NCBI GenBank assembly: GCA_030264375.1
Contig: JASCQW010000190.1
Location: forward strand, 70,199,753 to 70,263,752
DNA length: 64,000 bases
Source: Carcharhinus longimanus
Lineage: Eukaryota
Direction of reading: 5' to 3'
Position 1 is the stretch's first letter. Each line of letters starts with the position of its first letter. The notes under the pieces were generated by a model that saw only the letters and a list, made by a program, of their open reading frames with translations, made no database searches and was not told where the DNA came from. Below, piece after piece: positions 1-64,000 of this stretch. Made by a program: the position numbers and the translations under genes.

Positions 1-330
1 CCCTACATCCAGTCTGTGAGGCCCTGTCAGAATTTCATACATTTCAATTAGATCTCTCGTTCTTCTGAATTCCAATGAATACATGCCATTCTTTCCTCAT
101 ATGACAATTCTGCCATCCCAGGAATCAGGCTGGTGAACCTTCAATGCTCTCTCTCTATGGCAAGTGTATTCTTTCTTAGATAAGGAGACCATAACTGTCC
201 ACAGTACTGGTGTGGTCTCACCAAGGCCCCGTACAACTGCAGTAAGACTCCCTTGCTCCTGTACTTAATCCTCTTGTGATGACATTTAGTGGCAAGCTTC
301 CCAATGCACTGAATATTTTGTTGTGCATAT
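1..330 (-). mobile_element. CR1-type LINE ORF2 fragment, degenerate
   Basis: Reverse complement of typical CR1 C-terminal ORF2 sequence (ccaggaatcaggctggtgaacctt...ggtctcaccaaggcc). Confidence 0.7.
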
Positions 331-1689
331 CCCTCAGTGTTCCTCTATTGGTTGCCCCATCAAAATGTTCATTTGAGTCCTCTGCAACAGTACTTGCTCT
401 CCAGTGAGTTGGTACATGTGCTATCCTCGTTCCCTGTGTTGGCTGGAAGCCACTCATGCCAGGTATCTCTGCATGTGTTCATCCTGGCTCCAGACTATCC
501 TCTAAAATATTCTGTGTCAGTATTTGAGCTGTTGACTGCAAATGTGAAATTTAGTCGGTATGTCTTCTTTATCACATTTTTCCAACAGTGTCTAGCCAGG
601 TTTCAGTTCTTGGATATCTGAAAAGTCAAAGGTACAAGAGTAAGATTGTGTGCAAATGATGGGCATTAACTGAGGATTCATTTGTACCTCTATAATTAAG
701 CACGGACTAAAACTGATTCCAAAGTCAGGAGGTGCTTGACACATAAACTTTGTAAATAAATGTTCATGAAAATGTGTAAAGATTGGCTCCAATTCTGTCC
801 TTCAACAGGCTTTCTGGAATATAATGTGTAGTTGTAGATTTTATTGTTTGAGCCTTCTGTTTTGTATGTTGCAATTTTCCTGTCCTTTGACATATCCTAT
901 CTAAGGATTTATACCTGTACCTAGGAGGATACAATCAATATCTCTGTAATTTTTGTTATTTCCCTCAGCATCCTAGGATGCATCACACCCAATTCTGATG
1001 AATTCAATGTTTCAAGATCTCTTTGTCAATTTTTTTGCAAACCTGGAATCTCAATTACTATGGCTTTGGCAGCATCCCTTTTCTTGGTGAAGACAGATGC
1101 AGAGTCATTTTGTACTCAACCATGCCCTCTGCCTCCATGCACAGGTCTCATTTTACCCCCTAATTCTCTCCACTTATTGCAAAGTTATTATTTATTTACC
1201 TATGTAATAGTATTGTTTTATGTTAGCTACCAATTTCCCCTCATACTCTCTCTTTGTCATTGTTACACAGAACATAACAGCACAGTACAGGCCCTTCGGC
1301 CCTCAGTGTTGTGCTGAGCTATATCCAATCCCAAGATCAAGCTATCCCTCTCTATAATTCTGGAGTGTTATTTCATTTTCTGTCTGAACTGCTACATTCA
1401 ACCTGTTCCCACTTATTTTGTTAACTTGATATTTAACCCCATGCTTGTCTCATTTTTTGCCTCATCCTACTTCCTGTGCTGGATATTTCCCTGTCCAGAG
1501 GAAGGAATGGGGGATGGTTCCAATGTATTCTTCAAAAGGAAATTGGGTAAATACTTGAAAAAGAGAAAACAAAATGAGGAGAATGGGAAAAGAGTGACAG
1601 AGTGGGACAAACTGAATTGCTGTTGGAAAGAGCTAGTGTGAACTTGGTGGATGAGTTAGTCTCTTGTGTTTAAATATTTTTTGGAGTCA

Positions 1690-1930
1690 CTTTAGCTCAG
1701 TTTGCTGGACAGCTGGTTAGTGATGCAGAAATGATAATAAACGTGCATTTACAGTACGAGTTTCAATTCCTGTATCAGCTGAGGTTATTCATGAAGGCCC
1801 CATATTCTCAACCTAGACCCTTGTCTGAGGTGTGATGATCCTCAGGTTAAAACACCACCAGTCAGCTCTCCCCCTCGAAGGGCAGAGCTTCCTATGGTCA
1901 TCTGGGGCTATAGTTATATGGCGACTTTAT
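1690..1930 (+). mobile_element. tRNA-derived SINE, degenerate
   Basis: A-box-like tagctcagtt and B-box-like gtttcaattcc followed by a non-tRNA body. Confidence 0.55.
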
Positions 1931-2588
1931 CTTATCGGCATAGCTGTGACTGGAAAATCCTGGAACTCAGAGTCTCCAACACACTGTTCTTCATTCTTCA
2001 GATTTTCCCAGGTCAAAGTCACTCACTGCATGATTTCCACAACCTGATCCAGCCACTATACTTCTCCCCTTTTGAGACTTACAGGCTGCATTTAGGTAGT
2101 GCTAACCACTCACAGTGTTGGCTTGCCATTGACACTTCCAACTAATCAAGTATGTGGTTAGCATTTAGATAATTGAAATGAATAGGCAGCATGATGCTAC
2201 TGTGTTTTCTCTATCGCAATCAATGGGTGCAGATTAATCACTCTACTCAATCCCGACACCTGTTCTTGAGTGCTATTAAGTTTAGTCCTTTAAGTGTTAA
2301 TTTAGTGAACGTACACCAGTGCTGTGCCCTGTTAATGTCTATAATCAGTATGTTTTGTAAGAAAAGATGTGTGTATTTTCTTACCCTTTTAATGTATATT
2401 TCAGTTAAATAATTCAGCAGCGTTAAAAGTTTAGAGTTTAAAATGAAAAAGGTTAGTTATCCTCACAGGTTAACCCGAAATTAGCATATCAGACATACGG
2501 TCTCACAAGTGTGCATGTACACATGCACTTTTACAGACTCAGTCTCTGATATACAATTTTCTGTCTCTCATATGGCAGGCCTGTAGTT

Positions 2589-2912
2589 CATAGAATCCCT
2601 ATAGTGCAGAATGAGGCCATTTGGCCCATGGAGTCTGCACCAACCACAATCCCACCCAGGCCCTATCCCCATATCCTCATGCATTTACTGTCGCTAATCC
2701 CCCTGACACTGAGGAGCTATTTAGCATGGCCAGACAACCTAACCCGCTCTCCTTTGGACTGTGGGAGGAAACCGGAGCACCCGGAGGAAACCCAAGCAGA
2801 CACGGGGAGAATGCGCAGACTCTGCACAGACAGTGACTGAAGTTAGGAATTGAACCCGGGTCCCTGGCGCTGTGAGGCAGCAGTGCTAACCACTGTGCCA
2901 TCCGTGCCACCC
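2589..2912 (-). mobile_element. HE1-like V-SINE with CR1-type tail
   Basis: Minus strand shows a tRNA head (ggcacagtggttagcac...gggttcaattcc), the V-domain (gggtttcctccgggtgctccggtttcctcccac) and a tail ending ctatg. Possible target-site duplication (TSD) tagtt. Confidence 0.85.
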
Positions 2913-3584
2913 CATAGTTTTATGAATCGATTTGATGAGTTAAAGTTGAAGCAAGGTACTTGACAAGTGAAGACTTCGCAGAGGGCTGTGTGATTGAATA
3001 TCTAAGAGTTTGATTCTCGGGTAAACTTTGAAACTGGAATGGGTTAGACAATTTGGCTGCTTCTGATTCTTACACTGGCTGACTGGATACTTCTTGTGAA
3101 TTTGCTGGGTCCTGGGGTAATTAGGGTGCAGTCCCTGAAACTAGTTTGGATTACATGACTGCTGGGTTAACAATTTAGAGGCACACGTTGCCTAGTTTTG
3201 ATGGGTCGCCATCGTGATATAGTGAGAAGTTGATTGTGGCCGTTGCGTTTCAATTTTCCTATTTCTTCAGTATGACACTGGAGACAGGCACTCTAGAAAC
3301 TCAGTTGTCATTAAGTGTTGGCTGGTCCTTAAAGAATGAAAATTTCCATAAATGGCTGTGAGGTATACTTGCCCAAGTCCATTTGTGTTGTATTCACCAC
3401 AGACTTGACACTGTCTGTAGTTGAAATGCCTAAAGTCATGTAACTTGTGGCATTTACCTTAAAAGCTTGTTTGTGTACCATTTTTAAAAGCATTGATTGA
3501 AAGTTCACAATCTGACATGTCATTACTGGGCGTGACAGCATTCTTACCTCTTTGAAAGTTCGGTATTAAAACACCACTCGTAGA

Positions 3585-3890
3585 ATAAGAACATAAGAAC
3601 ATAAGAAATAGGAGCAGGAGTAGGCCAACTAGCCCTTCGAGCCTGCCCCGCCATTCAANNNNNNNNNNNNNNNNNNNNNNNNNNNNNNNNNNNNNNNNNN
3701 NNNNNNNNNNNNNNNNNNNNNNNNNNNNNNNNNNNNNNNNNNNNNNNNNNNNNNNNNNAAGTCCCCTGACCTTCTGCAATAACCTCTTATGAGGTACTTT
3801 GTCAAACGCCTTCTGAAAATCCAGAAAGACCACACCCACCGGCTCTCCTCTATCCACCGCCCTAGACACATCCTCATAGAACTCCATAGA
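3585..3890 (-). mobile_element. Young CR1 LINE collapsed across the N-gap 3659-3758
   Basis: 3' tail (aagaacat)n left of the gap. Open reverse transcriptase (RT) motif VFLDFQKAFDKVPHKRLL right of the gap. Confidence 0.9.
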
Positions 3891-3939
3891 AGACATAATG
3901 TCGGCGTGCCCTTCAGTGCAATGCTGAAGGGGTACCTTA

Positions 3940-4125
3940 TACTATCTTTTTAATGAGGGTGTCCTTAAGACAGAAATAGATAGGTTCTTGATTGATAAGG
4001 GGATCAGGGGTTAAGGGGAAAAGGCAGGAGAATGCGGATGAGAAAAAAATCAGCCACAATTGAATGGTGGAGCAGACTTGATGGGCCGAGTGGCCTAATT
4101 CTGCTCCAGTGTCTTACGGTCTTAT
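3940..4125 (+). mobile_element. CR1 LINE 3' end
   Basis: aagacagaaatagataggttcttg...atgggccgagtggcctaattctgctcc...cttatg. Confidence 0.8.
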
Positions 4126-4850
4126 GAGTCTAATGAGATGGTGAACTGAGGTCCAGTCTTTCCTTTCAGCTGAGTATAAAGAATCCCAGAGCATTAAGTC
4201 ATAATTGTGCCCATTCACAATAAATTGGCTGCACTTAAAAAAAACACAACCATGTGAAGGCATTTAAATGCATGTTTGTTATAATTTCTGCATAGGATAA
4301 TGTTTGTATAATTTAGTTTGAATGGGGTATGGGTGCAATGTATATCGACCCACTTATTAAAAAGAGTCTAAAATAGGCCCATTGCTATGATACATCTGCT
4401 GTGATTTTCTGCTGTTGTGAACTTTATCGGGATCAGATTAGAAAGATGTTCAGTGAAAGAAAAATCACAAGGAAAAAGGCTGCATATATCATTACTGTTC
4501 GTGACTCCTTCCTGTGCATAAATTAACTGTTACCTCCTTATATCCCAATAGTAACTACACTTCAAAAAGTACCTAATAGTCTGTAACGACCTTTGTGATA
4601 TCCTAAGGTCATAAAGGATGTTATCTACATGCAAATGCTTTCATGACTTTAATCCAAGTTTCACTTGATTTATCAATTATTGTGATTGTAAAAGAATAAG
4701 TAATCTTGTTTCAATTTATCATGTTTCACAACTCTGCTTTTTCATCATTGTTTGTGAAGGGAAACATTTCAAATTCCTCACAAGGCTATCCCCACAAGTT
4801 TTATGCCAGCCTGCTATTACACAGATGGTATTGGATAGAGGTGTCAACAA

Positions 4851-5120
4851 TCATAGAACATAGAAAAACTACAGCACGAACAGGCCCTTCGGCCCACAAG
4901 TTGCGCTTAACACCTCTACCTACTTAGGCTTACCTATAACCCTCAATCCTACTAAGTCCCGTGTACTCATCCAGAAGTCTCTTAAAAGACCCTTTCAAAT
5001 CTGAATCCGCCTCCACCACCACTGCTGGCAGCCGATTCCATGCACCCACCACCCTCTGAGTGAAAAACTTATCCCTGACGTCTCCTCTGTACCTATTCCC
5101 CAGCACCCTAAACCTGTGTT
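4851..5120 (-). mobile_element. CR1 LINE 3' end, same subfamily as 7110-7580
   Basis: catagaacatag tail; near reverse complement of about 7310-7580. Confidence 0.85.
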
Positions 5121-7109
5121 ATCATTTTGACACCTTGTGTTTTTTGCAAATAATTTTGTTTTGAAACCTATTAATCAGTGTCCAGAAATGTTACACTTGA
5201 ATCATGTTAAGTTTTTATCATTTAGTGGAATTGTGTACTTCATTAAAATCATGATAACTTCCATTCGTTGTCCATTTAAAATAGCACTAAAATATTTGAT
5301 GTCTCTTTGTAAACATTAGTAGGAAAGCCAGATCTTCAAATATCTTTATTGTTGTAATCTATGTAATTAGTGTGATGCCATAGTAATTTAACAATGGTTT
5401 GCATTATTGGAAAATGCCCATGGTGATTCCTTTTGCTTAAAATTCTAGAAAAACTAAAACATGAAGTTCTTATACTTTAAGAAAGGTGGACAAAATGCTG
5501 ATTAAATCAATATTCATCGTTTTGGTAAACCAAGTGGTAACAGAACAAACCAGGAGCGGTTTGAAATGTAATTGCTGTCTCCTAACTATAGCCACATTTC
5601 TGCTAGTGCTGTTTCAGCCTGAATTCTCAGAGACTAGGTTCTATGAATCTGATGGGTGAGTTGCTAATTCCTTATTCCATTGGCACATCCATTGACTGTC
5701 TGTGAGCCTACGAGTTGGAAGTTAGATTTGGTAGTTGCTCAAGGCATTCCCTGTTAGGATGTGACTGAAAGTGCATGTTAATAATTTATGTAGAGCTGTA
5801 TTAAATATCATAGTTGGACTAAAGTATGGTTACATTGGAAATTTTGAAACTTTCTAATTCCTGTTATACTTGCAGTGATGTAAGTGATTTTCATCTTAGT
5901 GGCACTAATAATTAAGATTATAAATTTAGTGATGTTGCTTTGCACGTTAGTTGTTTTAAGAATGAAATTGTTAGACTACCAACTCCATTTGCTCCAAATT
6001 GGATACAAGTAGAAGGCGTTTTTTAAGGGAAGCTAGATTGACACATGAGGGAGAGAGGAATGGAAAGATATGTTGTTACGCTGAGCTGGAGTAACATGGG
6101 AGGAGGCTCATGCGGAACATAAACACCGACATTGATTAAGTAGGCTGAGTGGTCTATTTCTGTGCTGTGAAATTCAGTTCAAGTAAAATACATTATCCGT
6201 GTATCTGATCAGAAAACAGGTGATAAATTGTGATTTGTTTCCATCAGAAATTTTCTGGAGTTATTTTTTACATTGTGACTGAAACACTGTTAATAACTGT
6301 GCATGTGTGCTTCAGGCTTGTAGTGGGTTGCAGTGTGGGTGTTTTGGCATATTGAACAGAACGGTGTGTCTTTATTTCCACATTTGAGTCATGAATCCTT
6401 CTTTTCTGGATCAATTCCCAGTTTGTTCAATTTAATTCGTTATGCACAAGGCATTTAGTGCACAGCACACTATTATATAACAGAATTTTGTTTGTGTTAA
6501 TGTGGCATGCAAATTTTTTTCCTGTTTGGTTCCGCATTCATGTTGTCTGTGATATGATTTAGAAAAGGCAAAGGAAGTTAATGTATGGTAGTGCAGTGTA
6601 GTAAATTAGTAAAATACAAGACAAATTGAAATAAATTGTATCAGCTTGTAAAACCTTTTATACAGTGTAAACTCACAAATATATAACCAGTTTAACAAAA
6701 TATTTCCTTGTATCTGTTGTTTGCATGTATAAAGTGCAAGAAAAGCCGTTTGTTGCATCAGTCCAAGTGGCTTATTTGTATGTAAAAATTCCCTACTATT
6801 TCATCCTTTTGAACTATTTCAAATTGTTTCTTACTGTTTCTGTTTAACTTCCTTAACTCATTTTTACATTTAGCAACATTTACTTTATAGTTTGTAGCAG
6901 GATATGTTGTGCTTTATATCATAGCCTTGTCCTGTTAAAGGACTTTCCTCTGATTCATAAGCAGTTCCATGAGTGATCAGCAATTGCGGCAACAAGAGTT
7001 TTAGAACACCTTTGTAGTTGTGTGTTTGCAGTACTGTTGTCAGTATCCAATTAGCATTTGATCTTTCCTCAGGTAGACGAGATTAAGTTGCTTTGGCTTT
7101 GAGGGCTAG

Positions 7110-7580
7110 ATGCAATTTAGATTTACAAGGATGTCGCCTGGATTGGGAGGCATGCCTTATGAAGAGAGGTTGAGGGAGCTAGGTCTCTTCTCCCTGGAGA
7201 GACGAAGATTGAGAGGCGACCTGATAGAGGTTTATAAAATGTTGAGAGGTATAGATAGGGTGGATTCTCGGAGGCTGTTTCCCAGGGCTGAAATGGTCGC
7301 TACGAGAGAAGACAGGTTTAAGGTGCTAGGAAGCAAGTACAGCGGAGATGTTAGGGCTAAGTTTTTCACTCAGAGGGTGGTGAGTGAGTGGAATCGGCTG
7401 CCATCGGTCGTGGTAGAGGCAAACTCACTGGTGTCTTTTAAAAGATTTCTGGATGCGTATATGGGATCTAATGGGATTGGGAGTTACAGATAGTTCTATG
7501 GCTTGGTAAGTATAGATGTGATCGGCGCAACTTGTGGGCCGAAGGGCCTGTTTGTGCTGTAGTGTCCTATGTTCTATGTA
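7110..7580 (+). mobile_element. CR1 LINE, 5'-truncated: ORF2 C-terminus plus 3'UTR
   Basis: Open frame YEERLRELGLFSLERRRLRGDLIEVYK...FFTQRVV..WNRLP; tail ctatgttctatg. Confidence 0.92.
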
Positions 7581-8469
7581 AATGTACTGAAATTGTCAAC
7601 AAGTTTGCAAAGAACAATTTCACAATGTTAAGACAAAGAGAGTCTTCCCCTGGGATTACTAAGCTCCGTTGTGTTCATTCTTTATAAGAAATACATGTCT
7701 AAGAATTTCCCACAGTAAGCCACTAAGATAAATATTTCCCAAATATGCTTGTTCGCTGCTAGTGTGGAACATCCACAAAGCCAGCTTAGGCAACTTAGTA
7801 GATAGCTCCAATTAAAGACCGATCTCTGGCTATGAATTCTGTAGTTTTCCAGTCACAGGAAGGCATTCATCTTTTGACTAAGATACGTTGCCCTGCTCCA
7901 GTAATCATGCTGTGTGAATACAGTACATTCATTTGTGTTTCATTGGAGCCTTGACCGACAAGGTAGCTAATTGATTCAAAATGGGTGCACAGGCTTAGCA
8001 ATCCCTGCTAATTGCAAGCATCTACTTGTGCTGAGCCACATTGTTATTTTTTTCTTTTGCTATTACAGGACAAGCAAAGAACACAACAGTTTCTGGCTGT
8101 CCCCTGACCACCTGTGTCTCCATTACCCAATGATTTCCTAACCCCGGAATTGCTAAGGGAAACTCATCTCGGCAAGTCAGCCACCTTGCCACTGAGGCAT
8201 TTTACTGTTCTAATGGACAGCCCTGAAAAGGCGTTAAGATTTGACCACTTGCTCCAACATCCAGCCAGGTCAAACACTAACACACAGCCCGTTCACTGGC
8301 TCGAGTAGCAATCTTTTCAAACTGGCTTTCATAGTGATTAGGAATTGAATTTTAATGGTGTAGATCAGAAAGGAGGCAAGGAAACAGACCATTTAAGGAA
8401 CAGATCATTCAAAACACAATGTCGCTGAAAAACAGGGTGAAATGGTAAAAATAGAACAATTGCTCTGAA

Positions 8470-8855
8470 TAAGAACATAAGAACATATGAACTGGGAGCA
8501 GGAGTAGACCATCTGGTCTCCCAAGCCTGCTCCGCCATTCAATAAGATCATGGCTGATCTTTTCGTGGACTCAGCTCCACTTACCTGTCCGTTCAACATA
8601 ACCCTTAATTCCTTTACTGTTCAAAAATTTATCTATCNNNNNNNNNNNNNNNNNNNNNNNNNNNNNNNNNNNNNNNNNNNNNNNNNNNNNNNNNNNNNNN
8701 NNNNNNNNNNNNNNNNNNNNNNNNNNNNNNNNNNNNNTGGATGAGTACATGGGATTTAATGGGATTGAGGGTTATAGATAGGCCTGGTAGGTTGGGATAT
8801 GATCGGTGCAACTTATGGGCCGAAAGGCCTGTTTGTGCTGTAGTGTTCTATGTTC
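8470..8855. mobile_element. Two CR1 3' ends in opposite orientations separated by the N-gap 8638-8737
   Basis: (aagaacat)n minus-strand tail on the left; plus-strand tail ...tagtgttctatg on the right. Confidence 0.75.
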
Positions 8856-9453
8856 AATTCCACAAACTGGTCATGGCTCCTCTGTGTGAGTAAGCACTGG
8901 CACCTTTGCAAAGCTGTGCAAATGTGTTACTGCTCCAGTGCACCAGTCCCCGGTCCAGTTTTAGCTCTCTTTCATCTTGCTGGGCACCAGTTACGATTCA
9001 ATACCATTATTTATATGTAAGCCTTGGCAGTGAATGTTGTATTATTTGTCCTTGAAGTACATCGGACTGGCCTTGAGCAAAGTCTGATATTGTCGTCATC
9101 TCATGTTAGACACACACTGCCCATCAGATGATTCAGTGGATGGTGAGCTGAAGCAGCAGTGCTGAGTGATTTGTCTCCTCATCTCATCTGAGAATACTGA
9201 GACTAATTTTAGTTGTGCAGGTTTATTTGTGGGCTTTTCTGCACTTCCTTTCCCTGTATATCTATTGGTTCCATGATGCAACCAAAATGTTCTTGACTTC
9301 CCATCGTTCCTTATACTAAGCAAAAGAAAAAAAAATTATCAATTGGTCAGCCTATTCACCTGATAACTGAGATTATTTTTGCTGAAATATAATGCTTGGC
9401 TGCCTCTTGATGTTTAATTTTATAGCTATATTTTCTAAATGTTGTATCATTAG

Positions 9454-9570
9454 GATGAAGGAAGATTCAAAGAGATTGCAATCACACATCATGTGAAGGA
9501 AGGCTGTGAGAAGGCTGATCCCACACAATTTGAGTTGCTGAAGGTTCTGGGTCAGGGATCTTTTGGAAAG
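9454..9570 (+). CDS. RPS6KA6: RSK4 internal exon (117 bp): [40 protein letters not shown]-terminal kinase domain (NTKD) Gly-rich loop
   Basis: tag| acceptor and |gtaagt donor. Translation matches the [30 protein letters not shown] motif. Phase 0/0. Confidence 0.96.
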
Positions 9571-12119
9571 GTAAGTGCTCTGTAATCTTAGTTACAACAC
9601 GTTGTTGAGGGAAGCTTGATCAGTCTTTGTTAATCAGGCAGGAATTCAAATGAATTTGTCCATCTCGCCCTTTTTCACTAAGTTTGCCTATGCAATTTTT
9701 AAAATGTGAGCATATTACAAAGTATCACATTTTCTCTGTTGTTGATCCAGCCTTCATTGTTATATGAGCATTCTCTTTTGCTGCATTTGATCAACTGGAG
9801 TGGATTATCTGGTGCAGAGTAAAGTTACTGAATTCCAACTGCTGTGGTTAACTTTGTCTATTATTAGTCTTAAGTCAAAAATATCTTGTGATGTAACTGT
9901 AATTCAGGACCAGTTAACGGTTCATGCACTGTGTACGTGACATTAGAAAAGAATGGCTCCTTGTTTTGAGTTAAAGGCCACAGATCAGAGGCTTCATCCT
10001 TGGCCTGGTCAATTTCAGTCGAGGATGTTGGAGCAGAGGGAGGGCTTTATAATTGGTCACTGTTCCTAGGCTGGTGAAGGCCAAAATTAATGAAGGCCTC
10101 CATTTCTGCCGGAAGTGTATTTGTGTAGCCATTAGGTGAAACTGAATTGGAATCAGGGGCATGGTGTTCCCAACCAGGTAGCCCACAGACAATTGCTGTC
10201 CATGTTTTATCATGAAGGCTCACTTGGGAACCAACTGTGCGGAAAACAAGTGTCCAGAAGTTTAATTGTGTGCACAATTTAAATAATATATGCATGTTTT
10301 GACATTTGCTGATCAGTCTCGATATTTCCAGAGTCAAAATGTCCTTATGTTAATCAACTTCGCAGAAATCTGACACCATTCCATTTTTCTTTCCCCTCAG
10401 CAAATATCCCCCAACTCTTCCTCATCTAAGGGGTTCATTCCTCTCTCGGGTGTGACTCCATAGATGTTACTTTCCATTTGATGCCTAGCCGAAATTGCCA
10501 TTATACATACATATATTTTGATACCCATTGCACCCAAACTTAACCTTAATATCTGTCCCTCTGCAGGGATTGAGAGATAATTGTTAGGAGCAGGAACCTT
10601 GACTGACCTGCCCACCCCATCCCATTCCATCTGAAGTGCCCCCAGTCCACCTGATATCAGCTAGCTCACAGACAATGGACCAAAATTCAGACATCCCATG
10701 CTTGCCTGCCTCAGCAATTCATTTAATAAACTTGTTTTGCAGGATCTCTGTCAGCTTGTTTTAACTACTAGTGGTTCACTCTTACATCCATAATTCTGTT
10801 TAAATTTTTTTGAAATCAAATGATATAAATGGTAATTAACATTCACTCAGCTTGGCTGATTTCTTAGTTTTAAAATTTTGACTAAATTTGCATTACTCTG
10901 TTTGGTTTAATTGGAAATTTATGAGCAATTGACAAATTCTGATTACACTTTTTGAGGCTGCAATTAGCTGTATTTGAGTAAATCTGCAGATCACATTCCA
11001 TGTCAATGCTTTAAATCTTAAAAGTTAGAGTTCACTGCAGTGGTGTTGTAAACAAATTAATTGTGTTATACATTTATTGAGTACAGTGTTATTGATTAAT
11101 ATTCAAGCATGAAAAGTATATTGGTTGTATTTATGGGCAGTGATGAGTTTCAATAACAAAAAAATGGTCCNNNNNNNNNNNNNNNNNNNNNNNNNNNNNN
11201 NNNNNNNNNNNNNNNNNNNNNNNNNNNNNNNNNNNNNNNNNNNNNNNNNNNNNNNNNNNNNNNNNNNNNNNNNNNNNNNNNNNNNNNNNNNNNNNNNNNN
11301 NNNNNNNNNNNNNNNNNNNNNNNNNNNNNNNNNNNNNNNNNNNNNNNNNNNNNNNNNNNNNCCTCCCTCCTATTCACCCACCACTTCCTACCCCCACAAG
11401 CTACCAAAACCCAGAATTGCCAAGAAATAAATTTGAACCCCATTTCCCCTCCCTGTAGAACTGCTAGTTGCCATATCAACCTCCAATTCAGGCATTTTGC
11501 ATATCCTCCTCTTGATTATACAAATATATAGGAACATGTATAAAGAATACTTATTTTGATTTTTCACAATAATTGTCAAAGCACCAGTACAAATCACAAA
11601 ATACATTTTAATAAAAATGGAGCTTGACTAACTCGATTACTGTAAATCAGTAGCTCTGATTTATCCTCATACACAGACATAAATATGCCCATTATCAACA
11701 AAGAATCTTCTGACTCACTGATCATTACCATGCTAGAGCTAATGTACCCTTTTACAGAACACTCTTGTTAAAATGTTTCACTGGCTGCTCATCCCTGATT
11801 AATCAGTATCATTACTTGAATTAATGACTGTATGTATCACTAGAGAGGTGTTTTTTTTCAATTCTTGAGCTGAGTAAGACAAGAGGCTGTATTGAAAAAT
11901 ATTCTCTGCCCTGAGATTAAGTGCTGCTTGGCTGCAATGATTCCAAGAACAGAATCACAAAACAGAGGAACAGGAACAGATGGATCTTGCCTCATTTCCA
12001 TTGGACATTTACCGTCTGTGTTAAATAGAATATTGCACAGGTAATGCTGAGATAGACATGAAGCTTGCAGCAGAGTTAGCCACTAGCTTCATGCATCTAG
12101 TGGGAAGACCAAAGTAAAC

Positions 12120-13850
12120 ATATAAGAACATAAGAAGTAGGAGCAGGAGTAGGCCATCTAGCCCTTCGAGCCTGCCCCGCCATTCAGTANNNNNNNNNNN
12201 NNNNNNNNNNNNNNNNNNNNNNNNNNNNNNNNNNNNNNNNNNNNNNNNNNNNNNNNNNNNNNNNNNNNNNNNNNNNNNNNNNNNNNNNNCCAATCTGCGC
12301 CCCCAATCTACATTTGCCAATTCCTCTCTCATCCTATTGTACTCCCCTCTGTTCAAACAGAGGACATAGGTCCGGGACCCTACTTTCTCATCCTCCATCT
12401 GCATCAAAAACTCAACCATACAATGGTCGCTCGTCCCAAATTTGGCAAATACATTCAGAATATAGAAAAAAAAATGCACGAGTCGGCTATTCAGCCTATC
12501 GATTCTTCTCCATTTCAACAGCTCATGGCTAATCATCTATCTCTCTGCCATTTTCCCCACTATCCCCTTATCCCTTGATGTCATTGGGATCCTGAAATCT
12601 ATCAACTTCTTCCTTGAACATACTCAGTTATTGAGCTTCCACAGCCCTTAGGAAGCCCTTAGCTTCCATAGCCTTTGGAATTCCAAAGATTCACCACCAC
12701 CTATGTGAAAAAATTCCATCTCATCTCAATCTTAAAAGGCCTACCCATGATCCTTGGGCTCTGTCTCCTGGTTATAGACACATCAGCCAGTGGAAACATC
12801 CTACACATAAGTATCCTGTCACAGCTTCTAAGAATTTTGTAAGTTTCAATGAGATCACCTCTCATTCTTTAAAACTTTAGATAATAGAGGCCCAGTTTCC
12901 TCAATTTTTCCTCATACGACAATCCCACTATTCCAGGGATTAATCTGATGAGCCTCCATTGCACTTTCTCTTTCAGGTACATCTGTCCTTGGATAAGTCT
13001 CACCAAGGCTGTGTACAATTGCATCAAGCGTCTTTACTCCTGTACTCAATTCCCTTATGATGAAGACCAACATACTATTTGCATTCTGAATACTTGCTGC
13101 ACTTGCATGATGGTCTTTCATGACTTGTGTACATGGACACTCGGGTCTCTTTGGATATCAACCCTTGATCTTAACACTGTAAGAAATACTCTGCCGTCCT
13201 GTTCTTTTCTATCAAAATTGATAACTTGACACTTATTCACATTATCTTCTATCTCTATGTTTTTGTCCATTCACTTAGTCTTTCCAAATTCCTTTGAAAT
13301 GCCCTTGTATTCTACTCACAATTCATATTCCCACTTGTTTTTGTGTCATTAGCAAATTCGGAAATATTATATTTGGTCCCCACATATAAATGATTTATAT
13401 AGATTGTGGACAGCTGTGGCCCAAGCGCTAATCCTACTCACAGCCTGGCATCCTGAAAATCACCCATTCATTCTTGCTCTGTTTTCTGTTTGTTCATCAA
13501 TTCTTAAATCCAGCATATTCACTTAAAGAACAAAGAAAATCGCAGCACAGGAACAGGCCCTTTGGCCCTCCAAGCCTGCACTGACCATGCTGCTGAAGCT
13601 CCTACTGAACTAAAACTCCCTATCCTTCCGGGGACCATATCCCTTCATTCCCATCGTATTCATGTATTTGGGCTCTAATTTTGTTTACTGATCTCCTGTG
13701 TGGAACTTTATCAAAAGCCTTCTGAAAATCCAAGTATACCGCATCCACTTGTTCTCCTTTAACCTTGTTACAAATAACATTCTCAAAAAACTGCCAACAG
13801 GTTTGTCAAACACAATTTCCCTTTTATACATCTATGTGGGCTGTGTCAAA
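12120..13850 (-). mobile_element. CR1 cluster: young element across the gap 12190-12289, an older element at about 12455-13850, and a nested 3' end at about 13525-13670
   Basis: SDHCMVEF (endonuclease C-terminal SDH) frame right of the gap; degenerate RT (tcaaaagccttctgaaaatcc = DFQKAFD) near 13710. Confidence 0.85.
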
Positions 13851-14639
13851 TCGTATAATTCTAACTGTCTACATGCAATTTTCCTCAAGTGACTGTTGGG
13901 AAATCCAGTTAAGTACTGGCTCTGCAAATCTGCTAAGATTAATTTGTGCTTTGTGCATGACCATAGTAAAAAATGAAAAGGACTTCCAAAACCATGGAAG
14001 CTTGTGGAAGTTGTGGTTAGTTGAGTATTTTCTTTCAGACTCATCTTTCTAAAGTATCCTGGCAGCATTTAAAATGAGAGAATCAATTGCCTCAAACTAT
14101 CTTGTAATGCAGCACTGACTTGTGCATCAGTTTTTGTAACTCATTTATTTATATTTTGTTAAATCTTGGAGCCACTTCCCCAGCAGGATCATTTGGATTG
14201 GGAAGAAAGTTCATTGCTTGATCCATATTAATATGCAGCCAGTGTAATTTAGCTCTTCAAGTATTGACTTTACTTCCAAAACACCCTTTGCATTCAAAAG
14301 GGCATCCTGTCGATTTGGATGGAACGTGCTGGTTGTAAACACTCTCATTCAAAGATTTTAACTTGCACACTTTAAAGTGATTCCATAGTTTTGCTCTCTG
14401 AAACTTTTAGCAATGCTTCTAGTAAGGCACTTTAATGAAGACTTTCACACATCCTGTTTTAATTATGAAGAAATAGTTGCAAGTATTTAGAGCACAGAAG
14501 TTCATCCCAGCAGGCTCAAGCTAGTGTTGAGAGCCTCCTTTCATCTTTCTTCATTTGATCCAGCAACATAACTTTCCATTCATTTCTCCCTCTTGTGCAA
14601 ATTATTGACCTGGTTTTGAAATTGACTGAGCTCCAGGAG

Positions 14640-15250
14640 ACAGATGTCCTGCAAGGATACGTTTTGAGGCCTCAGCTATTCATTGTACTCATTAACAACC
14701 AGGCTAATGGGATAGAAAGCCACCTATCCAAATTTGCTGCTGAAACAAAGATTTTGATAGATTAAGTCAAAGGGAAAAAAAACTGCTGCCGATGGATTAC
14801 AATGAAGGCAAACGTGAGCTCATTGTCTTTGGACCTATGAATGATCAAACAGGATATTTTCTAAATGTGAAAAGCTAATAACTGTGGAAATCCAAAGAAA
14901 CTTGGAGATGCTGGTGCATCATTAAAATATGATGAAAGTCACAAGGAATAATAAAATAGGTTAATGGAATGCTGGCCTTTCTAACTGAGGATTGGAATAT
15001 AAGGAGGTCGTGCATCAGCTACACAAAACCCTCGTTAGACAACATCTGGAGTATTGTGAACAGTTCTGAATATGACATCCCAGAAAATATGTCTGGATTT
15101 TGGAGGGAGAGCAGCATAGATTTACCAGAATTTATACCTGGCCTCTACAGATTAAATTATAAAACCCAATTGCACAAATTAGAGCTGTATTCCCTGGAGT
15201 ACAGAAGGTTGAGAGATGATTTGATCAAAGTTATCAAGACATTAAGGGGA
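14640..15250 (+). mobile_element. CR1 LINE ORF2 remnant
   Basis: SKFAxxTK and LELYSLEYRRLRDDLIKV motifs with frameshifts. Confidence 0.8.
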
Positions 15251-16319
15251 CTCCTGAGTCCAAATTGTTAATGTAAAGAGTGAACAAAAACAATTTCAGC
15301 ACCAATCCTGACAGAAAATCACTTTGCACCATTTGTAATTCTGAATAACTACATTTGAATCCCTATTCTCTGTATTGTTTCAACCTGGATTCCATCATCC
15401 TCACCCCCACCACAAACCTTTCTGCCTATCTGTCCTCCAAGTCACTTCTTAAAACCTACTTCTCTGACCAAACTTTAGGCCACCTATCATATTTGTTTAC
15501 ATGTTTTGCTATCAAACATTGTCTAATGATACTCCCGTAAAAATTCTTAGGATAGTTTACTCAAAAGATGCCATATAAAGGCAAGTTGTAATCCGTGCAG
15601 AATATTAGATAACCAACAATGATCAGGTCATTTTGTGGTTTCCCCTGTTGCACATTGCATCCCTGCATAGCGAGTGTGGGAGGGTTCTACAATCTCTGCC
15701 GTGTTTATTACATGCCTGCAAAGGTTTTGGCACCTAGTCAATATATTTATGGTGTTTTGAGAACAAAGACAGGAGTAATCACACTTGTGTAGTAGTTGAA
15801 AAACATACATAGTATTGCAAATTATAAATTGCACAGGCGAATCAGTGGCCAAACCAGTTTCAGCTACAGAGGAGTTACACTCAGCATGACATTGAGTCCA
15901 AGCAGTTGTAAATAAACTCCTTGATGGGTTGCACCTTAGTTAATTTGGAAATCTGTTCAGGACTTCATTCACCGCTTTTATGGCCACTTTCCCATCTCTG
16001 AAAAATTCACTTTTGTCAGTGACAGTACACCTGAAGCTTTAGCCTTGCACGACAGCAATGTAGTTTTGTCACTTTCTTCCTTATCCTCCAACCACCACTG
16101 ATGTGTGAAAAGAAAATATGCAGTACAGCATGGAATATGTCAGAAAATACTGGAAATATGTACCAGTGGGGTCAGAACTGGCAGGTATTGAGACATGTCT
16201 ACAGAATTGTTGGGATGTAATGTTTATGTTATTTGGAGCAATTGTTTGTTTGTTAATTGAACATTCATCTTTGAACTGCCAGTTATTTTGAAAATATTTT
16301 ACCAGATAATGTTCTGTTG

Positions 16320-16830
16320 TTCAGGTATTTAAAATGATAAATGGGTACACAGAGAAACTGTTACCTTGAGTGAGGAGAATCCAGAGTAAAAGGGCATAAA
16401 ATCAGGGATCTCCCACTTAAGGATCATTGGTGTTTGAAATTCTCTTCCCTGGTGAGCCATGAACTGGGTCATTGAATGTATTCAAGAAGGAATTGGATTG
16501 ATTTTTGACTGACAAAAGAGTCAAAGGTAATGCAGTGTTGGCAGAAAAGTGGAGTTAAGACCGCAATCTCCTCAGACATGATCATATTGAATGTAGGAGC
16601 AGGCTTGAGGGACTAAATGGCCTACTCCTGTTCCTATTTCTTACATACTTATGTAACCTTAAGGTTTAGAAGAACAAAATGAGGAAGCACTTTTGCCACC
16701 CAAATTGTAATGGTGATTTGGAATTCTGTCCCATAAAAGACTGATACTGGACTGGTTAAAATTTCCAGGACTGAGATTGCTAGGTTTTTATTGGCAAGGG
16801 AAGTCGAGGGATTGTGAAGCAAAGGTCTAC
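16320..16830 (+). mobile_element. CR1 3' fragments
   Basis: ggagcaggcttgagggactaaatggcctactcctgttcctatttctt tail at about 16595-16655. Confidence 0.7.
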
Positions 16831-16975
16831 TCCTGTACCTTTATTTAATCAGTTAGAGATTCTTGCACATAGTTAATTAACCCAGATATTTATGAATTTA
16901 GTATGCCTGGATGCTTTGAATTTCCATTTTTTAGCAACATGATAACTTATTGTCTCTGCATGTTTCTTTAATCAG

Positions 16976-17057
16976 GTCTTTTTAGTTAGAAAAGCAGTTG
17001 GTCCTGATGCTGGACAGTTGTATGCAATGAAAGTACTCAAGAAAGCTACTTTGAAAG
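16976..17057 (+). CDS. RPS6KA6: RSK4 exon (82 bp): [27 protein letters not shown](V), contains the catalytic Lys; GC donor
   Basis: atcag| acceptor. Donor is AAG|GCAAGT. The terminal G joins TA of the next exon to give Val. Confidence 0.95.
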
Positions 17058-17379
17058 GCAAGTCTGAATCTCCTTACAAATTTTGCTTTTGAATAGTTAA
17101 TCGTCTGCCGTGTGAAAGAGGAATAAGGAACAAAATTAAACAGTTCACGTTTTTACAACACCGTAGCAAAATTGAATCTTAAATGAGAAACAAAATACTG
17201 GAGGAAGAGAAAACAGAATTTGCAATTTCTGATGAATGGTTATTGACCTGAAGCATTAACTGTTTCTCTCCCCATTGATGTTACTGTTCTGCTGGGTATT
17301 TCCAGCCTTTTCTATTTTTGTTTAACCATTTTTACAATGTTGATGGATTTTAATAGTAAATAAATGGGTCTTAACATTG

Positions 17380-17650
17380 GCAAGTGGTTAGCACGCTGCC
17401 TCTTAGCACCAGGGATCAGGGTTTGATTCCTGGCTAGGGTCACTGTTTGTGTGGAGTCTGTACATTCTCTTTATCTGCATGGGCTTCCTGAGGATGCTCT
17501 GGTTTCCTCCCATAGTGCTGGTTAGGTGCATTGACCATGCTAAATTCTCCCTCAGTGTACCCAAACGGGTGCTGGAGTGCGGTGACTAGGGGATTTTCAC
17601 AGTAACTTCATTGCAGTGTTAATGTAAGCCAATTTGTGACATAATAAATT
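17380..17650 (+). mobile_element. V-SINE (tRNA head plus V-domain) with a different 3' tail
   Basis: gtggttagcac...gggtttgattcc...gatgctctggtttcctccca. Confidence 0.75.
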
Positions 17651-18254
17651 AACTTTGAATTTGACCATAAAGCTTTTATAGAAAATATTAATTACCAATT
17701 TTTTTACAAATTGCTTGCTTTAAATGTTTCTAAATTTATAAAGAGATCTTCTGCCCTCAATAGGTTTAACTAGTTGGTCAATCATATAATACAAATTAAG
17801 GAGCAATGGTGCATTTTAAGTCCAAACCCTAAAGGCCCATGAAAGAAGTGAATTTTGACAGATGGTAATGGCTAGATTATTTAGCTCAACCGTCTCTAAT
17901 AAATATTTGGCACTATTGGCATTATTTCACTCAGCTTTAAATGTAATGTGTTGCAACAGTAAATACACTGTGTTAAGATTTTGAACTAGCAAGGCTTTCA
18001 GATCGTTGCTAGTAGTTTTGGAGTTTTGGCAAATATATCAACTGCTTCAAGTAGGTTGGTGAAGCACTATTTTCCTTGGGAGAACTAGAAAGCCTGATGG
18101 AACATCTGGCGGTTAGGAAAGGGAATGTTTGTTAATTACACGTTCAGTTATTTGATGTTTCTGCCTGCAACCTTTCCTCAGTTTTTCACCATGTGGATTT
18201 GTACTAACTGGGTTTTTGTGGCTAAACTGACCCAAAGGAAACCCAGGGAAGCGT

Positions 18255-18730
18255 AAAAAATAGGAGCAGGAGTTTGTCATTCAGCATTCAAGCCTGCTCT
18301 ACCATTCAATATGATCACGCCTGATCGTCTATCTTAGTGCTATATTCCTGCACTCTTCCCATACTGCTTAATGTCTTAAGAGTTTAGAAATCAATCTATT
18401 TCCTCCTTAAATATATTCAGTGATATGGCCTCCACAGCCTTCTGTGGTAGAGTGAAGAAATTTCTCTCGATCTCAGTTTGAAATGGCCCACTCCGTATCT
18501 TGAGACTGTGATCTCTTGTTCTAGACAGCCCTCCAGCCAAAGGAAACATCACCCCTGCATCCAGTCTTTGAGCTCTGTCAGAATTTTATACGTATCAATA
18601 AGATCCCCCCTTGTTCTTAGAAACGCCAGTAAACAGTTGATCCAATCTGTCCTCATACAACAATCCTGCCATCCTAGGACTCAGTCTGGTAAACCTCTGC
18701 TGCATTCCTCCCACAGCAGATATATCCTTT
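18255..18730 (-). mobile_element. CR1 LINE 3' region
   Basis: ataggagcaggag...caagcctgctctaccattcaat followed by the reverse complement of the ORF2 C-terminus. Confidence 0.8.
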
Positions 18731-19158
18731 CTTATTTACTAAAGAGTAATAACTCTGTTTCTCTTTTTGTAGATTTTGCATAACCTGTGTATTTGCAACA
18801 TTCTTCTGCATTTATTTTAGATTTCCAGCATCTGTAGTATTTTGCATTTGTTTTTTGTGCATGTTAGCATTAGATTATTATTTTCACGAAAATAATTCAG
18901 TGAGTACATTGTAACTCAGAAGGCAAAATCTAGGAGGGTCACTAAGAATTAATGTGCTAGTCTTGTTTTCCACATACTTATTAATCATGCATTTCTGAAG
19001 GATATGATTTTAGTTCTAGTTGGGAAAGGTTAGGACATTTGGCTTGGTGCAGACAGCGACAGCTGAAGAGCTGAATTGGATACTCCTTGTAAAGAGTTTT
19101 CTTTAACTATTTGATGGTTTGTATTTGTTTTCAATGATTGCACGTTTTTTCTTTTCAG

Positions 19159-19239
19159 TACGGGATCGTGTCAGAACAAAAATGGAAAGAGATATTCTAG
19201 TGGAAGTAAATCATCCGTTTATAGTTAAATTACACTATG
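19159..19239 (+). CDS. RPS6KA6: RSK4 exon (81 bp): (V)[26 protein letters not shown](A); GC donor
   Basis: ttttcttttcag| acceptor. Donor is ATG|GCAAGT. Encodes the RSK alphaC helix and is in frame with both neighbours. Confidence 0.95.
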
Positions 19240-22200
19240 GCAAGTACTAAACCCTCTCTCCTAATAAGTAACTTTTATACTTTTAGGTGGCTTTAAGTAA
19301 AGTTAATTTTATTCTGTTGCTGCATTGTATTTTGGAGATCTTATCAACAGGGTGTCGGTTCAATACTCGCATTCTCATTTAGTGTATTTTGTACTGTTAC
19401 CATCCCTGTAGAGATCGATAACTTTTAAAGAAATGGGAACTTCCAACTGAAAACTCAAAGGATGACACAAGATTTCACATTCTAAGACTCTACTGTAACA
19501 TACAGACTGAAAAAATCATTAATGGAACACTTTTGTTGTCCTCAACATGTGCTTTAAATTACAGAACAAAACTTTCCCCCTTTACTTTTAGCACAACTGA
19601 AACACCCACTTCTCAAATATTCTTTACACTGTCACTCAAACAGTCAATAGATTTTCCTGAACCAGATATGAAGTAATTAATTTCTGAGGATTTATTTCTG
19701 ATTCTTTCCTTTCCCAGCCTGGTAACTGTAAACCCCAGAACTGTCTTTCACGGTGAGGGTTTTTCCTAGAAGTTTTGTCTCTGGTGCAAGCTAGGTGAGC
19801 ATTTCCAGCCTTGTTGCAAATCCTCATGAATTTTATCTTCTCCATCTAATGTGAGTTCTTCAGCCTTGTGTCTGCACTGCAAACCATAGAGACCTTCAGT
19901 TCCTAATTGCCCCCTTTCTCCAGGATCCTAGTAGCTTGCCTGAGTTTCAAGAATTTTTTGTAGAAACCTTTCCCCTTTCAAAGCCTATCTCTTTGTCAGT
20001 ATGAATCCCATGGTCCTTGTATCCGGACAGAAATGCTGATCAGCTATTCACAAGACTTCAACTCTCTTTCATCTTGTAATTAAATGGACAGGTTAAAGAA
20101 TAACTCTTTGCAAGTCGACATTCTCAATACATTCCTTTAGCAACTAGCAGTCTGACCGTAGTAAACACAGATGTTAGTATCATTGTTTCCAAGTGTGAAC
20201 ATCTTACACCCCCTTTCCAGCAAACAACCCTGACCTCTCTTANNNNNNNNNNNNNNNNNNNNNNNNNNNNNNNNNNNNNNNNNNNNNNNNNNNNNNNNNN
20301 NNNNNNNNNNNNNNCCCATTATTCATCACAGAGAGGTGGGTCAAATTCAAAGCAAAAAAAAGGCATTCAAAAATATTGATAAATGATCTGTGCATTTTTG
20401 AGTAGGGCAGCTAACATCTAATAATATGTTACAAATAATGTAATATATAAAAGCCAGACTTGAAAAAGAAGGCCTTACACAAACATGCGCACGCACATAC
20501 ACGTTTGCTCAGTAATAGCTGCTTATTGTGGATGTGAGGACAGAATTGATTTACCTGTGCTCCTACTGTTAACTAAGAACTGAAATTTAATAGGAGTCTT
20601 GAGAAAGCAAATAATCAACAGAGGATAGGAAGCATAAAGTATGTGCATACGTACACCGTAAATATTGTGTGCTTGTCTATGTCCTTTGTCAAAAACTGAT
20701 CACAGGATGTATTCATTATCAGTCCCTAGTTACATTTTTATGCTCGACATTGCTTTCTCGCACAGTAGTGCTATTGAGGCACTATGAATATGAGAGTTAA
20801 GATGATGGAGGGAATTTTCCTGAGTTTTTTTAATTAAATATGTTAGCAGTACCAGTTTCCCATGCATTGTTGTCATATATATAGAATAATTAGAATTGAT
20901 GGACTTGAATCATTAATATTTGGCAGGAAAAAGTGTGAAAAACCTGAAATTGTTTTATATGTGAAAGAGTGTATTTGGTTAATTATTCAAGTAAATGAAT
21001 TTTTGGTTAGACTTTGATTTTAATGGAGAAAGTTCTGGCTTTGTCAGATACTTTACAGCTTCATTGTAGGTGAAACAGAAAGCGTTCTGTGTGCATAATT
21101 AATTAATTGAAGTTGATGGGGAAGAATTTCTTGGTTACCTTGTTATTTTACCCACATAACGCATTGTAAAGTGAATTTTTAAAAAACTGGAAACTGTATA
21201 TAGCGCAAATCAAGTTTCTGCTATCTTTTGCTTTAATTAAAAATCAGTAACCTAGGAACTGGCCCCATCCAGAAAAATGGACATGTTGCCAAAGCAAATT
21301 AACCACCATTTGGAATGGAATTAATTGCAATAATTTGCAGGACTTTAAGTCAGCATTAAAAACAAGTGTTTTTCGGATGCCAGGCCACTAACATGCATGT
21401 TTTTAAAGCGTTTGAATGTAATTTTTAATTTACAAAGACTGGCTACTATAACCCAATATAACTAGAGAATCATGCTGTACATTTCAGAAATTTAATTTTG
21501 GAGTAGTCAGGTGGTGAGCAAGACATTGTGATTTCAAATGGTATTTTTTTGGTGATTAAACACATTTTCAGTCCTGTTAATCAAATTGTGTGAAGTCACC
21601 ACTCTCTTAACAATGTTAAAGAATACTTTCATATAAAACAGTGCCTGATTGTGCTGATTTAAGGCAGATTTTGAGTTTGGCAATTGACAAATGAATTTGG
21701 GCGACAACTTGAGAAAAACACTTCTGGAAACTTGTGCCATTTTTCCAGTCGCACGCAAAGTGAAAACTCTGCCCAGTATTTTATTTTTTCTGATGTTGTA
21801 ATAGTTTCCACATTCATGTTCGGACTATCCTTTGTTTTTAGAGTTCTGTTTCTACTAGGATATTTGTGCTGTAAACTTGATACATGGAAGCAGATGAGTA
21901 TGAATCAGAGTATTGGGGTCAAAATGACTTGTTTAAAAAAATGTGTATAACTATCAAAGTGAGTATTTTGGGAAACTTAAACTTAAAATCTTATTTTAGG
22001 TTACTTTGTTGCTATAACCTGGATTTGATTTGCATATATGTAAGTGGGATTTGAGAGTGTAGTAGCAGCTGTTATGTTAGCATGCATGACTGAATTAATA
22101 GAAAGTTTCAAAACGTATTTATTAAAACAAGAATTAAGATTAGAATAAAAAGCCAGAAGAGCACAGCAGGTTTAATTTGTTAATGAAGGAAAGATGTAGT

Positions 22201-23539
22201 GATGTAGGTAAACGTCATTAGAATGGGGGTGGTGGAGAAATGGGATACTTTAGACCCCTTATCAACCTTTTTTTCTTTTTTACAGATATCGTCTATTTCC
22301 AGCATCCTCTGATTATGTCTGTAGATTTTTTTTTATTAGAATTTTATTTTTAAATTTAAACAAAGTCTTTAGATTATTTTCTTTCTGGCCCCTCCCTTCC
22401 CAGTTCATCTTTTCCCCGATTGGGAAGTTTGTCAAATGATCTGCACCTAGTACTCATGCTGTTAACCAAAGAAGCTTGCTTTGGAGCACATCAGCCCATA
22501 AATGTACAATGAGGCTACTGTGAACCTTTGATTTTTCTCTTTGAAACACATTCTATCAAACCATTTGCAAAGTATATTCAGTTGTAGTACATCATATTTA
22601 TTGTTAAATATTCACTCTAGAATTCTAAAATTATTCATTTGCAAAGCTGAAATGAATACCGTTATGAAATTAGCTATATAAAATTGCACATATTCTGATT
22701 GCCATGTCGTTTTCCCCAAAGTAATGGTTTAAAGTGTTACGGCATACCAGTTATACTTGATTGTAATTTTTAAAAAGGGGGCCCTAAGAGAATAGGGTAG
22801 TGTTTTCGACATGAAAATCAAAGTTGCTTCTCATTAGAAGCACTTGAACCAAGATTATAACACTTTCTTCAATTTAAGTGAACTTCCAAGCCTAATTTTA
22901 TGCTAAGTATGATGTGCAGTAAAATACTATTCAGTTAGGTCTTCTGCAGATGCACTTTTGTGACACTGATGATGCATAATAAACTGGAAATCTTAATTTT
23001 TCCCCTGAACAGTTAAGACAATATTTTACAAACTACCTGCATGCACGTGGTCTGTCATCATGGCACCAAATTTCATTCAATGCATGGTGGTTTTGGGTAT
23101 ATTTTGGCATAGAGGTATTAATGGAACTTGAATGGATCCTGACTTGATGTTAATGTAGGCAAAAACTCAGCAGAAACTTGATTTGTAATTGCTTACACTC
23201 ACACCAACTTTGTGCAAAGCCATATTTTCAGATTGATTTTTAAACTTTCCACTTGTACTTTTAAGAGAACAAATGCTTGCTCCGCTTGTCCTTATAGAGG
23301 AACTCAGAGTATGGAATTCTGGGCAAATGTCCAAACAGGCATGTGTGCCGAGTGACACTGGTTGACTTTACTGTGAATTGGATGGATGTATAGCATGACT
23401 TCTCTGCTGAAAGCAAATCATGTTTCATAATTAACAATCAGAATGAATTAGATTGAATAAAACCTGAGCTCTTGGAGACTCAGAATTTTGACCGTGTGAC
23501 AAATAGTTGATGAAACAAAATATCTGCATTCTCTCATTG

Positions 23540-23870
23540 GAAGCCCTCTTGTTTCTCGACCTGATGGTCATGGGTTCAAGCTCCGCTCTGGAGACTAGAG
23601 CACATAATTTAGGCTGATGTTTCAGTTTGGAGCTGTAGAAGGTGGAGGTGCTGTCTTGCAGTATTAATCAATGAATAGCACAGGAGTTATTTTGAGGCCC
23701 TCGCTAGCATTTTTCCTGCAAACATAATGATTAATCATCTAGTTTTTTATCTGCTTACCTTCTGTGGGGCCTAGTTGTGCACAAGTAATATGTCCATTTT
23801 CCATACACTACAGTAGTGACTGTATTTCAAATGTACTTAATCTGTAATATTTTAGGATATCTTGAGATTA
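23540..23870 (+). mobile_element. DeuSINE/SacSINE1-like SINE, degenerate
   Basis: gggttcaagctcc...gagcacataatttaggctga...gtgggg..ttgtgcacaa...cagtagtgactgtatttcaaa; related copies near 49010 and 59020. Confidence 0.6.
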
Positions 23871-24193
23871 TTCCTTTCTTTCCAAACAGTTGCAATGATG
23901 TGATTGATATAATGTAAATAAAAAATTGTCAGAATCAAAATACACTTTGTTTAATCACTCAGAATCCAATACATTTTTTCCTGTGTGCAGTAAGACCTTT
24001 TTACTCTGCTAATGAGCTCTTCTAATGAATCCATAGTTTTGCTTTTCATTTTGCATGTGTCTGAGGCTCCCAGTTCATACATTTTTGAATCCTTTTGAGA
24101 TGTAGGAACTTTTTTAAAGTCCATAAAATATATATTGTACTCAGTATATTCGGCCTATAGAAGTTTATATTTCGTTTTGAGTCTGTTGTATAA

Positions 24194-24376
<183 letters not shown>

Positions 24377-24875
24377 TAAATACAAGTTGAATAAACAAAA
24401 GGGCAAAGAAGAAAAAGATGCTGACAGTCATTGAATCTGAATTTGTTATTTGTCAGTAAAATCAGTCATCGGGGATCGAGAGTAAACCTCAAGTGCCCAA
24501 AAGGAACAGAACAGCCTTAATAGCAGGATGGATATCTGAATAAACTTGTCCTTCCTTGTTAGTCCCGATTCAAAACTGTCCCAAAAAAATTGGAATTTTT
24601 TTCCACTTTCATTTCATTATGTTTTGACTTGTTACTTCTTTCCCTACTCCCCCCAAAGTAGATGAAGTGTATTTAGACTGGTGTGGCACAACTAATAAAT
24701 TGCATATCATACAATATGATATGTAAGGCAATTTATTGATATCAGGCAGTATGCATTTAGTGAGAAAAGTGAATTTTTCTTCAAAGCCACTCTTTGTGGA
24801 AACAGATTTATAATTATATTAATGCATATATCTGCTGTCTGTGCTGAGGTCATAGAAACTGATAAAACAATGTGA

Positions 24876-24995
<120 letters not shown>

Positions 24996-25355
24996 TAAAT
25001 CTTTTATTCATTGTCTTTTGGGATTTGTACTGTATATTTTCCATTATGCATTTTTGTGTCTATTTAAACAGTAACTTTGTATTTTTCATAATTTTCTTAA
25101 ATGCAATGATTACATTGCTGATTAGAACAAGTTGAGTAATATATTAAAATATCATTTTTAGGAATTTTATACGAGTTTGAAATGCTTTTTTAAATTTGAC
25201 ATTGCAAATGTTATGTGATATAAAATCAATAGATTGTTAAACATTAAGAGTAAATGCTCAACTTTATTTGTAAATACCCTATTATTGTGATGACTTTTTT
25301 TTAGCTTGATTTAAACTTAAGTACATGTATTGGAGATTGTGAATTTTAATTTCAG

Positions 25356-25393
25356 CATTTTACTTGATGAAGGAGGACATATCAAGTTAACAG
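25356..25393 (+). CDS. RPS6KA6: RSK4 exon (38 bp): (N)ILLDEGGHIKLT(D)
   Basis: ttcag| ... CAG|gtaggt. Joins KPE-N to D-FG in frame. Confidence 0.94.
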
Positions 25394-28214
25394 GTAGGTA
25401 CATTCATTACTCTGTGTGTCAACTATATAGATAATTGTTTTTATTAATGAACAAGATTGTTTTGTTGATCTTTTTAAAAAAAAAGCTGATTTGTAATTTG
25501 CAATATGTTAGCAAAATTTGCTATCCTGAGAATGCTTCTTGCTGAGGTAGTTTGAATCCAGACGGTAAAATTTCTTATGCAAAATGGAGGAATTATTTGA
25601 TGCTCTGCAGTCAAAAGATGAACTGACATACTGGATGAAGTCAGGACACTACCAAAGAAAGACCTACAGCAAGCAAAACACTTGAGGATTACCTTATTGC
25701 TCAGTTTTCATCACTTACGGAAATAACTAGAAATAATCATTTTTGACTGCTTACCTTCAGTTGAATAAATGATGAATAAGGCAACATTTGCTGTTACATT
25801 AATTCATTTAAGTAAAGATGAAAATAAAAGAAGAGCAATGTACATAATCTGTCAGCAGGAAATAGCTATGTTTGCAACGAAACCATATGATTAACTTTTT
25901 GTTCATTTTGAATGATCAATTTGGAGCCCGAGTTTAAAGGTGAATGATGGAAGCAGTCACTGGTGTTTGTATGTTATTTGCTAAAGATTCGAGAACCTCA
26001 AATAAAGATATAAAGATCCTTGCAAGCCACCTTTTTGCCCTTAGCTGCTTTCAAAATATCAGAAGGCGTGATGTGTATTTGTTAGAAATAGAACACTTGC
26101 TTTTGTTATCCCATCCAATGTCTTTTCACCTTCACTCTAATTTTGAACAGATGACATAAAACAATCAATTTCTAGCAAGTGGGTTTTCTGTGAACTGAAG
26201 CTATATTTTGGCCTAACCTCAGGTCCAATCTGATAAACCATGTTATCAAGTGATTACATTGTCCGAAACAAGAGCCTGAAACTTAATCAAAATTTGCAGT
26301 ACAAAGTGAATTTTGAAAAAAAATTGAAGCTGTTTTGAGAAATTCATTTGAGTGCAGAATTTATTTTTTGTTTAAATGCCCTTATATTCAACATTGTACA
26401 CCATCATCATTGTCCAGTTCCTGGAGTTGAATTTCTCAAATTATTTTATAAGTTGCTTTAATTAAAACTCAAATGAAAAGCAACAACTTTGTACTTTGTA
26501 CTAGCGCTCTAAAGTAATAAAATGTCCCAAGGCTGATCTATTGATGTATTAATTTGCTGACCTGAACAAAATTTGATACAGTAAATGCAAACTTACATTG
26601 AATGCTGAAAAATTGATTGTTGCTGGAAATGAAAAGTAATACCATGTAGCGAAAACCTTGCACCTTAATGTTTTTTTCAGAAGACATCCAAAGTAATTGG
26701 TCATTTATCTTTTTTTGGTAAGTGGGATGTCTGACTCACACACACAAACCATTATTTATGTAAGATAAAATTTTCGTTTAAAATCATCTTCAGAAAAGTG
26801 TGTGTCTGGGACCTATTCTGGTTCTGCACAGTGTTCTTTACAATAGACCTAAATATTAGATTGCTCTCATAGGGTTTTATGTACTGTAAAAATATTTGAT
26901 TGAAATTATCCTGAAGGTTGTTGCTGCATTTTATTATAAATCTTTGAACAAATTCCTCCATTTTACATTTGTAATTTTTTTGTATGATTTAGGAAACTGA
27001 TTCAAATAATCGCATGGGAAATATCATCAAGTATTTTCTATGGGGACATCAGTCTTCAAGTCTTAAGTAGTATTTTCTGCCAGTTGCTAGTTAGAATAGC
27101 GTCTATTGTGTAGTAACATTGCTGTAATCTTATTTGGTTGGTGGAATATATTGGCCTTTCAACCAGTTTATAAATTGACCATTTAGTATTTTATTTAGTC
27201 ATGTTCTGCAAATTTCACATGGTAAAATTTGAATTTGTTCCCACAGTTATAAAGTTGCTGAGATTAATTTTAGTAGAGGATGAGAAAATATATAATTCAC
27301 TTCCAGTCAGCCCCCACTCCGAGGATAGTCAAACTACAGACATGCAGAAACATGGGCATTTTAGTAATGAATCATGACTTAGAATCATTGAATGTTTGCA
27401 GCACAGAAGGAAGCCTGTTCTGCCCATGCTGATTCTTTGCAAGAATAATTCATCTAATGCCACTCCCCTTTATTATTCCCCATAGCCGGCATTTTTTTCC
27501 CCCTTCTTCAGTTAAGGATCCAATTCTCTTTTGAAAGCCATGATTGAATCTAGCTCCACCACATTCTCTGGATTCCAGGACCTAGTCACTCACTGATTCA
27601 GAAAAAAACTTTTCCTCCTGTTGCCATTACTTCTTTTGCCAATCACCTTGAATCAGTGTGCTCTGATTCTTGATCCTATCACCAACAGGAAGAAAAATGC
27701 TCATGATTTTTGAATACCACCTTCAAATCTGCTATTGATCTTCTCCTCCAGGGAGGATGGTCCCAATTGATCCATGTGACTGACATGCCCCAACCCTGGA
27801 ATCATTCTTGTGAAGCTTTTCTATACCCTCTCCAACTTGCCATCCATATTTACCGTTCAGCTGTTGCATAATTATTTGGCAGCTCTGCAATCCCAATGAA
27901 CTGGGCTGTGTATCAGCCGCTCCTTCTTGATACCATGTTGCCATATTAAAGAGCAGGAACACAGTATGTACCAGTGAGGTGGCAGCCTTAATAGCACCTG
28001 TTGATGTGCGCAGACACAGAGCTGAACAGCCGCCTTCAGTGGAGTACTATTCTATGATTCTGTCAAGTAGGTTTGACTGGGGCAAGTGTGACTTCATCGG
28101 TGAGCAGGTGGTAAGTAGAAAATGTTTGGATTTTTTGGTTAAAAATCAAAGGTCAGACATTTTCATCAGATCAACCATTATTTGCATTATTCACTTTAAT
28201 TACTTTTAAAATGA

Positions 28215-28454
<240 letters not shown>

Positions 28455-28849
28455 TAATTAGTGAAATTGACTGAATATATCCTGGTGTTCAATTTTCAGT
28501 TCCATTTGTGTATTACTCTATCTACGTTTCTTCAGATGCATTGGTCCTGGGCAAAGGAAATTGAGAGTGACTAACTCGAGGGCTATTAAATCTGAAGAGC
28601 TCAGTTATACAATTGCTCTTAGTCTGTAATTCTGAAACCAACTGTCAGCTCCATTCTTGTTTCAGATGTTAATGTGATAGTTTAAGGCTGCACTTTTATG
28701 GAAGTTTCATTTGGAGGCTTTATGCTGAGCTAAGAGTACTTGTTGTGGAATTCCTGGCTGGTTGGGGTTTAATATCGGGCTCTGAGTGCCTCAAAGATTG
28801 AATTTCCTGAGTACCTTTATGTCCCAAATTTAGCATTGAAGCCATAATT

Positions 28850-29172
28850 CTTTTATGGGATGTAGAGTGTCACTGGCTGGGCCAGCATTTATTGCCCATC
28901 ACAACAGACTGTTAAGAGTCAGCCACATTGCTGTGGATCTGGAGTCATATGTAGGCCATGCCAGGTAAGGGTAGTAGATTTCCTTTTTTAGTGGACGTTA
29001 GGGAACCAGACGGGTTTTTACAACCATCGACAATGGGTTTATGATCATCGGACTTGTAATTCCAGATTTTTATTGAATTCAAATTTCATCATCTGCCATG
29101 GTGAAATTCGAACCCAGGTTCCCAAATCATTACCTTTCTAGTCCAGTGATGATGCCACTAGGCATTGCCTCC
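28850..29172 (-). mobile_element. tRNA-derived SINE with LINE-type tail
   Basis: Minus strand B-box gggttcgaattt and tail gggcaataaatgctggcccagcc. Tail pieces recur at about 46070, 55450, 57790 and 61620. Confidence 0.7.
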
Positions 29173-29543
29173 GCACATGATAGTGGAACCTTTTGTGGCA
29201 ATTTTTGGATTTAAGGATTACCCTCTGGATTTCAAAATATTTAAAGACAGAACCAACTTGTTAGCAAGAAACTACAAATTATTTATACTATACCACAGAT
29301 AAGCAGATGTTTACCTCTTGTCAAATTTGTTTTGTTGGCCTTAAATATAAAATTTCCAATGCTTTTTAATATGTATGCTCTATATTATACTGATAACTGG
29401 CTAATATTTATTTGAATATAAATGTTATGCATTGCTTATCAAACTGCTACTGATTTAAGTAAGACAAATAGTTGCATATGTAATAAATTTTAAGACCCAA
29501 TTTTGCTTTGAAGACACTGTCCATATTTTGCTCTTACTTTTAG

Positions 29544-29614
29544 TTTGAGATGCTTACTGGTACGTTGCCATTTCAAGGTAAAGACCGGAATGAAACTATG
29601 AACATGATACTCAA
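29544..29614 (+). CDS. RPS6KA6: RSK4 exon (71 bp): FEMLTGTLPFQGKDRNETMNMIL(K)
   Basis: cttttag| ... AA|gtaagt. DRNETMNMILK matches RSK4. Ends in phase 2. Confidence 0.96.
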
Positions 29615-30759
29615 GTAAGTTTGTTAAGTGTACTTCTGTGCAGTTCATATTCTTGCTCTAGCTTGTAGGGGGCATAATAATGCTTAACTTAATAAACGCA
29701 CCATGGAAACCCCCTTGGTGACCGTTTTGAGGTTACAGGAAAATATAATGGATATTGGAAAAAAAAATGATCATATAGAGGTTTATTTTAAGTAGGAGCC
29801 TGTCATAGACATGGCAGTTCATTCAGTCTTTCATAATTGGGGGATAAAAGATAATTAGAGAGAGAGTTCTATTTTTCTGTACCCCCTTATTGACAATTGT
29901 ATGCGCCCTAATGCTGGTCTCTGCTTTTTGCTCCTGGCTTATTCAATAAAATGAAAACTCCTGCCACTTAAAACTGTGAGAAATATAGGATTTGTTTTTA
30001 TTCTTGATGTTACAGTTTGGGAGGGGCTTGTCATTTTCTGAAATCAACATAAAATCAATCAAAATTCACTCAGGAGAGGCATGCAGATTAAAATGCAAGT
30101 CTAGGAAGCAGTTTTAATGGAAACTTTTCAAGTTAGAGGTGAGTGTTTGGCCTCATGTCACTCGGCCAACTTGACTAATTTATTTAAACGTTCTTTAATT
30201 AGTTTAGATGGCCGCAAGTCTAAATGGATAATCTGAGAGAAACACATTGCAATACAGTGAAGTTCTAAATTTTACTTTGCGGTTGGTGCTCTCTGCTCCC
30301 ACCTGCCCCATGCCTTGTGTTAACTGCACATCAATCTGTCAGAAGTAGATAGAGGTGTCAAATTTAAATGGGGAATAATGGAGAGTGATTACAACACACA
30401 AATCTAATTGAGGATTACAACTTATGTGATAAACAAGCTTAAACTGCAGAAAATTGCATATTTCATCTGAAACCACAAAACGAGATTGTAATTTGAAAAT
30501 CATCATTGACGTCTGCTATTTGTAATGTAAACGGGTGTAATTTTTAAATTCTTTGTGCTGGCTGCAGATAATTGGATATATGATGGCTTTGAAGATGAGA
30601 TTAAATATTGAAATGTCATTGCTTCAAACTGATTCATTTTTCTGTAGTAAACAGCTACTTTATAATAAATCAAAATTATTCTTATGGATTCAGTAATAAA
30701 CCACTGTAGCTACACAGTTTATGGACCAGATTTTCTGCGCTTTTTCATTTTCCATGTTT

Positions 30760-30861
30760 NNNNNNNNNNNNNNNNNNNNNNNNNNNNNNNNNNNNNNNNN
30801 NNNNNNNNNNNNNNNNNNNNNNNNNNNNNNNNNNNNNNNNNNNNNNNNNNNNNNNNNNNNN
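30760..30861. other. Assembly gap (others: 3659-3758, 8638-8737, 11171-11361, 12190-12289, 20243-20314, 32118-32217, 57493-57592)
   Basis: Runs of N, mostly 100 bp, which suggests unknown-size placeholders. Confidence 1.
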
Positions 30862-32217
30862 GTTTGTTGCCGGTGGGACTGATGGACCCCATCGACATGA
30901 ATGACCACAAGATTCCAGCCTATGCCTTAAGACTAAAACATTGCAATATTATAAGATACAGCTTTCACTTCCAAAGACTCCTTAGCTCTAAATTAACACC
31001 AACTTCAATAAACCATTGTCAGAATAAACATTTGGCCCACACTACCACATTGAACAGAAAAATATTTAATGTAATTAGGGTACTAGTGCCAGATGTCACA
31101 TAATGGCACTGTAAAGCCAATGCCCCTGCAGCATGTTATATCATCTTGACAAGTTTAAGATTTTAAATTTCCAAATGTCCATATCATAGGCCTAGGCAGA
31201 ACAATGTATATATTGAAAAAACAGTTTCTAAAATTAAATCCAAATATACATCTTAATGTATTTTAGTTGTATAAATAGCCCAATTATATTTTGAAGATTA
31301 GCTAACCTTATCGGAATTATGCAAGTCAGCTATTGGAAACATTAATTTACATTCACTTAAAAGTCAAATACTTTTTTTATTACATGGGAGTTGTGCCATT
31401 ATTTAGGGAGGTTGTATTCTATCTACATAGAATATTTAAGATAATTGACAGAAGAACCAAAGAGGGGGTTTGGGGTAAGAATGCTTTTTACACAGAGTTC
31501 AGAATCTGAAATGCACCAGGTGAAAATTTCAGTTGCAACTTTCAAAAGGCAATTGAGTAGAACTGTGAAAAATTAAACTCAAAATGTGGCTGGGCTGTGG
31601 GGAAGAAAAAGGAATTGAATTAATTGGATTGCTCTTTCAGAGCCAATACAAGCCTGATGGGCTGAATCGTCCCCTTCTATGCTCTGAGTCTATGGTGATT
31701 AGGCTAATTGGTTTCTCTGTCAAATTCTGTTTTTATTGCATTGAGTTTGAACATGTACGCCCAAAGATTCCATTTTCCATGAAACCTGCAAATTGATGGC
31801 TGGGGAAGTATGTGACAGAATGAGAAATTTGACAAGCAACTGCCAAAGCCTCCATTCTATTGACCCAACACCGTGGCAGTCTTTGGTGCTTTGCAGGTTC
31901 ATGCCATTGATGCTTTCTATCTTAGGTGAATAAAGTTCATTTATAGGACTACTGTAGATTGCTTGCCCTTTGCTCAAGTGAGCCTATCTTGCATGGAATG
32001 AGAATGATCATGAACTTAGAGAAGAAGTGTAAATACTGTATGTTAAGTAAAGATTATGAAGCAGCTGCTATATATTAGTATGCAATGTTGAGTATCATTT
32101 AAATAAAATAATCCATTNNNNNNNNNNNNNNNNNNNNNNNNNNNNNNNNNNNNNNNNNNNNNNNNNNNNNNNNNNNNNNNNNNNNNNNNNNNNNNNNNNN
32201 NNNNNNNNNNNNNNNNN

Positions 32218-32700
32218 TTCTTGCTCTCGAGGGAGTGCAGCAAAGGTTTACCAGACTGATTCTGGAGACAGTGGGACTGATGTATGAGGAGAGATTGACC
32301 AGGTTAGGATTGTTTTCACTGGAGTTCAGATGAATGAGGGGATCTCAATTCTAACAGGATTAGACAGGGTCGATGCGGGGAGGATATTCCTGATGGTGGG
32401 GGGAGTCCAGAACCAGGGGGTCACAGTCTGAGGATTCAGGGTAGACCATTTAGGACAGATGTGAGGAGACATTTCTTCACCCGGTGAGCCTGTGGAAATC
32501 ATTCCCACAGGAAGTAGTTGATACCAAAACATTGAATATATTCAAGAGGCGACTGGATATAGCACTTGGGGGTGAACGGGATCAAAGGTTATGGGGAGAA
32601 AGCAGGATTAGGCTATTGAGTTGGATGATCGTAATGAATGATGGAGCAGGGGCTCGAGGGGTTGAATGGCCTCATTCTGCTCCTATCTTCTACGTTTCTA
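32218..32700 (+). mobile_element. CR1 LINE ORF2 C-terminus plus 3'UTR
   Basis: LEGVQQRFTRLI...YEERLTRLGLFSLE; tail gaatggcctcattctgctcctat. Confidence 0.88.
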
Positions 32701-32785
32701 TCTGATCGTTATCAAGGTGTGGGATCTTACTGTGTGCAATGGCAAAACAATATAGTAGATTCCTGAATGTGCTGACACTCCAATA

Positions 32786-33212
32786 CTCTGCAGCCCCCAT
32801 TATGCCTCAGTGCAGCCCCCATTACACCTCAGTGCAGCTCCCATTACATCTCAGTGCAGCCTCTATTACACCTCAGTGCAGCCCCATTACACCTCAGTGC
32901 AGCCCCCATTACGCCTCAGTGCAGCCCCCACATACACCTCAGTGCTGCCCCTAGTACATCTCCGTACAGCCCCAATTACACCTCAGCGTAGCCCCTATTA
33001 CACCTCAGTGCAGCCCCCATTATATTTCAGTGCAGCTCCCATTACACCTCAGTGCAGTCCCCATTACACCTCAGTGCAGTCCCCATTACACCTCAGTGCA
33101 GCTCCCCATTACACCTCAGTGCAGCTCCCATTACACCTCAGTGCAGTTCCCATTACACCTCAGTGCAGCTCCCATTACACCTCAGTGCAGCTCCCATTAC
33201 ACCTCAGTGCAT
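32786..33212. repeat. Minisatellite, unit about 22 bp (cctcagtgcagcccccattaca), about 19 copies
   Basis: Head-to-tail units of 21-23 bp with no spacers. Confidence 0.95.
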
Positions 33213-33857
33213 GCGAATCATTGAGGAACTGCGGGAATGTTTGGAAATGCAACTCTTTCAATTGGAAAATGGAGATGTTCAGAGCCACAGTGATATGGAT
33301 TACACTTTCTCCCCATCCTGTATTTCTGCAGTTTTCCAGCTCCATCCCTCCTGGAGACACTCTGTAGATTATTGAGTGAAACAGGCCTCCCTCTCACTGC
33401 TGTCCTGCGTGTTTATTTGATCAGGAATGTACACTGTGGATCATTCTGGTTAATAATTACTCTGAAAACTAACTGCGTCTACAGTTGGTGGATTATAATC
33501 AGTCAGCATATTTCCCAGGCTAGAGCAAGGAAAGGTCAGCCATGCACTACATGAACTTTGACCATTGACTTCTCCCTCCCCATGGAGATTGGCTGAGGGT
33601 GGATGTGACCTTTGCTGTAATGCAGCCTGACTCCCGTGCACTCCCCGCACACAGTCACAGCAAAGACCGTCTCCCTGGCTGGGACAGTGGAGGGTGGGCC
33701 TCTGGCCAAGGAGCATAACACAGTGAGAATGAACATTGAGGTACCAGGGGCAAACTGGAGGAGACGGAGAGAGACATTGAGAGAAAAGCATCCGTGAAAA
33801 TACATTAACCCTGACATGTACATCCCTGGGCAGTTTATGCGGCTGATGCTGTATATA

Positions 33858-34525
33858 AAGAACAAGACAGCCCAGGAACAGGCCATTCAGCCCAACAAGC
33901 CTATGCCAATTTCTAATCCATGTTTGGATCTGGTGTGTTGGACCAGGGTGGGCTCAGTAAGAAGTTTCACATCACCAGGTTAAAGTCCAACAGGTTTATT
34001 CGGAATCTTGAGCTTTCGGAGCACTGCTCCTTCCTCAGTTGGACTTTAACCTGGTGTTGTGAGACTTCTGACAATATTTCAACCCATTTATTGCCCGTAA
34101 GCGATTTCTATCCCTCTGTTCGCACACAATCCACCCCCCTCCCCTGACCCCGTGTCGTATCAAGATTCTTCTTAAATGTTGCTAATGGGCCTGCTTCCCC
34201 CACCTCCTCTGGCAGCGCGTTCCAGGCACCCAGCGCTCTCTGTGTGGAAAAACTTCCCCCTCATGTTACCCCTAAACTTCCCCCTCTCACCTGTGCCCTC
34301 TTGAAGTTGACCTTTTCACCCTGGGAAGAAGCCTCTGACTATCCACCCTGTCTGTGCCTCTCATCATTTTGTAGATCTCTATCAGGTCTCCCCTCAGCCT
34401 CCGTCTTTCTAGTGAAAACAATCCCAGTTTATTCAACCTCTCCTCATAGCCAACACCCTCGAGACCAGGCAACATCCGGGTGAACCTTTTTGCACTCTCT
34501 CCAAAGCTTCCATATCCTTCTGGCA
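33858..34525 (-). mobile_element. CR1 LINE 3' region interrupted by a Penelope-type insert (about 33925-34072)
   Basis: ORF 34287-34475 YEERLNKLGLFSLERRRLRGDLIEIYK; tail at about 33860-33920. Confidence 0.85.
34010..34038 (-). ncRNA. Minimal hammerhead ribozyme core in a Penelope-type terminus
   Basis: Minus strand reads CUGAGGA-A-GGAGC-agu-GCUCC-GAAA-GCUC: CUGANGA and GAAA boxes with a 5-bp stem II. Confidence 0.6.
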
Positions 34526-35005
34526 GTTACTAAACCCTTATCAATAGGCCAATATATCACCAACTTTCCATTGGCTCCCATTGAATGGTCTTCACTGACT
34601 CCGTCTGGTAAAATCCGAGATTTCATTTATAAACTGCCGCCTGATTAGATCCAGAGGAAATAGTGAAAAACAATCCCTCATGGAGTCCTGCGGCAGATAG
34701 ATGCATCTGCAAGAAAATGAAAACTGCACAAAGAATAGACAATGACTCCAGTTTGTAACAACAACTAAGACATTGTGAGGCTCCAGGCTGATTGTGCTGA
34801 ACAGGGTTTATTTCTACAAAAGCAGAAACATTGGAAGCAGACTACAACACGAACCAAACATAATCCCTGCCAGCACAACTTCACAAACAATTACCTGCTG
34901 GCTGAGGGAGAACAGTCTAGCTCACATACTCTATGGAATAGCGGGGAATAGAAACTTGCATTACTCTGCCGAAGCACAAAATGTTATCCCACTGATGCAC
35001 GACAG

Positions 35006-35050
35006 GTCTTCTCAGAATGTTATTCAAGCGAAATCCTGGGAACAGACTAG
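35006..35050 (+). CDS. RPS6KA6: 3' half only of the RSK4 exon: (S)LLRMLFKRNPGNRL(G); the expected 5' half AKLGMPQFLSxEAQ is absent
   Basis: GT CTT CTC AGA ATG TTA TTC AAG CGA AAT CCT GGG AAC AGA CTA G|gtactg. An in-frame TGA at 34993-34995 blocks any upstream extension. Confidence 0.85.
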   Translation, partial: VFSECYSSEILGTD

Positions 35051-35660
35051 GTACTGCTTATTTTTTTATCATCATCCATCTCTATATTGAAGTTATTGTT
35101 TCCAGTTATTGTTGGATATTGGTGGATATGTATCTGATAATGAAGATCAATTGGCACTGCGAAAAAATCATTGCAATACTTTGTTGCATGCCTATTGATG
35201 TCGTTGTCTATAGAATGCTGGAAATACTTTTTTGAAGTTTATTGCATTTCTATTCCTTTACATTTAATCTTTAAAGTGATAGAATAATAAATTGTAAGGA
35301 GGAGGTTTTTTTTTTGTGTCGAGAGTGTCCCCAGTGCAAATGCTTTACAAACAGAGTTTTCTACCCTCTTGGCTGCCCAACAGATTAATGCAAAGAAATA
35401 ATAGGAAAGACAACACTGGAAAAAAACTCTTAATTTATCTGCCAACCAACATCATCGGCTCTCATCTCCCATTCACTATCCCATTTACGTATCCAATTCC
35501 CCCATGAATTTACAGACACAATCCACCACTTACTCATTCAGCTGATTTCAGACATTCACCAGTAGAAACAATAAAATCTGAACTGAAAGTTCATTCTTTT
35601 CTTGGCTTCTGTCTTGCCTAAGATCAGATGTATGTTATGGCCATGTAGAACCAGACCTTT

Positions 35661-37770
35661 GGGCACAAATTTGATGCACTTGGACCCATTGCTTTGACAC
35701 TAGGGGTTCCATTTTGGTGCCAAAGTAGTGTCTGCACCATTTGTGCTCATTTCTGGTGTGTCACACATGGAATGTGTTCTTGGTGAGGGTGTTAATATGA
35801 TTGTGAGGAGCCTGTGCTGGAATCTGATGCCGGAAGGTGTATCATGCTGATCTGTTGCCAGTGCTGCCATTTTTTGCTGTCTTAGTTAACACCCTTCCTT
35901 AACTTGAATATGCATTCAGCAGCAGAAAGGCCTCGCCCAATCACATCAGTGTTATTAAAAGAGATTGTGTCCTTGTAGGATAGTTACTGGTTTCTCTGCT
36001 GGCTCAGTTGGAGTTCATGGAAGTGCTGGGTGTTTTGAGGAGGAAGTTAAAGTTGAGGCCTGCAGGAAATGGTGCTGCATGTGGAGAAGATCTTACAAGG
36101 GTTCTGTACACATCGCCTACTCACAGTCATGTGTTTATAGTTACTTTTCCCCTTAGGCTGTAGTATGATTGGGAGATGGAGCAAACAAAACATGTTGCTT
36201 GAAGAGGGGAAAAGTGCTCACAGCGAGAAGCCTTGTGCACTGTTGGTCTTCAGGCAATATAACACCTATCTCCAACTAAGCCAGCAACAGTACCTGAAGG
36301 AGGTATTCACAAAACTCTGTCATCCTTTTGCAACCAGACCTACAGCCAGTAAAGGGCTCTGAAGGTGACTTTCTTCATACTGGATTACTTCCAGGCTGGA
36401 GCAGGCAACATTTCTCAGTTCACCCTCCACCTCTACAACAGATAACTGACAGGCACACTTCCTCCAGGAGGGAAGAGTTCACTGTTAGATTTGTTCTCCC
36501 TGAACAAAGAGAAACAAGTGGAGCATGCATGTATTTTTGCCAGGATGGGAGACTTCCTTATGGTGCAGACGTGTGGCTTTGTGAGTTCCACATCTTAGTG
36601 TTGAGATCAAGTACAACCGGAAAGATTACCCCTTGTTTAGTGTGTGGTAGTAATCAGCACATCATGCTGGTGAATTCTTGGTATCCTGGCAGCTGCCTTG
36701 GGGCTTTCATTCTGTGCTGGTCTGTTTCTTTGATCTTTCAGCCACCACGTCAAAGTAGAGGCTGATTGCTGAGTGACAAGGGATCTGCTTTACATTTGAC
36801 ATTTGATTATACCCTGCAACCTCGACCACATGTAGCTTGCATGCATACATTTAGCCATACTGCTAAGCGATACATCGTATTTACCACTTAAGTGTTGAAG
36901 CACAGTTCCATGCCTGGACTGCTCTGGAATAGCCTTTGACAGAGTTGTGCCACGGTCATCCGCTGTATGGTCTAAAACCTGATTACAGCAGGACAGTGTT
37001 TTCAACATGAGAGATGTGGCTCTGTGGTTTGCAGCAGTGCTAAGTATGTGATGGTGGAGCAGACAACCAGATGAAGCAATGAATGTGAGATATGAGTTTG
37101 TGTGTGACAAAAATTGGAAGTTGAGTGAAAGGGGTGAGGCAAATTTAGTGGCACGTGTGGTGAATTGAGCAGTGCTAGGCTGATAGTTCAGTTCTAAGGG
37201 TATGACATTTGAAAAGACATTGGCTGACTTTGATTGCTCTTGGAAGGTCTGCATGCGGCTCAGCGTCCAGGTCCTCGATGGCATTGATCTTTATAAATGT
37301 TTGCTTCAGTTCCCTCTTTTGTTTTTATGTGGAGAGCCTTCTGACCCCCCTATGGTTACAGGGCAATTCTTCTCCTGTCCATCTTGAGCGCTCAGGGACA
37401 CGAGTAGTGTGTTAGAAAATTTGGGAGCTTGCTCTCTGCCATGTTGTTCCATCTTCATTCTTCCTCTAGGTTAGACACTGATGACTTCAGTACCTCATGC
37501 AGCCAGAATGTACTTCCTCTTTAAAAGGACTAGGCTATCTTTAAGTAGTTCAGGCTAGCTTTAAGTGGTGCTAACCTTGGGTGACCATGGACACCCTGGT
37601 GAGGTGTGCAATTTCTCTGCAGTACATTTATAACACCACTGCATGCCACTAACATTTGGGTTAGCAGGTGTCACAAAGTTTGTGTGCTGGGTATATCATT
37701 TTAAATCAGCATAGGTTAGTCTGGCATTGCGATCCCTGTGCCTGCATTTGGGCTATTGAATTTTTAGCCC
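35661..37770. mobile_element. Fossil PIF/Harbinger transposon: HARBI1-like transposase (+, about 36220-36790) and Myb/SANT-like ORF (-, about 37230-37455)
   Basis: Peptides VFRQYNTYLQLS, LQPDLQP, FQAGAG, YNRK, LVC..NQHIMLVNSWYPGS, AFIL, *LLSDKG on +; MEQHGREQAPKFS...PSRTW on -. Weak terminal inverted repeats (TIRs) gggcacaaattt / gaatttttagccc, so the ends are approximate. Confidence 0.8.
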
Positions 37771-38417
37771 TTGCTGTCTTTCAGCAGTGACCTTGAATTT
37801 GAAGCATTTGGCACTGAATGAAAGGTAAGTAATCAAATTCTCTCGTTCAAAAAAAGTCTTGCATTTAATTCCCAATGTAAGCAGAAATTGTGCATTTTTT
37901 GTATTTTTCAACAACTGTTGGAAAAAAAACTAGCTCTTTTCCATAGTATGCTGAGATGTATTGGGGAACATAATAGAGAAAAGCTCATCTCCCATTTATG
38001 TTGGTTCACATGACATAAAAACTGTTGCCTCCCTATTTTCATTGTTGAAGAAGCCAGAGTACAATTCCAGACATCATTGAAAAAACCCAGCCATGTATTA
38101 GCACTGATGCTTCAAATGAAAAATGTTGTTTAGAGTTGAATTTCTTCTGATGTGCTGATATACACTGGAAATACCTGTGCCGAGACGTATAATTAATTTC
38201 CTACATTCCTGCACATTGTGGAGTGGGCTTGTGTAAAACACAAATTGCCCACTACATTGCACTGCTTTTGCAGCATTGTGCAGTGATGTAACAGCATTCA
38301 TTTATCTCCAGTACATGTTACTTGAAAAAACAGTTAGTTGTACTGGGTTGGAGATTGGCCTCTGCCTGCATGCAGCCAAAACTACAAATAAACATCCCAT
38401 GATCTTAATTCTTGTAG

Positions 38418-38482
38418 GAGCTGGCCCTGATGGAGTTGAAGAGATCAAAAGGCATCCATTCTTTGCTACCATTGACTGGAAT
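38418..38482 (+). CDS. RPS6KA6: RSK4 exon (65 bp): (G)[21 protein letters not shown]
   Basis: cttgtag| ... AAT|gtaggt. End of the NTKD. Confidence 0.95.
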
Positions 38483-38922
38483 GTAGGTGTTTCCCATTCC
38501 AACAAGCAAGATCAAGGTCACAAAGCTGTTAAATGTAATGCTTTTTACTCCTGAAAAACCCAAAGTTAAAATCTAAATGTTCATGCTTTTAATTCACTGC
38601 TTGTTTGAAAGAACTTTTTTTCTGCTGTTAATAAAAGATTTTTAAAAATTATATATTTTCTGGGATATTAGACCATTTGTTCAGAGATTTTGTAACTCTT
38701 ATGCCAATCAAACTTATGAATTCTTATCTAAGGTGTTAGCACCCATTGCAACTGTAAATTGTGAAAGGGTGTTGCAATTTTGTAAATCCTGAGTTTTAAA
38801 AAACATGTAAATGTTAAACCAATAATTCGAAGTAATGTAGTTGGGTATTCATAATTATCCACATTGTCATTCAAAATAAAGTGACAGAGACATGTAAAAA
38901 TGAACCATTCTCTTTATCTCAG

Positions 38923-39025
38923 AAACTGGTCAGAAAAGAAATTCAACCACCGTTTAAACCTGCTTCTGGTAAGCCAGAAGATACCTTCTGCTTTGATCCA
39001 GAATTTACAGCTAAAACACCAAAAG
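38923..39025 (+). CDS. RPS6KA6: RSK4 exon (103 bp): [34 protein letters not shown](D), AGC C-tail
   Basis: tctcag| ... AAG|gtacag. [15 protein letters not shown] is RSK4-like. Confidence 0.96.
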
Positions 39026-39599
39026 GTACAGATGATTACTGTTTTATTGTTGCTATGTATTTTGTGAAAACCTAACTCATCACTTTCTCTGAAACAAAAT
39101 TAATTAGGAGTTTTGTCATGGATATTGAAGGAAGTGTTTTCTGATATAAAAAAATGAAATATGATTTAATTTTTAATATGATTAAATATGATTTAATTTA
39201 ATTTTTATGCCCTTTACAATGTTCATTAAACTTATTGGATTGTTCAAATCTCAGAATATGGATGGGTATTTAAGATGATCCCTGTGCTTTTCATTGTGCC
39301 TTGCTTTCATTTTTCCCACATTGTTAGTATTGTTAAAGTACAAATGCTTCCAGCTCCAATATTTTAAAATCAACTTTTTCATTTGTGGAAGTTGAAGGAA
39401 AGCTTTCTTTATTAGCTTTCCAAGCTGGTACCTCTTGTACCTGTTAATTGGCAAAAGAAGCAGTGGTGACGCGAGGAAAACCTTCTTTACATAGCGAGTG
39501 GTTAAGATCTGGAATGCACTGTCTGTGTGTGTGGTAGAGGCAGGTTCAATAAGGGAATTGGATTATTAGCTGAAAATAAAAAATGAGCAGGGCTACAGT

Positions 39600-39725
39600 G
39601 ATGATGTGGATCGCCAGCGTTGGACTGGGGTAGGCATAGTAAATAGCCTCACAACACCAGGTTAAAGTCCAACAGATTTATTTAGTAGCACGAATTTTCG
39701 GAGCACTGCCCCTTCATCAGGTGAG
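39600..39725 (-). mobile_element. Penelope-type terminal fragment with a hammerhead core, nested in a CR1 3'UTR (about 39450-39790)
   Basis: Same family as 33925-34040 (caacaccaggttaaagtccaaca...ttcggagcactgc.ccttcatcaggtg). Confidence 0.7.
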
Positions 39726-39959
39726 AAGGCAGAGAGAGCCAGCACAGATATGATTGGGCTCGAATGGCCTGCTCATGAGCTGTAATTTCTGTGGTTGGGA
39801 AATTGACTGAGAAGCTCAGCTTGAAGAAATGAAGAATAGTAGTAATGGCAGGTACTCTAATGGACAAGATGTGACTATTCCTGCAAAGATCTGTTTTGGG
39901 GTTTTAAATATTGATTGATGTATTTGTTAATAACTTAAGATGGTGTGATAGTCACAGAT

Positions 39960-40810
39960 CAAAATTTTCTTACGGCACAAATAAGGCTGCATTGTACGTA
40001 ATGCAGATGGAAATGTAAAATTACAGAGACCTATTTATAAATTAAGTTACTTGGCAAATGGATTTCAAAGTCAGCAAATGAGGCCATCCACTTTGACCAT
40101 AACATAGATGCAGCTGGGTACTTTCTAAATGGCAAAAAAAAGGTAGAAACAGTGGAAGTCCAAAGAAACTTGGGATTCCAGATATACAGAACCATAAAGT
40201 TTTATGACCAGGTAGAGAAAATAATGAAAAGGGCTCTTGGGATGCTGGCCTTTGTACCGAAAGCAGTAATACAAAGGGGTAGAAGTCATGTGTCAGCTGC
40301 ACTTACAAAAATAGCTTTGGTTAGACCACACCTGGAGCATTGTGAGCAGACATGTGCACCACACCTTACAAAATATAAATTAACCCTGAGGGAGTGTATA
40401 GAGTTAATCAAATGATAACTGGACTCCAAGGAGTAAGCTGTGGTTGGGTTCCTTTGAAATTAGAAAGTGATCAATGTCCACGAGTATCCACATGAGTTCA
40501 GGGATGGCCAAGGCAGGGTGGGTATTGTTTAGCTGGATGGCCACCTTCTCAGGGAACACATCAAAGATGGGTGATTTGATAGAAATTCTCAAGTGATCAA
40601 GGGGAACAAATAAAATAGGTAGAAACTATTCTGCTGATTGGTTGTTGATTCTTGAAAAAAATTAGAACTAGACTTTTCAGGCAGTTCATGCATGACTAAC
40701 TTTAAAACTGATAGGTTTTTGTTAACCTGATGGTATAAAGGGCCAGCATGGTTGCACATCAGCCATTATCATGTTGAATGGTGGAATAGGAATAAAGGGC
40801 TGGATAACCT
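39960..40810 (+). mobile_element. Old CR1 LINE ORF2 remnant plus 3' end; host of the phosphorylase fragment
   Basis: [26 protein letters not shown] motifs. Confidence 0.82.
40470..40565 (-). pseudogene. Glycogen phosphorylase (PYGL/PYGM/PYGB family) coding fragment [32 protein letters not shown], embedded in a CR1 remnant
   Basis: Matches the phosphorylase motif FDxFPxKVAIQLNDTHPxLAIPELMRILVD with two substitutions at conserved sites (D>N, R>W). No splice sites at either end; both flanks are LINE. Confidence 0.9.
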
Positions 40811-41705
40811 ACCTGGGTGGTTTGTTTCCTTTAGAAATTTATTTTCAAATTTAGTCTTAAGTTTAATAATTTGTAATGATGCCCACCTTAAGATATATTG
40901 CACAAAATAAATCTTTATGCTTCCCTAAATAAACCCACCATAAAGTTGAGGATTTATGGAACCCAATCCCTCAGAAGCAGTTTAAAAACAAAGCCTATCT
41001 GCTTACATGCATTCCGACTCACCTCATATATATTGCATGTGAATACGGAAGGAAGTGTTTCTGGGTTCATATTAGAGACCGTATTGTCAATACAGATGGG
41101 TAAACATCCTGAAGACATCTCACTTGCACTGTGTCAACTCCTTTCTGCATTTCTACTCAATTCTTTAGCCCACTGTATTAGTACAGCTGTTAACCCTGTC
41201 AAAATAGCTGGAAAGGGATAAAGAATTTGTGTTAATCTCCCACACTGTAATTTCAGGACCTAAACCTTTAAGTTAGAGTCAGGGATAGTGATCCATTGGT
41301 CATTAAGACCAATCTTGAGAGTTATGCAGCTCTTCACAAACAACTGACATTTGTCTCAGAATATGTGATTTATATATTGCTTGAAACTTCAGGTGAAACG
41401 ACATCATTATTTGAGCAGACAAGTGCCGTTTTGTTTGAGGGATAGCTTTTATTCTGTGGGCAGAAATGTTTATTTTGAAAGAGCATTCAAATGTGATTTT
41501 TAACTTAACATTTTAAATAATTTGTTGTTGCTAGGAATTGTATGTGTTATAATATTAGATGTTACTTTAATGACTCAGGCATTGAATTGTATGAGGGGTA
41601 CGTGTCTTGGAGTTCAATGATATTGTCAGAACTAGACTTACAATGTTCATAAAACTTTGTTGTGGAAATAAATGAATGATAATTGAAGGTTTTTTCTTTG
41701 TTTAG

Positions 41706-41830
41706 ATTCACCTGGAATTCCACCAAGTGCTAATGCACATCAGCTATTCAGAGGATTTAGTTTTGTTGCAACTAATGCAGTGGAAGAAGTGCAGAGTAAC
41801 CCACTGACAGCTGTACACCCTATTGTACAG
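41706..41830 (+). CDS. RPS6KA6: RSK4 exon (125 bp): (D)[41 protein letters not shown], turn motif and hydrophobic motif
   Basis: tttag| ... CAG|gtacaa. DSP and FRGFSF phosphosite motifs. Confidence 0.96.
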
Positions 41831-41980
41831 GTACAATGCATAGATGGCTTAACAAGTGTGATGCTGAAGTTAGAAAATGTCTACAGACTGTATTCTAATG
41901 TTGGGCAAGATGCTGTGTTTTAACAAAAAAATCTAATTTTTTGATAAGGAATTTTAATTTTATTTCTTCGTTTATAACAG

Positions 41981-42103
41981 TTGCATGGGAATAGCATGCA
42001 GTTCAATGATGGATATGAACTAAAAGAAGATATTGGGGTTGGCTCCTACTCGATCTGCAAGCGCTGCATACACCGAGTTACCAATATGGAGTTTGCCGTC
42101 AAG
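41981..42103 (+). CDS. RPS6KA6: RSK4 exon (123 bp): [41 protein letters not shown], start of the C-terminal kinase domain (CTKD)
   Basis: taacag| ... AAG|gtaatt. GVGSYS.C loop and AVK lysine. The preceding intron is only 150 bp. Confidence 0.96.
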
Positions 42104-43982
42104 GTAATTAATGATAACTCAGTTGTCTAATCCTAATAGGAGTGCTGAAAATTTACTGCCTAATGTATAATGTGGGTTTTTAATGAGACTTTGTTGTGGA
42201 CTTCCATGTTTTGGAGGAAGGAATACGTTTCTATCTTGTTTGTCCTCTGTTAGAGTCAAACTCTCCAAATATGCTGGTTCATTCCATTGGTATTGCATCA
42301 TCAACTTTGAGTATTGACTTCTCATTATAATTTTTACAAGCACAACTTTCTGCGAGGTAATTTGTTAGAAGTTTGGAGATGTTGTTACTCCTCCAAACCC
42401 ACACAATCTGAATTCATGAAGCTCAATTTGAATTTTCTGCTTGTGTTTTACTGTTGACTGTAAAACAAAATCAAGCTGAATGTTATCACATATTGTCTCA
42501 TTGGCAGTCACATATAACTATTCATATTATACTTTTCTGAATTAGTGAATGAAAATTCAATTTATTTTAAAAAGAAGACTTTCTGTTTAAGTTAAAGTTT
42601 GTTAGTGTCACAAGTAGGCTTACATTAACACTACTGCAAAATTCTGTTGTCTACAATTTCCCTTACTAGCGCCAGGTTTTCTAATTTGTGTCAACATCCA
42701 TGTAATGGGTAACACCAAGATAATTATGAATTGCGTATACTGTGCATAATGTATGTTATTTGTCTTAGTGGTAGTTTTGGGGGGTAATATCATGGGGGCA
42801 AATTTTAGAGGCATGATTCTCATCACCCTGAATGTTTAGAGTTTTGATATTTGGTGAATTCTCCCTCTTGCCTGTCTGCCAGTTATTCAATCCCCAAACT
42901 TCCCATTTGCTGCTTCCCTGCTAAATGGCTCTCTTTTCAACCTCCTCATTGCCTCTCTGGTCTGCTGCTTTTTGTGACTCCCACCTGTCCCCAAGCTCGC
43001 CATAGTCCCCCTCCCCCCCCATCCCTACCCCAATCACCAACCTTACCACTTGCATGCCTCCCACTTTCTCACCCCTTATCTCCCTCTGACTGACTTCTGC
43101 CCTGACTCTGAGTTGAGAGAGGTAAATGGTGAGTAGGAGGGAGACAGTGAATGGGCAGGCACTGAGTAGAAGGAGCTGGGAGGCTGGTGTTAACTGGGAG
43201 GGTCAGGATGGAAGTGGTGAGTTGGGAGAGACAATGAGTGACAATGTGCAGGAGGGAGGCAGAGAGTGTGAAGGTGGGGGGAGAGGGGAAGTGGTGAGTC
43301 AGAGGAGGCGGCAAACTGAAAGGTTGAAATTGGGGAAGGAAGTGGCAAATTGAGAGAGGAAGCGAGTGGGACAATGTGGCCAGGGAGAAGTGATGAGATG
43401 AGCAAGGCAGCGGTGGTGAAGTCAGGAAGGGAAGCAGTAGGCAAGAGAGGAGCGTTTAACAATGGTGACAAACTGCAGTCAGGAAGTGGAAAGCAGGAGG
43501 TAAATTGAAAGAGTTTGAAGATTGTTTGGACTGTTAGGACCACTGATCTGGTCATTCTGCCGCAGCTGATTTTGCAGAATCACTAAAGGAAGATTGATCC
43601 TATAGACGTCAACATAATAAAATTAAGGGGCATTTCCTGAACATTTTGTGCTGTAATTTTCTTTGTTTTAGTTCGATCGGGCAGCATGGTCGGTGCAGGC
43701 TTGAGGGTCAAAGGCCCTGTTCCTCTAACTTTCTTAGTTCTTTGTTATTTTTAGGTAGTTTGTGAGAACTTTTGAATTCCTTGTACAGATCTCCAAATAA
43801 TAATAGAGATTCTTGTGGTGTCATCCATAGGGGAATTTTAAACCATGCCTATGTGTAAATGCTTGTTCTACATGTCCCCAATTCACCTTTGCATATATTG
43901 TGAGAAAGTTTACTTTAAAAATAGTGAATTGGTTTAATATTTCATTATTAACAGACTTTAATGTAAAAAAAACTCTAGGCGC

Positions 43983-45067
43983 TGTTGTGATCCTTGGTCA
44001 AACCCCAGGCTGTGTTGGGAGGTTGAGGGAGGCGGGTATCCAACCACGGACCAATAGCATTTGTTTAAAGTAAATTAAATTTGAGATTCGAAATGCATAC
44101 GAAGTGAGTAAAATCACACGATTCTGCAGGTTTGCAACAAACAAAATAAACTTTATTGTACAAGTTCAGAAAGATAAAACAATTTACAATATATGTTTTA
44201 TACTCTAATGTTGAAATATATGTGAATTAATAGGCAAACTGTGTTTGCGCACACCACACTACATAGTAGATGACAGATATGATCAAATTCAATTTCATGG
44301 ATTTCTCAGCAACCCACGTTACGTCTTGCGTCAATCATTCTGACTGAAACTTTATTTTTCTCACGAGAGTTTCAAATCTCTACAGTTGAAGATTTTGTCT
44401 TAGAATTCTCTTGAAAGGTTGCTCCAATTTGGATGGCTTCAACAACAAACCACCTTGGAGGATTTCAGTCTCCCCTCCCAGGATTCTTTTCCCCTGGATC
44501 TCCGAGTGCACTCAAGCTTCAACTTCCAAGCACAATTTCAGATCTTGGGCTATGCCAAGCAGAACGTCATTGCTCCAAAGGGATACCTTTGCTCTGACGG
44601 CCTGCAACATGAAGTCGTCAACCTTTGGCTGCCTTCTTGGAGCTTCAGGGCACCTCAATTAAATTAATTGGACCATTTCAATTAAAGCCAGCTCCCTGTA
44701 GCTCTTGAATTGAGAGCCTGTTACTCTGCCCTTTTCTTCCATTTCATTTAAGGGGCCTATTCCTATCTGGGCTTTCATCTTGGGCTGAGGCCGCTTTTCA
44801 GGACTTCTCCCTGTTCCGTTTCTGGTTTGGGACTTCAGTTTCCTCCTCCCATGTCTCCCCTAGGGCATCTGCCAGATCATAGCGTTCTGCCTCCGATCAT
44901 CTGATCTGCCTCATTGCCGTGTTTTCTCTTTCCATAAGTGCAGGCACATAGAGCCAGCCCTCGGCCTAAAGTACAAAAAGAAAAGAACTGTGAGTGAGTG
45001 ACCACTTCTTAGCTGGGGCATGTGCAAAAGACCCTAGGTTGGTCAGGATTGGAGTTCTCGACTTACA
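43983..45067. mobile_element. Possible solo LTR
   Basis: TGT...ACA-bounded block of about 1.1 kb with distinct composition and a minus-strand AATAAA at about 44152. No clear TSD. Confidence 0.3.
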
Positions 45068-45449
45068 AAATAAAGAAGGTTAATTATTTGAATAAAGTGG
45101 AATAAATGCGACTGCTGCTTCAGAAATTAATTTAACAGTCATTTTCCCTCTTGGGATTCCATTCTCTCTTCACGCAGTGCTGTCTTCTCCAGTCCCCAGA
45201 TGTCGTTTCTCCTTGAATATTCACTTAATTTACAGGGATACTGTCTTGCTGACTTTTTCCAACCTGTTCATGAGAACCAACTTTTGCCAAATTCACAGAA
45301 ACCTCTGCCTTGTTGATGTGAAGAAATGATGGAGCTATTTTTCTCACTCTTAGCAGTTTTAATTAAACAAAACACTTCAGTAAGCTGAAAAAATAAATTG
45401 CCTTTTCCACATTTTCTATCAATTAAGGCTGCTTTAGCTCCTGTTTTAT

Positions 45450-45860
45450 GAAGGTGGTCGGTTTTTGGCAGTGCCTTAAAGGAGCAAAGTGAGGTAGAAG
45501 GATGTGTTAGGAGAGTATTCCAGAGTTTGGAGCCTAGGTCACTGAGGGCATAGCTATCAGCAATGGAACAATTAAAATCGAAGATATACAGGAGGCCATA
45601 ATTCCTAGTGCACTGATATCTTGGAATGTTGTGGGATGGAAGAGATTACAGAGCTGGGGAAAGAAGAAGACCATGGATGAATTGGAAAACAAGGATGAGA
45701 ATTTCAAAATCAAGATATTGCTCGACCAGGAGCTAGTGCAAGTCATTGAGCACTGAGGTGATGGAGCATGGAATTTCTGGTGTTAAGACGTAAGCAGCAG
45801 AGTTTTGGGTGACATTAAGGTCATGGATGTGGAATTTGGGAGACCCATCAAGAGTTGGAA
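45450..45860 (-). mobile_element. L2-type LINE 3' fragment
   Basis: cttaaaggag...gaggtagaag...gtattccagagtttggagccta; resembles L2 ORF2 C-terminus reverse complement. Confidence 0.6.
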
Positions 45861-46589
45861 AGGTGAAAGATAACAGATATGTGGGAACTCTATTTTCAAG
45901 TTCCCCTCTAATTTGCACGTCACTTTGATTTGGACATTTAATTTTGCTGTTCCTTTGTTGTCAACATCTTGGCATGCCCTGCCCACTGGCATTGTGAGGA
46001 TAATTTCAAGTCAGACACTGATTCAGGAAGATGGTCCAATACTGTTTTCTCAAAGGCATCCTGCAATAGTCAATAAATTCTGGCCTTGACAGCAATGCCC
46101 ATATCCAGAGAATGAATTTAAAGGAAATTGTGGTACTTAGCATAGATTATCGAGACAGAGCCAAACGTTTTACATTTGCAGTCAAAAGGATTTAAATGTT
46201 GGGTACTCTGTGCTTGTGTTAATCAGCTTAACTTATTCATAACTCTTTATTCTTCTGGACTCTTGCTTTGGAATTCATTGGCCTGTGAGTGAAAAGTTAC
46301 AACTGAAGATTCCCCTCTGTTGAGAGACAAACAGTGCAAGCTCAATGATGCAAGGGTAATCCTCAAAATGTGACTGAAATACTTGATGCAGGTTGCATAG
46401 CAAGTTAGCAGAATATTTCCAGCAAGGAATCTCTGTTGTTAGCACCTACTCTGTCAGCTTGGACAGTTAAAGCAACATTCTTACTCTAACATCTGTCTCA
46501 TGTAACTCTTCAGTTTATTCCTGGAAACCTGTACTCAGAATCTCATTTTTGGCACAATTGCCTCTCCTTTCTAGAAGGCTCCATTGATT

Positions 46590-47520
46590 TCATTGTACAT
46601 AAGAAATAGTAGCCTTTGAGTTGCTCTGCCATTCACTATGATCATGGCTGATCTGATGTTGACCTCAAATCCACTTTCCTGCCTTAATCCTTATCTCCTC
46701 TGTCATTCAAAAATCATACTATCTCAGTCTCCACTGCTGTCTGGGGTAGAGAATTCCAGAGAGTCATGATCCTCAGAAAAAAGTACCCGCTTCATCTCTG
46801 TGCCTTAAATGAACAGCTTCTTATAACTACGTTTCCTAATTCTAGATGAGGGGAAACATCCTCCCAGTATTTTCTCTTCTAAGCCATCTCTGATATGTTT
46901 CAGTATGAACATGGACATTCTTCTGATGTCCAGTGAGTATTGGTCCAACTTGCTTTACCTCTGCTCAAAAGACAACTCCTCCTTCACAGGAATCAACCTA
47001 GTTGAACCTTTTTTGAACCACCTCCAGTGCAAGAATATCACCCCCACTCCACTTCCTTAAAGTAAGGAGACTAAAAACATACCAACACTTTGTACAGAAG
47101 TAACAAGATTTCTCGACTCTTAAACTCCAACCCCCATGCAATAAAAGCCAGCGTTGCATTTGTCTTCTAGATTACTTGTTTTACCTCTGTGCTAATGTTT
47201 TATATTTCCCTCTGCCCTGCGAAATTCTCTCTTTCCATTTAAATGGTGTTTTGCTTTTCGGTTCTTCCTATCGAAGTGGATAATCTCATATTTTTCCGCA
47301 TTATGTCCTTACCTGCTGAATTTTTATCCACTAACTTAACCTATCTATCTTTATCTCTGTGCAGCCTCTGAGATCGTCTCACAACTTGCTTTCCCACCTA
47401 TCTTTATATAGTGAGCAAATTTAGCTATAATTGTCCAGTAATTCAAGTCACTAATATGCATTATAACTAGGTGAGGGCCTAGCACTGATCCCTGGAGTTC
47501 CCCACTAGTTAGTTACCCGA
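46590..47520 (-). mobile_element. Old CR1 LINE fragment
   Basis: acataagaaatag tail through agcactgatccctgg (PQGSVLG motif on the minus strand). Confidence 0.75.
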
Positions 47521-49009
47521 CTGAAAGTTACCCACCATAAATTGTAGCATGTAAGGCGACACCATTTTTCAGGCCCCAAAAAGTTGTGTTTTTATGTATA
47601 CTTAGTGTATAAGTTGACTCCCCTTTTCAGCTATTTTCTCATTAGTTGTCAACCTTAATTTTTTACTCTGCGTTCTATTTACGGAGCTTTTAACTAAATG
47701 CAAGGGAACAAGCAGCTGATATTGACAGTGTTGCAAAGGTGCATTTGATTTTAAAAGATCCTCACTCTGCGGAAGGTGTTCATAATCTTTCAAAATGGTG
47801 ACCATCTGTGCTGGCGATTTTCTTTTATACTTAATGTCTGAGTTGGCCTTCGTTTTTGGAGGGATTTTTCAAAACTTCAACTGTCGACTTGTACACTGAC
47901 AATGGCAGAATTTGTCCTAACTTTGTTTTTTGTTAGCAAATACTTATCACATAGTGCCCCCCCACACCAGTATCATGAAGTTGTATGCAATAAATTTGTA
48001 TGTGACATTTTATTGAATGTGTTTGGTAATTCAAGTATACAACATCTACTTTTTCCTTTTTATCTACTGCTTCTCTTTTATCCACTGTGCTCATAACATT
48101 CTCAAAGAACTAATGAATTAGTCAAGTTTGTAATGAATTTGTCCACAAATTTGTCTTTTTTCTTTGCACAAAGCACACTCTGATGAATGGTTTAGTTGGT
48201 TTGGAGCTGGTTTAGTTCCTCATGTTTTATTACCAATGTGATGTGACGTCCCATTATTGCAAGAGCTGAATATATGGTTATGGCACCATCCTCTTAATGC
48301 TGCATTGTTCCTCTTGAAGGAATTGTTGGAACTGCTTGAAAGAAAATTTAATTCCTTTCATGCTGCATTTGAAAGGCAACATTGCTAACAGCTTCAGCAA
48401 ATATTTCACCATTTTGAAATGAGCAAAATAGCTAACTTTGCAATGTTGGTAACATGAGTTGATCCACCACAGAGACACAGCATAATGCATCTTTCAAATC
48501 CATGAATACTTGTTGAAAGTCATTTTCAAGCCAGAGTTGTATGTCCTGTGATTCTGGTGTATGAGATACTGGGATTTGTAAGCACTTGAAACTTATCCGA
48601 TGCTGTTTCCAGTTTTTAGTCCTTAATAAACTGGGAATTGCGAAATGACTTGCCTTTACTTAAGATTATGTTGATTAATGTTTCCTATTGGCTCACTGTG
48701 AGGTTTGTAATAATGCCAGAAGAGATTTCTGATTGTCTTTCTGAGTTTGAGACCAAGCCGCTATGAAATATCTAACGAAAAGTGGAAGCTTTCATATTTT
48801 TCTAATTTAATCCATAATGTTTCCAAAATGATTTTCTGGAGAGTTAAGCAATAGTTAAATGACCAGTGATATTTAGTACTGTATTTTCAAAGTTCACTTG
48901 CCCCTTGATTCTATTCAGTAAATTTTTGGTGTTGGCATATGGAATAATTTTTTGTTATTATGAGTCTACTGCCACGACGCAGCTGCAGAGAGAAAGAACA
49001 GTGTTGACC

Positions 49010-49410
49010 AGGACTCAGTGGTAATACTCTTTATTCTAAGGCAGAAAGTTTTGGATTGAAGGCTTAGGAACATGAGCAATCGATCTAGGTTGACTACTCC
49101 AGTTCACTACTGTGAGAGTATTGCACTGTTAAAGATGCTGTCTCTGGATTGAGCTGTGAAAGTTGAGGCACGGTCTGCTCTCTCAACTGGATGTAAAATG
49201 TCTTATTTCCTCTTCAGTGAGGGGATCTTCTCCCAGATGTCTTGCCTGCTTTTAACCTTAAAGCAGATTGTTGGTTGTTGTGTGTAGGATCTTGCTATGC
49301 AAAAATTGGCAGTTCTGCATCATCATAGTAATTACGCTTAAAGTGCATAATTGGCTGCAAAGTTCTTTAGAATGTCCAGAGGTCATAGAATATTATGTAA
49401 CTGGAAGTAT
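49010..49410 (+). mobile_element. DeuSINE-like SINE, degenerate
   Basis: ctcagtggta head, ttgcactgtt..agatgctgtct..ggat body, gatcttgctatgcaaaaattggc...ttggctgcaaag tail. Confidence 0.6.
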
Positions 49411-52400
49411 TTGTCCAGGTTGAGACCGGAAGGAAAATATAAATACATATCTGTGTCAACCAGATTACTCTAAAATGATCATTTTGGCATAGCTTTACCC
49501 TGACTAGTCATGACTCATACCAGAGGACTTTCTAACCTCCAGACAGACTGGTAAAGTTTAATTATCTTTAAAACAAATGGCATTAGTGGCCTTCCCTAGA
49601 GCTGCACAAAACTTATTTATATTTCTAAAAAAGAATTCTGGTCACCAGAGATCCTGTGTTTCCAAGGACAAAGGCAGCTATTTGTGACTAATATCCAATG
49701 TGCGGTCATGGCCCTACTGTTACCTGCTCCAAAACACAATGGGTTTCAACTATGGGTCTCGTTTGTCAATCTAAAACTACACTATCACATTACTGAGACT
49801 TGGATTGTCTGAATTCATTTAACTAATAAGCTGTAGGACCATGTAGTCAGTTTCTTTTTGAAGTCCGAGGGGAAACTGTTACTCCAAGCAACAACTTGTC
49901 ATTGTCTACGATCTTACCATTGAAACGGTAGCAGCAGAAAGATTTCTGTGCAGGTACAATTGCTTGATCCACATCTATAATGTGAGCTAGTGGGCCTTTG
50001 GAGTCTGTGCCTTAAGATTATTTCCACTCTAAATGTCTTCTCTCCTCATGGAATGCTCACTTCTGGAAAGAGGGATCATTCTGTGATAGTAATCCAATCT
50101 ACCCTTGGAATAAATATTCCATTAGACATTAGATTCTGGACTTGCATAAAATCATAACTTGTATCTTTTATTGTGGTCCGACCCTATATTGCCCTTATCC
50201 TTTTTTACCGTATAAGTGCATAAACAGGCGGCCACTGCGAAACCTCTTCTGCGTTAACACTTTTATTTTATCTTATCTCGCTTTTGCTGTGCAAGCTATT
50301 CATAGAAGTTTGGGATATTCCATTTTTAAGGCAAATATGCCACCACTTATAAAGGAGAGAAATCAAAAATAAAAATTCTGTTTGTGGACAGGCTGTGAGG
50401 AGAAGTCAGAGCTGTTTAAATTAACCCCCCTCCTTTCTATAACATCTTTTAATATGTTACAGAACGATATGAGACTGTTATGCAGAATGGCAGATGCACA
50501 TGGGGTTCATGTTACTATCTCCACTTACACTGGAAACAGATTAAAAGTTTCATCTCCCAACTTGTGCTGGAAAGTTCTGCCACTTATCAATGTGCTCTCA
50601 GGCTAATTTACGTTTACTTTCTTTTCACTTTTATAATGTTACAAAGAAAACAATTTTTTTCTACATCTATCCTTGGATTTAAAATTGTATTTGAATTTAC
50701 TTGTCTCACATGGTCCAGCCAGTTCCCTCTCAGTCATGTTCTCTCTTGGTTTCCCTGAGCTTTCCTTCCGAGTATGATTCTTCTAGTTTGCCATGCTCCA
50801 GTTGATTCTCTGTTTTGGCATTTGCTGCTCTGTTTTGCCCAACCATGTTATTTTTGGATTAATTTTAATTGTTCCTTTGGTCTTTATTAAGAGTCACGGT
50901 CCACTTCAACCACACCCTTCCCTCCACCATGCAACACATTAGTTATTGGCACCAAATTCCATATGCAATCCTGATGTGCATCAGGCCCAATCCAATAGTT
51001 ATGTTGTATGCGATGTAAACTTGAGTTGGAACTGATTTTCTATTAGATCCTCATCCTAATGTTTTCTATACATGGAACTGTATTACAGAACCTCAGTTTT
51101 CTCAAAGCTAGAAATAAATTATGCACAAAAGCCTTCTCGATGCACTTCTCTCTGGGAATTACAAATGCCACATTCACTTTTTGTCTTTATTTCCAGGTCA
51201 CTTAACAGTTCCCTTGGATTTGCTTGTTCTTCTGTAGTATGCCGATTAATATTAAATTTTCCAAAGCAGCTATTGTGCTACTATTAGAAAATGTTTCAGC
51301 TGGGAATATGAAGCAAAGTCCAGTTTTATACATACATTCCATAAAATAACACCCTAATTTTACAACAGGCTTTAATAATGATAAATGGGTTTGATAATTA
51401 AATAATCTGAAATGAAGTGGATGGAGCTTTTGTTCGGGAACTGGGGCTTAAGTTCCGGATCTTGAGTGCTTCGGATTCCATCAGCCATGAATAAATTCTG
51501 CTTGAGAGAGAAAAATGCATCATCATAATGAAATTATAGCTTTTACTTTACTTATTTGGAACAGCAATGCATAGGCAGAAAGTTTACAACTTACTGAGGG
51601 GTGTGGCTAATGAGGCAGGGGGAATGGGGGAAGGCAGCAATATCATATATAACTTTAACTTCTGCTGTGCCATAAAAGCAAAATCAGAGCCAAAAACGTT
51701 TTTTTACACATTGTGACATTGGCGAAGATTGAATTTTGGCGTAGGCGATGGAGAGGCATGTTTGGTGTACTTTGGTGCTGAGCCCAGATGACATGGCCTC
51801 TGCATGACAGCCAAATCATGATGAGTAAGCATCTGGTCGGGCATTGGTTACTGGAGCCTGAGCAATGGAGAAAATCTTACCACTTGATGCTGTATCAAAA
51901 ACAGCTTCAAAAAATTGTACAAATTAACAATTAGGGGACAATACTAAACAGTGTGTAAACAACAGAAAAAGGAGAAATGTATTATTTTTGTGGGGGAAGA
52001 ATAGAAAGTAAATAAATGGAGTGCTTGTATTCTGAAAATCCATTGTGGAAATTGAAGCAAAAAAACTGCTAGAATGCAAATAATTGAGAACTTAGGGTTT
52101 TGGAGAAAGGAGGTAAAATATAGCTACTTTGTATATTCAGAATTTGTAAAGTACTATCTAAATATACTGTAGATATTATATCTGCAACGTCTGAACTTTT
52201 AGCATAAGATATAGAATATTTCTATCTTGGGCCATTCATGTAATCTATTGTTTGAATAAATTTGTTATATCTTGATTTAATTTAAACTGCAACAAATCAT
52301 GGTAAACATCAGACACATTCAAAGGTCTCTGTTTATCTTTCAGTATTGCAGTGTGAGGTCTTGCAGGCAGTTTTACTCTGATCCATTTCAGTTAGCAGGC

Positions 52401-53939
52401 AGCCTTAGTGATGTCATATGAAATTGTTATTCTAACCTTGCATGTTTTTGATTTTCTTTTCAGTCTACGCACATAGAATTTGTCATAGTTCAGAGTTTAG
52501 AATGTAACATAGTTGCCTGTATACTGTACTGAATTTAGTTTTAAAAAAATGTTTTGCTGCAAAATACAGTTCAAAAATTTTAAATGGAGCTGCAATCTTT
52601 TGTTGGCCATGCATCACGTTCGTTGTGCATCCTGAGTGTAGATCTCTTGAGATTTTCTGTTACAGCGAATTAGAAAGCACTTGGGGTCAGAAAAGAAGGA
52701 AGGAAGAAAGACTCACATTTCTATAATGCCTTTTGTGACTTCAGGACATCCCAAAATGCTTTACATCCAGTTTAGTGCTTTTGAAGAGTACTCACTTTTG
52801 AAATAATGTGGAATAATCACTCTGGAAACTTTGGAATATGGTAGCTTATGTCTGCAGCAGTGTTGCTGAAATGCAAAGTTTGAATATTTTGAGCGAGGAA
52901 ATTATACCTTATGCTGACCGGTTCATCAAAATCTTTTAGTCCAATTTCTGTCTTGTAGGAGATACTTCTGCCTACTAATTTATATAGGAAACACTAATGT
53001 ATAGTTATGAATCTTGGTTTGTTCTGAGAACTTTCCAATTAGTTAATTTCTATTCTGTCTCTTGATGCATTAAGGTACAAATCTTGAATCATCCCTTTCT
53101 AATACAGATGTAAGGGGATTTGCATCATGGTTGCTTCTTGTAGTCCGTGCTTAAAACACAGGTGCAAAAAATGGGTTTGGGGCAGTGCATGTTTGTTCTG
53201 ATGGTTTCCTGCTTCTTCCAAGTGTAATGTTGGAAACTGCATTCATCTACAGGCAGATTGTGTGCCTGTGAACTATTGAGGTCTACCAATTGTAGTTGCA
53301 GGGCAACTATCTCACAGATCATTAAAATATTTGTCAAAAAGATCAAGCAATTAGACCATTCCAATCAATTCAACTGTGCTATGTAATTGACGATCATTTA
53401 CTTAACATATTACGAGAGATATAATTTCTAGTGTCCTTTGCATCTTTGAAGAATGTTGAGCAGCACATCTGTGACAGATTTTGTGCATAGTTGCATCCTC
53501 TGTTTCCCTTTCAAACGTTATACTGAACTCAGTTGTATTTTGATCACTATTAGATAAACATTCACACTCCATTAGGTTGTTAATAAACCTGGCTCGTTAC
53601 TAAATCTAATATTGCATGCCCCCATTGTTGGTTCTAGAACATATAGCTGAAGAAAATGTCCTAAATACACTCGAGAAATTTGCAAACCTTCAGACAAGTG
53701 GTAGCCTGCTTATCCCAATCTACACGAAAGTTAATATTTCCTATTAAAATTACTCCTCCTTTGCTTGTGCTCTCCATCTTTCCTATTGATTTCAACCTGG
53801 TATATTTAGGTGTCAGTCTTGACTATCTTGTTGCAACATCTCAGTAATGGCTACTTTCTACATGGTTCCTTGTATTCCTTGCATTTGGGCAAAAGAATGC
53901 TTATTTGGGCTACACACCCAAACCAATCCTTGTGCTCAG

Positions 53940-54150
53940 ACAAAAACAGAAAATGGTGGAGAGACTCAGCAGGTCTGACAGCATCTGTGGAGAGAATAGA
54001 GCCAACTTTTCGAGTCTAGATGACCCTTCATAAGAGCACATCCAGACAAGAAACACTGGCTCGATGCTTTCTCTGCAGATGTTATCAGACCTGCTGAGTT
54101 TCTCCAGCATTTTCTGTTTTTATCTCAGATTCCAGCATCTGCAATATTTT
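53940..54150. repeat. Penelope-type palindromic terminal element; related pieces at about 17190-17325, 18735-18850 and 63450-63600
   Basis: aaacagaaaatggtggagagactcagcaggtctgacagcatctg...cagatgttatcagacctgctgagtttctccagcattttctgttt forms an inverted repeat. Confidence 0.75.
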
Positions 54151-55022
54151 GCCTGTCGTTGTGCTATATTGTTTTACTCACATTTCCTATTTCTTTCCCC
54201 TGCTTTAATTAATCCCCATCTGATCGTTTTCCCCTTATGTGTGATGCCAAATGGACAATTTATGACTGTTACTTTGTTTGTTTCCCTTTTATTTGTTTTC
54301 AAACTATTTTTGTTGCTTTTCCACCTGATTTTTTTTCCCCCACTCCCTACCCACATGTTAGTTTAAAACCCTCGTGACTGTCCCTTTTTTTTCCACAGAG
54401 CTCAGGTCCAAACCCAATCTAGGTGGACCTGCTTCCTGTCCTACTGCCAGTGTCCCATGAACCTCTACTTCTCACATTATTACTTCAGCCTCACTCAGCC
54501 TGTTCATCTCTCTAAGTTGCTTATCCCTACGCTTGTTTGCATATGACTCTGGTAATAATCAAGGGATTTATTATCCTTGCGTTCCTGATCTTTGAGCTTA
54601 GCTCCTTAGTTCCTGGCAGTCTCCAAATAGGACTCTTGCTTGCTTTGCATTTGTTGGTCCCATCATGGATCACAATGACTGGGTTCTCTCCTTCCTTCCC
54701 CTCTTGCTCCTCTCTTTCTGCTTCTTTTCAGATCCTTCTTGCTACCCACTGCTTTGAGTAGACCCTCAGATTTTCTCCTCCTCTAGCTCAGTATGAAGTA
54801 ATGAAGTGCCCTGTGATTGTTAAAAATATGTAAATATGTCAAACATATAAGTTATTTTGTGATGTTGTGTTGCATATGTCCAGCATGAACACACGAGGGC
54901 AGTAAGCGTGCAAAATTGAATGAGTCAATGAACAGAAACTGCAGTCATTTGGAATTGGTTTTATGATTAACTGAAAAATTCATCAATTTGTCTTTGCTAA
55001 TTAAATTGTCTTAAATTTACAG

Positions 55023-55112
55023 ATAATTGATAAGAGCAAACGAGACCCTTCAGAGGAGATTGAGATACTTATGCGCTATGGACAGCATCCAAACATCATT
55101 ACTTTGAAAGAT
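55023..55112 (+). CDS. RPS6KA6: RSK4 exon (90 bp): [30 protein letters not shown]
   Basis: ttacag| ... GAT|gtaagc. [10 protein letters not shown] is RSK4-type. Confidence 0.96.
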
Positions 55113-55914
55113 GTAAGCTCATAGTTTAATTCGAATTGCTTTTGTAACTTGCAACATTTTTAAAGGCTAATATTGCAGGACACCTGTTCCAGATGTTTCT
55201 TTTACATTCTTTTCATCTATTTAACAGGGTTCAAAGAATCCAAAGCAATCTGCTTTTTATTTGTTTAATTGAGTTTCTGAATCATGCTGTAACAGTCGAC
55301 TTGCTTGAATATATATTGCTGTTACATCCTTGTTGCTGGGTCACTATCCTGGAACTCCATACCTGTATACTTAACACCGTTGTGGGAGCAATTTCACTAC
55401 AAGGACCACAGTGGCTCAAAGGGCAGACCCACCACCCAGTCAGAGCAAATAGGGATGGGCAATGCATACCGACATTGAGTTCAAATTATAGTGAGTAGTT
55501 TGTATCTGTAGTGAAAGTGACTCAGATGGCCTGTGGAAGCGGTTAGTACAAACCTCTTAACATTTGCAATACCTTGTTTATGTTGATACAATGCAAATCC
55601 ACATCTTGTGCCTGTCTTCACGTTAACATCCAGAGGTCCTGTACGGAATGGTTATTGTGAATGTATTGACTGTCATTCTCAAAAGGTTTAATCTTAGCGC
55701 CAACTCGTACTGTCCTGATTTTGTTTGATTAACACTTTATCATACCTTGTATGGGAACCATAAAAATGATAGCATCAATGCTCTTTTCCCCCACCCCACC
55801 AGCCCCAACTACTCTCCCACTCCCATTTGGACTACAGTCAGAAACTGGTGTCATATCATTATTTTTGGATTGACTTGAAAAGTAGCAATATAACTCTACC
55901 TTCACAAGCTTGTA

Positions 55915-56229
55915 CCATAAAATCTACAGTGCAGAAAGAGGCCATTTGGCCCATCAGGCCTGAACCACCAATAGTCCCACTCAGGCCCTACGCCTGTAAC
56001 CCCATATATTTACCTTACTAATCCACCTGACAAACTAAGGGGCAATTTAACATGGCCAGTCATTCTAACCTGCACACCTTTGGACAGTTGAGGAAACTGG
56101 AGCACTCGGAAGAAACCAACACAGACACCGGGAGTGCAAACTTCACACAGCCACCCAAGGCTGGAAGTGAACCTGGGTCCCTGGTGCTGTGAGGCAGCAA
56201 TGCTAACCATTGTGCCACCATGTTGCCCC
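55915..56229 (-). mobile_element. HE1-like V-SINE
   Basis: Homologous to 2589-2912 over its whole length. Confidence 0.85.
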
Positions 56230-57181
56230 AATGTCAATAAAGGAATTGTAGCTAGCAAGAGTTGGGATACGCTTTCCTGTGACTTTACCTTTAGAATGGT
56301 GTCCAATGCATGACATTATAGAATGAGTCCAATTATAACGGATAGTGTGACATTGTTTGATTTTGGTCGTTCTTGAATTATGTGACTCCCACCCTGTCAC
56401 GTTCCCTCACCCCCACCCCCAACCATAATCATTACTTGGGTATTGGCATTTAAGGTGTATACAAAGAACATGCAAGCCCTAAAGCAAAATTTATGCTATA
56501 TCTATCCAATTGTTGAACAAATATGTAAAGAGAAATGTTCTTCAAAAGCAGTGGAATCTGGGTTCTGGGATGGGCCAGGTGACGTGGTAGAGTAGTATGC
56601 TGGACTTTGTGGAATAGGGAACATGGGCTACAGGAATATGGGGGGATAAGGGGCAGGGCACTGGGCTCTGGGGTAGAGGGCATAGGCTGTTGGACTTTGT
56701 TGGAGAGTTGGAGCACTGTTGGACTCTGAATGTTCATGACTGAATTATCTGTGATAATGATCGTGTGTGCAAATGAATTTTGCTTGTGTATGCAACTGCA
56801 TAAATTCTCATATATAAATAAATTCTGGCTATTTTTATTCAATTGATTTTAAAAATGCACACCTAGCTTTTCCCAAAAATACCATCATCTCTGTGTTATG
56901 TATGTATGTGAGCTTAAACTACCATGGGATTGAGCTTTATATTGGGTGGGATCTTACGGCCTTGCTTGGGTGAAACCGAAAATTCCCACCTGCGGTGAAT
57001 GGAGATTTCTGTTGTCGGACCTTCACCCACGTTGATTCAGTGACAGGTGAGGTGGTAAAGTTCTGGCCAGTGGGTCCAAATAATGTTGTAAACATGTTTG
57101 TTAAATTTAAAGTTTCTTCAAGAATGACCTTGTTGCAAGACAGTTTAACATAATTTGTTGTTGGCTGTTTTGCACGCACAG

Positions 57182-57340
57182 GTTTACGATGATGGCCGGT
57201 ATGTTTACCTTGTCACTGAACTATTGAAAGGAGGCGAGTTGCTTGATCGACTCCTTCGACAGAAGTACTTCTCTGAACGGGAAGCCAGTGCTGTGCTATT
57301 CACAATAACAAAAACAGTAGAATATCTTCACTGTCAAGGG
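57182..57340 (+). CDS. RPS6KA6: RSK4 exon (159 bp): [53 protein letters not shown]
   Basis: cacag| ... GGG|gtaagt. Thr gatekeeper; LHCQG is RSK4-type. Confidence 0.96.
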
Positions 57341-58471
57341 GTAAGTCATTAAGCTTACAGCAAATCATAATTCCTTAGAGCCTTAATGTATATGTGTAAC
57401 ATAATTCTCTTTCATAGAACAAAGAACAAAGAACAACCCAGCACGGGAAACAGGCCCTTCGGCCCAACAAGCCCGCGCCGCCGCATCACCCTNNNNNNNN
57501 NNNNNNNNNNNNNNNNNNNNNNNNNNNNNNNNNNNNNNNNNNNNNNNNNNNNNNNNNNNNNNNNNNNNNNNNNNNNNNNNNNNNNNNNNNNNAGAGCAGC
57601 CCACGCACGACCCACCGTGTGCATGCCCCTCGTTTGACAACGAGGTGGACCTCCACCTGCGGAATAAAAAGACATGTTTTTGCTTCAGCGTTAAAAATGC
57701 ACGTGTAGAGAAAATACTTTAGGATTCTTTGTCTTAGCTAACTTGAATATAGCACCTTGCTTTTTCTTTTAATTCTTTAAATGCAAAGCCAGTATTTGTT
57801 GCTCATCCTCTGAGAAGATAGTGATGAACCTATAAAGGAACCTTGCTGAAATTTCTTTCATATTGCACACAGTGACTTTTTAGAAAGAAAGTGTAACAAC
57901 TAGGAGAGGGGAATAGGCCATGCAGCCCATTGAGCCTCTTCTATCACTCAGTGGCTAAACCTCTGCTTCAGCTCCACTTTCTTACTGTACCTCTATATTC
58001 CTAGATTCCCTTAGTGCCCAACAGTCTAAAGCTAGAGCATTATAAATTTACTTATTTCAAATTAAGTTAGCTGGATTTGGACCTTGTGTTACTACTGTGT
58101 TCTGAGGAGTCTGCTAGTTTGTGTGTATATTCATTCAAGTTGCAACATTTCACAAATGTGAATTATTTAATTTATTCCAACATTCATTTTTAGTAAATGA
58201 ATTTGTGACCTTTTTCTCTGCAGAAGGGGTTTTAGTAACAAAACCTACTGCCAATGTTCCCTTTTACTGAGCCACAATCATGCATGGACTTTGAAAATGT
58301 TAACCTGTAACAAATGCAAAGTATGTTCTGTTTAGACTGCAGAAATTCATCAAGAGGAATCCTCTCTCTATAAAACTTGCTGCAACTTTTGATAATGTTC
58401 CTGTAATGTAAATGATGTTTTAGTGTTCCAGGTGAGCTGTGTGAATAATTTGTGGTTTTTTGTACTTAAAG

Positions 58472-58633
58472 GTTGTGCACAGGGATTTAAAGCCAAGCAA
58501 TATTTTGTATATGGATGAATCTGGTGATCCTGAATCTATCCGGATATGTGACTTTGGCTTTGCTAAACAGCTGCGTGGTGAGAATGGCCTGCTCATGACC
58601 CCGTGTTACACAGCCAACTTTGTGGCTCCTGAG
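58472..58633 (+). CDS. RPS6KA6: RSK4 exon (162 bp): [58 protein letters not shown] catalytic and activation loops
   Basis: ttaaag| (AAG acceptor) ... GAG|gtatgc. HRD, DFG, ERK-site TP and APE motifs. Confidence 0.97.
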
Positions 58634-59019
58634 GTATGCCAACAATCCTCCTCACCTGTTGCATTTAAAGAAACTAATACTTTACTGATAAATTGTTAAG
58701 ATCAATCAGTTCTCTCACCTGGAATCTGGGGTAAGTTTATGAAACCATTGATTGGTTGTCATAACCTTTAACTCTCTGTTCTAAAGAGTGGGACTGCTAC
58801 ATGACTTAGTAGCACCAAAAGAATCTAGCAAGTTTTAAAATAATCAAATAGCTCAGGTGCTGATTTGTCTACTGATTTCCCCTCAACTGCAGTTTACTTG
58901 GACTGTCCTAAATGGGAACTAACTTACAGCAAAATGTAATTGAGATTACATTACATGGGTTACAAACTGCTGCCTATGGACCATGTGCTGCCTGAGCCTT
59001 GGCAATGTAGCCCATCTAA

Positions 59020-60050
59020 ACTTACTAAGTGGTAAGATTCTAGCCTCTCAGTTAGAAATTCTCAGGTTCAAGTCTCACTGCAGCAACTTGTTCAGCACAT
59101 AATCTAAGATACAGACTAGTATTGAGGGCAGTACTGCACTATTGGAAGTGCTGTTTCCCAGTTGAGATATTATCCTGAGTATCTCAACTGGATGTTAAAA
59201 AGTCCCATTGTCACTATGTTGAAGATGACTAGGGAAATTCTCCCACGTTCTGATTAATATTTATCCCCAGCCCAAGTGATTGAAACACATTGAACCAAAT
59301 TTTCTGAAAAAATAATGGTGCAGCTGTAACACACATGTCCAAACTGGCTGGCATTTTCAGAGGTTGAGGTATGTATTTCCAGAAGTTAGTTGATTTTTAT
59401 TGTTTTACCATTGTGCCTCACCAGCATATTTCACCCTTATCCTTCCAGTTATTTTTTTTGCTGGATTTGCCCATTAATTTCCAATTTTAAACTCACTGCA
59501 GTAATTTAGGGCTCATAATTAGCAGATTAAATACCCTTTTAACAACATAATAGTTAATGCACTGCTCATGAATCTCCCAGCTAAGAAAATGAGCAATGTA
59601 ACAATTCCTTCAGGTAGTGAATTGTTAAGAGATTTTTATTATAAATTTTGATTTTTTTTTCTTTCCAGCTGTCTTAATTTTCCTGTACCTGATTTGACTA
59701 ATTCATTCACCTTCTCTGTCATGCCTTTCGTTTCCTTCTCAACCCTTAAATTTCTTGAGTTAAGGAGTTACCCTGTTGAATCTGTTGTTCATTAAAGTCT
59801 CAGATGCTGTGTTGTCAGTTTGCACTTCCAGCAAGATATGGTGAAGATTATATTTGAGCTGAAGATTGCTGGAAAAGGTTGAACCAATTGGGTACATAAT
59901 GAAATGCATCCCTTCGGTTAGATTTGGCCCATTGCTATTATCACATTGTTATTTGTAGGACATTGTGCAAACTGCCTGCTGACTTTTCTACATTGTGTTT
60001 CCTTGTCTGTAAAGAACGCCTGTGTGTCCTGCGACAGTGAAAGGCCCCAT
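59020..60050 (+). mobile_element. DeuSINE-like SINE split by a Harbinger-like MITE (59292-59930)
   Basis: SINE head and body at 59020-59291, tail resuming at 59931. Insert ends gaaccaaat / atttggccc are flanked by att on both sides. Confidence 0.6.
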
Positions 60051-61074
60051 GTGATTTCATGTGATTGAAAGGCCAGAAAACTTTCTTCTGTATTCTGTTT
60101 CTTTCTCTTTCATTTGCCCCTTTTTAATTTTGTGAATTTAAGTGTTTGGAAAAGGCCATTCTTAACATATTGCCCCACTTTGTGAAAAATTTCTAATCAA
60201 AGTACCAAAGTTTGATTGCACAAGCACTTTGTAAAATGTGAAGGTTAATGAAAAGAAAAATGTTTTTATGTTATATCATATCTTCAGGATGTCCCAAGGT
60301 GCGTTATAATAAAATGCCACCACTGTTGGAACAGAGCAGCTCCTGCCCCTAACAAGGTTTCAGGCACAACAATGCTATGACAGATCAGTTGATCTGTTTT
60401 GTTGGTGTTGATTTAGTAAAGTATGTTGTCTAGGACATCAGATGAACTGTCCTGCTCTTCTTTGAATATTGTCATAGGATTTGTTTTATACGCCTAACTG
60501 GATAGTAACAGGCAGAGCTTTAGGCTTAATGTTTCATCAGAAACACAGTGCAGCACTGAAACGAAGTCTGGCCAAGATTATCTGCTCAAAAATTATTGGT
60601 TTAAACTTTAACATGGTCCATAAGGCATGAAAACTCAAAGCAAAAATATTGGTGCGCTCCATTTGGACTCCATCTGTGCAGGGAGAAGAAGTGACACTTT
60701 GACTGTAAATTCTTCCTCAGAACTGAAAGATATTATGAATTAAAAGCATTTTAAAAAGACTGGAATTGGAAAAAAGGCAAAAAGAAGCACAATGACTATA
60801 TGCAAAGGAAGGAATCGAATGTTCTGTAAAGTGTTCGGTGGAGAACAGGAAATGGTTAAATGGCATAAGTGATATTCATTTGAGATAAAAGGAAATGTAA
60901 TGTGAAATTAGAAGAAACAGTGTTGAAAACTTCTCCACTGTTTTGAAAAAAGTGGTAACATATGATCAAGGCTTTTTGGAACAAAGAAGCATATAACAAA
61001 TCAAGCCTTTAATAATTAGGCTAGTTTTTTTTTTGACTGTAATTTGTTGAAAGGTACACCTTTTTGTTTTTCAG

Positions 61075-61151
61075 GTTCTTATGCGACAGGGTTACGATGC
61101 TGCATGTGACATCTGGAGCCTTGGAGTGCTTCTATACACCATGTTGGCTGG
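61075..61151 (+). CDS. RPS6KA6: RSK4 exon (77 bp): [25 protein letters not shown](G)
   Basis: tttttcag| ... GG|gtaggt. Last exon found; the following YTPFANG exon was not seen before 64000. Confidence 0.96.
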
Positions 61152-64000
61152 GTAGGTAGAGCTAAACTCACCAAGCTTCCATTTGTATTGCATCACCTGG
61201 TCTTTACATTTTGGGTTATTATGTCAAACTTCAGTATCATTCTCAGACCAGTACTTCTCCAACAAATTAAATAAGATCTCCTCGAACGTGCAGAATTGAC
61301 ATGCAAATCAGGCTTCTGTATTAATTTGTGTCTAATGAAAGCATTTTAAATTGAGAGATTTCTGGTGTTCCAGCACCATTTCAGTTTTAGCAAACCAGAT
61401 GTGCTTCATAATAGCTTTGCATTGAGCTGTCTTTATGTTTGGAACTGTTACTTAGTTTGGTGCTTAAATCTCTTTGTTTACCATTCTCCTCTTGACTGCC
61501 TTTAATCTTGGTTATTTTATTGAGTTAATCATACTATTCTTTTCAGATTATGTGATTAAACAAATGTGAGACGTCAAACCTGATATTTTAAAAATATTTC
61601 ATGGGATTTGAACGTCATTGGCAAGGCTAGTATTTGTTGGCCATCTCTAATTGCTCTTGAGGAGGTAGTGGTGAGCTGCCTTCTTGAACTGGACAGACTA
61701 TCTATTGTAGATACGCACGCAGTGCTACTGTTTTTCTGGTACCTAGATTGCTAATGAATGACAGTGTTGGACCATTGACCTATCATGATGTGGAAGTGAA
61801 AATTAAAGTTCAAAGGCTGAAGACAAAGTTAGTGCTTAAGTTAGTATGTTTAAATGGACTGCAGGAAATATAGTTTTGCCCTTTGCACAGAATGATTATA
61901 TGTCTCAGATTTATTTCTGGCATAGAATTTTTTAAGTGTTGAGTTCTCCCCCCACCTCCCCCCTGCGGAAGTCATTGAACCTCCTTTGGCTGCACAGGAA
62001 GCTCCAGATTGGAATGGCTTGTCGTGCTTTCTCCTGCAGTGCAGAATCAAATGTAACCAAGAGAGATGATAATTAGCGATGTTCCTTGTGTTGCAGCCAG
62101 TGCTGGATTCCCCCACTGCTGAATGGAATTCATGCTTCTCTTCTGTCTCCACAAGCATTTTATTTGTTAGCTGCATCCTCTCTTTGCACTTTATCCAAAA
62201 CATTTCTTCAGTGAACTGTGTGTAATTTGAAGTTCACATTCCCAAGACTGCAATGGTTCTGAATCTTTGTTAAACTGCAAAACTCCTAACAAACTTGTAT
62301 AACAGCAAAATTGAACATGAATGACACTTGTAGTGTATGACAGTATTGCAGTTTATGTTGAAATTTGATTTATAAACATTTTCCCCAAATTGTAAGTTTT
62401 GAAAGAAAATTGAGAAGTAAACTGAGGATGTTTTCCTTTCATGGAGGGACTGAATATTTTTAACCTGAATGTCAAGTTTAGTGAGCTTTTCTAATCTGGC
62501 CAATGTGGTCAACATCCAAGCTATAAAATACAAATGAAAACATTTCAGGAGTTTGGATCTCTAAGGATATTTGAATATATTACAATACGGTCCCAGTTTG
62601 ACCCCAGACACTGCTCACTGAATTTTTTTTTGCTTGCTGTAAAATTGCTAGTGTCAGATAAACAGCTATTGTACTGTTACTTTTCTGAAAAGTTTGAATG
62701 TTTTCCACTGCTTTTGCATTCTGGGGTTAATTTTTAATCATTGCTTTAATAAGAAGAGGAACCTGTTACTGCAGTAAATTATCCTTTCATTCCTCTTTGA
62801 ATACAAGTTCAACCTGGCTAGTGTGTGAACCTTTTTATGTTTGGCTTAGCAGGTGATCTTGTAGAAACATGTGGATATAAATAGGTTAGAATTACTATTG
62901 CCAACATTACAGAATGAATAATTTACATGGTTGCATGAAGTTCCTCTCTTTTACTATTTAAGAGCAATATTTAAAATTATTAAAAGGATTTGTTATTTTA
63001 AATGGGTTAATATCTACGCTAAAATAGTAGAAGAATGGTGTATAAATGCATTGTGTTCATTGTGGATAGCATTAATTCTAGCCTAATTGTATCTGTTATG
63101 TCAGTGTTGTTTGGTGAATTAAATTGAACTTAGTACGTAGTGCAGAAGAAAGGCTGTCAATTTCTGGTTTTACATCTCTTTAAACTGAGTTATGGACACT
63201 TGCACTCATTCAGTACTAATTGCTCTATCATTGAACATAACTGGTGAGGAAGTTTCATTTGCAAAAAGCAGTGATTATTTCAAACTTTGAGTTGTCAAAC
63301 TGAGCTTAATGGATTGGACATTTTAGCACTGGAAAGCTAGTGAGCTGATAAAAAGTGCTATCAAGTCTTCATATCATGCAGTCATTGGGCTGATCACAGC
63401 GAGGGATTTTAGAAGGCAGCAGAGTAAAAGTTACTTTGCAACCAGAAGAAGAAGTGCTGGAAAATCGTTGACAAAGCGACATCTGGATTCGAAGTATCAG
63501 CTCTTTTCTCTCTTCGTGGATGCTGCCAGACCTGCTGAGATTTTTCCAGCATTTTCTCTTTTGGTTTCAGATTCCAGCATCTGCAGTAATTTGCTTTGAT
63601 CAGGAAGGGATGGCCGCATAACTCCCCGGATTGCGAGGCAGGATGGAGGAGTCCCAAAGCTTACTGCCTGAGGAGGTCGTGCCAGCACTCTGAGGAAGCC
63701 TGATCAACACTGAGAGGGTGCAGGATCCAGTGGGACTTGGAGACACGACTGTTATCTGCACTAGTGCAGGATCTTTTACATTCATGAGTCCCAACGCCAG
63801 CTGATAGGGCTTCTGCACCTCACTCCAGCTGCCCCTGTATCTCAAGGAGGAAGCCAGGTGCCCTCGAGCACATTTATGGGGATGAGACCCTGGTCCGTAA
63901 CCCGGCACATTCCACTGGGAAAGCCCAGGAAGTCCCCGGCACATCTGATTCCCCCCCTTCTCTGACAATCCCATCTCCAGCCTCGTACACCCAGAAGGAT

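Follow-up and report, generated by a model that had tools for sequence, protein, structure and literature searches.

A fragment of spliced PYGM mRNA lies antisense within a decayed LINE copy of a shark genome

Among described systems, the closest to the locus analyzed here are the class 2 templated-sequence insertions treated by Onozawa and Aplan (PMC5110952), which are characterized there as short inserts from a distant locus that lack a target site duplication (TSD) and poly(A) and display microhomology. Experimentally produced inserts measure 73 to 414 bp, and the class as a whole has spliced cDNAs among its templates and is described as inherited (PMC5110952). Similar events accompany break repair in mouse zygotes, in which, as reported by Ono et al. 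(PMC4516963), internal, intron-skipping pieces of mRNA without poly(A) are captured as cDNA at sites with short microhomology, in one case in reverse orientation. Host mRNA pieces also occur in LINE/mRNA chimeras (Law and Burns, PMC13174262; Gogvadze et al., PMC2104539) and in LTR-mediated retroposition (Tan et al., PMC5131818), and in the latter an internal mRNA piece lies between retroelement flanks with short similarity at the joints, according to that report.

The shark locus shares with class 2 insertions and RNA copies a distant and intact donor, the absence of TSD and poly(A), and an intron-free junction (three of the five features tested), but it departs from each described system in some respect. 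The accounts of class 2 insertions concern human polymorphisms and cell lines (PMC5110952), whereas the present insert is old, resides in a shark, and is shared up to 11% divergence; the breaks in mouse zygotes were made by CRISPR and their repair was seen directly (PMC4516963), whereas a break in the shark would be inferred. In the LINE/mRNA chimeras, as described, the partner lies at the LINE 5′ end, mostly in sense orientation, and the whole is bounded by one TSD (PMC13174262; PMC2104539), as opposed to an antisense insert that interrupts one LINE in register. Unlike the products of LTR-mediated retroposition characterized in PMC5131818, whose arms are discontinuous, the shark locus has continuous arms; its flanks are non-LTR, and it carries a single-copy, antisense insert. 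A classical processed pseudogene within an older repeat would likewise be spliced, decaying, and confined to a single locus, but the shark insert lacks a 3′ end as well as poly(A) and a TSD and consists of 96 nt from the middle of a coding region.

The window, by which we mean the entire 64,000-nt stretch of shark DNA that was analyzed, carries the insert and its LINE in a plus-strand RSK (RPS6KA) kinase gene, within the intron at 39026-41705 (Table 1). Exons of this gene are spread over positions 9454-58696 of the plus strand, and the best PDB match of one of them is RPS6KA3.

TABLE 1 Positions of the insert, its LINE arms, and neighboring exons in the window
Feature	Position	Strand	Remark
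RSK exon part, upstream of the element-bearing intron	38950..39025	+	Part of the exon
5′ arm of truncated, decayed CR1-type LINE (RT end and C-terminal part of ORF2)	39784..40469	+	Start approximate
Junction overlap, 5 nt	40465..40469	+	Identical to parent; candidate priming microhomology (inferred)
Downstream PYGM exon head, VAIQL...DIDH	40465..40544	-	Begins exactly at parent splice acceptor
Net 96-nt insert, decayed fragment from spliced PYGM mRNA	40470..40565	-	Antisense to LINE and host gene
Upstream PYGM exon tail, FDVFPEK	40545..40565	-	Protein match only
Same LINE copy, 3′ arm (from the GDLIE motif to the 3′ end)	40566..40815	+	End approximate
RSK exon, downstream of the element-bearing intron	41706..41830	+	

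The extent of the insert was determined with two 23-nt anchors that flank it, which were sought in 94 loci and returned 14 rows; one duplicate and three long rows with LINE sequence as the spacer were left out. A distance of 102 nt separates the anchors in the window, versus 6 nt in 7 of the 10 distinct related copies (0, 4, and 7 nt in the others), and the net insert is therefore 96 nt, which bears out the earlier claim that about 96 bp sit within one LINE motif with neither poly(A) nor a clear TSD. In the same test, the paralogous copies carry the motif uninterrupted, and the net loss of LINE sequence at the insert is approximately zero. The two LINE arms are in register and have the same orientation. 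Identity to the parent extends 5 nt left of the net boundary, to 40465; on the right, the boundary can be placed to within about 4 nt. The sequence at the insert contains no poly(A) and no clear TSD of at least 5 nt, and age could have erased a short one.

The C-terminal motif of the host element, RLRGDLIE, is what we take to mark it as CR1-type. The LINE arm in the window is 47% identical to a better-kept copy (L060), whose best match is a 1002-aa protein with endonuclease (PF03372/PF14529) and RT (PF00078) domains; the homolog search returned matches for this better-kept copy and none for the frame of the window LINE itself. Given the ORF2 endonuclease and RT domains of its relatives, the host element classifies as an APE-type LINE. 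The copy in the window is 26-28% apart from its nearest relatives (28 alignments), and only 5- to 6-mers were found as candidate TSDs around the whole of it. Directly upstream, at 39450-39790, other repeats are represented by a SINE-like piece and by the 3′ end of a further LINE.

As had been claimed, the minus strand of 40470-40565 translates into 32 residues, and their identity as glycogen phosphorylase was confirmed by matches to the muscle form of the enzyme in the PDB (E = 1.3e-10) and to PF00343 in Pfam (37.6 bits; cut-off, 27). The insert is an internal coding fragment from which the mRNA 3′ end is absent. In the shark assembly, PYGB lies on contig C99 with a piece (L005) on C139, PYGL lies on C112 (named for an exon tail that matches Callorhinchus PYGL), and a third, GC-rich paralog is distributed over small contigs, with ray PYGM as the best match in 5 of 6 exons. 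The contigs assigned to PYGM are C21119, C105, C29172, C26047, C53229, C41021, C46026, and C187 (loci L007, L010, L016, L019, L026, and L029); their GC3 ranges from 0.65 to 0.86, and at least two exons are absent from the assembly, which under-represents GC-rich genes. DNA, protein, family, and pattern searches of the assembly for the PYGM exons flanking the K/V boundary recovered only the PYGB and PYGL versions.

The downstream exon of the parent is, by contrast with the assembly, represented in runs X5 and X15 by a single-copy contig of its own, which aligns to 40465-40546 with 13 and 11 differences, respectively, in 82 nt; it has no match in X1 and X6, the runs labelled with the organism that best matches the window. 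The insert is more distant from the other paralogs, differing at 24 of 80 nt from PYGB and at 23 of 80 from PYGL. Past 40465, the parent sequence continues as HLSWEK up to a GT donor, in agreement with ray PYGM but not with PYGB or PYGL. By sequence comparison, the parent of the insert is PYGM. At 40511, the present-day parent encodes Met (PAMAIPE) and both the insert and ray PYGM encode Leu (PALAIPE), so that the insert may preserve an older state of the gene.

That the parent would have an intron where the insert is contiguous had been proposed from human PYGM, and the X5 and X15 contigs establish its presence: past 40546, the parent sequence passes into the end of an intron, rich in pyrimidines, whose CAG acceptor falls exactly at K/V, indicating that the insert derives from spliced RNA. 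An intron at K/V also occurs in PYGB (~5.3 kb) and PYGL (~0.6 kb). The 21 nt upstream of the exon junction differ at 4 and 6 positions from the exon tails of the paralogs, as opposed to 15 positions from the intron end of the parent; they encode FDVFPEK in the window and FDAFPEK, identical to Mobula PYGM, in organisms C and F. The insert therefore spans an exon-exon junction from which the intron was precisely removed, with the upstream exon recognized by protein match only. The donor is intact, in that the parent exon retains its acceptor and donor, and other pieces of PYGM lie on other contigs. The D-to-N replacement, taken in the original prediction to be consistent with CpG decay, did arise by later decay, as organism F and the parent retain D; CpG decay may account for the R-to-W replacement.

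Independent runs carry the junctions, as assembled contigs rather than raw reads. One X1 contig covers 40343-40850 with zero differences, although X1 may be the source of the assembly; in X2 and X5, which come from another study, all 651 nt are on a single contig, which differs by 4 substitutions and by 16 additional nt at 40437, and a contig of X6 includes the right joint only. Orthologs occur on single contigs in organism C (run X15; 6 differences in 215 nt, or 3% divergence) and organism F (run X22; 24 differences in 215 nt, or 11%), in comparisons that reach 25 nt to the right of the insert (the bridging bar being 31 nt) on contigs that continue beyond. The insert is not an assembly artefact, as attested by contigs of several studies and by diverged orthologs in two other organisms. 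The fragmentation of the assembly (68,774 contigs) would favor a chimera or contamination, but the identical X1 contig and the full-length X2 and X5 contigs speak against it and the orthologs in C and F refute it, leaving its probability close to nil. The 16 nt at 40437, 30 nt left of the insert, are present in X2, X5, and X15 and missing from the window; they were deleted recently, in the lineage or allele of the window, by an event unrelated to the capture.

The insert has one match in the whole genome, and its motif occurs at 3 places, two of which are genes, so the proposed distinction between a single-copy and a multicopy sequence falls on the side of a single copy. A chimeric LINE subfamily was rejected, there being no second copy with the same junctions in the genome. 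Between orthologs, 8 of 13 differences change the amino acid, versus 73-78% expected without selection, and divergence is alike in insert and flank (10 of 96 versus 14 of 119 nt, P = 0.83; 4 of 96 versus 2 of 119 nt, P = 0.41). The insert decays neutrally, and a function as a peptide or an antisense element was rejected on this neutral divergence; it is old and most readily viewed as nonfunctional, with no sign of function. From the nearest copies, which are 26-28% apart, the age of the LINE is estimated at 0.16-0.18 substitutions per site per lineage. The corresponding estimate for the insert is 0.11-0.15 (intervals, 0.06-0.26), with the rate of change of the parent taken as about 30% of neutral; both estimates are rough. 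The two age ranges overlap, and by the point estimates the LINE is the older.

The original prediction had proposed an RNA-templated capture, either through template switching by a LINE RT or through cDNA patching of a break. Its RNA origin holds and the patching of a break fits, whereas ordinary LINE template switching fits poorly: an antisense insert between LINE arms that are in register argues against first-strand switching or twin priming, and ordinary first-strand switching was rejected because the insert is antisense and internal to two such arms. A classical processed pseudogene made by TPRT was also rejected, the insert being an internal coding fragment without the mRNA 3′ end, poly(A), or TSD. 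We consider it probable that a chromosome break arose, in a germ cell or early embryo, within a CR1-type LINE integrated earlier and was patched by copying PYGM mRNA. At the left LINE arm, the broken plus-strand end would have paired over 3-4 nt with PYGM mRNA and primed reverse transcription of about 100 nt across the exon junction, and the new end would have been rejoined to the right LINE arm with the loss of 0-5 nt of LINE sequence; a LINE, an LTR element, and a host polymerase are all candidates for the enzyme that made the cDNA. The polarity of the sequence identifies the plus strand as the cDNA strand of the insert and shows that synthesis ran from left to right, and the overlap at 40465-40469 is therefore at the end where synthesis starts. 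All 5 nt of this overlap equal the parent and 3-4 of them, read by eye, also occur in related LINE copies, a microhomology that is short and lies in a host copy so diverged (26-28%) that the original bases are uncertain. PYGM is a muscle gene, which weighs against the patching of a break in the germline. No empty orthologous site was found among the runs compared (run X17, from organism E, had no match at all, which does not prove absence), so that in this patching of a break the prior presence of the LINE is only presumed.

The capture could alternatively date from the LINE's own integration, if, during second-strand synthesis, the LINE RT moved from the LINE cDNA to PYGM mRNA for about 100 nt and then resumed at the place it had left. 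The polarity fits, the LINE second strand and the PYGM cDNA strand both being the plus strand, as do the return to the LINE without net loss and the overlapping ages of LINE and insert, and double template switches by LINE enzymes are described in PMC2104539. Against this, the known switch chimeras have the same orientation as the LINE and the antisense ones are put down to twin priming, which joins two segments and does not interrupt one (both as presented in PMC13174262); the LINE is older than the insert by point estimates; and no second-strand excursion was found in the open-access literature. We therefore regard capture during integration as unlikely, and the more specific proposal that the CR1-type enzyme itself stepped onto PYGM mRNA in second-strand synthesis, crossed the splice junction, and returned in register as distinctly so. 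Were it true, it would constitute an unreported route by which a LINE regarded as template-stringent inserts antisense host exons into itself.

RNA may have been involved only at an earlier stage, if the break was patched at the DNA level from an older PYGM processed pseudogene, which would since have disappeared or be missing from the assembly. Retrocopies are common in cartilaginous fishes, as described in bioRxiv 10.64898/2026.06.26.734816, and the assembly is incomplete for GC-rich DNA, with PYGM scattered and lacking these two exons; but the assembly contains no second spliced copy, and a search of 7 runs at 80% likeness (X17 without a match) recovered nothing beyond this locus and the parent exon with its intron, so we assign such a patch a low probability. 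A foreign mRNA (from prey, a parasite, or a symbiont) or another paralog is very improbable as the template. In favor of such a template are the conservation of the motif between bacteria and fish and the L of the insert at a site that is M in the present-day parent. Rays have L too, however, such that the parent may have changed later; the parent match runs into EH.SWEK, with the His codon that typifies elasmobranch PYGM, and the named best matches are ray PYGM.

The CR1 group in particular is held to be stringent for its own 3′ end, and the original prediction had accordingly considered a capture of host mRNA to be unusual. This surprise proves weak, because nothing ties the cDNA to the enzyme of CR1 and retrocopies are common. 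Stringent 3′-end recognition has been reviewed for several LINEs (PMC3747384), and the 14,081 retrocopies reported from cartilaginous fishes (bioRxiv 10.64898/2026.06.26.734816) imply that reverse transcription of host mRNA is not rare in these animals. There is no evidence of relaxed template choice by CR1, and the locus alone does not test its stringency. Our search of the open-access literature found no paper on this locus or, among 10 of the 52 papers matched, on a shark PYGM pseudogene. The capture is a one-off event of a known kind, and the insert did not spread. It can be used as a presence/absence marker for the lineage, and as a fossil it suggests that mRNA-templated patching of breaks occurred long ago in the cartilaginous-fish germline, on a muscle-type transcript.
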